From Thalia democratica (taxonomy: Eukaryota): DNA of 64,000 bases. Of the stretch, positions 1 to 64,000 are shown in pieces. The number at the start of each line of letters is the position of its first letter. Positions within the stretch are counted from its first letter, which is position 1. The notes beneath the pieces are model-generated. The model searched no databases. It was not told the DNA's origin and saw only the letters and a program-made list of their open reading frames with translations. A program made the position numbers and the translations under genes. The stretch is from the NCBI GenBank assembly GCA_965202585.1, contig OZ241830.1, positions 72,044,001 through 72,108,000 on the forward strand, given 5' to 3'.

Positions 1-159
1 GGATACAGCCCATCATACTACGGTAAAGGTTACAGCAGAGGATACGTTCCATACTGCAGACCAACCTACCACCCAAGAAGAATCATCCGTCGCAGAACTT
101 GTTGTTACAGAAGAAGATACAACAAGGGATGTTACACCCCAGTCATCTACCACTGCTAA
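1..159 (+). CDS. 3' end of a Tyr/Arg/Cys-rich small protein (start lies upstream of the window)
   Basis: Frame 1 reads GYSPSYYGKGYSRGYVPYCRPTYHPRRIIRRRTCCYRRRYNKGCYTPVIYHC* (TAA 157-159). All 11 Tyr codons are TAC and third positions are strongly C-biased against an AT-rich background. AT-rich UTR-like sequence follows. Frame 2 is also open (Thr/Glu-rich), so the frame is not proven. Confidence 0.55.
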   Translation, partial: GYSPSYYGKGYSRGYVPYCRPTYHPRRIIRRRTCCYRRRYNKGCYTPVIYHC

Positions 160-3070
160 GTTATTCAGGTTTGAAAATTAATCTATAGCATAAGTTCTAA
201 AGTTAAGTATAAAAACAGTCTACCAGAATAATTGCTTTTATGGGCCTCAGTATAAACCCGGAAGAATCGTTGTATTTTTTATACATGATAAAATTCTTAT
301 GTAACTGCAAAACTGCCCACAAGTGTATATAGGTTTATACTTTAAAGCTTCAAGATGTGTAACTGATCCCTTTAAAAAGATTTCAATGTTCTTTTTAACA
401 TATTCCAAAAAGCTACATTATTCTGATTATATTTCTGTATATTTCTAGTTCTTTGACAACTGATTTTTTTAATTAATGTCTAAATCTAAAAAATGCAATT
501 TTTGATATTAGGACTTATTTACTTTGATTTATATAAAATTTTTCAAGTGTAAAACTGTCTTAAACTTAGGCTAAACTTTATAAACTCATAAAATATATGT
601 GGTAAGAATTTTTTTTCGTAAGTCTATCATTAAATTTTTTATAAAACTTAAATATTTTTACAGATGGCCAGCACACTTTAACAAACAGATGAACATCATT
701 CTTGTTGTAAAGTTGTTATTTTGTGCTAATAATAAATGATAAACTAACAAACAAATGCCTACTGTATTTATTAACATGCAAAACCTAGTATAAGTTTTTA
801 AAAGTTTCTGTAGTCTATAAATTAGCAAATAATTTTAAATTTGTTGCTGTTTTTATTGAATAAAAACTAGTAAATGTCTTTTACAACAAAAATAAAGCTA
901 TATACAACAAAAAGAACGATGAACGAACATTAGAAAACTGTATAAAAATAAAAATACTAGTTGCTGTTGATCAAAAGCAAATTAGACAAAACATCATAGG
1001 CATCAAAACTTCGGCCATAAACTTAAAGGCAGATAAAAGAGAAAATAAAAAACAGCACAAAAATAGCGTTATATATTTTATAGAATTGTACAAATAAAGA
1101 TAAAATTTATAATCAAACATAAAAACAAACTGAAAAAGTGCTAACAATAAACAAATAACTTTGTTTAAGAGAGTAAAAAAAAATAATTAAAAAAAAAGTT
1201 AAAATATTTTTAACTATTTTATATTAATAATTTTAGAGGAAAAGCGTTTGTTACAAATTAAATCGATAATAAAAAGTGAAAAAACAAAGTAAACTATTTA
1301 TAAAAGTTAGTTATAACTTTTAAGTATTCATCCGTAAAATTATTTAAGCATTATTTGAAGTTTAACAATTTTGCATGAAACTGTTTTATTTAGGAGTTTA
1401 TTCTAAAAGTTAGTTGAAAATGGATGATGCTGAACATCATTATTAATACGGTTTATGCATGTAAATTATCTGTTATTACTTCTCAATAAATAGTTTTCTT
1501 GCAATTATAAAAACCTTTTATAAACTGTTGTACTTTCACCGTTAATTAGTTAAAAACAAGTAATAGGCTCAAGTTTAAGTTTATTGAACTTTAAAGGTTT
1601 AGTATAAAGACTTTTTATAGTCTATCTTGGTAAAACGTATAAGAAATATTGCAGCAGTAAAATAACTTTGTTTTTCAATAACACTTAATAGATTAATATT
1701 ACCAGATTAGCCTGTATTTTTTAATTTTGAACAAAAATTTACCACATAAAATAAGTAATAGTGGTTATATCTATAGAACTTAAAACTTTTCAATACATAA
1801 AAAACTGTAGTCGATGCAATCGTATAAGTTTAATTAATATGGTAGTGGCTTCTAAGTTTTCAGCAATAGAAAGTCTAAGATCTTTAAATGTTAAGTTTGT
1901 AGGTAATTTTGTTTTGTTTGTCTTTAATTCAGTGGAGTTAAAAGTACTTTTCTAATATTAAGAAAAAAACTACTAAGGTTCAAGTTTAATTTTCTATAAT
2001 TTAGCAAATGGCAGATCCTAATGAATGACAAAAATAAAACTCTTTTTCATAACTTACAGAACTAGATCATATATTTAGAGCTCTAAATACATTAGTGGTC
2101 TTTAAGATAACTTAAAGTTGTGTACACTAAAATATAAAAAAATCAGTGTACCCCAAATTAAAATATTGCAATTTATTATTTTGCATTGTAATTTTTTTTA
2201 AATAAATTATATAGCCAATATTTATTTTAACAGTTTATTACTAACAAAACAATGTTTCACTCCTATACTTGCATACAGGAAATCCTCAGTTGTTGTGAAA
2301 ATGTTTAATTTAAAACAAGTTACTTTAATAAATTATATACGGATGAAATAAATCATGTAACAATTTTTTTTAATAAATTGTTTGTAGAGTAATAGAAGGT
2401 CAAGTTGTAACTGATACTGCCGCCCGCAAATGTTTTTATTTTTGAAATTTGGCCCGTGACTACCAAAATGCCTACCTACCCCAGAATTAGTTGATACATT
2501 TTTATCGGAAATAATAAATTTTATTAAAAAAATTACTACCGCAGTATAACTTGTGTAAATTTAAGAAAAGTTGCACGAAAAATACGCTAAATAATTAAAT
2601 TTATTAAAAAAGTTAGTAAAATAAACTTTTTATGACGTAAACCTGAGGTAGTTAGAGTCAGTTACTTTTTCTTATAACAAGTTGTTTTTTTAGAAATATA
2701 ATTTTTCAATTGGTAGTTAGACCAAAAAAACTTCAACTTAGTAAAAGATAAAGAATGGATACTTTTAACAAGTTCAAGAAACAGATTTGGAAAAAAACTA
2801 AACAAAGTTAGTATTTTGCTCAATACATACTAGTTTAAATGCTTCTAAGATATATATTCCTTTAAATACAATACACATTTTTAAAGGAAGCAAACATATT
2901 TTTACAATCGATCTTAAAATATTCGGTAAATTAGATCTGCTAGCTCAATCTGTGTCAGCTGCATTTTAAACATTAACAAATATTCCATACAAAAAGCTGC
3001 TTACAAGATTAATTCTGGAGCTGCAAAAACTGCAGCGACAAGTGAATTAAAAAAATTAGTTTTTGAACAT

Positions 3071-3219
3071 GGGACACGGTCAAAATCCACCCGGTCAAAT
3101 TCGAGAAAAATAAATAAATAGTAAATAAAAAATGCAAAAAATATATAAAATAAGTTAAGAAATAAATAAATGAATAAAAAGTCGGGTGGATTTTGAACAC
3201 GGGTCGATTTTGATAGTAC
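3071..3219 (+). mobile_element. Non-autonomous element with asymmetric subterminal inverted repeats (HINE/Helentron-like), family A
   Basis: Ends GGGACACGGTCAAAATCCACC...GGTGGATTTTG...GATAGTAC. The same two ends occur in inverted orientation at 39228-39428. Confidence 0.6.
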
Positions 3220-5431
3220 AACTTGAACATTATATATAGAAAATCTACTGAATTTAAACAAACTGAATTTACTGGATGTAAAGTTTATTCTCTGAGTTTA
3301 ATGTTCCAAGACCAAAACCCAGTGGTCAACACAAATACAAAAAACTATTAAAGCCAAAAGTTATAACAAGTTCTTAAAAGGCACTATTGTTAAAAATTAC
3401 AAAACTTTATACTTTTGTGTGTGTCACATTGACAATTCTTTAAGTAATTGTTCATAAAAGAAATTACTAACTTTTTCACGCATCACTTTTCTTATTTCAG
3501 AATACCTTAAAATGTTTAGAGAAAATAAAGGTTACCTATCTTAATTACATATAACACTTAAAATTCTTTTGAAAATTCTTTAGTATTGTTTTTTGAAAGT
3601 TTTTACTTTTTAAATAAGCTAACAAGTTACATGCAAAATCGCCCTATTTTTATAACACAAATGAGTAAAAAAAAAAACATTTCACAAATGAAAAATACTC
3701 ATTATTAAAAAGTTTAGCATTTAGTTAATAAATAAATTTCATGAAAAAAAATAAGGCTAAGGTAAAATCCATAACCTTTTATTAATTAAGGTGGGGGGTT
3801 AATATATAATTTTTAAAGGTATTATATAAATCTTTAGCTAGCCTAAAATTTCATTTTACTGATTTTTAAAATTCAAATTAACCTAGGCCAGTCAAAATAA
3901 GAACCTCTTATTGGAGGGTAAAACAAACCAATAAGTTTAAAAAACCTATCTCTTCTTTTATCATTTAAGCTAACAACCTAAAACTTCATGAAGTTCTCTG
4001 CAAATTTTAAAAAATATTGTTGTTTTTTGCGGAAAAATGTTTAAACAGTTGCTAAAAATGAACAAAGTATAGGATTTTAGTGAACTAGTCTTTTTTTTTC
4101 TGTTAAGCATCTTACATAAAAAACCTGTTGTTACCTTAGTTTTATTTTTTTTTTGTTATTAGATATCATTACCCATAGGTTATTTGAAAACTTTTATATT
4201 TACTCTGAATAAACTTCACCTTTTATTTTGTTATTTAAAAAAAGTTTTTAATTATTTCAGATAAGTATTTTTTTAATTATATTTTAGTAACCTTGTTATT
4301 TTTTATCAAATTACTTGCACAAAGTTTTTTTTCAAGCTATTTTTTATTAATAGATAGTTAAATTTTAATTTAAAGTTATTAGATTTGTAATTGTGCGAAT
4401 ACAATATTGTTTATTGAACGATAAAATAACGCTCAAAAAGTTTGGTCTAAGGACCTGTTGTACAAAGGAGCCTTTCGGTTATCGAGTCGTACACCACCTT
4501 ACAGAAACAGAATACCTTACGAAATGCAGAAACTTCCACAAATTTAAAATTGAAAAAAAATTCACTACAGCTGTTAAGAAAATGTGATGATATGTAAAGG
4601 TATAAGATATGTTTCTATGTATATACTTTTTTATATATGATTTAAAATTTGTTCGAACAATTTTGTTAAAATTTTTTTGTGTTCTGAAAATTAGCTTATT
4701 TCTTCATACTACCTTTATGATTTTTGCATAAGTGTTACAAACTAGGGAAATTTTTACTTTTACAATATCAATCTGCAGCATCATCTATCAAAAGACCACG
4801 CGACATCACTGATACTAACTACAACTAAAAGTTAAAGGTAACAAAACAAACTTAGCTAAAATTTAATTTACAGTAAGTTCTTAGGTAAAAACAGTTAGCT
4901 GTTTTATTTTTTACAAAGTTACCATGGTAAAGATAGTTAATGTATTTAAAGTATAGGTATCTAAGTTTATTGGACAGAAAAAATGAAATCGCTCAAAATA
5001 CTTCGTCCTAGAACCTGGTGCACAAAGAACCTTTCGATTATCATATTATTATATTATAAGCTTCTACATACTTTTATGTTAAAAAGAAGTAATAATGAGT
5101 GTAAAGAATTTTACAAAAAATTTATCAAAAATATAACAGACAAAGATAAAAGTTGATAAATTTAAATTGAGACTCTCTTGAGTACTTTTCTAATTCTGGA
5201 TCTACTTACAAAAGTTATTTTTATATTAAAAATTTTAGAAAGCTAAAGAAAGTAAAGAAAAGCAAATTGTATTGTTATAATAAATATTTAAAAAAGCTCA
5301 GACATGTTAAGAAATGTAAAAAAACAAAGAATCTGTAATGATCTGAAAGTGTTTAAAGATTTTGATTCTGACGAAATATTTGAACATTCTTGAATACAAA
5401 GTTGAAGAAAAAGTCAAGCTCGAATACTTAA

Positions 5432-5634
5432 AAATTACAATTGAACTGATCCTAGTATTAAAAATTGGAAACGTTAAATACTGTGAAAGTATTCGAAAAC
5501 GAAATTTAAAACCTGTTTACTCAAAATAAAAACAGTTTATAACGGTTAGAAAAACCGAAAAAAAGTTAGTTTATGTATTTCATATCGAAAAGTTTTGTTT
5601 CGTGAAAATACTAGGATCAGTTCAATTGTAATTT
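5432..5634. mobile_element. Tc1/pogo-type MITE, about 200 bp
   Basis: Perfect 28-bp inverted repeat 5432-5459 / 5607-5634 (aaattacaattgaactgatcctagtatt), with TA next to a CAATTGAAC terminus. Confidence 0.7.
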
Positions 5635-6685
5635 AAAATAAGTTAAAGACATAGAACTGATAACCTATAATTATTCACAATATAATTAATAACAATACAA
5701 TTTTTAACCTATTCAAACTATGCTTATCACTTAAAAATAATTAAATTTACAGAACTAATTTTTAATTGCAGTACTCCAAGAAATAATTAGATAAGAAAAG
5801 AATTATACTTACTAGAAACATTACGAACGAAACAAGATAGCAAAAGTATTAACAATGGAGTGATAAAACCACAATCATGAAAAACCCAAACAAAGTTAGT
5901 TTTTCTATTTTTATTAATTCCTTTTTTTGTAATTTATTTCTTTTTTATATTTCAAACAAGTAACATTTTGATGGTAACATTCATGTTTGTGCGGAAAATT
6001 GATTTTGTAAATGCTTTTTATTTAAAATCTTTAAATTTTCGTTTCAGACTAAATTTAACTGTCGATTTAATGCACCACAGATTGCATAATAGTTTTTTAG
6101 TTTGGATTTTTTTCAGACCTTTTGATCTAAAAGCTTATATGCTATAAATTTCAAATTTGATTAACAATACAATGTTTCACTTGCTTGAAACTAGTCAAAC
6201 AAGATCTTCAGTAGAATAAAATATTATTCAAATTGAATTCTATAAGTTTTGTAGATTTTGTATTTATAAGACACCAAAGTGTTTTTTCTAATGGTATTTT
6301 AGTTTATTAAAATAGTGTTCGTATAGGGCAAGTATGGAAACCTTTCATATGTCACGGAATTTAATAACTCTTTATCGTTTTATATTTCAGAGGTCGGCAA
6401 ACTAGCCTGGCGGGCAAGATCCAATCAGCAAAAAAACACTTTGGGGTTGCAACGTATGTTTATCTTAAAAACGATTAATACAAAACAAAATTAAATCTTT
6501 TTAGAATAAAAGTTTTCAGGTTTAATTCTAATAGCATTTTGAGTAAACTATGATGCGTATGATATAATGATATCATCAAAAAAAATATTTTTAAACAATT
6601 TTTTAAGTAATGCTTTTTAAAACTATGGTGGCTATGAATATTTCTTTTTATTAGGTTCAACTGCTATACTAGCTAAAAACTATGA

Positions 6686-7030
6686 GAACGAGTCAAATAT
6701 GCACGAGTTTTTGCACGAACGGTCGAGTATGCACTAAGGAACACTTTTGCACGAAGATACTTTTGCACAAAAGGTCAGTTTTGAACGAAGACACATTTGC
6801 ACGAAGAATCTGTTTTGCACGAAGGGTCATTATTGCACGATTTAAAAAATAACAATAACAATAAAAAACGAGAAGAAAAAATAGTTACCGACTGAGGGTA
6901 AGGGTTAGGAGTAACAGTGAAAGTAAAAAAAATAAAATAAAAATTATTGATTAAAAATTAATTTAAAAAACAAAAGATAAGAAAATTTACCGACCGAGGG
7001 TAATGGTTAAGGGTAACAGTGATATGAAAA
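6686..7030 (+). mobile_element. HINE-like element, family B (3'-truncated)
   Basis: Array of about 18-bp TTTTGCACGAAG units, followed by two copies of GAC(C/T)GAGGGTAA(G/T)GGTTA(G/A)G(A/G)GTAACAGTGA. Homologous to 50108-50682. Confidence 0.65.
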
Positions 7031-10000
7031 ATGAATAAAAAACATTGAAAAACAAGAAATAAAAATTATTTGAATTTTTTTTTTTTTTGAAAATGTTTTA
7101 TTGTTAATAAAGAATAATTGATATGTAAGACTTATGTCGTCATCTTAATATTGACTTTTGACTCGTAAATAAAATTGATTAAGTCATTCTGCTGTTGAGT
7201 ATTTAATTTGTTTAAGTTTTAATTTTTATTTTTGGGTAAGTCAACGTTGTACACAGAAAACAATCGTCTCCTGAGCAATTCAAGTCGAAAATTTGTCACG
7301 ATGTGTTTATAAGTTAGAAATTTACAAATTTATGCACATATTTATAATTAACGAATGAATGAACTTCACTAACTGCTACATATTTTTTTTTAATACATGT
7401 GTTTTTAACTTTAATATTTGATTTTATTGATCAGCTTTGTAAATATATGGTTGACATGTTTAGTAATGCGTTATTTAATGGTACTAAAATTGTTTAAATT
7501 AATTTATTTGAACTTTATAAATAACATCAACCTGTTTTTAAAAATATTTTCTTTTCAAATAGATTAGTTTACTCAAAGCATTTAGATACTTATAAAAGTC
7601 TCTATGTTAAGAATTTTTTTTATAAACAACATTTTTATTTTGTTTTTAGTTTTTAGCAAATACCTAATGACTAGCAACGAAACAAACAAAAAACTATCAT
7701 TAAACTTTCCGAGTATTAAAAAGCGACTGGTTTGTGCTAAATTTTCTAATCAAAATATCTATGTTTTGAGGATTTGTGTTTTTAAATGACTTTGGTGTCT
7801 GTTCGAATGCTTGATCCTTTTGCATATTTCAAAGCTTTAATATAACTGACTAGATTTTGCGTTTTAAGTATATATATATCGTTCTGCTTTACAAGTTTGT
7901 TTTTATTAAACCACAATTATATAGTCGTATTTCCTAAATATTTTTTTTTTCATTTTTTTTTAATTTTAATCTAGTTATGCTGTTATTAGTTCGTTTAAAG
8001 ATTACAACTTACACTCTCTTTTAAGGTAAGCTAGTCTGTAACATATAACTTAAGTATTTTCATTTTAAAGCTTACAAAACTTTTGTTTAAATGTTTATAT
8101 TTTTAATTAATTAGTTAACCATAAATATGAAAATACTAATTTTGTTAGTATGTAATTCGGTTTAAAAATACATTAGGTTTAAGGTTTTCTTATTAAGCTT
8201 ATTTTCAAAGTTTTTCTGCTGTAATCTTAAAAATTCAAACATAATTAAAAAATCTAAATTATTTTTTTTATTTACTCGAGTATTTAATAGCTTATAACAA
8301 ATATATATAAGCTTCAACATTCAAATCATACAACATAAAAACTCAAGTATATTAGTGGTTTATAATATTTTTTTTTTCTAAGTTCTTTTAGTTTAGATTT
8401 CTGATAAACTATTTTCTCATTTAAGTTTTCATTTTAAAGAATATTTGTTATTTTCTAAAGATATTTTCAGTTTTCATCAAGATTTTATTAAAACTCAACT
8501 AATTTCTTTTTGTTAACAAAAGTTTAATACTAGTGTACAATTTTTACATCTACAAAAGTATTAAAGCAACTTTAAAATCTATATACAATAATAAAAAGGA
8601 TACGAAAATTAGAAAAATGTTTTCCTTTTTAATGCCATTACAAAAGCTAGCTTGCGTTAAACTTAATCCATTCAACAAAGAAAGGTTAATGTTAGACTTC
8701 TGTATAGCGATACTAAATATAAGTACAATAGATTTCCACAACACCTATTGTTTGTATTTCTCCTTATGTTTAGTACTTTAACAATCAAAACGAAAATGTA
8801 TGTTGACATTAACCAATCCTTACATTATCATTGAGGTAAGGACATTCTGTTTCAAGGTTAAAAACTATATGATGTATACTGAGTTTGTATTTATCATAAA
8901 TCTGTAATTGAAAAGTAATATTTTTAGCTTTTTTTTCTTTAACACTAAGAAAATTTTCAATACTTTTTATCGAGTAAGCTAACTTTTCAATTATAATTTT
9001 TTTTAATTATTTATTTCTCTTAACTACTTACTATTACTGTGTTAATTTTTTAACTAGACTCAGTTATCATTAAAAAAAGTTAATAAGCAAAATCATAGTT
9101 TATTCGTTTAAAAAGTACGCTTAAAAATTGCATAAAAAAGTTGAAAAGCTTCTTTTGAAGAAGAATGTTTCCAACAAACAGTCCTAGTTGATTAATGAAC
9201 CAAGCATTAAAAACGGCAGTGATTTTTATTGAAGAAAACATTAAATTGCAACAATGTCTAATATTACATGCAGTTGTGCAGTTAAAAGAAACATTTATAT
9301 ATGCTCCAATAAAAGTTATTAGGCGTAAATGTTTAAAAAAAAAGTCAACAAGACGTTATAAAACAAAATTTACAACAAAAAATAAAACGTTTGCAACACA
9401 TACGGTTTGTTTGATGGCTAATATTGAGTAAGTTGATCCGGAACCTATACCTGCGTAAAATATTAATATCAAACATTTATTTTGTAAGTCAAAGTTCTTA
9501 AAGTTTTTTTTATGATATTTTCCACTATTTGCGTGAACTTCACTTGAAAACTGCGCTTTACGCAAACAAATGTTGTAAGTTGAATACCGATGGTTTTGTA
9601 AGACAATGTCATTGGGGTTTTTGTTAAAACATGTTTTGTTTGCTTAAAACTAGGCTTCTGGTGTAACTGGATTTTAACGCCATTAAAATACCTAGTCATT
9701 GTAATTTTATGATATTTTTTCTACTGATTTATCAATTGGTTTAAAGGGAATTTTAAGCGTTTTAATTATAATTTTAAACATATTTCAAACCGTTTTTCAA
9801 CTTCAGAATTGATTTTTAAACTTTGTATTTATATCATTAAGGTAATTAAAAATATTATAATCAAATTTAGCAATGCAACATTCGACTAAAAGAATTTCAA
9901 CACCTTAATCTACAAAACCAAAAGTATAGTTTTAACGACCGTGTCTAATAAAAGATATTTTAATAGCTTGACTTAAAAATTATTAAAAATATATTTTATC

Positions 10001-10320
10001 TAAATAATCTAAATAAAAAAGCTTTTTATGATATTATGAAAAACAAAATTATTCAAAAATCAATAAAATAGTCTACTTATATGTTTTATTTTCTAACAAT
10101 AGCCTTTTTACTTTCTTTAAACTAAAAAGTGAAGAAAACATTAGTATATTTTGCTTTTATTTTCTTAACCTTCGCTTTGTTTCAGAAACCTTCAAGGACT
10201 TTGTTTTACTTTAAATGAAACGAAAATAAACTGATTATAGTTTCAACAAATATTTAACGAAACCAAAAAAAGGTTATCGAAAGTTAGGTATTAACTATTA
10301 ACAAAAGTAACAAACCTAAT

Positions 10321-10432
10321 ACACGAAAGAAAATAAAAACAGATTCACTTTGAAATAAACACTTTAATGTTTTACCATAAAAACACACGAAAGAAAATAA
10401 AAACAGATTTAATTTAAAATAAACACTTTAAT
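10321..10432. repeat. Short tandem duplication (period 64 bp) in protease 3' UTR
   Basis: acacgaaagaaaataaaaacagatt...aaataaacactttaat occurs at 10321 and 10385. Confidence 0.85.
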
Positions 10433-10455
10433 ATTCTTCCGTAAAAAACTTATCA

Positions 10456-13400
10456 TTACATTTCAAACAAACCCGAGTTTTCTCTGATCCAGTCGCTGAA
10501 TTCGGACACCCTGGTGTAAACCCCGGGACTGCGTGCCCTAGCGCAGTTGAACCCGAAACTGGTGATGCCCTGCAGGTAGTACTTGCCCTGGTCCTCGTTG
10601 AAACAGGCCAGCGGACCGCCGGAATCGCCCTGGCAAGTGTCAACCCCTCCCTCCTCAAAACTGTTTCGCGTAAGGGGATTTTTCGTTAAAAGTAGAAAAC
10701 TTTAGGTTAAAAAACTTTAAACAGTTTTGGTATAGTTATTTTGAGTTTTATTTCCAGTTTCCTATTTACTTTTAGAAACATTTTATTTCATCGTAACTAA
10801 TCGGATTTGAATTAGTTAGTAAAACCAATTTGTTTATATAAATCGTTATTCTTGTTTTTGGTTAAGTTCAGATTTGGATGTATACTTTTTCAGGGTTGTA
10901 AAAATAAATTTAGTCCTTGAATAGATTTAGTATGAAAATATCACTGTTACACAAACTATAAGTGCTAGAAAAGCAAGCCTTCAAGAAATACTCAAAGTTT
11001 TATTAAAGTATCAAGTAATAAAGTATTTAAGCTAAAAAAATTTATTTACAACAGTAGAAGAAAGTACTTTAAGAAAAATATATTTCGTTTTCATAGGTAT
11101 ACTTTCATACTAAGTTTATAAAATATTTGATTACCAAAGCGATAAAAGATTTACAAGTTTGTTGACTCACGAATTTATTCATTAAAAATGCTTAACTCAA
11201 TTAATTAGTTTAACATAATCATCAACTACAAAAACTTTCAAAGGTTAAAATAAAGATCTATGGAATTATTAAGGCTCAGCTTAAGTTTACAAACTAAATC
11301 GTTACATTTGTTGTTACTATCAAATTTAATTATAACTGTACGATAAAAGATTTTTAAAAACTAAATATGTTTCAACATACTAGCATACCAAGTTAGTATT
11401 CTATAACAACAAAACACATGTTCTTTTACATTAGCACACAATCAACTTGTAATTTTTGTAGTTTTAGTTACCTTTATAGACAAGCTTTTTCACAGTCGTT
11501 ATAAATGTAAAACAAAATTAAATGAAGTATAAGTTTTACAACTTTTTCAACTCACATGTTTTTAATTGATTAAATGAACTTATTTTTCCACAAGCCTTAT
11601 TTACGGTTTTGAACGCGAAATTATTACACGGTCAGTCAAGCGTGTGATGCGGTCGTTTAAAAATAAATTTACTATTTCATCTCACGGTGTAAAAATTCGG
11701 AAACTTAATTGTGAAAAGTTGATAGAACTTAAATTTTTTTTTTAACTCTTTTTATTAAAAAACAGTTTAAGCAGTTTTTTAAAAAAAATTTGTATACAAT
11801 TTACAAACGAACCCGGCACACATGAAAACATCGACGACCCTTATGGCCCTAAGGAACCTCTGACACCTGAAATTGCTCAGTATTGGGACGTTTGCGTGTT
11901 GAAGTACACTGGGTGTCGTAGAGCTTGTTTCTAAAGTGAACACTTTTTGTTATATGTTTTCGCGTGAAAATATTTCACAAATATCTTAACTTTTATACCG
12001 ATGTCAGTCTGAGTTTAAATCATTGTCTTGTTTTTAATTCTATAAATTATACAAAGCAGCTTACATTGTACACAAAAAAAGTTTTAGGACAAAAAGCTTG
12101 ATTGAAAAAATATTTCAAAAATAAAACAAATCTTCTAACCATCGGTGGTTCCCCAACCGCTGATGACGCAAGACTTCCCCACAGTGACGTCACTCCCCTG
12201 CGGAGGAACAGAGATGTTTCTGACCAACGAGTTGAAAGTTGCGGGTCTGTCCAGGAAGAGAAGCGCGATGTCGTTCTCAAGCGTTGTCGGGTTGTAATCT
12301 GAAACAACTTATTTATATGAAATAATTAAAACTTTTAAAGTAATCTTTTTTTAAAATCTTTTGAATTAAAAAAAAAACTTGTTGCTATTGTTTTTGTATA
12401 ATTTGTTTTGGTTTTATTAAAATTCAGTCAAGTATTACATACGATGTTTTATTTTCAAATATTAATCCGGTCGTAATCTGAAACAACTTATAAAATAAAT
12501 TATTTGTTTCAAACTATTAAATTTTAACTAAGTTTTTTAAACAACTTAAAACTTGTTTATGTACAATTTGAATTTGAATTTTTTTGAAATTCCATAAGTA
12601 TTACGTTATATGTTTTCTTGTTAAATACTAACAAATATTTTGTAATTTATCTACAAGTTAAATGGGTTTGTTTTTGTAAAAAATTTTACTAGTTGCGTAA
12701 GTTTTGTAAAAGTCTTTGGAATTTAGCTTTACTTTCCAAGATTAATTTTAAATCAGTGCACCTTTTATTGAAATTTAGATAAATGGGTGTGCTTGTATAA
12801 AGGTTAGTGATTACATGAAATTGCATTTATAAGCATTTTTTCTAAAGGTCAAGTTGCTTTATAGAGACATGTTTCGATTTTATACTTGAAAATGGACACA
12901 GCTCATCACTTTAGTTACTTTTTTATAGAACAGTTGTGAAAGTTTAAACTAGTAAACAAAACCACTTAACCTTTATGCTCTATTTTCAGGTCAACGAAGA
13001 AGCTCTGCCCGATGTCCCTTCTTCTGTTTGTAACTCCCAGTGAAATCCTCATTCTAGAAGCAGGTGTCCTGTGAAAACAAAAAATTTAAGAAATATAAGT
13101 GTCAGTTTTCGAGAGATAACACTTTTGTTTATTGTTTTCATAATTTAAAGAAAACTTTCTAAAGTGTTATATTAGTTTTAACTTTTCGTATGTTAAGATT
13201 AGGTTTAGTTAAAAAAGTAAATTGGTAGCCCTATTTAATAAGGAAAATAGCGTATCTTTTTCGGTAAGTAACAAAATTTCAACTCCTTTTGTGTAAGTAT
13301 GTTGAAATGTGTAAGCTTTTAATAATTTTTATTAGTCCTTTTTTGCCAAACATATAAATACTAAAGAAATTATACGAATAAATGCGTGCTCATTTTTGAA

Positions 13401-16400
13401 ATAAGCTTATAAAATCAAAAGCTTCGTTTGTAAATCAGAATTTTACTTTGGTCGTTATCAAATTCAGTTTGGCCCTTACCAACTTTAATTTAACCTTTAA
13501 TACCTAGAAAGTATTTTTTAGTTTTCTTTGTTAAAGTAAACTAAACTTAATTTCGAATTATTTCAAGTGCTTTATATTTTGTTGTTTTAAATTTAATATC
13601 ATCACAAACGTTTTTATACTTATAAAAGAAAACTTTTCAAGGATTAATAAGTTAACAACTTGAAATTATTGTACTTTAAAAAAAAATAATTTTCTAATAC
13701 TTTCATAATTTTACAGTTATTATAGGTATAAAACAAAAAACTTGTTTAAATTTAAGTAGAAAACTGTGTCAATCAAAACTGAAGAGTGTTAAATTTTTTT
13801 AAACTTGATGAAAACTAGAGAGCATTTTGTTATCCATTTAAAGTAACAGCTACTTTAGAAACAGAAACTAAAAACTTTATATAACTAGAAGAAGGAAAAT
13901 TCACAAAAAATAATTCACTAAATAGTTCCCTAAAAATTAAAAGTTACATTTTAATATATAGGCTTCTTTTTTCAAAATGATACTCTAACTTGAAACTTTT
14001 AGACTAATAAAATATTTTGATTAAAAAGTAAATGTCAAAACTGTCAAAAGAAATGTTTTTATTGACCTGTTAAAACAAAGCTTGTTAGGAAAACAGCCAT
14101 AAAAGATAGGAACAAGCTTTAAACTCTAAAAGCTAAAAAATTATTTAAAGACTAAAAATTTAAACTAAAAGCAAGGAATCAAAATACTTGGAGAGCTTTA
14201 TATTTTTTAAAAGTTAATATTTTCAAACATTTAGTCAGTAATAGTAGTGCTTGATAATATCAAAACATTATACGAATATTGTACAAATAGTTGTGTATAT
14301 ATTTACTTATAAGTACTCACTGAAAAGTTTACGCAATAAAACTATAAGTTACGATAACTAACTGTGATTTGAAATTCTAATTTCCATAGTTTTTATCTTA
14401 CAATTCCAAAAACTTTATTTTAGTAAAGCTTTCCAGCTATTTTTTTAGTGGTAATACGATTTTAACGCAGAGAAGCTTTCTCAAACTTTCAAATCAACAG
14501 TTTATAAACTCACTCTAAATTCAAGTTTAAAGGTGTTATTTTACCGAAACTTGACTAAAGTTGAAGTGCATTCTACATAATTATCTTAATTATTACCTAA
14601 ATTTAAGTATAATGTTTTAAAATAACGTTTCGATTTAAAAATATTTAGACTTATAAAGTATTTAATTAAAGAGCAAATGTCAAAGCTGTCTAAAGAAATA
14701 TTTTATTGTTCCGTAAAAACAAAGCTTGTTACGTCAAACATTCAAAAATAGGAACAAAGCTTAAATTTCAAAAGGGTGTAAAAACAAAAAATTTAAACCA
14801 AAGTATGGAATAAAGTTGCTTGAAAAGTGTTTGTGTTCTGCAAATTTATTTTCACACATTTAAAAATAAGTTATTGTAATGTTCGACTATATAAAAACTT
14901 TTAATAAATATTGTACAACTAAATTTATATATACTTTCTCTTAAGTATTCATTGTAAGGTTGATGTGACAAAACTATAAACTACTATGACTAACTAAAAT
15001 AAAAAAATTTATATTCATAACTTCTATCTTACAATTATAAATATTTTATTCATCTAAAACGTTTTAGCTATTTTTTATCAGTGGAGAAACGATTTTTGGT
15101 GTAAAGTTTAAAGCAAGGTTTTCCAAAGTAGGCCACGACAGATACTCAGGGGCCATGAGCAGCAAAGGGGGCCATCTCGTCATAATTCGAAACTTACTAT
15201 AGATATTCTGGAGTTGCTGATGAAGAGCAAAAAATAAGAAATAAAAGTCTTAGGTTTTTTTATGGTAGTTTTTGAGAAATTTGGTACAAGGGGGCCATAG
15301 CTTTTCTAATTTCTTTAAAGTTTTAATTTCTTTAAAGCCATTTGAATAAAAGTTCGGGAAACCCCCGTTTATTTCTTAAAATTTAAAATTTGAAACTTTC
15401 AGTTGCAAACTAACTCGATGGTGCAGTGGGCCGCGGTCAACACCCACCTCGGGGAAATCACCGAGCAACCGCACAACCCGCCAGTGGTCGCCCTGTACAA
15501 GCATTGCCATGGAAACATGCCCGGTGACGCTTCACTGCCCCCGATGATCCTCGGGTTTCCCGCCAAATCGAAACTTTCATTTTTCGAACTCGTTTCTGTG
15601 GTGATCAAAATTTTAGACATTTTTAAAAACAAACATATTTTAATATTTACGTAAATTATGGATGTTAAATTAAATTGGAAGTGTTTTTGAAAATAAAAGT
15701 AAAAACAACTTTCCTTTGTAAAATAAGTTAAACACTTAAGATAACTTAAAGCTGTTTTGTTGTTGCACATAAAATATATAACGATAATCGAATTTAAGGC
15801 TTGAGTAAGTTATAATAGTTGTTGTACAATCGATAATGTTTTCGGGACACCTAAATAAATTGTAATCATACTTTAAACTTGAAGTATATATTTCTTTGCT
15901 TTTAAGTTTCTGACTATGTTTAAAACCTAATTCATATATGATAACATTTTTTAACTTAAAAACGTTGATCCATAGTACATTAGTTTTACTACAAAAATAA
16001 ACTAAAGACTTGAAATTTTTAATAACCACATAAACATTAGCGTTAGTTTAAATGAAAAGACAGGCACTTTAATTTAAACAGTTTATCATATAACTTTCTT
16101 TACTGCATCAACAAGTAAGCTTTTAAGTTTTTCATTATAAAATTAGTAAATATGACAATATATTACCATAATCTTTGTATAACTTAAGACACAAATGTTA
16201 TTAATAAGGTACTACTTTATTTAAAGTTAGAATTTCTTTTTTTTTTTTTGATTATATAAGTATGATCATAAATATGACAAGTTGACTGGTGTTATTACTA
16301 CTGTCTACATGTCACAAGTTAAAAAAGAAATAAGATATCATTAGTAGTTATAATTAGTACTTTGTTAAGACAGAAACAAACTAAAAAGTATAAAATACAG

Positions 16401-16713
16401 TAAAAGTTTATAAAGTAAATTTTTAAGTTTAAAAAATGCAAGACTTTATATAAAAAAAAACAATTCTTGAGTAAGATATTATACAAGTAAAAACTAAGAA
16501 AAATAAAACTATACATAAAAGTTTTCGCAAAATAGTAAATAGCAAGTAAAAAGCATACTCATTACCTTAACTAATTTTGTAACATCAGATGAACAAACAA
16601 AAAACAAACTAACCGTTTCCGATCCGCTGTACTTCCGAAATCAAAGCTGAGTCTACTGTCAACAAAACAAAAACAAAAAACACGCAAAAATTACAAAAAA
16701 CATGCAAGCTCAT
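10456..16713 (-). CDS. Secreted trypsin-like serine protease (S1A), 6 exons, 286 aa
   Basis: Exons: 16713-16614 (signal peptide [23 protein letters not shown]...), 15595-15415 (NPR|IIGG...WVLTAAHC), 13068-12971, 12298-12140 (NDIALL...CVISGWG), 11930-11813, 10660-10456 ([13 protein letters not shown]...PGVYTRVS...WI*). All junctions are GT-AG with matching phases, total 861 nt. The His/Asp/Ser triad is intact, and Asp189 implies trypsin specificity. Confidence 0.95.
14025..15100. repeat. Older diverged tandem duplication, period about 645 bp, in protease intron 2
   Basis: Colinear anchors (aaatgtcaaa, aaaacaaagcttgtta, ataggaacaa, aaaactataa, tatcttacaatt) occur twice. Confidence 0.7.
15113..15367 (+). 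mobile_element. hAT-type MITE (CAGGGTTTCCC family), degenerate
   Basis: Ends caaggttttcc / gggaaacccccg. The internal ggggccatagc motif is shared with the copy at 33203-33387. Confidence 0.5.
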
Positions 16714-16749
16714 AATAAACTGATAGCACAATGTTATCTTCGCGGGTGC

Positions 16750-17380
16750 CGTGTAAGAAAGAGCAGCTAGTTCTATTGTGTTAAGCGATACACGGCTTGT
16801 TTGTACAAACCGTTGAAAATCACTGCGCGCGTCACGTGAGTACGCACCTTGGAGTGTGGTGTCACGCTTGGTTGCGTCTTGCGATATCGAAATAGAAACA
16901 CCGCATTGGAAGTTGTTGTTCGCGAGCGATTTGCGTTTTGCTATGTATTGAGCCGGTTTCAGCTTTCGCTTTTTTATTTGACGGCTGGAACGCTTTTCAG
17001 ATATGGAATGACTTTGCGATAAAAGGTTGGCGCCGACTTAAAATCGAAAACCAAACTTACTGTCACCCCTTTAAGTTATCTAAATTTGCATTTAGTTGTT
17101 AATAACTGTATCCTGCTTCGGTCGAAATCATCAGTTTGTACCGGCGGTTGCAACACTATTCGAAAGTAAATATTATTATTGTTTTCTGACGGTCGAATTT
17201 ACATACGCTTGAAAAATAAATTCCTTCCAAATTATTCACGCACACGAGTGTGTTTAAAACTGTGAACGTTTTTAGACCTTTTCTGAACAGTGCAGCAGAC
17301 GTCTTTCAAATGTCAACGAAAGTTTCAAGTGCCTATCCAAACGAGCCCAATGAAAGTAATTTGCACTTTTGAAAGCATTA
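16750..17380. promoter_or_regulatory. CpG-enriched putative promoter/enhancer upstream of the protease
   Basis: Sharp rise in GC and CpG content immediately 5' of the ATG at 16713, with E-box GTCACGTGA at 16831-16839. Confidence 0.45.
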
Positions 17381-19057
17381 CGCACGTAAACAAATAAAAC
17401 CTTTAAAAATTAAGGTATTAATCATCTCTAAAGCAAAGATTTTTCAACTTCATTTTTTTATTTAATTCAGTTCAAAATTTATTAAAAGTGTTTCTCCTTG
17501 CTTTAATAAGTACAACGTCCTTTTTATTCTAACATCGTACTAAGAAATGAGAATTTACTTAGTACGATAATTAATTTTTCCTTTTTAAAACTAAAAAGCC
17601 GTTAAATTAACAAAATAAACAAAACCTTGCTTTGATAAAAATTCTAAGTTGTTCTAAGTATGCACAAATTTTCAAATAAGAAATGTTTAAATTAGATAAA
17701 AGTATAATTTTTTGAAACCAAACTGAAGAACCAGGTACCAAACCATTACAATTTCAACTTTTGTGAAACTGACGAAAACTTCAAACTGACAGAAAAATAT
17801 TTAAAATAAAAAAAATAACAGATTTTATCTTTTTTGGTACTGAATAACATTTTTAACCACATTTTGAAAGTACAAGGTTGATTATGTTACACCAATTTAT
17901 CCCTATAAATGTTTTAACCTCTGTAGATCTTATTAAACAGCGGGCAACCTACGGCTCACTAAGCAAAAGTCCCTTTTTCAAAATGTTACTTATACTTTGA
18001 CAGTATCTTGTGCAAAAAGCTGATTTTTTTTTGCACTAACTCTTTTCAAATATTTTCTTAACTTGATTGTCAGTAAACAGAAAAATTTTAATAAATTATT
18101 CTTGATGAAAACTTTTCTTTTTTGATTTTTTAAGTACCATATTTAAAAGCCCGCCAACTAAAAAATTTACTGCCTACCAGGGGCGTAGCGTGGGGAGGTG
18201 CACTGGCGCATGAGTGCCACCTAAGAAAAAAAAATAAAATGTATTATCTTAATCCTTTAAGTATTTAATTTCCCTGCTTAATTTGTTTAATTTACAATTA
18301 TGTTTATGTAGTATTCGGAAAGTTTAACGATTTTTCGAATACCAAAAATACTGATTAGGTGCGTAAACATCGTTGTGTACCGGCTTTGATGAAAACTTCC
18401 ATAAGAAAGTTTTTTATAAATTCATAAACTTCATAAGAACTTAGACTCAAAAAGTGCACAGCTATCGTAGTGCACCGCAGTATTATAACAGTTATGATTG
18501 GTTTTTTTACAAGAAAAAGTGCTAATATTTTGTAAACAAGCCTTCAAGCTAAAACTGTTCTATGGTGATTATGATTAAAGAAGAAACAAATTAAAAACAA
18601 AGAAACATATAGAAATAAATAACTACTAATAAAGTAAAATTTACCTAATGTTAAAAATAGATAGTAGTAATAAATTAATTAAATATTATATAAAATAGTT
18701 AATAAAAAGCAAAAAACACCTTTAAACAAAAATAATAATATTAATAATAATAAATAAAACAAATAAACAGTTCATACTGTGATTACAGTGTTAACCTCTA
18801 TAAAAAAAATATATTTTAATTTCAGTAAACTTAAAATTTTAAATAAAAGTAGTTTCTAACTTACTTAAATATAGAACAAATCAAAGACTGTTATTTTATC
18901 AACCATTATAGTTAAAAAGTATATCAGTTTTTATAGCAAATTATTCTACTAATTTTTTTAATTATTTTATTTATTTAGTTATTTGTCTTAACTAAAAAAG
19001 ATTGCTTAATTTACTAAATTGTAAAGAGCTTATTTAAATAAAGAGGTCGAATTAGAA

Positions 19058-19115
19058 ATTTTATTCACGACCGGGTTTCAGTAACTATTAGTGACCTCTT
19101 CAAGTTAAATAAAAT
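19058..19115 (-). ncRNA. Degenerate minimal type I hammerhead ribozyme motif (Penelope/retrozyme-type relic)
   Basis: Minus strand: attttatttaac-TTGAAGA-ggtcac taata gttact-GAAA-c ccg g-TC-gtgaataaaat. Stem I attttatt/aataaaat (8 bp) and stem II with one mismatch. The core C3 is mutated. Confidence 0.55.
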
Positions 19116-20485
19116 ACTAACGTTAGTTAAGACAAATAACTATGTAGTTATGTATTGTTGCTTAAGGACTAAAATTTTAGTGAGTTAGAACTAAAAGTTA
19201 ATAAATATTTTTTAATATTTAAATTAGTATTTATTTAATAAAATCCACTATTACAGAAGAAGAGCCTCTGAATTCTGTTTTAAAAATATACATTTAAATA
19301 AAAGAAAATTAAAGTTGAGTAATAGTTAAATAGTAAACAACTTGAAGAAAACAACAGTTTAGTTTTTTATCTACAAAAAATAGTTTATTTTAAATTAGTT
19401 ATTTTTAATTAATTTTTGAAGTATTGAAAATAACAATTAAGTTTCATTTAAAGACTATTAACCGTTATTTATACGTAATTTACACCTAGTATAATTAATG
19501 TTGCTGTTGTGATGGTAATTTACATAAAATCATTTAAATATAAAATGTACTAAATATGTTTAAATTTATCAATTTATTGAGAAAATTTTATTTGATAACC
19601 AAGTTCAAACACTATTGTTCTTACTATACTTTATTATGATGAGCAAGGAAAGCTGTTACCATTTTAATATATCTATCTTTACAAAGAAATATGGAGGTTA
19701 AATTACTGAGCTAGCACTTTTAATTTTAACGAAGAAAGACAAATACCAAATGGAGCTGATATTCTAAAAGAATTGAAAATTCTGAGTGCTAAAACTAGAA
19801 GTTATCAATTTATTTTCAAAACTAAACTAGCTGTATATAGATATAATTTTATAACAAAATTTATAACTGCATAAACTTGTATAACTTTATTGTACAGTAA
19901 ACTAATTTTGAATTGCGATGAAAAAATCAACTTTAGTAATAGTTCAGCTTCAGCATAAGGTACACATTATAAACAAATGTTACAAGAAAGATACTAACAC
20001 AAAAATGTCATTCTAAAACTTATATTTCATAACGATTAAATTTATAATAACAAATTAATACCTACAAACATGTGTTGCCGAAGTATTTACCATGCTAAAA
20101 ATATCTAAAAGAAAACTTGCAATACTAAACTACGTTAAGTATACCTATATTGCATTAAACTGGCTTAAACTTTATGAAAATACAAAGCATTAATACAAAA
20201 TAAAAAATAGCAGAAAATACAAATAATTAACTCTTAATTCAGGAAGTATGTTAAAAGAAACCTTAAGACACAAGCTGACAACCAATCGAGGTGCAAAGCT
20301 ACTTTACTAAAGCAGCTTCAAGAAAAAATGTTTCAGAACATAAATAGCCACCACCAGTCCACTCCCCTCAGCCAAAACGCATCTTTACCTTCACAAAAAA
20401 AAATATTCAAGCTGCTGTTTGTTCCTATGCTTTACGGAACACACAACTCTGTTGCTAAAATTAAAACACCTGCAGTATTCAGCAC

Positions 20486-20671
20486 CTAGCCTGAAAACGG
20501 GTACAGGTTGTGGGCGACAAAGAAACGCTGGTGGAAGTCTCTGAAGGTTCCGAACGCGACTTCTCTCGCTACCAGTTCTCTTTCGGGCAGCGTGATTGCG
20601 GCGTTGCTTGGAAACAAGAATCTGATTTGCACCGTGCTTTCGTTCGGGTCACCCATTTTGCTCTGATTCTG
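20486..20671 (-). CDS. Candidate alternative terminal exon of the septin (QNQSKMGDPNESTVQIRFLFP...HNLYPFSG*)
   Basis: GC-rich exon-like island. The acceptor ...cttgcaacag| is phase 0 and matches the phase-0 donor at 27792. TAG is at 20488-20486, followed by UTR-like sequence. There is no recognisable homology. Read-through at 27792 (VIQQNKN*) is an alternative ending. Confidence 0.35.
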   Translation of the reverse strand, partial: QNQSKMGDPNESTVQIRFLFPSNAAITLPERELVAREVAFGTFRDFHQRFFVAHNLYPFSG

Positions 20672-22554
20672 CTGTTGCAAGCGAGTTTACTTGGCTGATA
20701 CTCGAAAGTAATTCAAGTTATTATGTTGAAGCTTACTGATTGCTTCTAACCATTATAGTTGATGTTTACTAATTTGGCTTTTTAAATTAAAAACATTACA
20801 TAATAGTAAAGTTACTAAAGATAATACGTAAGAAGAAATAATGTAAAAACAAAGTGAACTTTGGTTTTAAAACATTTTAGGATATCCTTTTCCACTTAAT
20901 ATTTAAAAAGTTGTTAGATATTTACGATAAAGTATTAGGACTCTGTTGGTTAACTAATATGTTAAGTTAACTAAATGATTAACAATTCAATAGTAAAGTT
21001 TTACAAAAAAAGTATTAAGTTATTTAACTTAAATAACTGACATACATTTTACATTCTTTTAAATATACAAGTGTTAAGGCTTCACGACTATTTAAACTCG
21101 GACAATTCAAATTCTTAAATCGTATCTTAAAAAATTATACATATTTGAGAAAAAAAATACGTGTTTAAGTTTTATTAAAATCTAAAAATATTTTTTTCTT
21201 TTTTGAATTTTTTTTTTTGATATGTGACTAAAATAAGTTCAAAAATATAGTAGTTTTTAAATATCTCAAAAAGTATTTTAACTTTTGCAGAAAAGAAAAA
21301 AATTGCTTGTAGACATTAATAAGTCCTTCATATGTATTTTTTTATTTTTTTCAAATACATATTACTTTTTGAGATATGATCTCTTAGAATTATTTTTTAT
21401 GAATTTAAATTGTCAGAGTTTGAATTGTCTGAATTTGAATTGTCATGTAACCAACTACTAAAGTTTTTAGATGCGTTCTTAAATTAAAAGTTGTATGTAA
21501 AACTAAAAGCAAATTAATATTACAAAATAAAAAACATCTTTACATTTATATTAAAAACAACAACACAATTTAAAAATATATTTAATCCATTTTATTTAAT
21601 TTTATACAAAAAAATACTGAGCTTTTCAAAATAGCAGCCTAGGTTTTTCAAATAAATCTCTAATACGTTATGAATATCATTAGCCAGTGTTAGTTTTTCA
21701 TTTAAACAAGCCTCATACTAAGCATTGTTAAAAGCTACTTAAACATTAATATATATAATACACATTACTTTATAAGTGGCTTTGTGCAACTTTCAATGTA
21801 GTCGTACTAAACTTTTTTTCGAAAAATAACATTTAAAAGAACATAACTTACTCAGATCGATTACTTATTTGAAAGTTCAATATTATTAGTAACTGAGCAT
21901 AAGTAGTCATAGTTTAACCAAAAAATTAATGAAAGCTATAATGAATGTTTTTTTGAAATAAAATACAGTTTTAGGTTGTATTTAATCAAGCACACTTTTC
22001 AGTCGGGTTGTTTTTATTATAAATATTTTTTTTCTTCTTAATTCAAATATCCTATTCTTTACTTGAAGTTGGTCAAGTAATTTTAACCATTACTAACATA
22101 TAAACAACGACATTTCATTTCTTTCAGTAAACTTCAACTTTTAATTTTTTATTTTTTTAAAATATCTACAGTTTAGCAATTGGTATTGGTGCTTGATTAA
22201 AATTTTTAAGTTTCACTATGATTAGTCAGCGACCATTATCTTTATAGTATTAAACTATCTTGTAAATACTAAACAACTTCCATTTTAATTAGGTATCTAC
22301 ACCTTTGAAAAACATTATATGTCACTAAAAGAATGTCGTCGTAATTTGTTTAAATCACTAGTCAATTAATAGAGAGCAGGTATTTGTAATTTAAAAAAAA
22401 TCTAGTTACAAACAATAACTAAAAAATTTGTGTTAATACACTTAAACGTAAATGTTTTTTTAAAAATCCCATCATAGTTTGATGCACATTAAAGTTTATT
22501 TTGAAAAAGTGAACGTTCAACTATTTCGCAAAAGTTTTAAACGTTATATTAGAG

Positions 22555-22872
22555 CAGGGGTGGGCAAGTATCTGGTTATGTTGGGCCAATAATGAAAAAT
22601 ATTTCAGTCCAAAGTTGAACTACTCTTCGTAACAGATCCAAGTTGCTTGGTGTTAGCTTCAAACTTCCAGTGACATGTAGTCTAAACCTTTTTCGCTTTT
22701 GATTTTGAATCAAAGAATATATATTGTAAGTTAAAAAAATTTCTTTTACACGCCGCATGCTTAACTTTTCATGGACCGCCGAGTCGGCGGCGCCGACCGT
22801 TTAAATAAAAACATGCTTGCGGGCTGCACTATTACCTTTCGTGGACCAGCGGACTGCAGTTTGCCAACCTCT
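22555..22872 (+). mobile_element. hAT-type MITE
   Basis: Termini CAGGGGTGGGCAAGTA / rc AGAGGTTGGCAAACT, with GGGCC/GCGGG subterminal motifs. TSD not recognisable. Confidence 0.6.
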
Positions 22873-24082
22873 TATCTATTGTGAAAAAAAATAAAGTTTT
22901 ATCGTTAAAAATTGCAAGAAACAAAACTGTTTGTCAAAGAGTTTCACTTATTAAAAATTAACAGGTAAAATAAAAAGTTTTTAGTGTATGCATCTACACT
23001 AGTCACTGCGAACAGTAATGCAGTGAATACATAAATTAGACTTTTGTAATTAAAATATTTATATATATGTAAAAATAATAGTTAAAATTCGTTAATAACG
23101 TAATTTTCTTGTAACAAATAACTTTTACAACTTAAAACTGTACAAACGTACTGCGCAGTTTTTATTAAATATAGACAGGGATAGTAAATTCTAAACACTG
23201 TACTCTTTAAGAGGCTAACAATTCTTTTCTTTTCTAATAATTCAGTTGGTTTACAATGAATTAAACATAACATATTCAGATAAAAAATTCAGAGAGCTCT
23301 TAATAACCTTATGAAAAATATTTCGACTAAGTATATGTTGTTATGAAATTTTGACCAAGTTCTGGACAAGACGTTAAAAGGTATCCAAGTGGTGTGCGAC
23401 TCGATAACTGAACGTTTTTTTAGTAAACCAAGTCCTATGACCAAACATTATGAGCACTTTTTTTGTCGTTCAATAAACAATATGTATTACGAAGTCTAAA
23501 GATCTTTTAATTTTATCACTTATCAAATCAGACGATGGAAAGCTGTTAATTTCTTATCTATAATTTTAGGAAGAAAAATATACAGTTTATATCTTATTTC
23601 TAACAAGTACAACCTATAGAGCTAACAGAAGTAATAAAAAATATTTTACACAGTATTTGCTACCAACAAATTAAAGTTGAGACCTTAAAGACCAAGACTT
23701 AATTTAGAGTTTTTATTTAAGTGTGGAAATGATTAAACATGTTCTAGAACAGCGATTCTTAAACTGGGCTAATTTTTACCCTTGGTGGTAAATTCCTTTG
23801 TTTTAGGCCTTAGGGGGTAAGTTTTCTTTGTTACAACTAGAGTAAACTAATGTTTATTAATTGTTATTTGAATTTATAAGTTAGTATTTGACTGTAATTT
23901 TTTTTTTTGTATAATATTTTTAAAATGTACGATTTTTTGAATTTATTACGCTTAAAGTTGGAAAAATCTAGTTTTCTTCTCTCAAAGTTAACACTATTTT
24001 GTATGTTAGAGGTAACTTTGGTAATTATCTTCCAAAACGGGGTAAGATATGAAAAATAAAATTAAGAATCGCTGTTCTAGAA

Positions 24083-26508
24083 TAATGGTGGGCAACGTAC
24101 GGCCCGCAGAGTGAAAATAACCGGCTCCCAAACCTATTTTTATTTTAAATGGAATCAGACCCGCGAGTGGATGACCCTGCTCGCTAGGCATTTTTAAGTT
24201 TTATATTAAATCCGGCCAGCCTATTACAAAGTTTATACAAAACCTTTTCTGAATTATTTTCAAAAAACAAAACTGTAACACTTAATCCCTGAATATTTTT
24301 AGAAATGGATTTTATTTTGTGATAAAAACACTCTTTTTTTTATAGTATCTTGTTCTGTTTCAAGTTAGTTGAAATAATCTTTTCTCAAACTATTCAAAAA
24401 CAATTGTTTGCTAAACTAACTTTGATGATCCTACCTACCATAATGACTTTCATAAAAACTTGACGTGTCAAAAGTTGCTGTCTTTTCCAGATTTTTCGTG
24501 AGTTGTTTTTATAAATGTTAAGAAAAGTAAAATAAAATCTTTTTCATCATTGACAACTATTTTAAGTAAAAATGCTCAACTTTACATTTTAGTAAAATAT
24601 TCCAAGTTGAGACTACAATTTGCACTTTTTTCTGCTATTGATTTTTTATTAAGGATATTTTTGAATAGTTGTATGAATAATTTTAGTGATGACCAATTAT
24701 TGACAATGTTTTAAAGTAGTATTTAACTAACTTAAAGTATGATTTGTTTAGGATTTTTTAGTGTTTGTTTGTTATAACAGTTAACTGTCTAATAAAATTT
24801 TGAATAAGACTTATTAAATTTTAAAAGCAAAGTACAACAAAGTTTTTTTTTTATTAACTTTGCTTTTGAAATAATGTTCGATACTTAGAGAAAAGTTTGT
24901 TTTGCAGACTTTCAACAACTAAGTGAAGAATTTGACATTATTTCATCACCGTTGACATTTGACACCGAAAATGCACCTAGTTATATACAATTAGAACTGA
25001 TTAAACTTCGATGTGACAGTACACTAAAAGAAAATTTCAAAGCCGAAAGAATTGACAGAATTTACACCTTACTTAACAAGTTAAGTTTGTTAATTTAAAA
25101 AAGATGGCAATGAAGTTACTTCTTCTGTTTGGCTCTACATACATTTGTGAACAAACATTCTCATCAAAGAAATTTGACCAGAATAAGCTACGTTTAAATC
25201 TTGCTGATACCACAAAGAATATCTACTTCAAATATACTTCCAGATTACACAACTTGTTGAAAACTTTGATGATCAACAAATGTTTAATTGACTACTTTTT
25301 AATTTAACTTGTTAAACTTTACATTTAAAATATAACTAGACAGCTGTATGTGTTAGTGTTTCATTAAGTGTTATCTTTATTAGTAAAGTGGATCTTAATC
25401 TAAAAGTCTATTAAATTAACCTGTTTATTATGTTAAAAATATTTATAAATCTGTTTTTATTTTAATATTTCGTTATTTATCTCAGCACTTTTGTAAAAGT
25501 ATTTTAGATGCATTGTTCGATAACATTTTTTAAAAAGTACATAATTTAGTTAAATTTCATAAGTTGTTCATGACGGTTTGATATTTTGAAAGTGAAAGTA
25601 TTAAAATATTATGCTAAAGTGATTTGTTATCTAAGTTTAACTGTTTTTTAAATAAGTTGATATAAAAATTTAAATCATACATATAATTTTCGTTGCTTTT
25701 AGCAGATTTTAAAATAGATTTTACGTATTATTTAACGAACTTAAGTTTATCAACTTCAAAAGGTGACCACGAAACTAGTTGTTTTGTTCGAGACTTCATA
25801 CATTTGCAAACAAACTTTTCTGACCATAAACATCAACAGATAATTTCAAATCAATCAGTATTCCAGTGCACTTGCAGATTTTCCCAAACAGTCATGCAAC
25901 TAGATTTAATATATGATCAACTTTAAAAGTTTCATTGACATATTTCAATTTTTTTAGTTTTTTATAGTAAAACTGTTTAGTAAATCAGAACAAATTGTTG
26001 TTTTGTTTGTTTTATACGTGCAAAAATTTGTAATGTATCTTTATTATTTAATTTAAAATGTAGTAGTTTAATATTGTAATGTTGTTAACTTCTGAAAAAT
26101 ATTATTAATTTAAACTGCAACCAAGGATTGCCAAAATTAGATAACTTGGAATAACTTAAAAATTTTTGATGCTTTAGCTTGAAATGTTAGGATAGAGTAA
26201 CTTTTAGTAAGTTATTGTTTTTATAAGATTAACCAGTATTAATTCTGCCAAGAGTTATAATAAATATAGAGTTATAAGTACTTAATAAAAATTAACTTTA
26301 AATTTTATGCTTGAGAACCTTGGTAATTAATAAATTTATTCAACATTCTGAAATACCGCTGAAAATACTTAGTTTCCATTTGGATCCGGATCTTTGTTTA
26401 AAATTAGTATTTAGCCGGATCTGAATAACATTTTTTAAATTAGGATCCGGCCCGCTGAGGAGATTTTTTTGAATCCGGCCCGTCAATTATTTACGTTGCC
26501 CACCCTTA
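24083..26508 (+). mobile_element. Decayed hAT (Buster/SPIN-type) DNA transposon, 2.4 kb
   Basis: TIRs TAATGGTGGGCAACGTA / rc TAAGGGTGGGCAACGTA. 8-bp TSD ttcTAgaa / ttcTAgga (7/8, central TA). Subterminal GGCCCG/GGATCCGG repeats. Transposase C-terminal relic at about 24900-25250 (QLELIKLRCDSTLKENF...KLLLLFGSTYICEQTFS) with stops and frameshifts. Confidence 0.88.
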
Positions 26509-27792
26509 TTCTAGGAGTAAAGTGAATAAAAACTCCAATTTAAATTTATTTTTCCAATACAAGACTTTATTAAATTGTATTAAATTAGCTAAAAATTATA
26601 TAAAAACACACACAATTTCCAATAGGAACAGTTTATTTTGAATAAAAATTAACTTGATAATTTTACATTTTTTAAAAGAGTACAAATATTCAAAGTGTAG
26701 GCTTATCAGAATTTAAAAAAATTGCTATAAAGCAGCGAAAATGTGTAAAAACTCACAAAAAAAATACTGTTTATTTTCAACCAACATCAACAATGGTGCG
26801 AAAACAAAACGGACAATGTTGAAATTGAAAGCATAGATAGAACGAAAGCACTTGGTCGAATTTGTTCACTTTTAACACCGGCAGCTAACATTTGAACTTG
26901 ACTACATTTTTGTCACTGTGAGACATGTATTGTGACAAAACTTCATTCGCAACTGCACTTTTTTAACCATTATTAACACACATGCAAATTCATTTGATAA
27001 ACCCTCCGCCTGGACTTTGCGACAACTCATTGCTTTTTTAATTGACTTCATAAATGGTCAACCAAAGTAAAATGGTAAACTATAATGCCTTAAAATATCA
27101 TTCTCCTGATTAGTGACTAAATTGAGAAAAAACATGGATAATTTTCATAAAGTGATCGATTACTACCAAGGAATTACATATATAAATCCACATACAACCG
27201 TGTTCTTAAAAATAAACATACACAAACTTTTTAGAAATCTTCGTCACACACATCACTTGCTGTCTAAGAAGAAAGTACAAAAGTGAAACCACTGTTTAGT
27301 ATGACTGTGCTTGAGAAATTGCAACAAATTTGTCAAAGAAAAAAAAAACGAAAGTTTTGTTCAGGAATTTCATTCAGGTAAGAGAGACGGTCTGTATAGA
27401 AGCACCGCGTTTGTTAGTAGCTTTTACAGGTAAAAAGTTAACTTTAAAATATTTGATTCTGAATGCTCTTTTAAATAGAGAACTTGCCAGGTGTTAAGAA
27501 TAGCGAGTAGTTTGGAAGGAGTTTGCAGCAAAGAGAAATCATATCAGACATCAAAAATACTTATAAAAAGCAAAAAAAAAGCATTATTAACTTGGAATTA
27601 CTGACATGATGTTTAAAAACTGCTTATAAAACAAAAGAATAAATAGACAAGTTAACAAAAAAGTAAAGGTGTTCTTCAAAATATTTTTCAACGTATTCAT
27701 GAACCAATTCAAAGTGAAGTTCAATTTAAACGTAAAAAGTGAAGAAGCATGAATAAATCTTGATATTTTTAATTTTTATTTTGCTGAATCAC

Positions 27793-30700
27793 CAATCTCT
27801 TCATCGCTTCCAGTTGTTCCTGCATGCGTTGGATCTGAAAAGTTAATAAGTTTGAATATTTCATTCTCTGTTTTGTGCCAAACAGTATTATAACTATTTA
27901 GGTTATTTTAATATGTTAAAGTTAAACAGCTTGGTTGTAACAAAAGTAACATTTAACTGCCAATTGGTAATACTAGATGCCTGTGTAACAGTTGTAAAAA
28001 GTCACATGACAACAGAACCTTTTATAAGTTAGTTAAAAATAATAACTTTGAAATATGATGAAAAGTTTAAGCTTTTTTTAGAAAAAAAACTTAAAAATGT
28101 TCTAACCTCGAGATTTTTGGCTTCGAGAGCAGATGCAGGGTCCACAGGAGCGCTGCTGTTGTTAAAATTTTAATTAATATTACCATGAGTAAGTTGGCAT
28201 GAATAAAGCTGATTCAATCAAGTTAAGATGTCAAAGTTATAGTTTCAAAACTTCAAGTAAATTACACTCAACTTAATAATACTGTATACTGAATGAATAT
28301 CTATGGATAACATTCTTTTTTAAAGGTAAACTAATATTCATTATCAAACTAACAGCTCGGGATCTTCGTTTTGCAGCTTGTCTGCTCTGTACTTCTCGTA
28401 CAGAATGTCGTGCGTCACCTCCTGCAGATCCTGCATGTGGGTCCTGATCAAATAAAAAAATAACTGTTAGATATTTGTTGATAATCTAATAGATGTATAT
28501 GATAAGTTTAAAATTTATTTTGTCGAGAAGTAACTTAAAATACACACAAAATATTTACATAGTAATGAGATTTCAAATTTTATCTCATTTGGTTATAAAA
28601 AAATACATAAATCATTTAATTCAAATTTAATTAAAAAACCAGCCTAAACTGATTACCGACAACCAACATTGGTCAGCAACAAACTAAAACTAACACCAGT
28701 ATTATAAATATAAGTTTGAAATAACTTTAAATTTTATTTTGTGGAGAAACGACAACAAAGCAAACAAATTGAAAACTAACACCAGCATTTGACGCAGGTG
28801 AACGAAATCGGAATGCTTGCCGTCTTCAATTTCGATGATTCCCCACGGGTATTCCCTGGCGCGAACCTTCCTGCCTTCCTTCTCCACCAGCGTCGTCGAC
28901 CCCACCACCGCAAACGGAACTTGTTTCTGCGATTTGATAATTTGTATAACTATAATTAGATTGTATAAATTACTTTATCACTAAAATATTTAATGTAAAA
29001 GCCAAACTTACATTGACGCTTTCAAAGTGTTTTTGAGAACCGTTTCAACTTTTATAAAACTGTTATTCCCTCGACAAAAGCATGGAGAATAAAAAATATA
29101 AAAGTTCAACTGTAACATCAATTTGCAAACACGTATTTTTCATAAAACGAGTAAAATACTATTCAAACTAAAACATTCAGCATTTTCGCTTTCAAAATTT
29201 GTTTTAGTGTTTTTGAGAATCATACCAGCTCTGATTAAAATATGCATTACTCTCCAGTTACCATGAAAAATTAAAAAAGTAAACTAATTTTATTCTTTAG
29301 TAGCACTAGACTACATAAATTAACAAATACTCATTCAAACTAAAACCTTCAGCAAGTTAGTCTACCGTCAGGTTTCGATTCCTGAGTCTAACATTGCACA
29401 ATAAACAATATAATAATAACAATAAAACACTACCTTCAGCAAGTTTGTCTGCTGCTTGAAAGCTTCGTCCTCGTCATCGTCGGCGTCCGGGAGGCAGTAG
29501 ACGCTGATGTCGTTCCTCGCCACGTCCTCCATCACGTTCCGCTTCAGCCGCATGAGCTCCTGCTTGGTCAGCATGTCCGCCTTGCCGATCACCGGCACGA
29601 TGTTCACTTTGTCGTGCACCGCGCGCATGAACGCCACGTCTAATGGTTTCAACCTGTGTGACGTCATAAAGGTTGAAACAGCGAAATTTGGTTGAGTTTT
29701 ACGTTGGATCAACTTAATGTGTTGATATGTGGTAAGAGTTATGAATGTTGGTAGTCAGAACCTTACAGACTTTATTTTTTTTTTTTAAATATTAAATATA
29801 TAACATTTAGTAATAAAATCAATTGAAGACGTAAAAAGTACAGTTTGAAACAGATTGTGGTAAGAGATTAAATGTTTTTTTGAGGATAAAGATGTTAATT
29901 TTGGGCAAATAATGGCTTAATGAGAAAACGTTAACAAAAACTGTTTAAATAGCTAACAACTAAAAAACTAACTTATTATTTTCAAAACAACTTGTAAAAT
30001 TTAAATGTCTGTCTATTTGAAAAACAATATAACTTTTTTTTGTAACTTTTTTTATAAACTTTTCTTGCTTTCAAGCAAATGAGTATCATAGTATTGAATT
30101 CAAACAAGTTTTATTAAACAGTAAAAAAGCATCATTTGGATGAAAACTTTTTATTCTAAATTAGTGTAAAAAACACTTTATACACATTTTTGTGTAAATA
30201 AACTTCTGTAACGTTTATATATTTATATAAAAAAATTAAGAACAACACATATAAAAATACTTATATAAATAGTTGAAACATTTAAACAGCCAAAACCAAA
30301 AACTTCCTTCAAGTTTTTTATAAAAATTATGTTTTGAATATATAAAAATAAAACTTCAAGTACTAATAAAAACAGTTTAACTGTATAGCAGTTACACGAG
30401 GTTATTTTTAACATGATGTTTTACCGCCTGTGAAAAGCAAACAGATATTTTCACAATACATTTTGTTTGCTGTACAAACAAAAACTGTCTGCTCTACTTT
30501 GTTTAAAGAGAAACTTTTCGACTTACTGTAAAACATATGATCTGGTCATGAAAAAATTATGGATATTATTTGAGCTTAATGTTTAAAAAATTTTGGAAAA
30601 ACCAGAAAATGTTTAATTTAATATTTGAACCGTGAAACGAAATTAAGTCTTAAGTAAACAGCAAATTAATCTGTATAAATATTCGTATAAAATATTAAAC

Positions 30701-33700
30701 TCTGAAAATACAGAAAAATTTCAACATAATTTTCAGGAACAACAAGCAATGCATTTTAAGTCGGCTGAAGTCACTATGTATAACAATACCAAGTATTGAA
30801 ACCCAAAATCTTATGTTTTTCTTTACAAAAAATTTAGACTTAAAAGTAAATTGCTATGCTTCAACAACATTTTCATAATATTCAATTTATTTAAACTTGT
30901 ATTCATTAACTAAACTCCTGATTTAAATTAAAAAAATAACAATTTTGACTTTTTTTAATTTTAAGGAGTAGTGTTAATAAATGTTTTATATGGAGTTTTT
31001 TAATTTATAAGAAATTGTTTTCCCGCTTAAAATAACTTATTAAGACACAAAATTTGGCTTTATATTAATAACTATCAATTTAGCAATCATCATTTATAAA
31101 GCTATAATATAGTTTGCAAGATAAACTAATTTGCTATTATAGAAATATGAATTTTAGCCTCAACTTATCTTTTAAGATGTACACAGCAAACAAAAGTTTA
31201 CTGATGATTAAACAAATGCGTTTGTTAATGCTTTCTGAACTGTTTAAATTTATTTTAAAGTAATGTTTGCGTAGCAATTACCAAATCGGCTGACCACTTT
31301 ACCTTGCCATTAGTGATTCAAAATATGCTGGAATAATATATATGTTTATTTACTTAAAAATCAAACTTGCAACATTTTAGCAAAGGTAGTTTTAATATAC
31401 ACCATATTAATTTTGTTTGCATAAATTAGATTCTGTTTAAATTTAAAATCTTATAAATTTCAACTTTTATTGCTACGTTAAAAATCGTAAAAATTATGAT
31501 GAGGTGTTTGTTGGCTTTTTTTAGAACTTTTTAGAAAAAAGCAAACAGACCTTCAATAAATCATTGTTGAGAGAAAAATCAAGAAGTTTAAACAGTGCTG
31601 ATTTAAGAGAAAACATCTGCAAAAGCTGGTTTTTAAAATACCTTTGATTTGAGCTCCAGCTTAAGCCTTGAGTGCTTTCGAAATCAAATTGATTAGATAT
31701 CATTAGACCCTTGTAATTAGGGGAAACACAAAGAAAGGGTGAGATACCATTCACACATGAGTTACCTTCAAAAAGACCTTGGTAATTGTGACCGGTTTTG
31801 ATCATTTAAAACTATTAACAGATTTTGTGATTTGCAACTGAAGTTTTTCGGTGTAGACCAACTTGAGATGGGAGTTTTTTTAATTAAAATTAAATTGAAC
31901 GTTATATTGAAATTGCTTAATTGTCACAGCATTGGTAACTTCAAAATATTAAAGAAGTAAAAATATTAAAGCACTACCGAAACATGCTTGAAAGGCACAT
32001 TTAAAATTTTGATTTTCCACAGAGCATCATTTTGGCGTTAGAGGACTAAATTGATAGAATGGAGAATTTCTTTCCTGATGTGACGGATTGCACTAACGTA
32101 GGGGAATGTGGAATTATTGTTTTAGTGAATATGTAAGTGCAATTATGTGTATTAGCAAACGGCGCGTTTTCTTCCAAATATTATACTTTACAACTTAAAT
32201 ATTTTAAAAGAACTGAACCTTTTTGACAAACTACTTGGAAATTTAAATTTTCAATAAATGAAAAACATGGTTCTTTTGAATATTACGTCACTAATTGCTT
32301 TTCTTGTATCAATTTAACAAGCTTTTTGATGAAATTGACAATTTGTACAACCTTTTATTTTTTGTATAATATACATGATTTAACTTTTTCTGTGTAAATT
32401 ACTAGATACTTTAAAGGGGTAAAAAAGTTTAAGGAATTTGTTGAGATACAAGGCAACAAAGAAATTAGTTCAAGATTCTCCGTAGGCAAAACGCAAACAA
32501 AAGTTATGTGAAAAATATTAAAAAAATTAAGTATTAGTCTACCACTATTAGCAACCGGTTTTCAAGCAATCGCGTTCAAAGTCTTAAAAAGTTTTTAGCT
32601 ACCTTTTTTATTTAAAACTTATTTTGTCATAGCATTTATAGTTAAAAAATATTTTCTATATGTTTCTAATTTTTACCTTAACTATTAAGAAGTAATTTAT
32701 CAAGTAAACTATTAGAAACTTGAAGATGAAAAGAAATATTTAGAGAAAAAAAAAGTTTTACTATAACAAATATTTCAAAAGAACTTTTTTATATTTAACG
32801 CTTTTTTTTTAATATTAAATATAATGGTTTTTTCAATACAATTTTGTTTTTAAAGAGTTTAATCTTTGTTTTGTTAGTTTTTTTTAAACATGTCGCCTGC
32901 GAAGATTTGTTTGTAATATTTAGAACTGGAAAAGTTTTTTTGTAAATCTGGTCTGCTGAACCACTACACCAACAGTTAGAAAGTCACTGTTAGAAACCTC
33001 ATACAAGAAACAGGGTAACTAACCCCCGCGAACTGCTGGAAATGAAGTAGAAGCAGCAGTGCACCCTGGTGTCCGTGATGTGCCTCCTGTTGAAACCTCT
33101 CTCCTCTTTCAGGTAGGCGTCCATCTGCGCGCTTATGTACTCCACTATCGGCGTGTAGCTGCGTGAATGTTTATCGAATTACAACATTGTTTTATTCTAA
33201 ACCGGGGTTTCCCCTGTGGGTCAAACGGTAGGGGGCTATTATTTGAATAGATAACCTGGAGGTGATGATGAGGAGAAAAAAAAAAGTTTTAGGCATATTT
33301 AACATAAGTTTTTTTTTATTGATGGGTGCCATAGCTTCATTTATTTCTTCATAGGCGGCTTATGAAAAAAAATTTTGGGAAACCCTGATGTGAACCATCA
33401 CTTAACCTAATGCATATCAACTAAAATAAAACAAACACAAACCACTTGGTTCAAAACAGATCATTCAATTCAACCAACCACTTGGTGCTGTCAAGCAATT
33501 AATTAATATTTTTTAACTCTATAAAAACTGGCTTGTAGTTTGTACTTCAAGCTTTCATATAAGGTCCAATGTTATTTTAAGTGTCCCCTATGCCCTTATA
33601 CTAGTTTATATTCAACCAACCACTTGGTGCTGTCGAGAGCCCTGCCGAAGCCGGGCGTGTCGACGATGTTCAGCCGCAGCTTGACTCCCCGCTCCTCGAT

Positions 33701-36700
33701 GTCCTCGCTCCTCACCTCTATGCTGCACGTGCTCTCCATGCTGTCTTCGATGTCGGGAAGTTCCCTGCCCTGATACATGTTGGTCAGGAACAGCGAGTTG
33801 ACCAGGGTGGATTTGCCCAGGCCGGATTCGCCTGTTGGTACGATATAGAATTAAATTTACCTTTTTTATTGTGAAGAAATTGGATTTATTTTGAAACCAA
33901 AATTTTTATTTGTTAAATGGTTACTTGTTAGTCTTAGCAATTTTATTTTAAAGAAAAAAATAATAATTTTAACCTTTTATCTCTTAGCTATCGATTGTAG
34001 TAGACATTTTTTTTAGCCCGGTGAAAAATATATTTTACATTACTGGGGTTTTCAATTACGAGCTTTATTGTACTTCACATAATTTTAACTTAAACTAAAG
34101 CATCATGTTTTATAATTTAAAAAGCTATGCAAAACTGTATGTGCATAGGTAATAATATTTTTTGATTTTACATTAAACAGTAGCAATAAATATAAAAAAA
34201 ATTTAAATAAGAATTACCTTGCTTGGAAGTTTACCAAAAAACTAAAAAGTTGTGCTGTAATAGTTAGTTTTTTAATACTTTTTTCTTATACTCCTTACAT
34301 CATTCTTTAACATAAAATATCTTATATAAAAATACTGTTTTTGAATATATTTTAACTTTTTCCAAACCCAAGTTATCAATCCCAAGTTATTTATTATCTA
34401 TAACCAGATTAAGCTATACTCAATCATAAACACATACCAAACTTACAACACAACTGACACAAACTAACTGCATTTTTTATCATTAAAAACATACTCAATT
34501 AACAAAAACAAGCACACATACCGGCCACCATGAGAGTGAACTCGAAACCCTTCTTGACGGATTTCCTGTGAACCTGGTTGGGAAGGCTGGCGAAACCCAC
34601 GTACGCCCTGGACGGTTCCCTCTTCACACCGCCTCCGCTTGTCTGTAATGTGTAAAAAGTATTGTTAACTTGCTTTATATATTTTTATTTAAACAAAAAG
34701 TAAAATCTATTTCAGCTAACGCTTATCAACTACTTTTGTTAGCAACTAATTTTATAAATAAACTTTGAGTAAATAAACAGTTAGAGGTTTCATAAGAAAA
34801 TACTCAATTAATTTATGCAGTTTAATAATTACTGTTAGTTCAAGTTTTATCAATGTGGTCGTGTGTTTGTTATTGAAAAATAATAATAAATTAGAGTGAA
34901 AAGCAAGCTTTAAAATTATATAAGTTTCTCAGGTGTATCTTTTTTATTTACCTGTACTCTGTACAATATATCTATCACCTACATTGGCAATTTATATTAT
35001 TTTTAACTACATTAACATGCTTGTTGATCGTAATCTACATTCTTCTTAAATTGAAGTAACTGTAAACCAATAAAAAAATAATATGTATTGAAAGTATTAT
35101 GTCATAAACTAAAAAATCTAGCAATCAAGAGTACTTATATTATCTTTATGACATTTAAAGTATTAAATTTTTATAATTTTAAAGCACATCTAAAGACAAT
35201 AAGTTGGGTTTTTTGACATAAACTTTAAAAGAAAATATTTAGCTAGAAGCTTTAGTTAAAAGTTATGTTTTTCTCTAATTACATGCGTGATAGACAGATG
35301 AAAATATTTACACAAATATTATCTGAATGAGTAATCCAAAAGCAATCTGCGTAATGTCACGCAGAAAAATTTTAATTGTAGATGGGTGTTGCAACTTTTA
35401 AATATCAACTTTTTTGTAGTAACTTTGACAACAATTTTTAAAATGTTAGCTAACTCAATATAAATAAATCTTCGTTTAATATAGCTTATGATAAATTAGT
35501 TAAAACTTTTTGAGTACTGATTGTGAAGTATAAAAAAATTTATTATTGATATTCAACTTAAATATTTAATATGAATACCAATTGAACTGTTTTTTAAACA
35601 TTTACTTGTTAACTCAGGCAGTTTTTCAAGTGCTAAAACAGCTAAAAAGAAACAAGTTTAAGTTAATAATTTTTATAACAACATGTATTAAAGTTTATTG
35701 CTTTATTACTTTTATTTATGTTCTAATTTATCTTAATTTTATTCAACTAATTTTTCAACTTACTTTATTGACTTGCAAAGTATTCATGACCTAATTCAGT
35801 TTCTTGATTATAACACTTAATCAACTTTCTTTAAATAAATTTAATTTAATTGCATGATAATAAAATCAAACTATAAAAGAGCTTATAATTAGAAATTTTA
35901 TCTTTTAATTTTAGAACGCTTATCTCAACAACTTAAAAAGACTAAAAAAGTGTTATATAAAGTTGTTATTTGAATATACTTTTCTGAAAAATAAAATACA
36001 AAAACATATTTTTGTTTAAACTCTGAAAGAAAAATTCTGAAATGAAAAATTTAAAATAAAATACCTGCTGACCAGCTCATAACTTATACAGACATTGTAA
36101 TAAACAACAACTAGATAAAGTATTACTAACAAAAGAAAATTTACATTAGAAAAAAAGAACTTAAACAACACTAATCACATAATCACTGATTAACAAATCA
36201 ATCACTTTTCAATAAATTAAAACAGCTATAGAGAGCTTAAACTACTTAAAAGTAATTAGCATACTGTTTTTTAAAGCTTTAAATTCACATTCAACTAGAC
36301 TAAACAAAAAGTTTCTTAATGCAGTTTGGTATGTTTCTATTAATTTTTCTTTCAAACTTTCTCACTCTAGGAAGTTGCGCGAGTGACGGTTTCCTTATTC
36401 GGTTTCTCCAATATACTTTTTCAAATACAAAATGTTGATGACTGCTACCTTTCTTGAAAAATAAGCAGTTTTTTAAGTGCTTTCATACGCTGCCGCAAAA
36501 GACAATGGCTTTGAAACTTTTTTCTTTCTGAAATATATATCTTCGACAGAAGCACTTGCAAGCTCTTTTGTTGCTGAACTTTTATGCTCTATTGTTTATA
36601 AACTTTTTTTCGAGTTGCATGATTATTATAAGTATGTTTGAAGACAAGGGTGTTTAGTATGATAAAGTAATACATGACATATATATTTTTATTTATCATT

Positions 36701-39700
36701 TGATAAATTGTATTGACACAATATAAAAATTATTACTGTTGAAAATATCTGTTTCTGAAATTGAATAACTTTTTTATTGGAGATCATACAAAACATTAAA
36801 AGTACCTTTAATTATTTTCTTAGGGTTTTTATAATCTCGTATCTCAAATCAAAAACTATTCTTTACTTAACTGCCTAAAAACTTCTAATTTTTTTCTAAA
36901 AGTTCTTAACTGAAGGTTATTAAAAACAAGTGCGTTTAATTTCAATGCATGCTCGTCAAAAGTTAAAACTGAATGAAAGGTGTTAGTGCTAAACTCAAGT
37001 AGCAGTAGCTCTTTTTTTTATGACGACACGAGCAAAAAACACGATCATTGTGACGTAATACAAGACCTTATTTGGTTGTAAACAGTTCGGTTGTGATGGT
37101 TACAACAAGATAATCAAGATAATCTTTTAATGCTTGATTACAACTGCTTATAGCATGTATCAATACTTTAATTATGGGATTTGTTGTTTAAACTCATCAA
37201 GGTGTCTTGCTGATGTCAAAACAGATTAAAATAAAATTCGTTGTAAAAATTTGAATTTTAACAAACTTTTTTTTTTCAACTCTCAAAAATCAAGCTAACT
37301 TGTGCTGTGAAAATATCATTACTAAAATGTATTAATGGAAAAAAGGCATGTTATTTATTGAAAGTTAATAAGCGGTCTATTTTCTAAGGTAAGAAAATGT
37401 AACACGTTGACTCTTTTGAACTTTAAAAGATGTTTTGTTAACACGTACAAAGCAAAAGAGTTTAACAAAAAATCGTTGTTGAAATAATAGATAAAAATAA
37501 CCTTTGTTTGAACCAGTCACAAAGTAAAAACCTTTTTATTAAATGACAACTTTGTAAACTTTGTTGAGCTGAAATTACTTTGAACTCAAAGAAAACTCAG
37601 TAAAAAATTATTTCAATACTATATCATAAACACCTTGATAAAAAATTATATCAAATAAAGCTAAATTGACAATTACAAGTTAATGCAAATGTTACTTCTT
37701 ATAATTTTTAAAGCATTTATAATCAATTACATAATCTGTTACAAGCTTTGTACCATCTAAAATAGTATTTTTATGAATTGAGTAAAATAAAAGTGGAAAT
37801 GACTATTTTATTTCGAAGTTATTTACTAAAAAAACAAACCTTAGTTTAATAATGACAAATTAAACCAAAACATCAAGGATGTTTTTATAAAAACATGACC
37901 TTCGAAGAGTACTTAGTAAAAGTCAATCAGAATTATTTGAATGACAAACTTTTTTAATTTCTGATTGTATTTTGCAAACAAATATCCCAAATCTAAAAAC
38001 TAATGTCACTATACTTAATTTTTCTAATTTCTATATACCTAATTAACAACTATGTAAATAAGACTGTTTAATTATAAGAGTTAATTATTTTATTACATGT
38101 TAAATCCGTATAACAATATGAGCAATAAATTTAATAAATTTTAAACTTATTACAAGAAATTTTGAACACGTATTATAAACATTTTATGCATAATTAACTT
38201 TAAATCGAACATTTTTGGCATTTGCGAATTTTATATTAAGGCAGCTGTATTTGTACAGAGGTCGTGTGTATTGCAATTTGCTTTAAAACCGCTCTCAAAC
38301 ACCATTCGAAATTGAGACCATCGAAACTTATTAGTGGGTTTTAAGTGCTGTAAACCAACAACTCAAATAAACTTTTTATGATGTAAAATACTTTTACAAA
38401 CAGTCATACTGATTGATTAAAATCTTTAAATATTTTCTATCTATAAAAAGCGCTTAATTTATTAAAGTTTACAGTATTTTTGTATTAACACAATATTACA
38501 TTTTTTGTTAAAACACATTAATGTTTAACTTAAAACAAAAGTAAATTGTTTGTAATATTTAACAGCAACTTTTTGTTAAGTTTATCACTTTGTGAAATTT
38601 AATAAAACACAAATTAAAGTCTAATTTATTTAATTAGAAAACTATTCTTATGTAAAATTAAGAAAAAAAACAAACTTAAAGATAAATGCCTATGTTATAT
38701 TGTTTTGCAACAGTTTAAGTATATATTTAAATAACGAAATATTAAAAACATAAACTTACTAATTGAAAGATTGTTTAAAACTATGATAAAATAATATTTT
38801 CAATATTTTTTTAACGTTTCAATTACAACATTTACTGCTTAGTGCGACCAAACTTCTTAAAGTGCAGCTGATTTTTTTTACAGAACTGTTTTTTTTACAG
38901 TAATTAAACTGTCATAGAAAGAAAAGTCTCACCAGATTTTTGTTGACGGCTTGCTGAGGCGTGGCAGCAAACGAAACCTCGTTCTTGCTTTTGATTGGCT
39001 GCCCATCGTCGCAACTCTCATCCTGATTGGTCAGCACCGTCCTCGCAGCGGGCTTGGGATTTTCAGCTCGTTTGGCAGGAACGGGATCGGACATTCTGGC
39101 CGTTTCGGCTTCCTGCGCGGCAATTTGCAGCGTCTTCTTCTTCCTTTCTATCTCCTTGCGCTCCTCTCGCAATCTCCTGCCTCTTTCTTCGAGTATTCCT
39201 GTGAAAAAGTTTAATATGAAATTAAGGTATACTATCTAAATCCACCCGCGTTTAAAATCCATTCGATTGATTTTTTTTTTTTTTCTATGCATCCTCTTTA
39301 TTTTTTGTTTATTTTTTACTATCACTGTTACACCTAACCCTTACCCTCGATCGTTAAGCGGTTCTTGAATTTGACTTGGTGGATTTTGATCGGGTGGATT
39401 TTGATCGGGTGGATTTTGAATGCGTCCCGAAATTAATACACCTCTACATTAGAAAAGGTGAAATAAAAAAAATAACTTTATTTTAATAAAGTTTGTTGAA
39501 TGCTTTGAAGTTTAGTTTTTTCTTTTTGAATAGACCGACATCCGTTAAAATATTTTCGTTTTTCTTTTTTTATACCTAGAACTTTCCATGTTAATTTAGT
39601 AATTTTACGTACAATTTGTTAGTAACAAATTATTTAATTTTAAGTTTTTTTAGTTAATATAAAAACTTAAATATATAACGACTAATGAAATATTTTTTAC

Positions 39701-42700
39701 TTAAATTTATTAAGTTTTTTAACCACTAATGAAATGTAGGAGGATAAAGTCAATCAAAAATATTGATGTAAACTTTATACATTTTTTTAATGTTAAGTAA
39801 TCAGAACATAAACTTTTATAATACTTTGGTTATGCTTCGTAAAATTGAACTTACAATTTATGTTAACACAAGCAAAATATTTTATAAAAATCTGAAAATA
39901 AAGTTTTCTACCTTTAACTTTTTTCTTTTAATTTGAATAATCTACATTTAAATTATGTATTGCAGAGAAATAGTTTAATTTAATTTGTTTTTAATGATGT
40001 GCAAACATACATTTTTGAAAAAAATAGCAAAAGTTGAAGTTTTAAAATCAGTGCTTTGTAAAGTTGTGTTTTTTCAAGTCACTTTGAAAAAAAAAACTAT
40101 AATCTTACTTCTGTTTTCTTCTCTTGACAAGTTATCTTCAGTTTGGCCTTTAGAAGCTAAAAAAACAATAACTTCAGTTTAGATAATTTAAAATCTAGAT
40201 AATTTTTAGTTTAACAATTAAAACAAATTTAATGGTGCTGAGTAAAAAAAAATACTTCAAACATGAAACTTTACTATTAATTGTTTACAAATATTACAAC
40301 AAGTGTTTAATATATAACTTTGTTTGTTTAAAGTGGCTTTTTATATAAACAAGGTTTAATAATGTTATAAATAGAGCAATTCAAAACAAACACAATTTGA
40401 TTATATGTTTAAACGATTAATAAAAGTGTTAAAACTTTTCTAAAGTTAGAAATTAAAAAATTGGTTTCACTTTAATCGTTTATCATTACAGCAAATAAAA
40501 AATCTTTAACATACAGTATTTAAAACCAAAAATTAATAAAAATATGTATTGAAAACATTTTATCAAAACTTAGAATTTTTACCGAAAACAAAAAGTTAAA
40601 ACAAGTAAGTGTTTTATAATGTTTTGAAAACAGAAATCTTAAAGTATACTTACTCTTATTTTCTTCTTTGTTCATTACGGCTTCGCTTTCCTTAAATTCT
40701 TTTTTACTGTTGGAACCTGGAAAGTTTTTTTTTTTTTTTGAAACTAGTAAGTATAAATTAAAACTGTTTAACTATGTTTATGAATAAATATTTTAAAGTA
40801 CAGATTTTATCAAATTAAAAAAAAAAATTAAAATTTAGACAACAGCATACAAGGAAATCAGAAAGTTTAATAATATAAACATACTAATTACTTTAAATTA
40901 TATTTTATTAATCCTTTGAGTGTACAATAGTTTGAATTTTTTTCTAAAAATCTTTAAGGAAGTATAAAAAGTATTGTACTTAAAACTCATTTATGTAAAT
41001 AATCAAACAGTTTTTAATCTAAACTAAAACTATTGTTACATGAATTTGCTTTTAATCTACAAGGAAACTGATTTTCTCAAGTTTTTCAATCACATATCTT
41101 TTAAGATATATATAGTAACCTAATTCTATTTTTTACTGCAAAAGGTTAAAAAGAACACCAAACATTTTTTTAAAGTGGGCTAAAAATATATTCAAAACAT
41201 GAGTTTAAAATTTTTAGATTTTTAGTAAAACAGCTTTATAGTTGTAAAAAATTGAACACGTAATATAATTTATTTTTTGTGCACACCTAAACAAGTCCTG
41301 TACAAGCACTGAAATTCATTTGAACAATTAATCACACTTATCGCTTAACCGAAACGACGTATTTACTGAAAACATCTCACATTTTGCCATGTGCAATTAA
41401 ATGTGCACGAGACAGCGAAATAACTCACAAACACGTCATAATCTTTCTGTGTGAGCGACAAACTTGCGAACTAAGTCGAGGTTGCAAAATCACAACAAAA
41501 TGTTTATGCGTAAACACACACAAGCCCATTGTTATGAGTGGCTTCAAGTGCAAGTGCTTTTCGGTTCAAATGTGTATTTCACATGAACGGAGAGCTTGTG
41601 ATTTATTTTTATTATAGCTAAGCAACCTTGCTTACACTAAAGTGTTTCACATGCGAAAATCTCGTGCTCACAATTTTTTGTGGAATTCAAAAATGCCAGC
41701 ACTTTTTATTTGCGCGAAAACTCGTGCTTGGAAAATTTATTGGAAAATATTCGGTCATACTTTTCATTGTCCCAAAAATTTTATTACTTAATTTTATTGA
41801 ATTTTTACCTTACCAGCTGCACGGTACTGTACAGAACTACTTTATTACATTTTCTTTTGTCCTGAAAACTTGAGGAAATTCGTGAAGGCGCTCAAAAATT
41901 CATGAAAAACAGAATTTTTATGTCAAACATTTACGTGTAAAAACTATAAAGCACTCCTGGCGTGATTACCAAAGAAAAAGGGAGCACTTGAAAATTTTTT
42001 ACAAAAAATATTTTCATGAAACACTTTTTTGTAAAACACATCAACACGATTAAGTTTTCACAAAATTGTCACACCCGAATTTCAAAACAAAATTAAACAC
42101 TCATACTTTCTGTTTAACTTTTTAATTTAAACAAAATTCTTTTCTTAATAGTTTATATAAAACATTGAATATAACTAGGCAAGCTAATGTTAATTATTTT
42201 TATCACTCTTTTCACCAAGTATACCTTTCGTAGTTTTAGAAGAGCTGAGTTTTATTGAGAATGTAGACTTGACTAAAATTTACAATATTTTTACTTAAAA
42301 TTAAAATATTCAACATCTGTTAGATTAATATTTTTAGTCACTAACCTTTTTTTACATTCAAAATTATATTCAGACTAAAACTATTTCACCATATAATTAA
42401 AATTTAAGTATTGATTTTGGGTACAAAAAAAATTGATTAAAACATACTTATACAGTGTTACTTTGATACCAAAAGAGCTTAAACTTGTAAAATAGAAATT
42501 TGTAAGAAAGGCTTCAGTTTGTACCTTGAAATGTTGTTTTTAAGCAAATTAAATGGTTACGGTTCGGCTCTATAAAGCAAAATTATATAAACAATATTTC
42601 TAAATACTTGAAATGCTCGAGCCTAAAACGTAAATAAACTGGATTTTAAAAAGTATTGTTTTTAAACAAAACTATGTACTACTTGATGTATCAAAATGTG

Positions 42701-45700
42701 TTTTTGAAGTTTTTCAGGTTTTTGGAGAGATAAATTACTTGTTAGTAACTCAAAGCCACGATTTAAAATGCAAAATTGTAATTTGCGGGGCAATTTTAAA
42801 CAATCACAATGAAAAAGCCGCCCTATATACCCAATTAATTACCGCAAAGTCAAGTTTATTTTCTTATCATCTAAATATTCTCTTTTATAAATTGGAAAGT
42901 TTACAACTATACACATGAAATGTTGCCATTTACTTGAATAGACTTTTTTTTTATCAAACTTGAGATTCTTTTCATTTTTACAACTTTGAAATACTAATAC
43001 AAACTTATATACAATATATTGAAATAATGCTATTGAACATCATTTTAAAGCACAACTTGACAATAATTTCGAAAAATTTTTACTACATTAACTATGTTAC
43101 TTAAAAAAGTACAATAAAAACTTTTGAAGTTTAACAGCTCAATTATTTTTCACTTTACAAAAAATTTTACACTCACAGTTTCTAGACCTTTACAACTTAA
43201 GATAAATTTACCAGTTTATTTCGTTAACCTTAAAAATATACAATAAAAACTTTTGAAGTTTAACAGTTCAATTATTTTTACACTTTACAAAAAATGTTAC
43301 ACTTACAGTTATTAATTTACAACTTAACATAAATTTACCAGTTTATTTTGTTAACCTTAAAAAAAAAACTCTTTGAAGTTTAACAGTTTTTGAGTTTAAC
43401 AGCTCAATTATTCTTACACTTAAATTTTACACTAACAGTATTAAGAACTTTACATTTAAACATGTGACTCACCAGTGGGCGCAGTACTGGCCACAGAAGA
43501 TGTTTTAGATGAGCCACCTTCTTTTTGGATCGAGGCGCTTTTCTGTTGCATTATCCTGGTGAACAGCTTGTTCTGATCTAAATGTACATACTGTGTGTTA
43601 AATTTTAAATTTTTACCTTATTCAAAAAGTATTTAAAGTGAATATAACTTATATACTTACGTTACTTAAGTCTTATTTTTATTGTTAAAGTATTTAAATA
43701 AATTTTTATAATTACATAAAAAAGATTTATAATTAAAAAAATATTTTTTTTAACTAAATCTAATTTTCATGTTTCTATTACTTTGTAGAAAATAAGTAAA
43801 ACACTAGTGGCACAACAATTTTTTTAAGAAAGCTACAGCTCAAACAAGTTAGGTAGCTTATTAGTACACATAAAAAGGTAATTGCTTTATTCAAACAACA
43901 AAAGCCTGAATTTCAGTAAAATCCACAAAAAAAAAACTATTATTAATACTAACTTTAAAATTAACATTAAAAAAAACATAAAATATATATAAATTAGATT
44001 GTAAGCTTTACAATTTTTCAGTCCTTTCACAATCCTAAAACTCATAAGAATTCTCATGACAAGCTAGAATATATCGAATTTAAATAATAATCATGCTACA
44101 AATAAAAACATATAAACTAATATGAAACTGATAAAACAATTTAAAACATACACATATAAAACTTTCACAGTCTACGATATAACTGAATGTAACTAAAAAT
44201 AAGAAAAAAACATTTACTGTTGACAACAATGGTTTCACATTTACAAATTTACATATCCACTGTAACATGCCGGATTTTAGCTTGCAAAACAAAACATTTA
44301 TTATATTCACTGCACTTACCTTAATGCATAACATTTTCCAGCCTTTCAAGGTAATAAAAATAATAAATTTGTCAATGTTACGTATTATAGTAACGCCTGG
44401 TGAAAACTGAATATTTAAACTTAAAGTTAATTATTAAATGTAAAACAGTTAAGAAAATATTCAATCAAAATGTTCAAGGATAGACTAACTCCTGAATTCT
44501 ACAGTATAATTTAAGTTTTTTTTAACAAAATTCTTATATTACACACTTAGTATAATATTTTTTAAACTTTGCATATCAGATAATCGAATTTCTTTTGTCT
44601 TTTAATAAATAAAACTTTATAAGTTTTTCGATATTGCAGCTTCATGTAGTGTGTAACATAAGTTAATGCCTATTTTCATTTCTTATACGTTTGGTCAAAC
44701 AAAAAAATAAAAAATTACGTATACTTTTCAATCTTAATGGTCACTCTACTTACTTTTCAACTTTGAACTTTAAGTTACTTGAATATCACAAGTTTTAATA
44801 CTTAAACTACCAGCATTTTAGAAACTAATCTCAACGTTTTATTAATTTAAATTTAACATTGAGGTTTAAAACATGAGCATAACTCATACTTAAAAATATC
44901 CTGTCAAACAAACAACAAAAATTTCAATCACAACATGCAACTAACTACCGTCAGCATCCCCGCTCGCCAGGCTCTTACTAGCGGCATGACCGCTTTTACT
45001 TGCAATTCTCCTCATTTCCGCCTCCCGGCTCCTCCCCTCACTCCTCAGCGGCTTCGACGGCGCCACCTTCTCCGGTTTGGACGCTCCGTGGTCGCTCTTA
45101 CCACTCGCTGCTTGCCTGCTGGACGACCTTGGGTGCGCGTTGCGCTGCATGGGTCTCGGCGATGAGTTCTGGTCCCTGGTGGCCACCTGGTCCAAGCTGC
45201 CGCCGCTGCCGTTTCTTTGGTCCTGGCGCCTTCTCAGCGCTGCCAAGCCTCTCGGCCTGCTTGTGGAGCTGCTCGGCGACGGCTGCCTTTGCTGCGACCC
45301 CAGCGCTTCTGAGAAAAAATATTAAGAGTCAAAAAAGTAATTTAGTTTATAAAACAGTTTAAAAAGTTTATTATTGTTCATAAAAATACATTTAGCCGAA
45401 ATTGTTTTTAATTTAAAACTAATGCTTAAAACAGTTTTCTAAAATGATGCTTAAAAGTTAATGACAAAAAACTTTTATAAAAAATTAAACTTACCATTGA
45501 AAATAGCTTTTCTCTGGTCAATTGACAGCTTTGACATCTGTCTGTGCGTTTTGAGCCTCTCTCTTCTATCACTGAGTGATTCTGTGATTACAAGAATAAA
45601 ATTAAACTTAGTTTTGTAAAAATAATTTAATTTTTACTATACAAGCACTTATGGTCACAGTATAGATTGGTAGCAAATACTTTAAAAATTAATACTCAAT

Positions 45701-47545
45701 ATTACATATCACATTAAGAATATAAACAACTTTAATAAAATAAAAACCAACACATCACTTCTAGACATAAGCAACCTGTAAGAATATAAGTGCAATACTT
45801 TATAAATGTTTAACTTTTAAAAGTTAAAATTTAAACAACTCATTCACATTATAACAAAATTAGCATGCAATGTATCAAAACTGTTAAGTTATTTTTATGA
45901 TTAAGTTGTAAATTTTAGCAGGTAGTTACCAAGTAATATTTTGCTTTGTTAAAAATGCTGTTGCCAGAACTATTAATAGCACAAACATAGTACCAAAAAA
46001 CCTTTATATACTGAACAAAACTAAAAAACAAGCTATACAAAACACTAACAATTATGTTTAGTTGTGTATAAAATAAAAATTAATAATCTATATTGGAAAA
46101 AATAAAAGTATTATATTTGACAAGAAGTTGTAAAAACGAGTTTTAAGATATAACTTTTTAATAAATTCTTATTTCAAGTATTTCAATGCAACTTTTAATC
46201 ATAAAACAGAGAAATAATTATATTAAGTGCAGAAGTTTAAAAATTTACTTTAATAAGTCAGAACTGTTTGATTAATAGATAAAATTTCAAAACTATCTAA
46301 TTGCTTTAATACAAATACTAATTTAATTATATTTTTATCAATTTGTATGTTATAGTTTTTCTTTACGAGTATCAAATCATTGTCTTTAATAAACTATACT
46401 TAGTACTAAATGTTTGTTACAACAACCATAATTTGTTTTACTTTTTTGACAGTTAACTTTCAAATTGACCCAAGTAGTTTAATAAATAAAATAAGGACTA
46501 AAACTTTAATATGGACACAGCAACATTGTTTAAAAGTAGCAAGACTTTTAAAAAACACCAAAGACATGCATTTTAAGCATTTAGTTTAAATCATAACAAA
46601 AAAGTCATAAACCCTTTTTAGGTCTTTGCAACGTAAAATAATGTCTTTCATCCATTTTATATTCAATAAAGTTTTATCATAAGTTGGAAAATAAAAAGAA
46701 ACCTTATATAAAAAGTAAAAACAAGGAAATAAGTTTTTAGAAGGTGAGCTTATCTGGATTAAGCAGATGTGCATTAAAATAACAAAGAAATAAAAAGTAA
46801 AAGCACAGGCAAACATTCAAGAAATAATTAATAAAAACCATTGATTATAGAATTAATTAGAAATGTTTTTCAAAGGCAAAGATTTATTTATAACCAGAAT
46901 ATTTTTCAAAGTAAGGTTTCATTTATCAAGGCTACCAAATGAAAAAATGGCTTGTGGTAAAAAATATTTTTAACTTTAAAAACAAGAAATGTGCACAAAA
47001 AGAAAACAGAAAACAAACTCATGTAAGAGTTTCTAACGTCCTCTTCATCTTGCTCTTCGAAAGCCCACCTCTTTGCCTCTTGATTTCCTTGATACAGAAA
47101 ATACAAAACAAATTGGTTAATTACAATTGCTGGTAATTTGTTAATTAGTAGTTCTAAAGCTAGGCATTTAGTTTACACAGCTGTACAAGTTAGAAAAGTT
47201 ATCAATTGTAAAATAAATTATGTTAGCTGATTACAAAGTGATTATGAAAACAATGTCACAAATTAGTATTAGTTAAATTGACTGGAAGTATCATAAAACT
47301 TATTTAAATCTTTGTTAGTCAATACTTTGTGATTATCTAATTTTTAAAATTGCACAAAAGCTTTATATCACAAAACAAAGTTTTAAAAAAAGAACAAAAA
47401 AGTAGTCAACGTGGCTAAAAAAGTTTTTGAAAAATTTTCCATTCTAACAACAAACTAATTTCTTTATTTGAAAATAAAAAAGTTTTTGTACATAGAAACA
47501 AAAAAAGTAACAAAAACTCAACTCACTGTCATCCTTTTGACTCAT
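27793..47545 (-). CDS. SEPTIN2: SEPT2-group septin with long N-terminal extension (at least 15 coding exons; C-terminal end uncertain)
   Basis: Core exons: 34642-34522 ([27 protein letters not shown]), 33831-33621 ([15 protein letters not shown]...DTPGFG), 33158-33024, 29653-29434 (LKPLDVAFM...VPVIGKAD), 28926-28781 (PFAVVGS...YPWG), 28443-28354 ([10 protein letters not shown]), 28155-28107, 27834-27793. N-terminal exons: 47545-47527 (MSQKDD), 47087-47019, 45581-45495, 45308-45102/44949/44946, 43577-43473, 40716-40654, 39198-38933. All are GT-AG and phase-consistent. The core closely tracks human SEPT2 motifs. The symbol denotes group membership, not proven orthology; N-terminal exons are less certain than the core. 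Confidence 0.9.
33203..33387 (+). mobile_element. hAT-type MITE (CAGGGTTTCCC family) in septin intron
   Basis: Ends cggggtttccc / gggaaaccctg. Related to 15113-15367. Confidence 0.55.
39228..39428 (-). mobile_element. HINE-like element, family A (inverted copy)
   Basis: TCAAAATCCACCCGA repeats at both ends. The internal ctatcactgttacacctaacccttaccctcgatcg module is shared with the 6.7-kb and 50.1-kb elements. Confidence 0.6.
41340..41960 (-). promoter_or_regulatory. Putative internal septin promoter with alternative first exon (ATGGCAAAAT|gtgaga, 41390-41381)
   Basis: CpG-enriched intronic block. The phase-1 donor is compatible with exon 40716 (MAK-C-SNSKK...). Confidence 0.35.
43105..43460. 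repeat. Tandem repeat, unit about 120-130 bp, about 2.7 copies
   Basis: acaataaaaacttttgaagtttaacag at 43111 and 43240, with a third variant at about 43365. Confidence 0.85.
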
Positions 47546-49439
47546 GTTGCCTTGTTAGTACTTTGTTAGTGGATTGTTTAGTTAAAAGCTTAAATTATAT
47601 TCTGAAAAAAGAAGTTGGATTGCATAACTGCTCTTAATTAATTAAAATTAAATTAACAGTTTTAAATTAAATTACAACTTTTAAAATTTTTAAGTATTCT
47701 TAATTTGTTACATTTCCAAACTTATACATATTTAATTAGAAATTTAAAACTGTAAAATTTTGTGACTTGAAAAGGATACAAAGCTTTTAAACACTCACAT
47801 TTCTACTTTACAAATGTTATAATTTGTTTCTTATCAAACTTAATCAAAATGTTATTTATTAAAAAATCTAAATAATCTTGATTAAAAAGACACAAAACCA
47901 TAAAGTTTTACATAGGTACATTAACTTTAAAAAATATCCTTAGAAAACTATTAATAAAATAAACATAGCAAACTATAAAACATTTGGTGGATTTTCAAAC
48001 AAAACAATGTTATCAAGGCTGTTAAAACTTTTTACAATCACTTATTTATAGGTCAAAACTAACAATAAGTTGTAATAGAATATATAAATAAGTTTGATCA
48101 ATTTGTGGTAGTTCAATTGTTAAATATATTTGATATATATACAATAGAATTAAGTAAAAAGTATGTATTTTTTATAACATTTTTTTAAATAAACAATTTA
48201 CTAGCAATTTAAGTTTTTTTATAAAACCAGTTTCACAGTAGTAACAATACCAGTGATAACCAGTCACAACAAAATATTTATTCAAAAATTTACTTTTGAA
48301 AATTAAAAGTTACAAAATGCTTAAGTAATTTTGTGTAGCTTCAGAGACTTAGCAAATGGTTGCAAACTTTATACTAATTTTAAATTTTAATAAGAATTAT
48401 TGTTATATTTTGTGGAAGTTGTACTTTAAAATAACAATTGTAATTTTCATAGTATTTGTAGTATCTGTTCATATACAGTCTTTCCAAATAAGTTTCATTT
48501 TTTGGAGTACACATCCGGAATATATAAAATGCAACAACGAGCATAAAGTTAATTTTATAGGCAAATTTATAAAGTTTTCAAAAAACATAAAACTTTAATT
48601 ATTTTTCTTATCTTAAAAGCTATGTAAATTTTTTTTTTTTTTAGAGCATCTTTAATGCATACATGAAGTTAATATTTTGAGTTTTAACTTGTATAACTTG
48701 ATGATGTAATTAATTTGGTGATGATATTAAGGTGTGGAGATTGTGGTAACCACACAATAGGAAGCTTTTAATTAATCTTGTGCAAGCTTAATGCTTGATT
48801 TGAGCTTGTGTAACCAAACTGGACTTTAATGATTTTTATAGCTTTGTTTATGTATAACCTAGTAAAGATATAAATAAATATAAAGTAAATATTTGAAATT
48901 AAAATAAATTTGAGGATATATTTTGAAAGAAAATACAGCAATTTACAATTCTAAATTAAAGTACTTAAAAAGTATATAAATAGATTACAGCTACAGATTA
49001 AAGGGTGGGTGACTTTTCAAACTTGTGGGCCATCTGTAGAAGCCTCTTGCACGTAATGAATCGGATCTGTGAGACACATATTTTCGCGGGCCATTTTGGT
49101 TTTGTAAATTTTTCAAATTTTTAAACCACCCAACTATACTAAAGTAGTCATGTTATTAAAACCATAATTTACATATAGTTAAATTTACTACATGAGTTAA
49201 ATATATGGAAGTAAATTAGCATAACTTTGAAAATATATTTTAGCTGTAATTTTTATAGAAAATTTTGGACTTAAAGTTGAAAAGAAAAACTCAAAACGTA
49301 TATATAAACTATATCTCACTTGAAAGCTTCTTAGTTTATAAATAAAGAGCAACTTTGTAAAAAGTTAATTAAGTTTGTGTGTCTTGTATATTTTATTTTA
49401 TATTTACTAGTCACTGGTTTTCTAAAAATTGTTATTAAC

Positions 49440-49704
49440 GTGTCAGCTGCAGTTCTAAGGTCATTTCTGATTAGCTGCTACGTTACTTATTTTTATTTTA
49501 AGACTTAAGTAATAAAACTTATTTTTGGTTTAATTTTTATATATTTGGGTAAAGTAAGTTAGAGCTAAGGGCGTAGATTTAGAAATTATGAGTTAGGGAT
49601 AAGGGTAAAGATGTTTTTAACATTATCACTTAACCTCGTTTGCATAAATTTGCATAATATTATGAATATAAACATTTTCAAAACCTTAGAACTGCAGCCG
49701 ACTC
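49440..49704. mobile_element. HINE-like element, family C
   Basis: 22-bp inverted repeat (20/22) gtgtcagctgcagttctaaggt, with an internal gttagggataagggtaa core. Confidence 0.55.
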
Positions 49705-50107
49705 AGTATAAAACAATATGACTATGAAGTTTTACTTTAAGTGAGGCTCTTTATGAAACTATCCGTTAAGTTTAGTTTAAAAGCGTAAATATAAATGCAA
49801 AAATTTAATCATTAAAATAAATTAAAAAAGTTGCTACAAAATATCTTAAATAATAATACTTACCTTTTTAAGACTATTTCGTTGAAATTATAGAAGGGAA
49901 AATTCAAATAGATTAGTTCTTCACTTAAGCATTACTTTTTTTTTTAATAAAGAACTTGTTTTTGTTTTGTAAATATTTTGTTACTAAAAAAAGAAAATAA
50001 ATAAGTGTTAATAAAAGCTATTGAAGTTCTTTGTAAAACTTTCCGCAATATTTGTCTAAGATTTCATTTATGTCAGCAATATTGAATTTGTTTTAGGCTG
50101 ATAAACA

Positions 50108-50682
50108 GGGGAACGGGTGAAATATGCACGAAGGGACACTTTTTCACGAAGATACTTTTGCACAAAAGGACGTTTTTGCAAAAAGAAATTTGTGCACGAA
50201 GACACTTTTGCACCAAGGGTCATTTTTCACAAGAGTAAAAATATATAAAATCTATAATATAAAACAAGAAAAAAACTACAATAAAAGAAGATAAATTAAT
50301 AAAAATTACAAAAAAGATGAAAAAACAAGTTACCGGTCGAGGATAAAGGTTAGGGATGACAGTGATAAACAAAAAAACATTGATAACTAATAATTATTAT
50401 TAATAAAAGTAAAAAAACTTTAAAAAGATTAAAATAATTAATAAAAAAAAGATAATAATAAAAAGTTACCGACCAAGGGTAAGGATTAGGGGTAACAATA
50501 ATAGTAAAAATAAAATAAAAATTAAAAAAAAAATAAAAATTTAAGTTTATACAAAAATATAATTAATTTAAAATATTTTTAACCAAATTGATACCGTGCA
50601 AAAACGTTTTATTCAAAATCTTCCTTTGTGCATAAGGAACCCTTCGTGTAAAAGTGTCCCTTTGAGCATATTTGACACCTAC
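50108..50682 (+). mobile_element. HINE-like element, family B (apparently complete)
   Basis: Inverted ends gtgaaatatgcacgaagggacactttt / rc gtcaaatatgctcaaagggacactttt, TTTTGCACGAAG arrays on both arms, and two internal GGGTAAGG(G/A)TTAGGG modules. Confidence 0.7.
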
Positions 50683-53611
50683 GCAACAAATTACCACATA
50701 TCCTAACTACTGTACCAATTAAATACATTTAATATGAAAAATATACAAATTCACTACATGCTTTGAAATTAGTTTTGATATCTCTTTTTTATTTGAATTA
50801 GTTGTCTTTTAAATTTGAATAAGTAACTGTTTGTTGAACACTGAACAACTTGTTTACATTTGAGCAATTGTTCTGTATTTAGTGGTATGATAATTAATAA
50901 TTATTATGATAAGCAAAAAGTAGTATAGTTTTTAAATTCTTTTCACTACAGTATACTTTTTTCTACGTTTATATTTTATTAATAAAAAATATATCTTGAT
51001 TAAAATAAAATGTACAAAAATTTTTTACTTAAAATTTGTAAAATATAAAAATTTACGGTTTTCTATATACTTTTTTTAATACCTAAGTAAAACATTTTAT
51101 AGATCTATGAATAAAATTAAAGTATTTGCTAAATCATCTTCTTAAACTATTTTATATTATGCAATAAAATTTTGGTGCTCAAAAACAAAAAAAAAAGGGT
51201 GTCTCTTGAAATAATGTTTTTTTTTATTTTGCTGCTTTTGCAAAACCGTCAATTCCCTTAAGATTTATAAAATTAAATGTTAAGAAAACATTCCTTAAGT
51301 ATTTCTAAATAAGATAATTTTATTTATGGTGATAAAAACAAATGTTTAACACTTTAATTTATGATAGTTTTTCATCATAAATCAAATGAAGTGGAACTGA
51401 AAAAAGTTTATACGGTTTGATGGCTCATTTTTGGGTTGCGTTCAAACTGTGGGCGGAATTGTGACTTTTCAACTTTAAAACTTATAAAAAAGTGTTTTAC
51501 TAACATATTCAAATTGTTAAAACATTTACCACTTGAGAACAAAACTAGTATGATTTTGAAAACGGTTGTGAGAAAAAATAAAAAGTAAAACGAGTGACCT
51601 CTACATGCTTAGTTGCAAATGGTATATAAACAACTAACTATAATTTATCAGCCTATCTAAATGGTCTATAGATATGATTATTTATATAACCTGAAATGTT
51701 AATGGTGCCAATGCGAGTAGCACTCGAAGCTTTACATCAAAACCCTTAATATATGGTATCTTTACTAATAAACAACTCATAAAGATAAAAACTAACGAGT
51801 CAAATACTAAAAGTGGCTAACCATTGTTTAATTACTTAACATATTGTAATAATTTGACTAGTTTGTTTGGAATTTTCTTGAGAGTTTGATTTCCTAAACA
51901 AAACAAATTTTTCCTGTAAACCCCTTTATATTTATCGATTTACTTTGGAGAATTGCTACAATACAAAAAAGTTAATTTTGAAAAGTATATTTAGAGTTTC
52001 ATCAACCAAAAGTTGGTTTTAGATGTTTCTTGAAAACCTTAACAAAATTGCTAGATACTTGTTTTGGATTTTTTATCTGTTATAATCATGTAAATGTTAC
52101 ATTAGTTTACCAAGTATTTTGAAAAATTTAAACTACATATTTTTTATACTTAAACATTTTTAGCTAGAATTTTGCTTAAATTTTACTTAGATTTCATCAA
52201 CTATGAATAAATTGATTAATCGTTTAATAAAATGCTCAAGTTTGAAAGACTTAAGTTTGTAAAAACTAATTAGAATCACTTTTTAATTTTTTATGCTGCT
52301 AAACACTTGATTTAATATCTCCTCGGGTCATGACTTTCAAAACGTTTCTATGACCTTTAGCACCTAATTAGCTTTTGCTTTTGTCAGAAATATCTTTGTA
52401 ATGTTTTTCACTAATAATATTTATAGACAACAGCTACATTAAACCTTATAAATTGTAAATTCAGATACAACACCATATTTAAGCAGTTGTGTGACTTTTG
52501 AATTTCAAATTTACACAGCTCTTTTTTTATGCAAAAAGTATAAGGAAATACTTATCAAAACCTAATTTTATATTTTGTACGGACAAAATATTTAGCAAAG
52601 TATTGTATGAATATACTTATTAAAATTTGGCAAATAAATTTAGCACTAAGACAGTCTGTTATTTCATTTCGGAAGCTTTGAAAATTAACTGAAAACTTTT
52701 AACTTCAACATTTTTAAAACATAGACTTTGCTATTTTAAAACCATCATTATTAGAAGAAAGAAACACTAACAAACATTAAAAGTCTGATACAGTAGCTAA
52801 CAGTTTCAACAGTGATACAGTAGTTAACTTTTTGAGTACTAGCATTGCTGCTGGTTATACAAATTAAACTTTTTTAGTATTATTTTATTATTCGAACACC
52901 AATTTATCAAAAACAAATAAGGCTAAATGTACACATGCTTCAAAGAGCTAGCATTATTAAATACTATTCTTATTAGACTTACTACAATTACTATAAGTTC
53001 AATTATTGACTACAAAAATTGAAAATTAATTCTTTATTTGTTTTTTAATCTGTTTATACTTTAAAAAAAAAGATGTTAATGGATACTAAAGATCCAGGTT
53101 AATCTATAATTTTACAGTAAATTTTGAGGAATATTTAGTTGTAAAAAAGTACAAAAATCTTATACTGTTACCCTAAGATCAAGACCACAAGTGACTTTTT
53201 TTCAAATAAAACCTCTAATGGTTGGTTATAAATATAAATTTTTAATTCAGTTGTTTTCAGCTCTATTTTTTGCAAACTATGTTTGTATGGTCAAATAAAA
53301 CACACAAGTATTATACATTCAGTTAAAGTTGGTTTGAAAATTTAGTTTTAATAAGTTTAATTGTATAAAAATAAAGAATTTAACTTCTTGCTTTACTTAA
53401 GAAAAATTATGTTTTTAGTAAACACGTTATTGAGCTTACAATATTTTATAAGATTAAAGTTTTAGTATCTGAAGTAAAAACATCATTACTCAATTGTAGT
53501 GGTAATCTTTAGTTTATCATACCTCCCTTGACTTACTTAATAAAGTTATATATACATACACGTATTACTATCTAAAATAAAAAGTAAAATTTTAACAAAG
53601 ACTTAGCTTAC

Positions 53612-53840
53612 CAGACACATATGAACAAGAAACACATCCACAACCTAACTAGTTCAAAACAAATATTCCACCTTAGTGATATAGTTGACTTCAAATAGCA
53701 TCTGCTGAAACTCAATCCACAAAAACATAACAAAGTTAGAGAATAGTAGAAAAAATAAACAATCGTTTTCGATATCGACCAGAAGGTTCGTCTCAGCAAA
53801 GTGCCAAGCAGCAAAGCGTTTTTAGTGGTTATATATGTTT
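53612..53840 (-). other. Candidate non-coding 5' exon of the septin
   Basis: TATATAA at about 53836-53830, then a moderately GC-rich stretch ending in a consensus donor tctg|gtaagc. A candidate acceptor ctaacaag| sits 5 nt before the ATG at 47545. Confidence 0.3.
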
Positions 53841-54488
53841 GCAACATGAAATAAAAAAATGGTTAATCGTTTAATATATGAAATAAAAGTAAAAACCTTA
53901 TGTTTACGAAAGGTTGCTTGTATTTCTGATACCTACCGAAACCTTTTTATTGCAAAATTAAATATGATGTCTTAAAAATAGGTCCGTAATCCGTATATAA
54001 AACACCTATTTATTAAAAATACTGCGTTTTATATAGTTTTTCGATAAATGCTTAAAATAAATTAAACTTTAAAGTCTATAGTAATTATCTATAATTTTTT
54101 TATTTAGTATATATTTTCTAATCTTTTTTACTTCTCTATAGTCCTTGATTTAAAACGCAATTTGATCTCTTATAATCGATTTTTCTGTTCTATGACGATA
54201 AAAAACAAAAATTTTATTTTCAATCAAAACGATTTTACAACTGGTATTTTCTAGAAATTTTTTTTTTTTTATTGGTATCACAACTAATAAAAACTAATAT
54301 ACTTTCGTATAAAAAGCGATTAAATACAATACATATTGTAAACGAAACTTTTTTGAAGTCTATTAATGACGATGTTTACGACTTTACATATTTTAAACTC
54401 GTATTTTTTGTACTTTTACTGATTAAGACTAGTTTATACTTATGTAGGCTCTACTTTAACTTATTCGTCGTTTATTTTTATAACTCAC

Positions 54489-54830
54489 TACAGGGTGACA
54501 CAAAAAACACTCGTTTTAAAATAAACTTTGTACTGCCAACTAAATCTTTAAAGTTTTTAGATTTATATATAAGCTTTATTGTTCAGAAAGCATAAAAAAT
54601 TGATGTTGTAGATGCAGTAGAATTAGCGTGATGTATTTATAGATCAGGTTGAATTCTAGCCGCAAAACTAATTCACTTATCGAAAAACAGTTGAGATTAA
54701 TTGAATTTCCTAGTCTTACATTGATCTACGAAATGGTGAAAAAGTTCAGAATCCATGGTATAGTTCAAGAACTTATTTATAAAACGCTAACCGACAATCA
54801 CTAAACGGACGACCGAGATCATCATTAAGA
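54489..54830 (+). mobile_element. Tc1/mariner 5' relic
   Basis: TA+CAGGGTGACACAAAAAA terminus, then a frameshifted N-terminal HTH-like peptide FPSLTLIYEMVKKFRIHGIVQEL...GRPR. Confidence 0.65.
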
Positions 54831-54916
54831 ATTTTTTACACTCAAGTAGTACCAAAAATTTATCTTTAAGCTCGTTTTTTAAGCTCTAGTAAATTAAAAA
54901 ATTTTACAGTACAGAC

Positions 54917-55219
54917 CAGGGGTCGGTAAACTGCGAGTCGCGAAATGCATATCTGGCCCTCTAAATCAGTCATTTTTAAACTTACACTAGACATTCCAAG
55001 GTTTGTGATGAAGATTGAAAAAAGAATCTTCATTAAAATTTAGGGGATATTTTATGTTCACGACAAATATTTTTGAATCTGAAATCTTTGAAACTTACAT
55101 AGATGTTCCGTGGTCTATAACAAAGATTAAAACAAAAATGGTCAGGTTGTAACTAAACCTGCATATAAATTTTTTTTTCAGAGTTTAACTCGCAACCAAA
55201 GAATAGTTGTTTATCTTGG
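54917..55219 (+). mobile_element. hAT-type MITE
   Basis: 5' terminus CAGGGGTCGGTAAACT, degenerate 3' end, flanked by gtacagac / gtatagac (7/8 TSD). Confidence 0.5.
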
Positions 55220-55642
55220 GTATAGACTTGGCTTTGTTTTTACTTCTTTTAAGCACAGCATGTTCCTTATGTAGGTTTATTTTTGTAATAATATGAATAA
55301 GACTTCGAAAGGTACTCAAGTGATGGAAGTTTTTTTTTCGCGCTGTATTATAAAATCACAACATCAAGCGTGTTGTAAAATAAAACTTTTAATGCCACTT
55401 AAAAGGCTTAGTTGATAAACTTTGTCTTTGATTAATATTTTTTTCAACCGTACACTATCATTAGGCGTGCTAAAAGCTTTTAATTAAAAGTATAAGTACT
55501 TTTCTTAAATGTATGTTTTCTGTTTGCTATTTAGAGTTTTAAAGGCTTTTAAGTAAATTTTAAACCATTTCATTAAAAAAATCAGTAAAAATAAATGTTT
55601 AACAAACTTTACGTTCGATGCATTAAAAGGTCTATGACATGA

Positions 55643-55895
55643 CAGCGGTTCTTAACCTTTTTGGAAGGTAGTTACCAAACTTACCCCCAATTAACAAAAT
55701 AGTGTTTAATTTTGAGGAAAAAATATTTTTTTGAGCTATAAGCTTGTTAAACATAAAAAACAGTAAAACACTAAAGTATAAATTAAAAAGACAATTAATA
55801 AATATTAATTTATCTAACTTGTAATAAAATAAATTTACCTCCAAAACCAGGAATCTACCCCCAGAGGTAAATTTACCCCAGGTTAAGAATCGCTG
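55643..55895. mobile_element. hAT (Charlie/MER5-like) MITE
   Basis: TIRs CAGCGGTTCTTAACCT / rc CAGCGATTCTTAACCT. TSD gtcTAtga, offset on the left by a 5-bp slip duplication. A partial copy of the family lies at about 23750-23830. Confidence 0.75.
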
Positions 55896-56997
55896 GTCTA
55901 TGAACAGAGTGCAGAAAAATTTTAAACTCACGATTTTTTTTACATTAAGCGGTTTGTTAAAAAACTAGTTTACTTTTATCTATCAAATTAGCTTATGACT
56001 ACAGCTAGCTAAGAAAATGTTTTTTTACAAAAATTAAAAAAAAAATTCTATATTGTAAAAAACAAATTTATCTAAAAACCATGGCACCACATATTTTATA
56101 CCACATATGTTTAATTTAATAAGAAAGAAAGGTTGACAACTATTTTTTATAACTAATGAAACTTGTCTTGACCTAAAACAAAGCAGAATTTTTTTGATGA
56201 TTTCAGCTGATTTAACAAACAAAAAACGTTTAAACATTTGAGTTTTACATGTTAAAAATTATAAAGGATTGTAATAATGAATTCTTTATTAACACTGACT
56301 CTGTTTAGTGTCATTGGATCTTATGCTAATGTAAGTTTTAAATAGTAATTTTAAATAGTGTTTAACTTTGAAAAAAAAACTAAGTTTCTTGAGCTATAAG
56401 CTTGTTAAACATAAAAAATCGTAAAATTTAAATAGTTTATTAATTTAGAGTAAAACACTAATTTATAAACTAATAAGACAATTATTAAACATTAGTTTAC
56501 ATTAATTGTGATAAAGAAAACTAAAGGAATTCACCACCAGGGGTAAATTTACCCCAGGTTAAGAATCGCTGGTCTATAAACAGAGTGCAGAAAAATTTAA
56601 AACTCACGATTTTTTACATTAAGCGGTTTGTTAAAAAACTAGTCTACTTTTATTTATGAAATTAGCTTTTGACTACAGCTAGCTAAGAAAGTGCTTTTTT
56701 ACAAAAAATGCTGAAAAAATTATATATTGTAAAAAATGAATTTATCTAAAAACCATAGCACCACATACTTTAATTTAATAAGAAAGAAAGGTTGACAACT
56801 ATTTTTTATAACTAATGAAATTTTTCTTGACCTAAAACAAAGCAGAATTTTTTGATGATTTCAGCTGATTTAACAAACAAAAAACGTTTAAATAGTTGAG
56901 TTTTACATACTAGAAATTATAAAGGATTATAATAATGAATTTTTTATTAATATTGACACTGTTTGGTGTCATTGGATCTTTTGCTTATGTAAGTTTT
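55728..56997. repeat. Recent tandem duplication, two copies of about 620-660 bp
   Basis: 55728-56340 versus about 56388-56997 are colinear and near-identical, including the MITE right end plus about 450 bp of flank. Confidence 0.9.
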
Positions 56998-57518
56998 TTA
57001 CACAAACTTTTATTTACCTAGTTAATATGGTTTTATGTGTTTACTTTTATTGTTTAAATAAATTCAAGTACCTTATACGTAAAATGAACAGTTCAAGCTT
57101 CTTTTCGTTCAAAAATTTATATACAAAAAGTAACACTTTTATTGAAAAACTAAATTAGAAAAAAAACTGCGAAGTATTGGTAATAAGCAATAATATCATT
57201 TACATGAATGACAAGACTCCACAACTTACATCAAAATTAAACTTAAATTTTGTTTTTTACATATTTTCAATTTAGTCTTTTAAAACTTTACTTTTATGAA
57301 AGAACAAAGTTTCCGTTCCACTAACATTGCTTATTAAACCAAAATGCTTGAAAATTTATCACGTCGTAGGCGGCGACAGAAGACGATTTAGATTGACCAA
57401 TGATGAATTTGGAAACTTCGTAAACGAAAAAATATTTGATGCTTAAAACTTAACGGAAATATACTATAATGAATACTGCAAAAATTACAGAAGTGTCTAC
57501 TTTGTATGTTTGTATAAC

Positions 57519-57913
57519 CAGGGTTGTCACTCTTTGAGAGAAAAATCTTCCCTGAGTGACAAGAAACTTTCCTGAGTAACCTTAAACTTCCCCGAGTTTT
57601 TTTAAAAACATTAAAATTATTATTATTTATTAAAAAGTTGAAATTAAAGTGCTAATTCTAAAAATATTGAAGAACTAGCCGCAAGGCTAAAAAAATTTTT
57701 AATAAGCACTTGAAAATTAATATAATTAACTTTTTTGAACAAAATATTGAAACTAGATTAACTAAATCTCATTGTAGATCTAGAAAAAATTATCCCTGAG
57801 ATTTTTTAGAATAACTTATAACTTCCACGATTTAAAAAAAAAACAAAAATTATCTCTGAGATTTTCTATAACTAAAAAATTTCTTGAGTTTCCCTGAGTG
57901 TGTGGCAACCCTG
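57519..57913. mobile_element. hAT-like MITE with CAGGGTTG(T/C)CAC TIRs and 6-bp flanking direct repeat
   Basis: TIRs 11/12 identical, TATAAC on both flanks, and multiple internal CC(C/T)GAG motifs. Confidence 0.7.
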
Positions 57914-58634
57914 TATAACTGTCTTTTTATATTATCGTGTTTTTATTCAATACATTTTTTAGTACGTAACATTACATCTACAGTGTAACTGAACTAATTA
58001 ATTTTTTCGAAACCTAATAAGAAACTTACATTTAATCCTGGGCAATTAACAAAAACCAAATTAAAAAATTCTTATGACGTCATAATGTATTATTTTGTCA
58101 CAGCACGGCCCCGTGTGGGTTTCAGTGCACGGCAAGTATTCATCATACTTTAAAAAAGTAAGATGATAAAAAGCACACTTATCACATAAAGGTCTAATCA
58201 CTAACCTTCTATAAGTATCAACCGTAAAAATGCTATCGAAACAAATAATTTTTACACAACTCAATGTTGAAAACATCACAAAATATTCAAAACTCTTTCT
58301 GTTTCTTTTTTTAAAATAATAGTTTAGAAATAAAAACGCTTTAATTTGTTCAGTAAGGTGTTTTTTTATTTTTTCCATATAAAAAACTTTTTCGATTTCG
58401 TATTTTAAATGCAATTTTTTACTTTGTGCTTACCATGTTTAACTTATACACTGTTTAGTTTTGAGTTTCAAAAGGTTCTTCATTGAATTTTTAAGACTGA
58501 TATTAAATGAATGATTGAAAGTATGGAATTAAGTACATGTTTTTATTCAAGTTTTGGTTTATAAGTTTAATTTTTTATTTATGTAATTTAATACATGTTA
58601 ATAAAACTCAAAAACTATAAAAAGATATAAACAA

Positions 58635-60140
58635 TTGATTGCATTAGTAAAAATCTTTGTGAATAAAAAATGTGTCCACCACTCCGGCGCACTCCCCCGT
58701 AAATTACATGGCGTCCTAGATCCACAGAAAGAGCCGACCATCGTTAATAGTCAAGAAAAAGTTAATGGTCCAAATGAGCTAAGTTTTAGTCAGTCAGGAA
58801 AGTCTGTTGCACAAAATATTTATAATGAAGTGTCAATAAATCAAGTGTCTGCAGTTCAACATGAGGTTGAACTCAAACAAATGTATCTTAATCAGTTAAT
58901 TGAGCAACAGACTATATTGGATATACTTAATAGTTAAATTAGTTATATGAAATTGGGGATTGAAAGTAAGTATAATGGTTATTTGAACAATAACTCATTA
59001 AACACTATAAGTTTGGAATGTACACCAGTTTATAGGCAAATTAGCTCACACGAGCATTACATGAACCAGAAAATTGCTGAGCTTTGAACAATTTGAAAAT
59101 AGACGAAGCTCAACTTTTTGAAGAGTCATGTAACGTTAACGACATTCACAACCCAAACGATAAGTATAAAGTATTGTGGCCTGCAAAATTCATCAAAAAC
59201 TACTGGGTCATAACTGAGGGAAAAAACAAACTATATGAATCCTTAAACGATTTTTTACTCACCAAAGATGGCCATTTTGGGAAGGTATTTAGGCCTAACC
59301 CGGAATGGACATCAGTGAGTGGTCTATAACTAGACATTGAGGTAAAAAATTGGGATAACTAGCTCAAAAAAGTAGTCACCTAAGTAAGTTCCTCTATTTA
59401 CATTTAGCACCAAAGGAGTTAAAAACCAAAATGAGAAGAAAATTGTGCCTAGATGTAAAACATTTCAAGATTTGCTGTAAAAAAATTTGTGATGTTAAAC
59501 AACAGCAAGAAAGGGACGAGGGTAATAACTTGAATCATTGGGGAAGCCCCAAGATTTCAAAGGTTTTCATAGCGAAAAAAGAAATAATCAAAATAAATAA
59601 TATCAAACATAAAGCATAATAATGGCAAATGTTATTACCATAAGTTCAGCAATGATGGCACAATCAATAAAATTTTGGACAATTCATCGAATAGAAAAAT
59701 CTTCCCAGCGCATCCAAGCTGGAAAGAAAAAACGTTGAATGGTAATCGGTTTAAGGATTGTAACATGGCGGATACATTTAAACCATATAAGCCAAAAAAC
59801 TTACCCCTATGTTCAACAAATTGAGAGAGGTAGAATATTGGAGTCTCATACCTCTTACTAAGTAGTAGATCAAAGATCACAGAAGTAGACACCAAAAAAC
59901 TTTCAAGTTTATCAGCAGAAAAGAAAGTGGTGTGTTTTTCTAGCTACCAAATTCCATCTGGTGAAACTAAAGGTAAACGCTTCCAAAGGCAAACGCCTTC
60001 AAGGGTATAAGTATAAAAAATTAAGCACATACTTGTGGACAAGCAGTTTTTGTAATCATGCACAAGTACTTGCAAGCCTTTTAATTCGAACAATTACAAG
60101 ATGTAATACAATGAACTTGTTTTCTTTAGTTGCATCATGA
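58635..60140 (+). pseudogene. Decayed coding relic, possibly a transposon accessory protein with a SWIM-like zinc finger
   Basis: Long colinear frames broken by stops and frameshifts. Near the end: SYLLLSSRSKITEVDTKKLSSLSAEK... and frameshifted HTCGQA/FCNHAQVLASLL (CxC...CxH-like). Confidence 0.3.
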
Positions 60141-60748
60141 CAATGCAGTTTCATATTTAATTATAAGTGATTTGCAATTAGCATTTTGTTGATTATGATC
60201 GGCCAAACAGTTTCATTTTGATATTTAAGACTTAATATCAGGGATGCATTACATAGTAAATAGTTTATCATAATTAGTTCTAGGTTTGTTTTTTTCATTA
60301 AATTTGATTTCTTGATTATTTATTATGTTTTTAAATTGTTTATTTATTTCAATTAAACATCGGTATTAGTTTTAAGCGTAAAATTTGATGATAAAGATAA
60401 CAAATAATTAAAAGATTACTTTATTAGTATAAAAAGTGCAACAATTCGTAAAATTTTAAAATCTTAAAACCCTTCACCTAAAATATTAAACTAAATATAT
60501 AAAATAAAACTAGTTGTATGAAAAATTTAACTACGAATGGGTATTCTACTTTTATAGTCAAACAAAAACAGACTGTTAATTTCATAATTTCATTTCTAAA
60601 ATATTCATCTGTAAAGTTGTGTTGTAGCTCTAAAATCTTTTAAAAACATCTAAATAATAAAAATTTTCTTCAATTTTACGCAAAGTTAAGCGAAACAAGT
60701 AGATGTTAGTTGCACATTAGTATAAATTTTCTAAAATCAACAAAAACG

Positions 60749-63700
60749 TCAATCTTGGAGCTTCAGTTGGGCAAACTTGGTGGCGATTTCCACGGCTTCC
60801 TCGACCCGGTCCACACCGCTCCCGTTGGTCGACGCCATCACGTCCTTGCCGCCGGGTTTTCCCCCGACGTGCGAAGCGATCTCGCTCACCCAATCGACGG
60901 CCTTCATTTTGCCGGTCATCGACTTGGGCACCTGCGACTTGCACACGACCTTGGTCTGGTTCTTGCTGAACAGCATGACGCAGGTCTCCTTCTTCTTGTA
61001 CAGCTTCATCACCTCCATCAGCGACTTGTCGTCGCCGTTCACCGAGTTCACTTCCACCACCACCACCCTCTCGTCCGGGTTCTCCTCCATCCTGCGCTTG
61101 AACATCTCCACCGCCTCCTTCTTCAGCTTCTCCTTCTCCGCCTTGTCCATCTTGCTCAAGTCCTTGGCCATCTGGTCGCACCTGGCCCGCATCCGGTCCT
61201 TCTGCCACTTGGCCACCAGCGCCTCGCCGTCCACGTCCTTCTTGAACTCGGTGATCATCCCGTATACCTCCTTAACCTTCTTCTCCCGCTGAGCCGTCTC
61301 CTTCATCGCCTCGATCGCCACCAGCCGCCGCTGCAGCTCGGCGCTGTTCTCGTCGGCCCGGCGCGCCACCTCGCCCGTGACCGCCACCATGCGGCGGATG
61401 CCCTTCGAGATGGCCTCCTCGGCGGTGATGACCAGCCGCTTGGCGTCTCGCGAGTTCAAGAGGTGCGTGCCGCCGCAAAACTCGACCGAGTTGTTGAGGG
61501 CGTGGTCGGCGGTGGGGTCCTTCAGGAGCTGCTCGACCGGAACGCCCACCGACACCACCCGCACCGGGTCCGGGTAGGTCTCGTCGAACACGGCCCTCAG
61601 ACCGTTGACGGCCTTGGCCTCGCTCAGCTTGGACAGCTCCGCGTAGACGGGGCATTCTTTGTCGATGACCTGTGAATGAATTTTTTAATTAATCATTTAC
61701 TTGATGGTAGTTTTAAATAGTATGTTTAAATAGATGGTAGTAGTTTCACATATCACTGTATCGGATAATTTATTAGAAAGTTCTTTTAATCAGAAACAAA
61801 CCTGGTTGCATATTTCTTCCGTTTTTTGAATTTGATCCGTAGTCAAAGCTTTGTTGGCAGTGAAATCAAACCTTAAAAATGATCAATTTTCAGAAACATT
61901 TCAAACTTCAAATTTTACAACAACAAAACGTGTAATCAACAAAAATTATAATCAATTAAAACCTCAATCTGTCGTAGTCGACCAACGATCCTTTCTGGTC
62001 GGCCTCGCCCAACACCTGCCTCAGCCCGAAGTTGAGGATGTGGGTGGAGGTGTGGTTCCGCATCACGTCCATGCGCCTCGCCTCGTTTATCTTCAGCTCC
62101 ACGCGGTCGCCCACCCTCAGGTTACCCATCACCTTGCCCACGTGCAGCACGTAGCCCCCTTGAACCTGGCAGTTTTCCACCCGCAAAAAGCACGTGTCGT
62201 CGTCCGTCCTGCTGATGAAGCCCACGTCGTATATCTGCCCTCCCTGCTCCGCGTAGAAGCACGTCCTGTCCAACATCACCCCGCACTCCCATCCCTCCTC
62301 CACCTCCTTGACGAACTGCTTGTCGTGGCGCAGGTTGGTGATCTCGGCGGTGATCGACTCGAACCGGTAGCTCTCCTCGCCCTCCACCCGCCGGTAGTTG
62401 TACTTGAAAGAGGCGTCGGTGGCCGGGAAGTTTTCGTTCTTGAGCTCGCTGAGCGCGTGCACGTCCAGCTTGACCTGCTCGGCCACCGTGTTCACCTTGC
62501 CCTTGGAAAGCTCCCTGGCCTTCTCCTTCTCGGCCTCGTACTCCGCGCAGTCCACCGTCAGGCCCCTCTCGCCCGCCATCAGCTCGGTCAGGTCGGCGGG
62601 GAACCCGTAGGTTTCAAATAGCAGCCAGGCCTTCTGGCCCGGGAAAACGGTGGCGTCCCGGGGCAGCTCGTTCACCACCCTGTTGAACACCCGCTCGCCC
62701 CTGGTCAGGGTCCTGAGGAAGAGCACCTCCTCTTCGTCGATGACGTCTTTGACGTGCTTGGGGTTCTTCTTGATCTCGGGGAAAGCATCGCCCAGCACTT
62801 CGACCACGGTGTCGACCAGGCTGGAAAACATTCCCGGCTTGGCGTTCAGCTTGTCCTTGGCGTACCTGACGGCGCGCCTGAGGATGCGGCGCAGCACGTA
62901 TCCCCTGCCCTGGTTGTCCGGCATGCCGCCGTCGGACAGGGCGATGGTCAGGGTGCGGATGTGGTCGGCCAGCACCCTGTAGGCCATGTCCTTGTTGCCC
63001 ACGTCCTCTTCGCCGAACAAGCCGGTGTACGGCTCGGCGCCGGTCATGTCCTGGATGGCTTTGAAGAAGGGAACGAACAGGTCGGTGTCGTAGTTGGAAC
63101 TCTTTCCCTGGATGACCGAGACGATCCTTTCGAGGCCCATGCCGGTGTCAACGTGCGTGTTGGCCAGCGGCTTGAGCGACTTGTCCGCCTCGCGATTGAA
63201 CTGCATGAACACCAGGTTCCAGATTTCCAAAACGTCCGGGTCGTCCTTGTTGACCAGGTCGGCGGCGTTTCTCCCGCCGATCCGGTCAAAGTGAAGCTCC
63301 GAGCAGGGACCGCACGGTCCGACTTCTCCCATCTCCCAGAAGTTGTCCTTCATGTCCCCGGTCAGCACGTGGCTCGGGGGCAGGTACTTCAGCCAGGCGT
63401 CCCTGGCTTCAAGATCCGGTTTCAGGCCGGCCGCCTCGTTCCCTTCGAAATAGGTGGCGTACAAGCGGTCCCCGGGCACCTTGTACACTTCGGTGAGCAG
63501 CTGCCACGCCCAGTCGATGGCCTCCTTTTTAAAGTAGTCGCCGAAGGACCAGCTGCCGAGCATCTCGAAGAACGTGTGGTGGTAGTTGTCCTTGCCGACG
63601 TCGTCGAGGTCGTTGTGCTTCCCGCCCGCCCGGATGCACTTCTGCGAGTTGACGGCGCGCCTGTACGCGTAGTAGGGGTTGGACGGGTCGATGGTGCCCA

Positions 63701-63860
63701 GGAATATGTTCTTGAACTGGTTCATGCCGGCGTTGGCGAACAGCAGCGTGGGGTCGTTGTGCGGGATGGTGCGCGAGGAGTGGACGTAGTTGTGCTCGTT
63801 CCGCTTGAAGAAGTCGATGAAGATATCGCGGATCTGACCCGAAGTCAGCGTGGCGTCCAT
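60749..63860 (-). CDS. AARS1: Cytosolic alanyl-tRNA synthetase, 3 coding exons, 962 aa
   Basis: Exons: 63860-61963 ([23 protein letters not shown]...ANAGMNQFK...DTGMGLER), 61871-61802 ([23 protein letters not shown]), 61669-60749 ([18 protein letters not shown]...EFCGGTH...C-Ala). The editing motifs HTSTH and CGGTH are present. Total 2889 nt, GT-AG introns of 91 and 132 nt. Confidence 0.97.
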
Positions 63861-64000
63861 TTTTAAATGAGTATTATGGTATATCACTGTGTAAGTTTAT
63901 TTTGTATTGAAAAATAAATAGTAGCTTTCAGGACAATTTTAAAACTTTTGTATTAAAGTAAAACTCTTTATTAATATTAAATTATATATTTTTATATTTC

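Follow-up and report, generated by a model that had tools for sequence, protein, structure and literature searches.

Assembly of septin filaments requires the correct choice of neighbor by each subunit, and the switch I/trans loop 1 rim of the SEPT2–SEPT6 interface is thought to carry the specificity of this choice. A septin gene on the minus strand of the window analyzed here, which is a 64-kb stretch of DNA from the open-ocean tunicate Thalia democratica, encodes a SEPT2-group protein in which this rim is altered, and it raises the question of whether the gene specifies a specialized filament subunit, a subunit that pairs with itself, one with an impaired G interface, or no functional product at all.

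The SEPT2-group reading frame of the gene is intact. Six core exons, every border of which is AG/GT, are spliced to give an open core of 307 amino acids, and when the outer exons, which are predicted, are included, the frame is unbroken across nine exons and the whole predicted protein consists of 399 amino acids. On the minus strand, to which all coordinates refer, the predicted first coding exon (38933–39094; MSDPVPAKR...AVNKNL) starts with an ATG at 39094–39092, ends at the donor GTGAGA and joins exon A in phase; its basis is the open frame, and the true start possibly lies further upstream. Exon A (34522–34642) carries the α0 helix and polybasic region 1, exon B (33621–33831; Pfam Septin, E = 2.8e-18) the P-loop GESGLGKST, an acidic switch I with Thr78 and the G3/switch II segment DTPGFGR, and exon C (33024–33158) α2, the Sep1 and Sep2 motifs and trans loop 1, FISSSSRG. 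The intron after exon C, whose donor is GTTAGT, splits the Gly codon in FISSSSRG/LKP. Exon D (29434–29653), which is shared with metagenome relatives, continues with LKPLD and G4 in the form VIGKADML (T186M) and also encodes trans loop 2, which contains Glu191, and the polyacidic region; exon E (28781–28926) contributes, by alignment, the septin unique element and VRAREYPWG (G255A); and exon F (28354–28443), with the same donor GTTAGT as exons C and E, contributes helix α6. Two further exons are predicted from frame and splice signals: exon G (28107–28155), which is in phase with exon F and has an AG acceptor and a GTTAGA donor, and the last exon, H (27769–27834), which is in phase and includes the stop. 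Together they would encode a short C-terminal helix of approximately 25 residues with a heptad-like pattern; exon H presumably resembles the ELRRMQEM segment of SEPT2, and a homology search with the C-terminal exons gave no match. Every core exon is matched by Pfam Septin, PF00735, above the cut-off (E = 1e-16 to 1e-20), and the septin identity of these exons is far beyond chance.

Splicing of the gene into RNA was observed in run X3 from the same organism. The record of this run gives no library kind, and the run was taken as cDNA from its coverage pattern, because coverage is restricted to exons and the contigs skip introns. One X3 contig joins 29653/33024, 33158/33621 and 33831/34522 (both joints of exon C being found in contig 19), which are the predicted borders, with zero differences, both Arg codons included; the RNA evidence from X3 spans exons A–D. 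Exon E has zero X3 coverage, and such holes prove nothing. These exon joints do not occur in the DNA runs. The mRNA of a canonical paralogue is also present in X3, and the locus is absent from every run recorded as RNA. The animal that was sequenced is represented by both of its haplotypes; of the changes listed for exon B, all but S80T are synonymous.

In human SEPT2 numbering, which was verified by alignment with a mammalian SEPT2, the substitutions given in the preliminary description (D107R, P155S, F156S, G157S, H158R, T186M, and G255A) were all found to be correct, and its codons for the two Arg residues were located as described: Arg107, which is Asp in canonical septins, is read directly as AGG at 33641–33643, and Arg158, which is His in most septins, is encoded by CGG at 33026–33028, within the spliced X3 contig. 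The residues that it had listed as retained (F20, T78, D185, E191, R256, W260, H270, E133, and R138) are likewise all in place. That description lacks A71I and the shift of switch I toward acidity: Ile71 (codon 33749–33751, by alignment in human numbering) replaces the SEPT2-subgroup Ala71, and the net charge of switch I is −7 vs 0 in the canonical paralogue, Lys74 and Arg77 having been lost and acidic residues gained. The septin-family G motifs are all present (P-loop G1, G3 DxxG, and G4 GKAD), as are the septin unique element and the Sep1 and Sep2 motifs ExxxxR and DxRVHxxxYFI, together with Arg256, Trp260, His270, and KHSDF, and the α0 helix and polybasic region of the NC interface. Thr78, the catalytic residue of switch I that distinguishes the SEPT2 subgroup from the SEPT6 subgroup, is also present, which by sequence is compatible with activity. 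The core G-face residues Gly159, Lys161, Glu191, Arg256, Trp260, and His270 are retained.

Ala71, Phe156, and Gly159 are the human SEPT2-subgroup residues at the SEPT6 interface (Rosa et al., 2020; 10.1101/2020.07.08.161463); the divergent copy keeps Gly159 and has Ile71 and Ser156. Each of the seven canonical sequences in the comparison has Ala71, which makes Ile71 a real departure. Phe156 marks the vertebrate set only, because canonical non-vertebrate SEPT2s also lack it. Changes at invariant sites number 1 of 19 in α0, none of nine in the P-loop, none of four in G4 and four of nine in switch I. Their enrichment on the G face is not significant (16/64 invariant sites vs 10/73 elsewhere; Fisher p = 0.13), and the changes are notable for the sites affected, not for their number. 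The unusual features are D107R, A71I, and the strongly acidic switch I; Arg at position 107 was found in the divergent copy alone among approximately 220 septin sequences sampled.

Comparison with marine-metagenome relatives, for which the preliminary description had called, revealed purifying selection (dN/dS 0.02–0.17) and the conservation of Arg107 in an independent ocean sample. Exon B of a Tara contig (L033) is 90% identical in nucleotides and differs by one amino-acid change, with Arg107 kept as AGG; dN/dS is 0.017 over 89 codons at a dS of 0.56. Searches of clusters at 90% identity yielded one 99% relative for exon B and relatives of 90% (P0275) and 83% (P0276) for exon D, both of which share VIGKADML and give dN/dS values of 0.17 and 0.06 for this exon. 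The same search with exon C gave no candidate, and Arg158 is known from this genome alone. When exon B was compared by phmmer with 1.84 billion cluster representatives, none exceeded 65% identity, from which absence does not follow, the clusters being formed at 50%; no JGI metagenome contig matched either of two degenerate DNA patterns (one being Y-x-ISSxxRGLKPLD). A septin of the Tara metatranscriptome with SSCGRG and VRAR (P0108) was rejected as an orthologue, its identity being much the same to the divergent copy (53%) as to canonical SEPT2 (51%); its joining with the divergent copy in the tree was flagged as long-branch attraction, and it is treated as an independent divergent septin.

The genome holds five septin loci, namely a canonical SEPT2 gene, one gene each of the SEPT6, SEPT7, and SEPT3/9 types and the divergent copy. 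The canonical SEPT2 paralogue, whose existence elsewhere in the genome the preliminary description had proposed to check, is 80% identical to vertebrate SEPT2, has the motifs DTPGYGD, FISASGHG, and VRGRLYPWG, and shares identical intron positions with the divergent copy. In the tree, the divergent copy lies within a clade that contains vertebrate SEPT2, Mytilus SEPT2B-like and the canonical paralogue of this genome (97/93), and adjoins the latter with an end branch roughly seven-fold longer (0.96 vs 0.13). A SEPT6-group partner with reciprocal changes had also been anticipated; the single SEPT6-type gene is canonical (over its first exon it is 93% identical to Ciona Septin-6, and the two have the same switch I), and neither such a partner nor a novel one with compensatory residues is found among the five loci.

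Most of the changes have precedents. Residues 155–156 are A-S in the canonical paralogue here and S-Q in Ciona, and P155S and F156S are lineage background, because they are common to canonical tunicate SEPT2; Mytilus SEPT2 has F156S alone and keeps Pro155. T186M occurs in other septins too, and mammalian SEPT1 normally has Arg158. The preliminary description of the G interface as rewritten was right in its list of changes, of which P155S, F156S, T186M, and H158R are not special. Because most changes have such precedents, the divergent copy is a specialized paralogue rather than a novel type of protein, and the proposal of such a paralogue agrees with the presence of a canonical SEPT2 elsewhere in the genome, the spliced RNA, the purifying selection and the long branch.

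The best matches among solved structures are CiSeptin-2, human SEPT2, and fly Sep1. Ciona intestinalis Septin-2, described as solved in a hexamer with Septin-6 and Septin-7 (PDB 9BHT; Mendonca et al., 2024, J Mol Biol 436:168693), and human SEPT2 (2QA5, 2QAG, 6UPQ) have the same subgroup, G-domain motifs and septin unique element as the divergent copy, and Ciona Septin-2 (FISSQGH) likewise lacks Pro155 and Phe156; unlike both, the divergent copy, which is approximately 60% identical to them, has Arg107, Ser157-Arg158, Ile71, Ala255, and an acidic switch I. Mammalian SEPT1 is also a SEPT2-subgroup paralogue with Arg158 (FISPFGRGL) and VIGKAD, although it keeps Asp107, Pro155, Phe156, and Gly157 and belongs to another clade of the tree; the likeness at Arg158 is convergent. 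In yeast Cdc10 the conserved His is similarly replaced by a basic residue, Lys155, in contact with the GTP of Cdc3 (10.1101/2023.04.22.537027), although Cdc10 belongs to another subgroup and occupies the central octamer position. Asp107 and His158 had been regarded as partners across the G interface, a premise that the published structural descriptions consulted do not support: His158 contacts the α/β-phosphate of the partner's nucleotide (10.1101/2023.04.22.537027; PMC8640212), Ser(Tr1) of SEPT6 donates a hydrogen bond to the main chain of Asp107, and in SEPT11 the side chain of the equivalent Asp acts inside its own subunit (10.1101/2020.07.08.161463).

The evidence leans, if modestly, toward the divergent copy being an alternative SEPT2-slot filament subunit, that is, a selected, lineage-restricted SEPT2 duplicate with an altered G-face rim. 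The tunicate SEPT2 orthologue would have been duplicated within the lineage, and the copy would have evolved fast before being held by purifying selection. All that GTP binding, and probably hydrolysis, requires is preserved (G1, G3, G4, and Thr78), and so is the NC face, with α0, the polybasic region and the Sep1 and Sep2 motifs. Because the GTP motifs, the NC face and the core G face are kept, the copy is read as an alternative SEPT2 (terminal) subunit of hexamers or octamers. We infer that its G face pairs with the one SEPT6-type subunit of the genome, which is canonical, and that its NC face would pair with itself or with canonical SEPT2. The altered part is the specificity rim on the G face, comprising switch I (Ile71), Arg107 of switch II and Ser157-Arg158 of trans loop 1. 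Like His158 of SEPT2 and Lys155 of Cdc10, Arg158 probably still touches the phosphates of the nucleotide bound by the partner. The net effect may be that the SEPT2–SEPT6 type interface differs in affinity or selectivity.

Alternative terminal subunits, such as yeast Shs1 vs Cdc11 and vertebrate SEPT1/4/5 vs SEPT2, can alter filament behavior. In a given cell type or stage, the divergent copy could similarly give filaments whose properties differ, this likeness being one of functional analogy and not of homology. Against such a role count the charge reversal at position 107, which is without precedent among the sampled septins, and A71I and G157S, which could weaken pairing rather than tune it.

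The last two points bear on the proposal, made in the preliminary description, that the G interface is impaired and that the protein caps or terminates filaments or acts as an orphan outside them. The elements in which D107R, A71I, and G157S lie become ordered upon partner binding, and the change at 107 is unique among the septins sampled; however, SEPT2 enters the SEPT2-6-7 rod by its G face and meets other rods by its NC face, and a dead G face would result in no incorporation at all rather than in capping. Moreover, the core residues of the G face are kept under strong purifying selection, and H158R and other basic residues at 158 are functional elsewhere. Impairment of the G interface is a doubtful explanation, and capping or the absence of a G-partner appears unlikely because core G-interface and NC-interface residues are kept.

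In another reading, the copy would pair with itself. Across the G interface, switch I makes contact with trans loop 1 of the opposite subunit (Rosa et al., 10.1101/2020.07.08.161463), and the acidic switch I might face the Arg158 trans loop 1 of a second copy, homotypic G-dimers or homopolymers replacing the pairing with SEPT6-type subunits. Consistent with this idea, the net charge of switch I fell from 0 to −7, one Arg was gained in each of trans loop 1 and switch II, the SEPT6-type partner has no matching change, and Ala71, the SEPT2-subgroup residue that fits a SEPT6 pocket, is lost. Conversely, two Arg107 residues would be brought close together where the switch II regions pair at the two-fold axis. 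All core residues common to heterotypic interfaces are retained, and mammalian SEPT1 with Arg158 is still classed as a SEPT2-slot subunit. Self-pairing seems improbable. An artefact, a private allele or a decaying pseudogene is scarcely credible. No evidence for it was found; the exons are at best approximately 60% identical to any full-length septin compared. Against it, the nine-exon frame is intact, the RNA is spliced, and Arg107 is kept in the independent ocean sample, with two further relatives known; for exons B–D, this reading is refuted by the spliced contig, the relatives and the dN/dS values.

If the changes formed one coordinated redesign of the G face, which we consider quite unlikely, the locus would represent a natural re-engineering of septin partner choice inside a minimal chordate septin set. 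As things stand, the alternative SEPT2-slot subunit favored here is a divergent paralogue of a fast-evolving lineage. With one gene per septin subgroup and an expressed, selected second SEPT2 in which the rim is altered and the rest retained, the genome offers a compact natural experiment, in which a paralogue pair set against a shared SEPT6-type partner bears on the pairing roles of Ala71, Asp107, Gly157, and His158. In algal and protist septins (Chlamydomonas), an Arg finger between the Sep2 and Sep3 motifs reaches the partner's nucleotide pocket, and its ancestral position adjoins His158 (PMC11238149); the Arg of the divergent copy differs from this finger in being at the His position itself, one residue off, and the finger position is occupied by Ser.

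The studied gene is encoded on the minus strand by six exons with AG/GT borders (A, 34642-34522; B, 33831-33621; C, 33158-33024; D, 29653-29434; E, 28926-28781; F, 28443-28354), which splice to an open septin core of 307 residues with a GC3 of 0.81. Adding a first exon predicted at 39094-38933 and two further exons predicted at the 3' end (28155-28107 and 27834-27769) closes the frame at 399 residues. The exons match the Pfam Septin model with E-values between 1e-16 and 1e-20. The exons are GC-rich in an AT-rich window (28% GC); throughout the window, exon GC3 is about 0.8 against about 28% GC both in introns and over the whole window, and GTTAGT is frequent among donor sites. The two arginine codons named in the preliminary description are present, AGG at 33643-33641 within DTPGFGR of exon B and CGG at 33028-33026 within FISSSSRG of exon C, the following LKP being supplied by exon D. 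Alignment with mammalian SEPT2 (human numbering throughout) likewise bears out the substitutions D107R, P155S, F156S, G157S, H158R, T186M and G255A and the retention of F20, T78, D185, E191, R256, W260 and H270.

The protein adds a new and divergent member to the SEPT2 subgroup. Every exon is nearest to CiSeptin-2, human SEPT2 or fly Sep1 in searches of solved structures, and the maximum-likelihood tree places the protein within the SEPT2 clade (97/93), adjoining the canonical paralogue in a weakly supported sister relationship (78/38), with an end branch of 0.96 against 0.13 for that paralogue. The 801-Mb genome holds five septin loci: the studied gene, a canonical SEPT2-type gene, and one gene each of the SEPT6, SEPT7 and SEPT3/9 types. 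The canonical SEPT2-type gene, which had been sought as a check, lies on contig 9; it reads DTPGYGD, FISASGHG, AKSD and VRGRLYPWG, shares 80% identity with vertebrate SEPT2, and matches the studied gene in intron position and phase.

Both SEPT2-type genes are transcribed in one sample. Four public sequencing runs holding the locus (X1 to X4) were mapped onto 28700-34650. Coverage by X3, a second sample of the same organism, is confined to exon bins, and one X3 contig joins 29653 to 33024, 33158 to 33621 and 33831 to 34522, exactly the predicted exon borders. Because the deep DNA runs X1, X2 and X4 lack these joints and no intronless copy was found in a genome search, X3 is read as cDNA. The spliced contig has no differences across exons B and C, so that both arginine codons occur in the spliced form; a second X3 contig with a loose end encoding ...YGDAINCKDC represents mRNA of the canonical paralogue. 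In intron B-C, at 33467-33640, a duplication of about 28 bases of the exon B donor junction brackets an insert. The central 84 or so bases of this insert belong to a dispersed repeat that has over 1,600 candidate copies genome-wide, at 93-95% identity, and is covered at very high depth in the DNA runs. As the insert is absent from the corresponding intron of a Tara Oceans relative, the duplication looks like a by-product of mobile-element insertion. The spliced transcript uses no microexon, its sequence passing from 33621 straight to 33158. The interval 29297-29495, immediately downstream of exon D, forms a second bin of very high depth (about 1e5) in all DNA runs, presumably another high-copy intronic repeat.

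Three marine-metagenome contigs carry relatives, one covering exon B and two covering exon D; a search of 90%-identity clusters with exon C, which encodes R158, gave no candidate. The Tara Oceans contig L033 (protein P0151) shares 90% nucleotide identity over exon B with one amino-acid change, keeps AGG for R107, and gives a dS of 0.56 and a dN/dS of 0.017 over 89 codons. Both exon D relatives (90% and 83% protein identity) keep VIGKADML, with dN/dS of 0.17 and 0.06, respectively. The sequenced animal also has a second haplotype, and X4, a run labelled as another organism (organism B), contains this form alone; the exon B differences listed for it are synonymous except S80T, and none of the listed differences falls at the two arginine codons. 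The haplotypes occur at about 45:55 in X1 to X3, both being found among X3 contigs, and over the regions 29517-29653 and 33683-33723 their divergence reaches 8% in exon D (11/137 bases). Spliced RNA, purifying dN/dS values and the haplotypes exclude, for exons B to D, that the substitutions are sequencing errors or private alleles or that the gene is decaying neutrally.

The preliminary description listed seven substitutions, only some of which are special. Judged by sequence comparison, P155S and F156S are unremarkable: these two positions are A-S in the canonical paralogue and S-Q in Ciona SEPT2, the structure of which was solved in a hexamer, and Mytilus keeps P155 but has Ser in place of F156. 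T186M recurs in a Tara transcript and a choanoflagellate septin. Mammalian SEPT1 normally has Arg158 (FISPFGRGL), and yeast Cdc10 has Lys at this site, contacting the GTP of Cdc3 (10.1101/2023.04.22.537027). The real departures are D107R, G157S, G255A, A71I and the altered charge of switch I. Among about 220 septins fetched, the studied protein alone has Arg at 107, where about 93% have Asp and the others include a few Glu, one Val and one Asn. At position 71 it has Ile, replacing an Ala that all of seven canonical SEPT2s share and that is reported to fit into a pocket on the SEPT6 partner (10.1101/2020.07.08.161463). Its switch I has lost Lys74 and Arg77 and has a net charge of -7, compared with 0 for the canonical paralogue. 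The seven canonical proteins are invariant at 137 sites, and the studied protein differs from them at 26 of these (switch I, 4/9; α0, 1/19; P-loop, 0/9; G4, 0/4), an overall enrichment on G-face segments not being significant (p = 0.13). Another expressed planktonic SEPT2-like septin (P0108, Logan ERR1739838 contig L034), with VISSCGRGLKPLD, FGD for the G4 KAD and HISG for YPWG, has a G face that is more degenerate than that of the studied protein.

Residues 107 and 158 had been presented as partners across the G-interface, a pair not described in the literature examined on these contacts (10.1101/2023.04.22.537027; PMC8640212; 10.1101/2020.07.08.161463). Instead, H158 touches the α/β-phosphate of the partner's nucleotide (10.1101/2023.04.22.537027; PMC8640212), the D107 main chain is the acceptor in a hydrogen bond with Ser(Tr1) of a SEPT6-group partner, and in SEPT11 the side chain of the equivalent Asp106 acts within its own subunit, where it orients the P-loop Thr (10.1101/2020.07.08.161463). 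Nor do the five loci include a SEPT6-group partner with reciprocal changes. The only SEPT6-type gene shares 93% identity with CiSeptin-6 in its first exon and has the same switch I as Ciona. It keeps Thr(P-loop) and His(Sw1) and, like human SEPT10, has Thr at the Ser(Tr1) site, and therefore does not represent a co-evolved partner. Its closeness to CiSeptin-6, together with the open-ocean metagenomes in which the relatives occur, indicates that the animal is probably a pelagic tunicate.

The initial observation is confirmed and its interpretation partly supported. Strong selection has kept the nucleotide-binding features, the NC face and the G-face core, which favours a protein that still works within septin filaments, probably in the SEPT2 slot, and whose specificity rim has been remodelled. 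Switch I has lost positive charge that would reappear on the same face at 107 and 158, a pattern suggesting that charge was moved and the face not simply disrupted. Since Arg158 adjoins the ancestral septin arginine finger position (PMC11238149), a role at the γ-phosphate of the partner is conceivable, as is a self-complementary homotypic interface.

Elsewhere in the window, the minus strand carries GC-rich exons of a trypsin-like serine protease at about 10450-15600 (IIGGSEA...WVLTAAHC and GDSGGPLAC...GITSFG) and an alanyl-tRNA synthetase-like gene at 60749-63887 with large GC-rich open frames of 643 and 280 amino acids.
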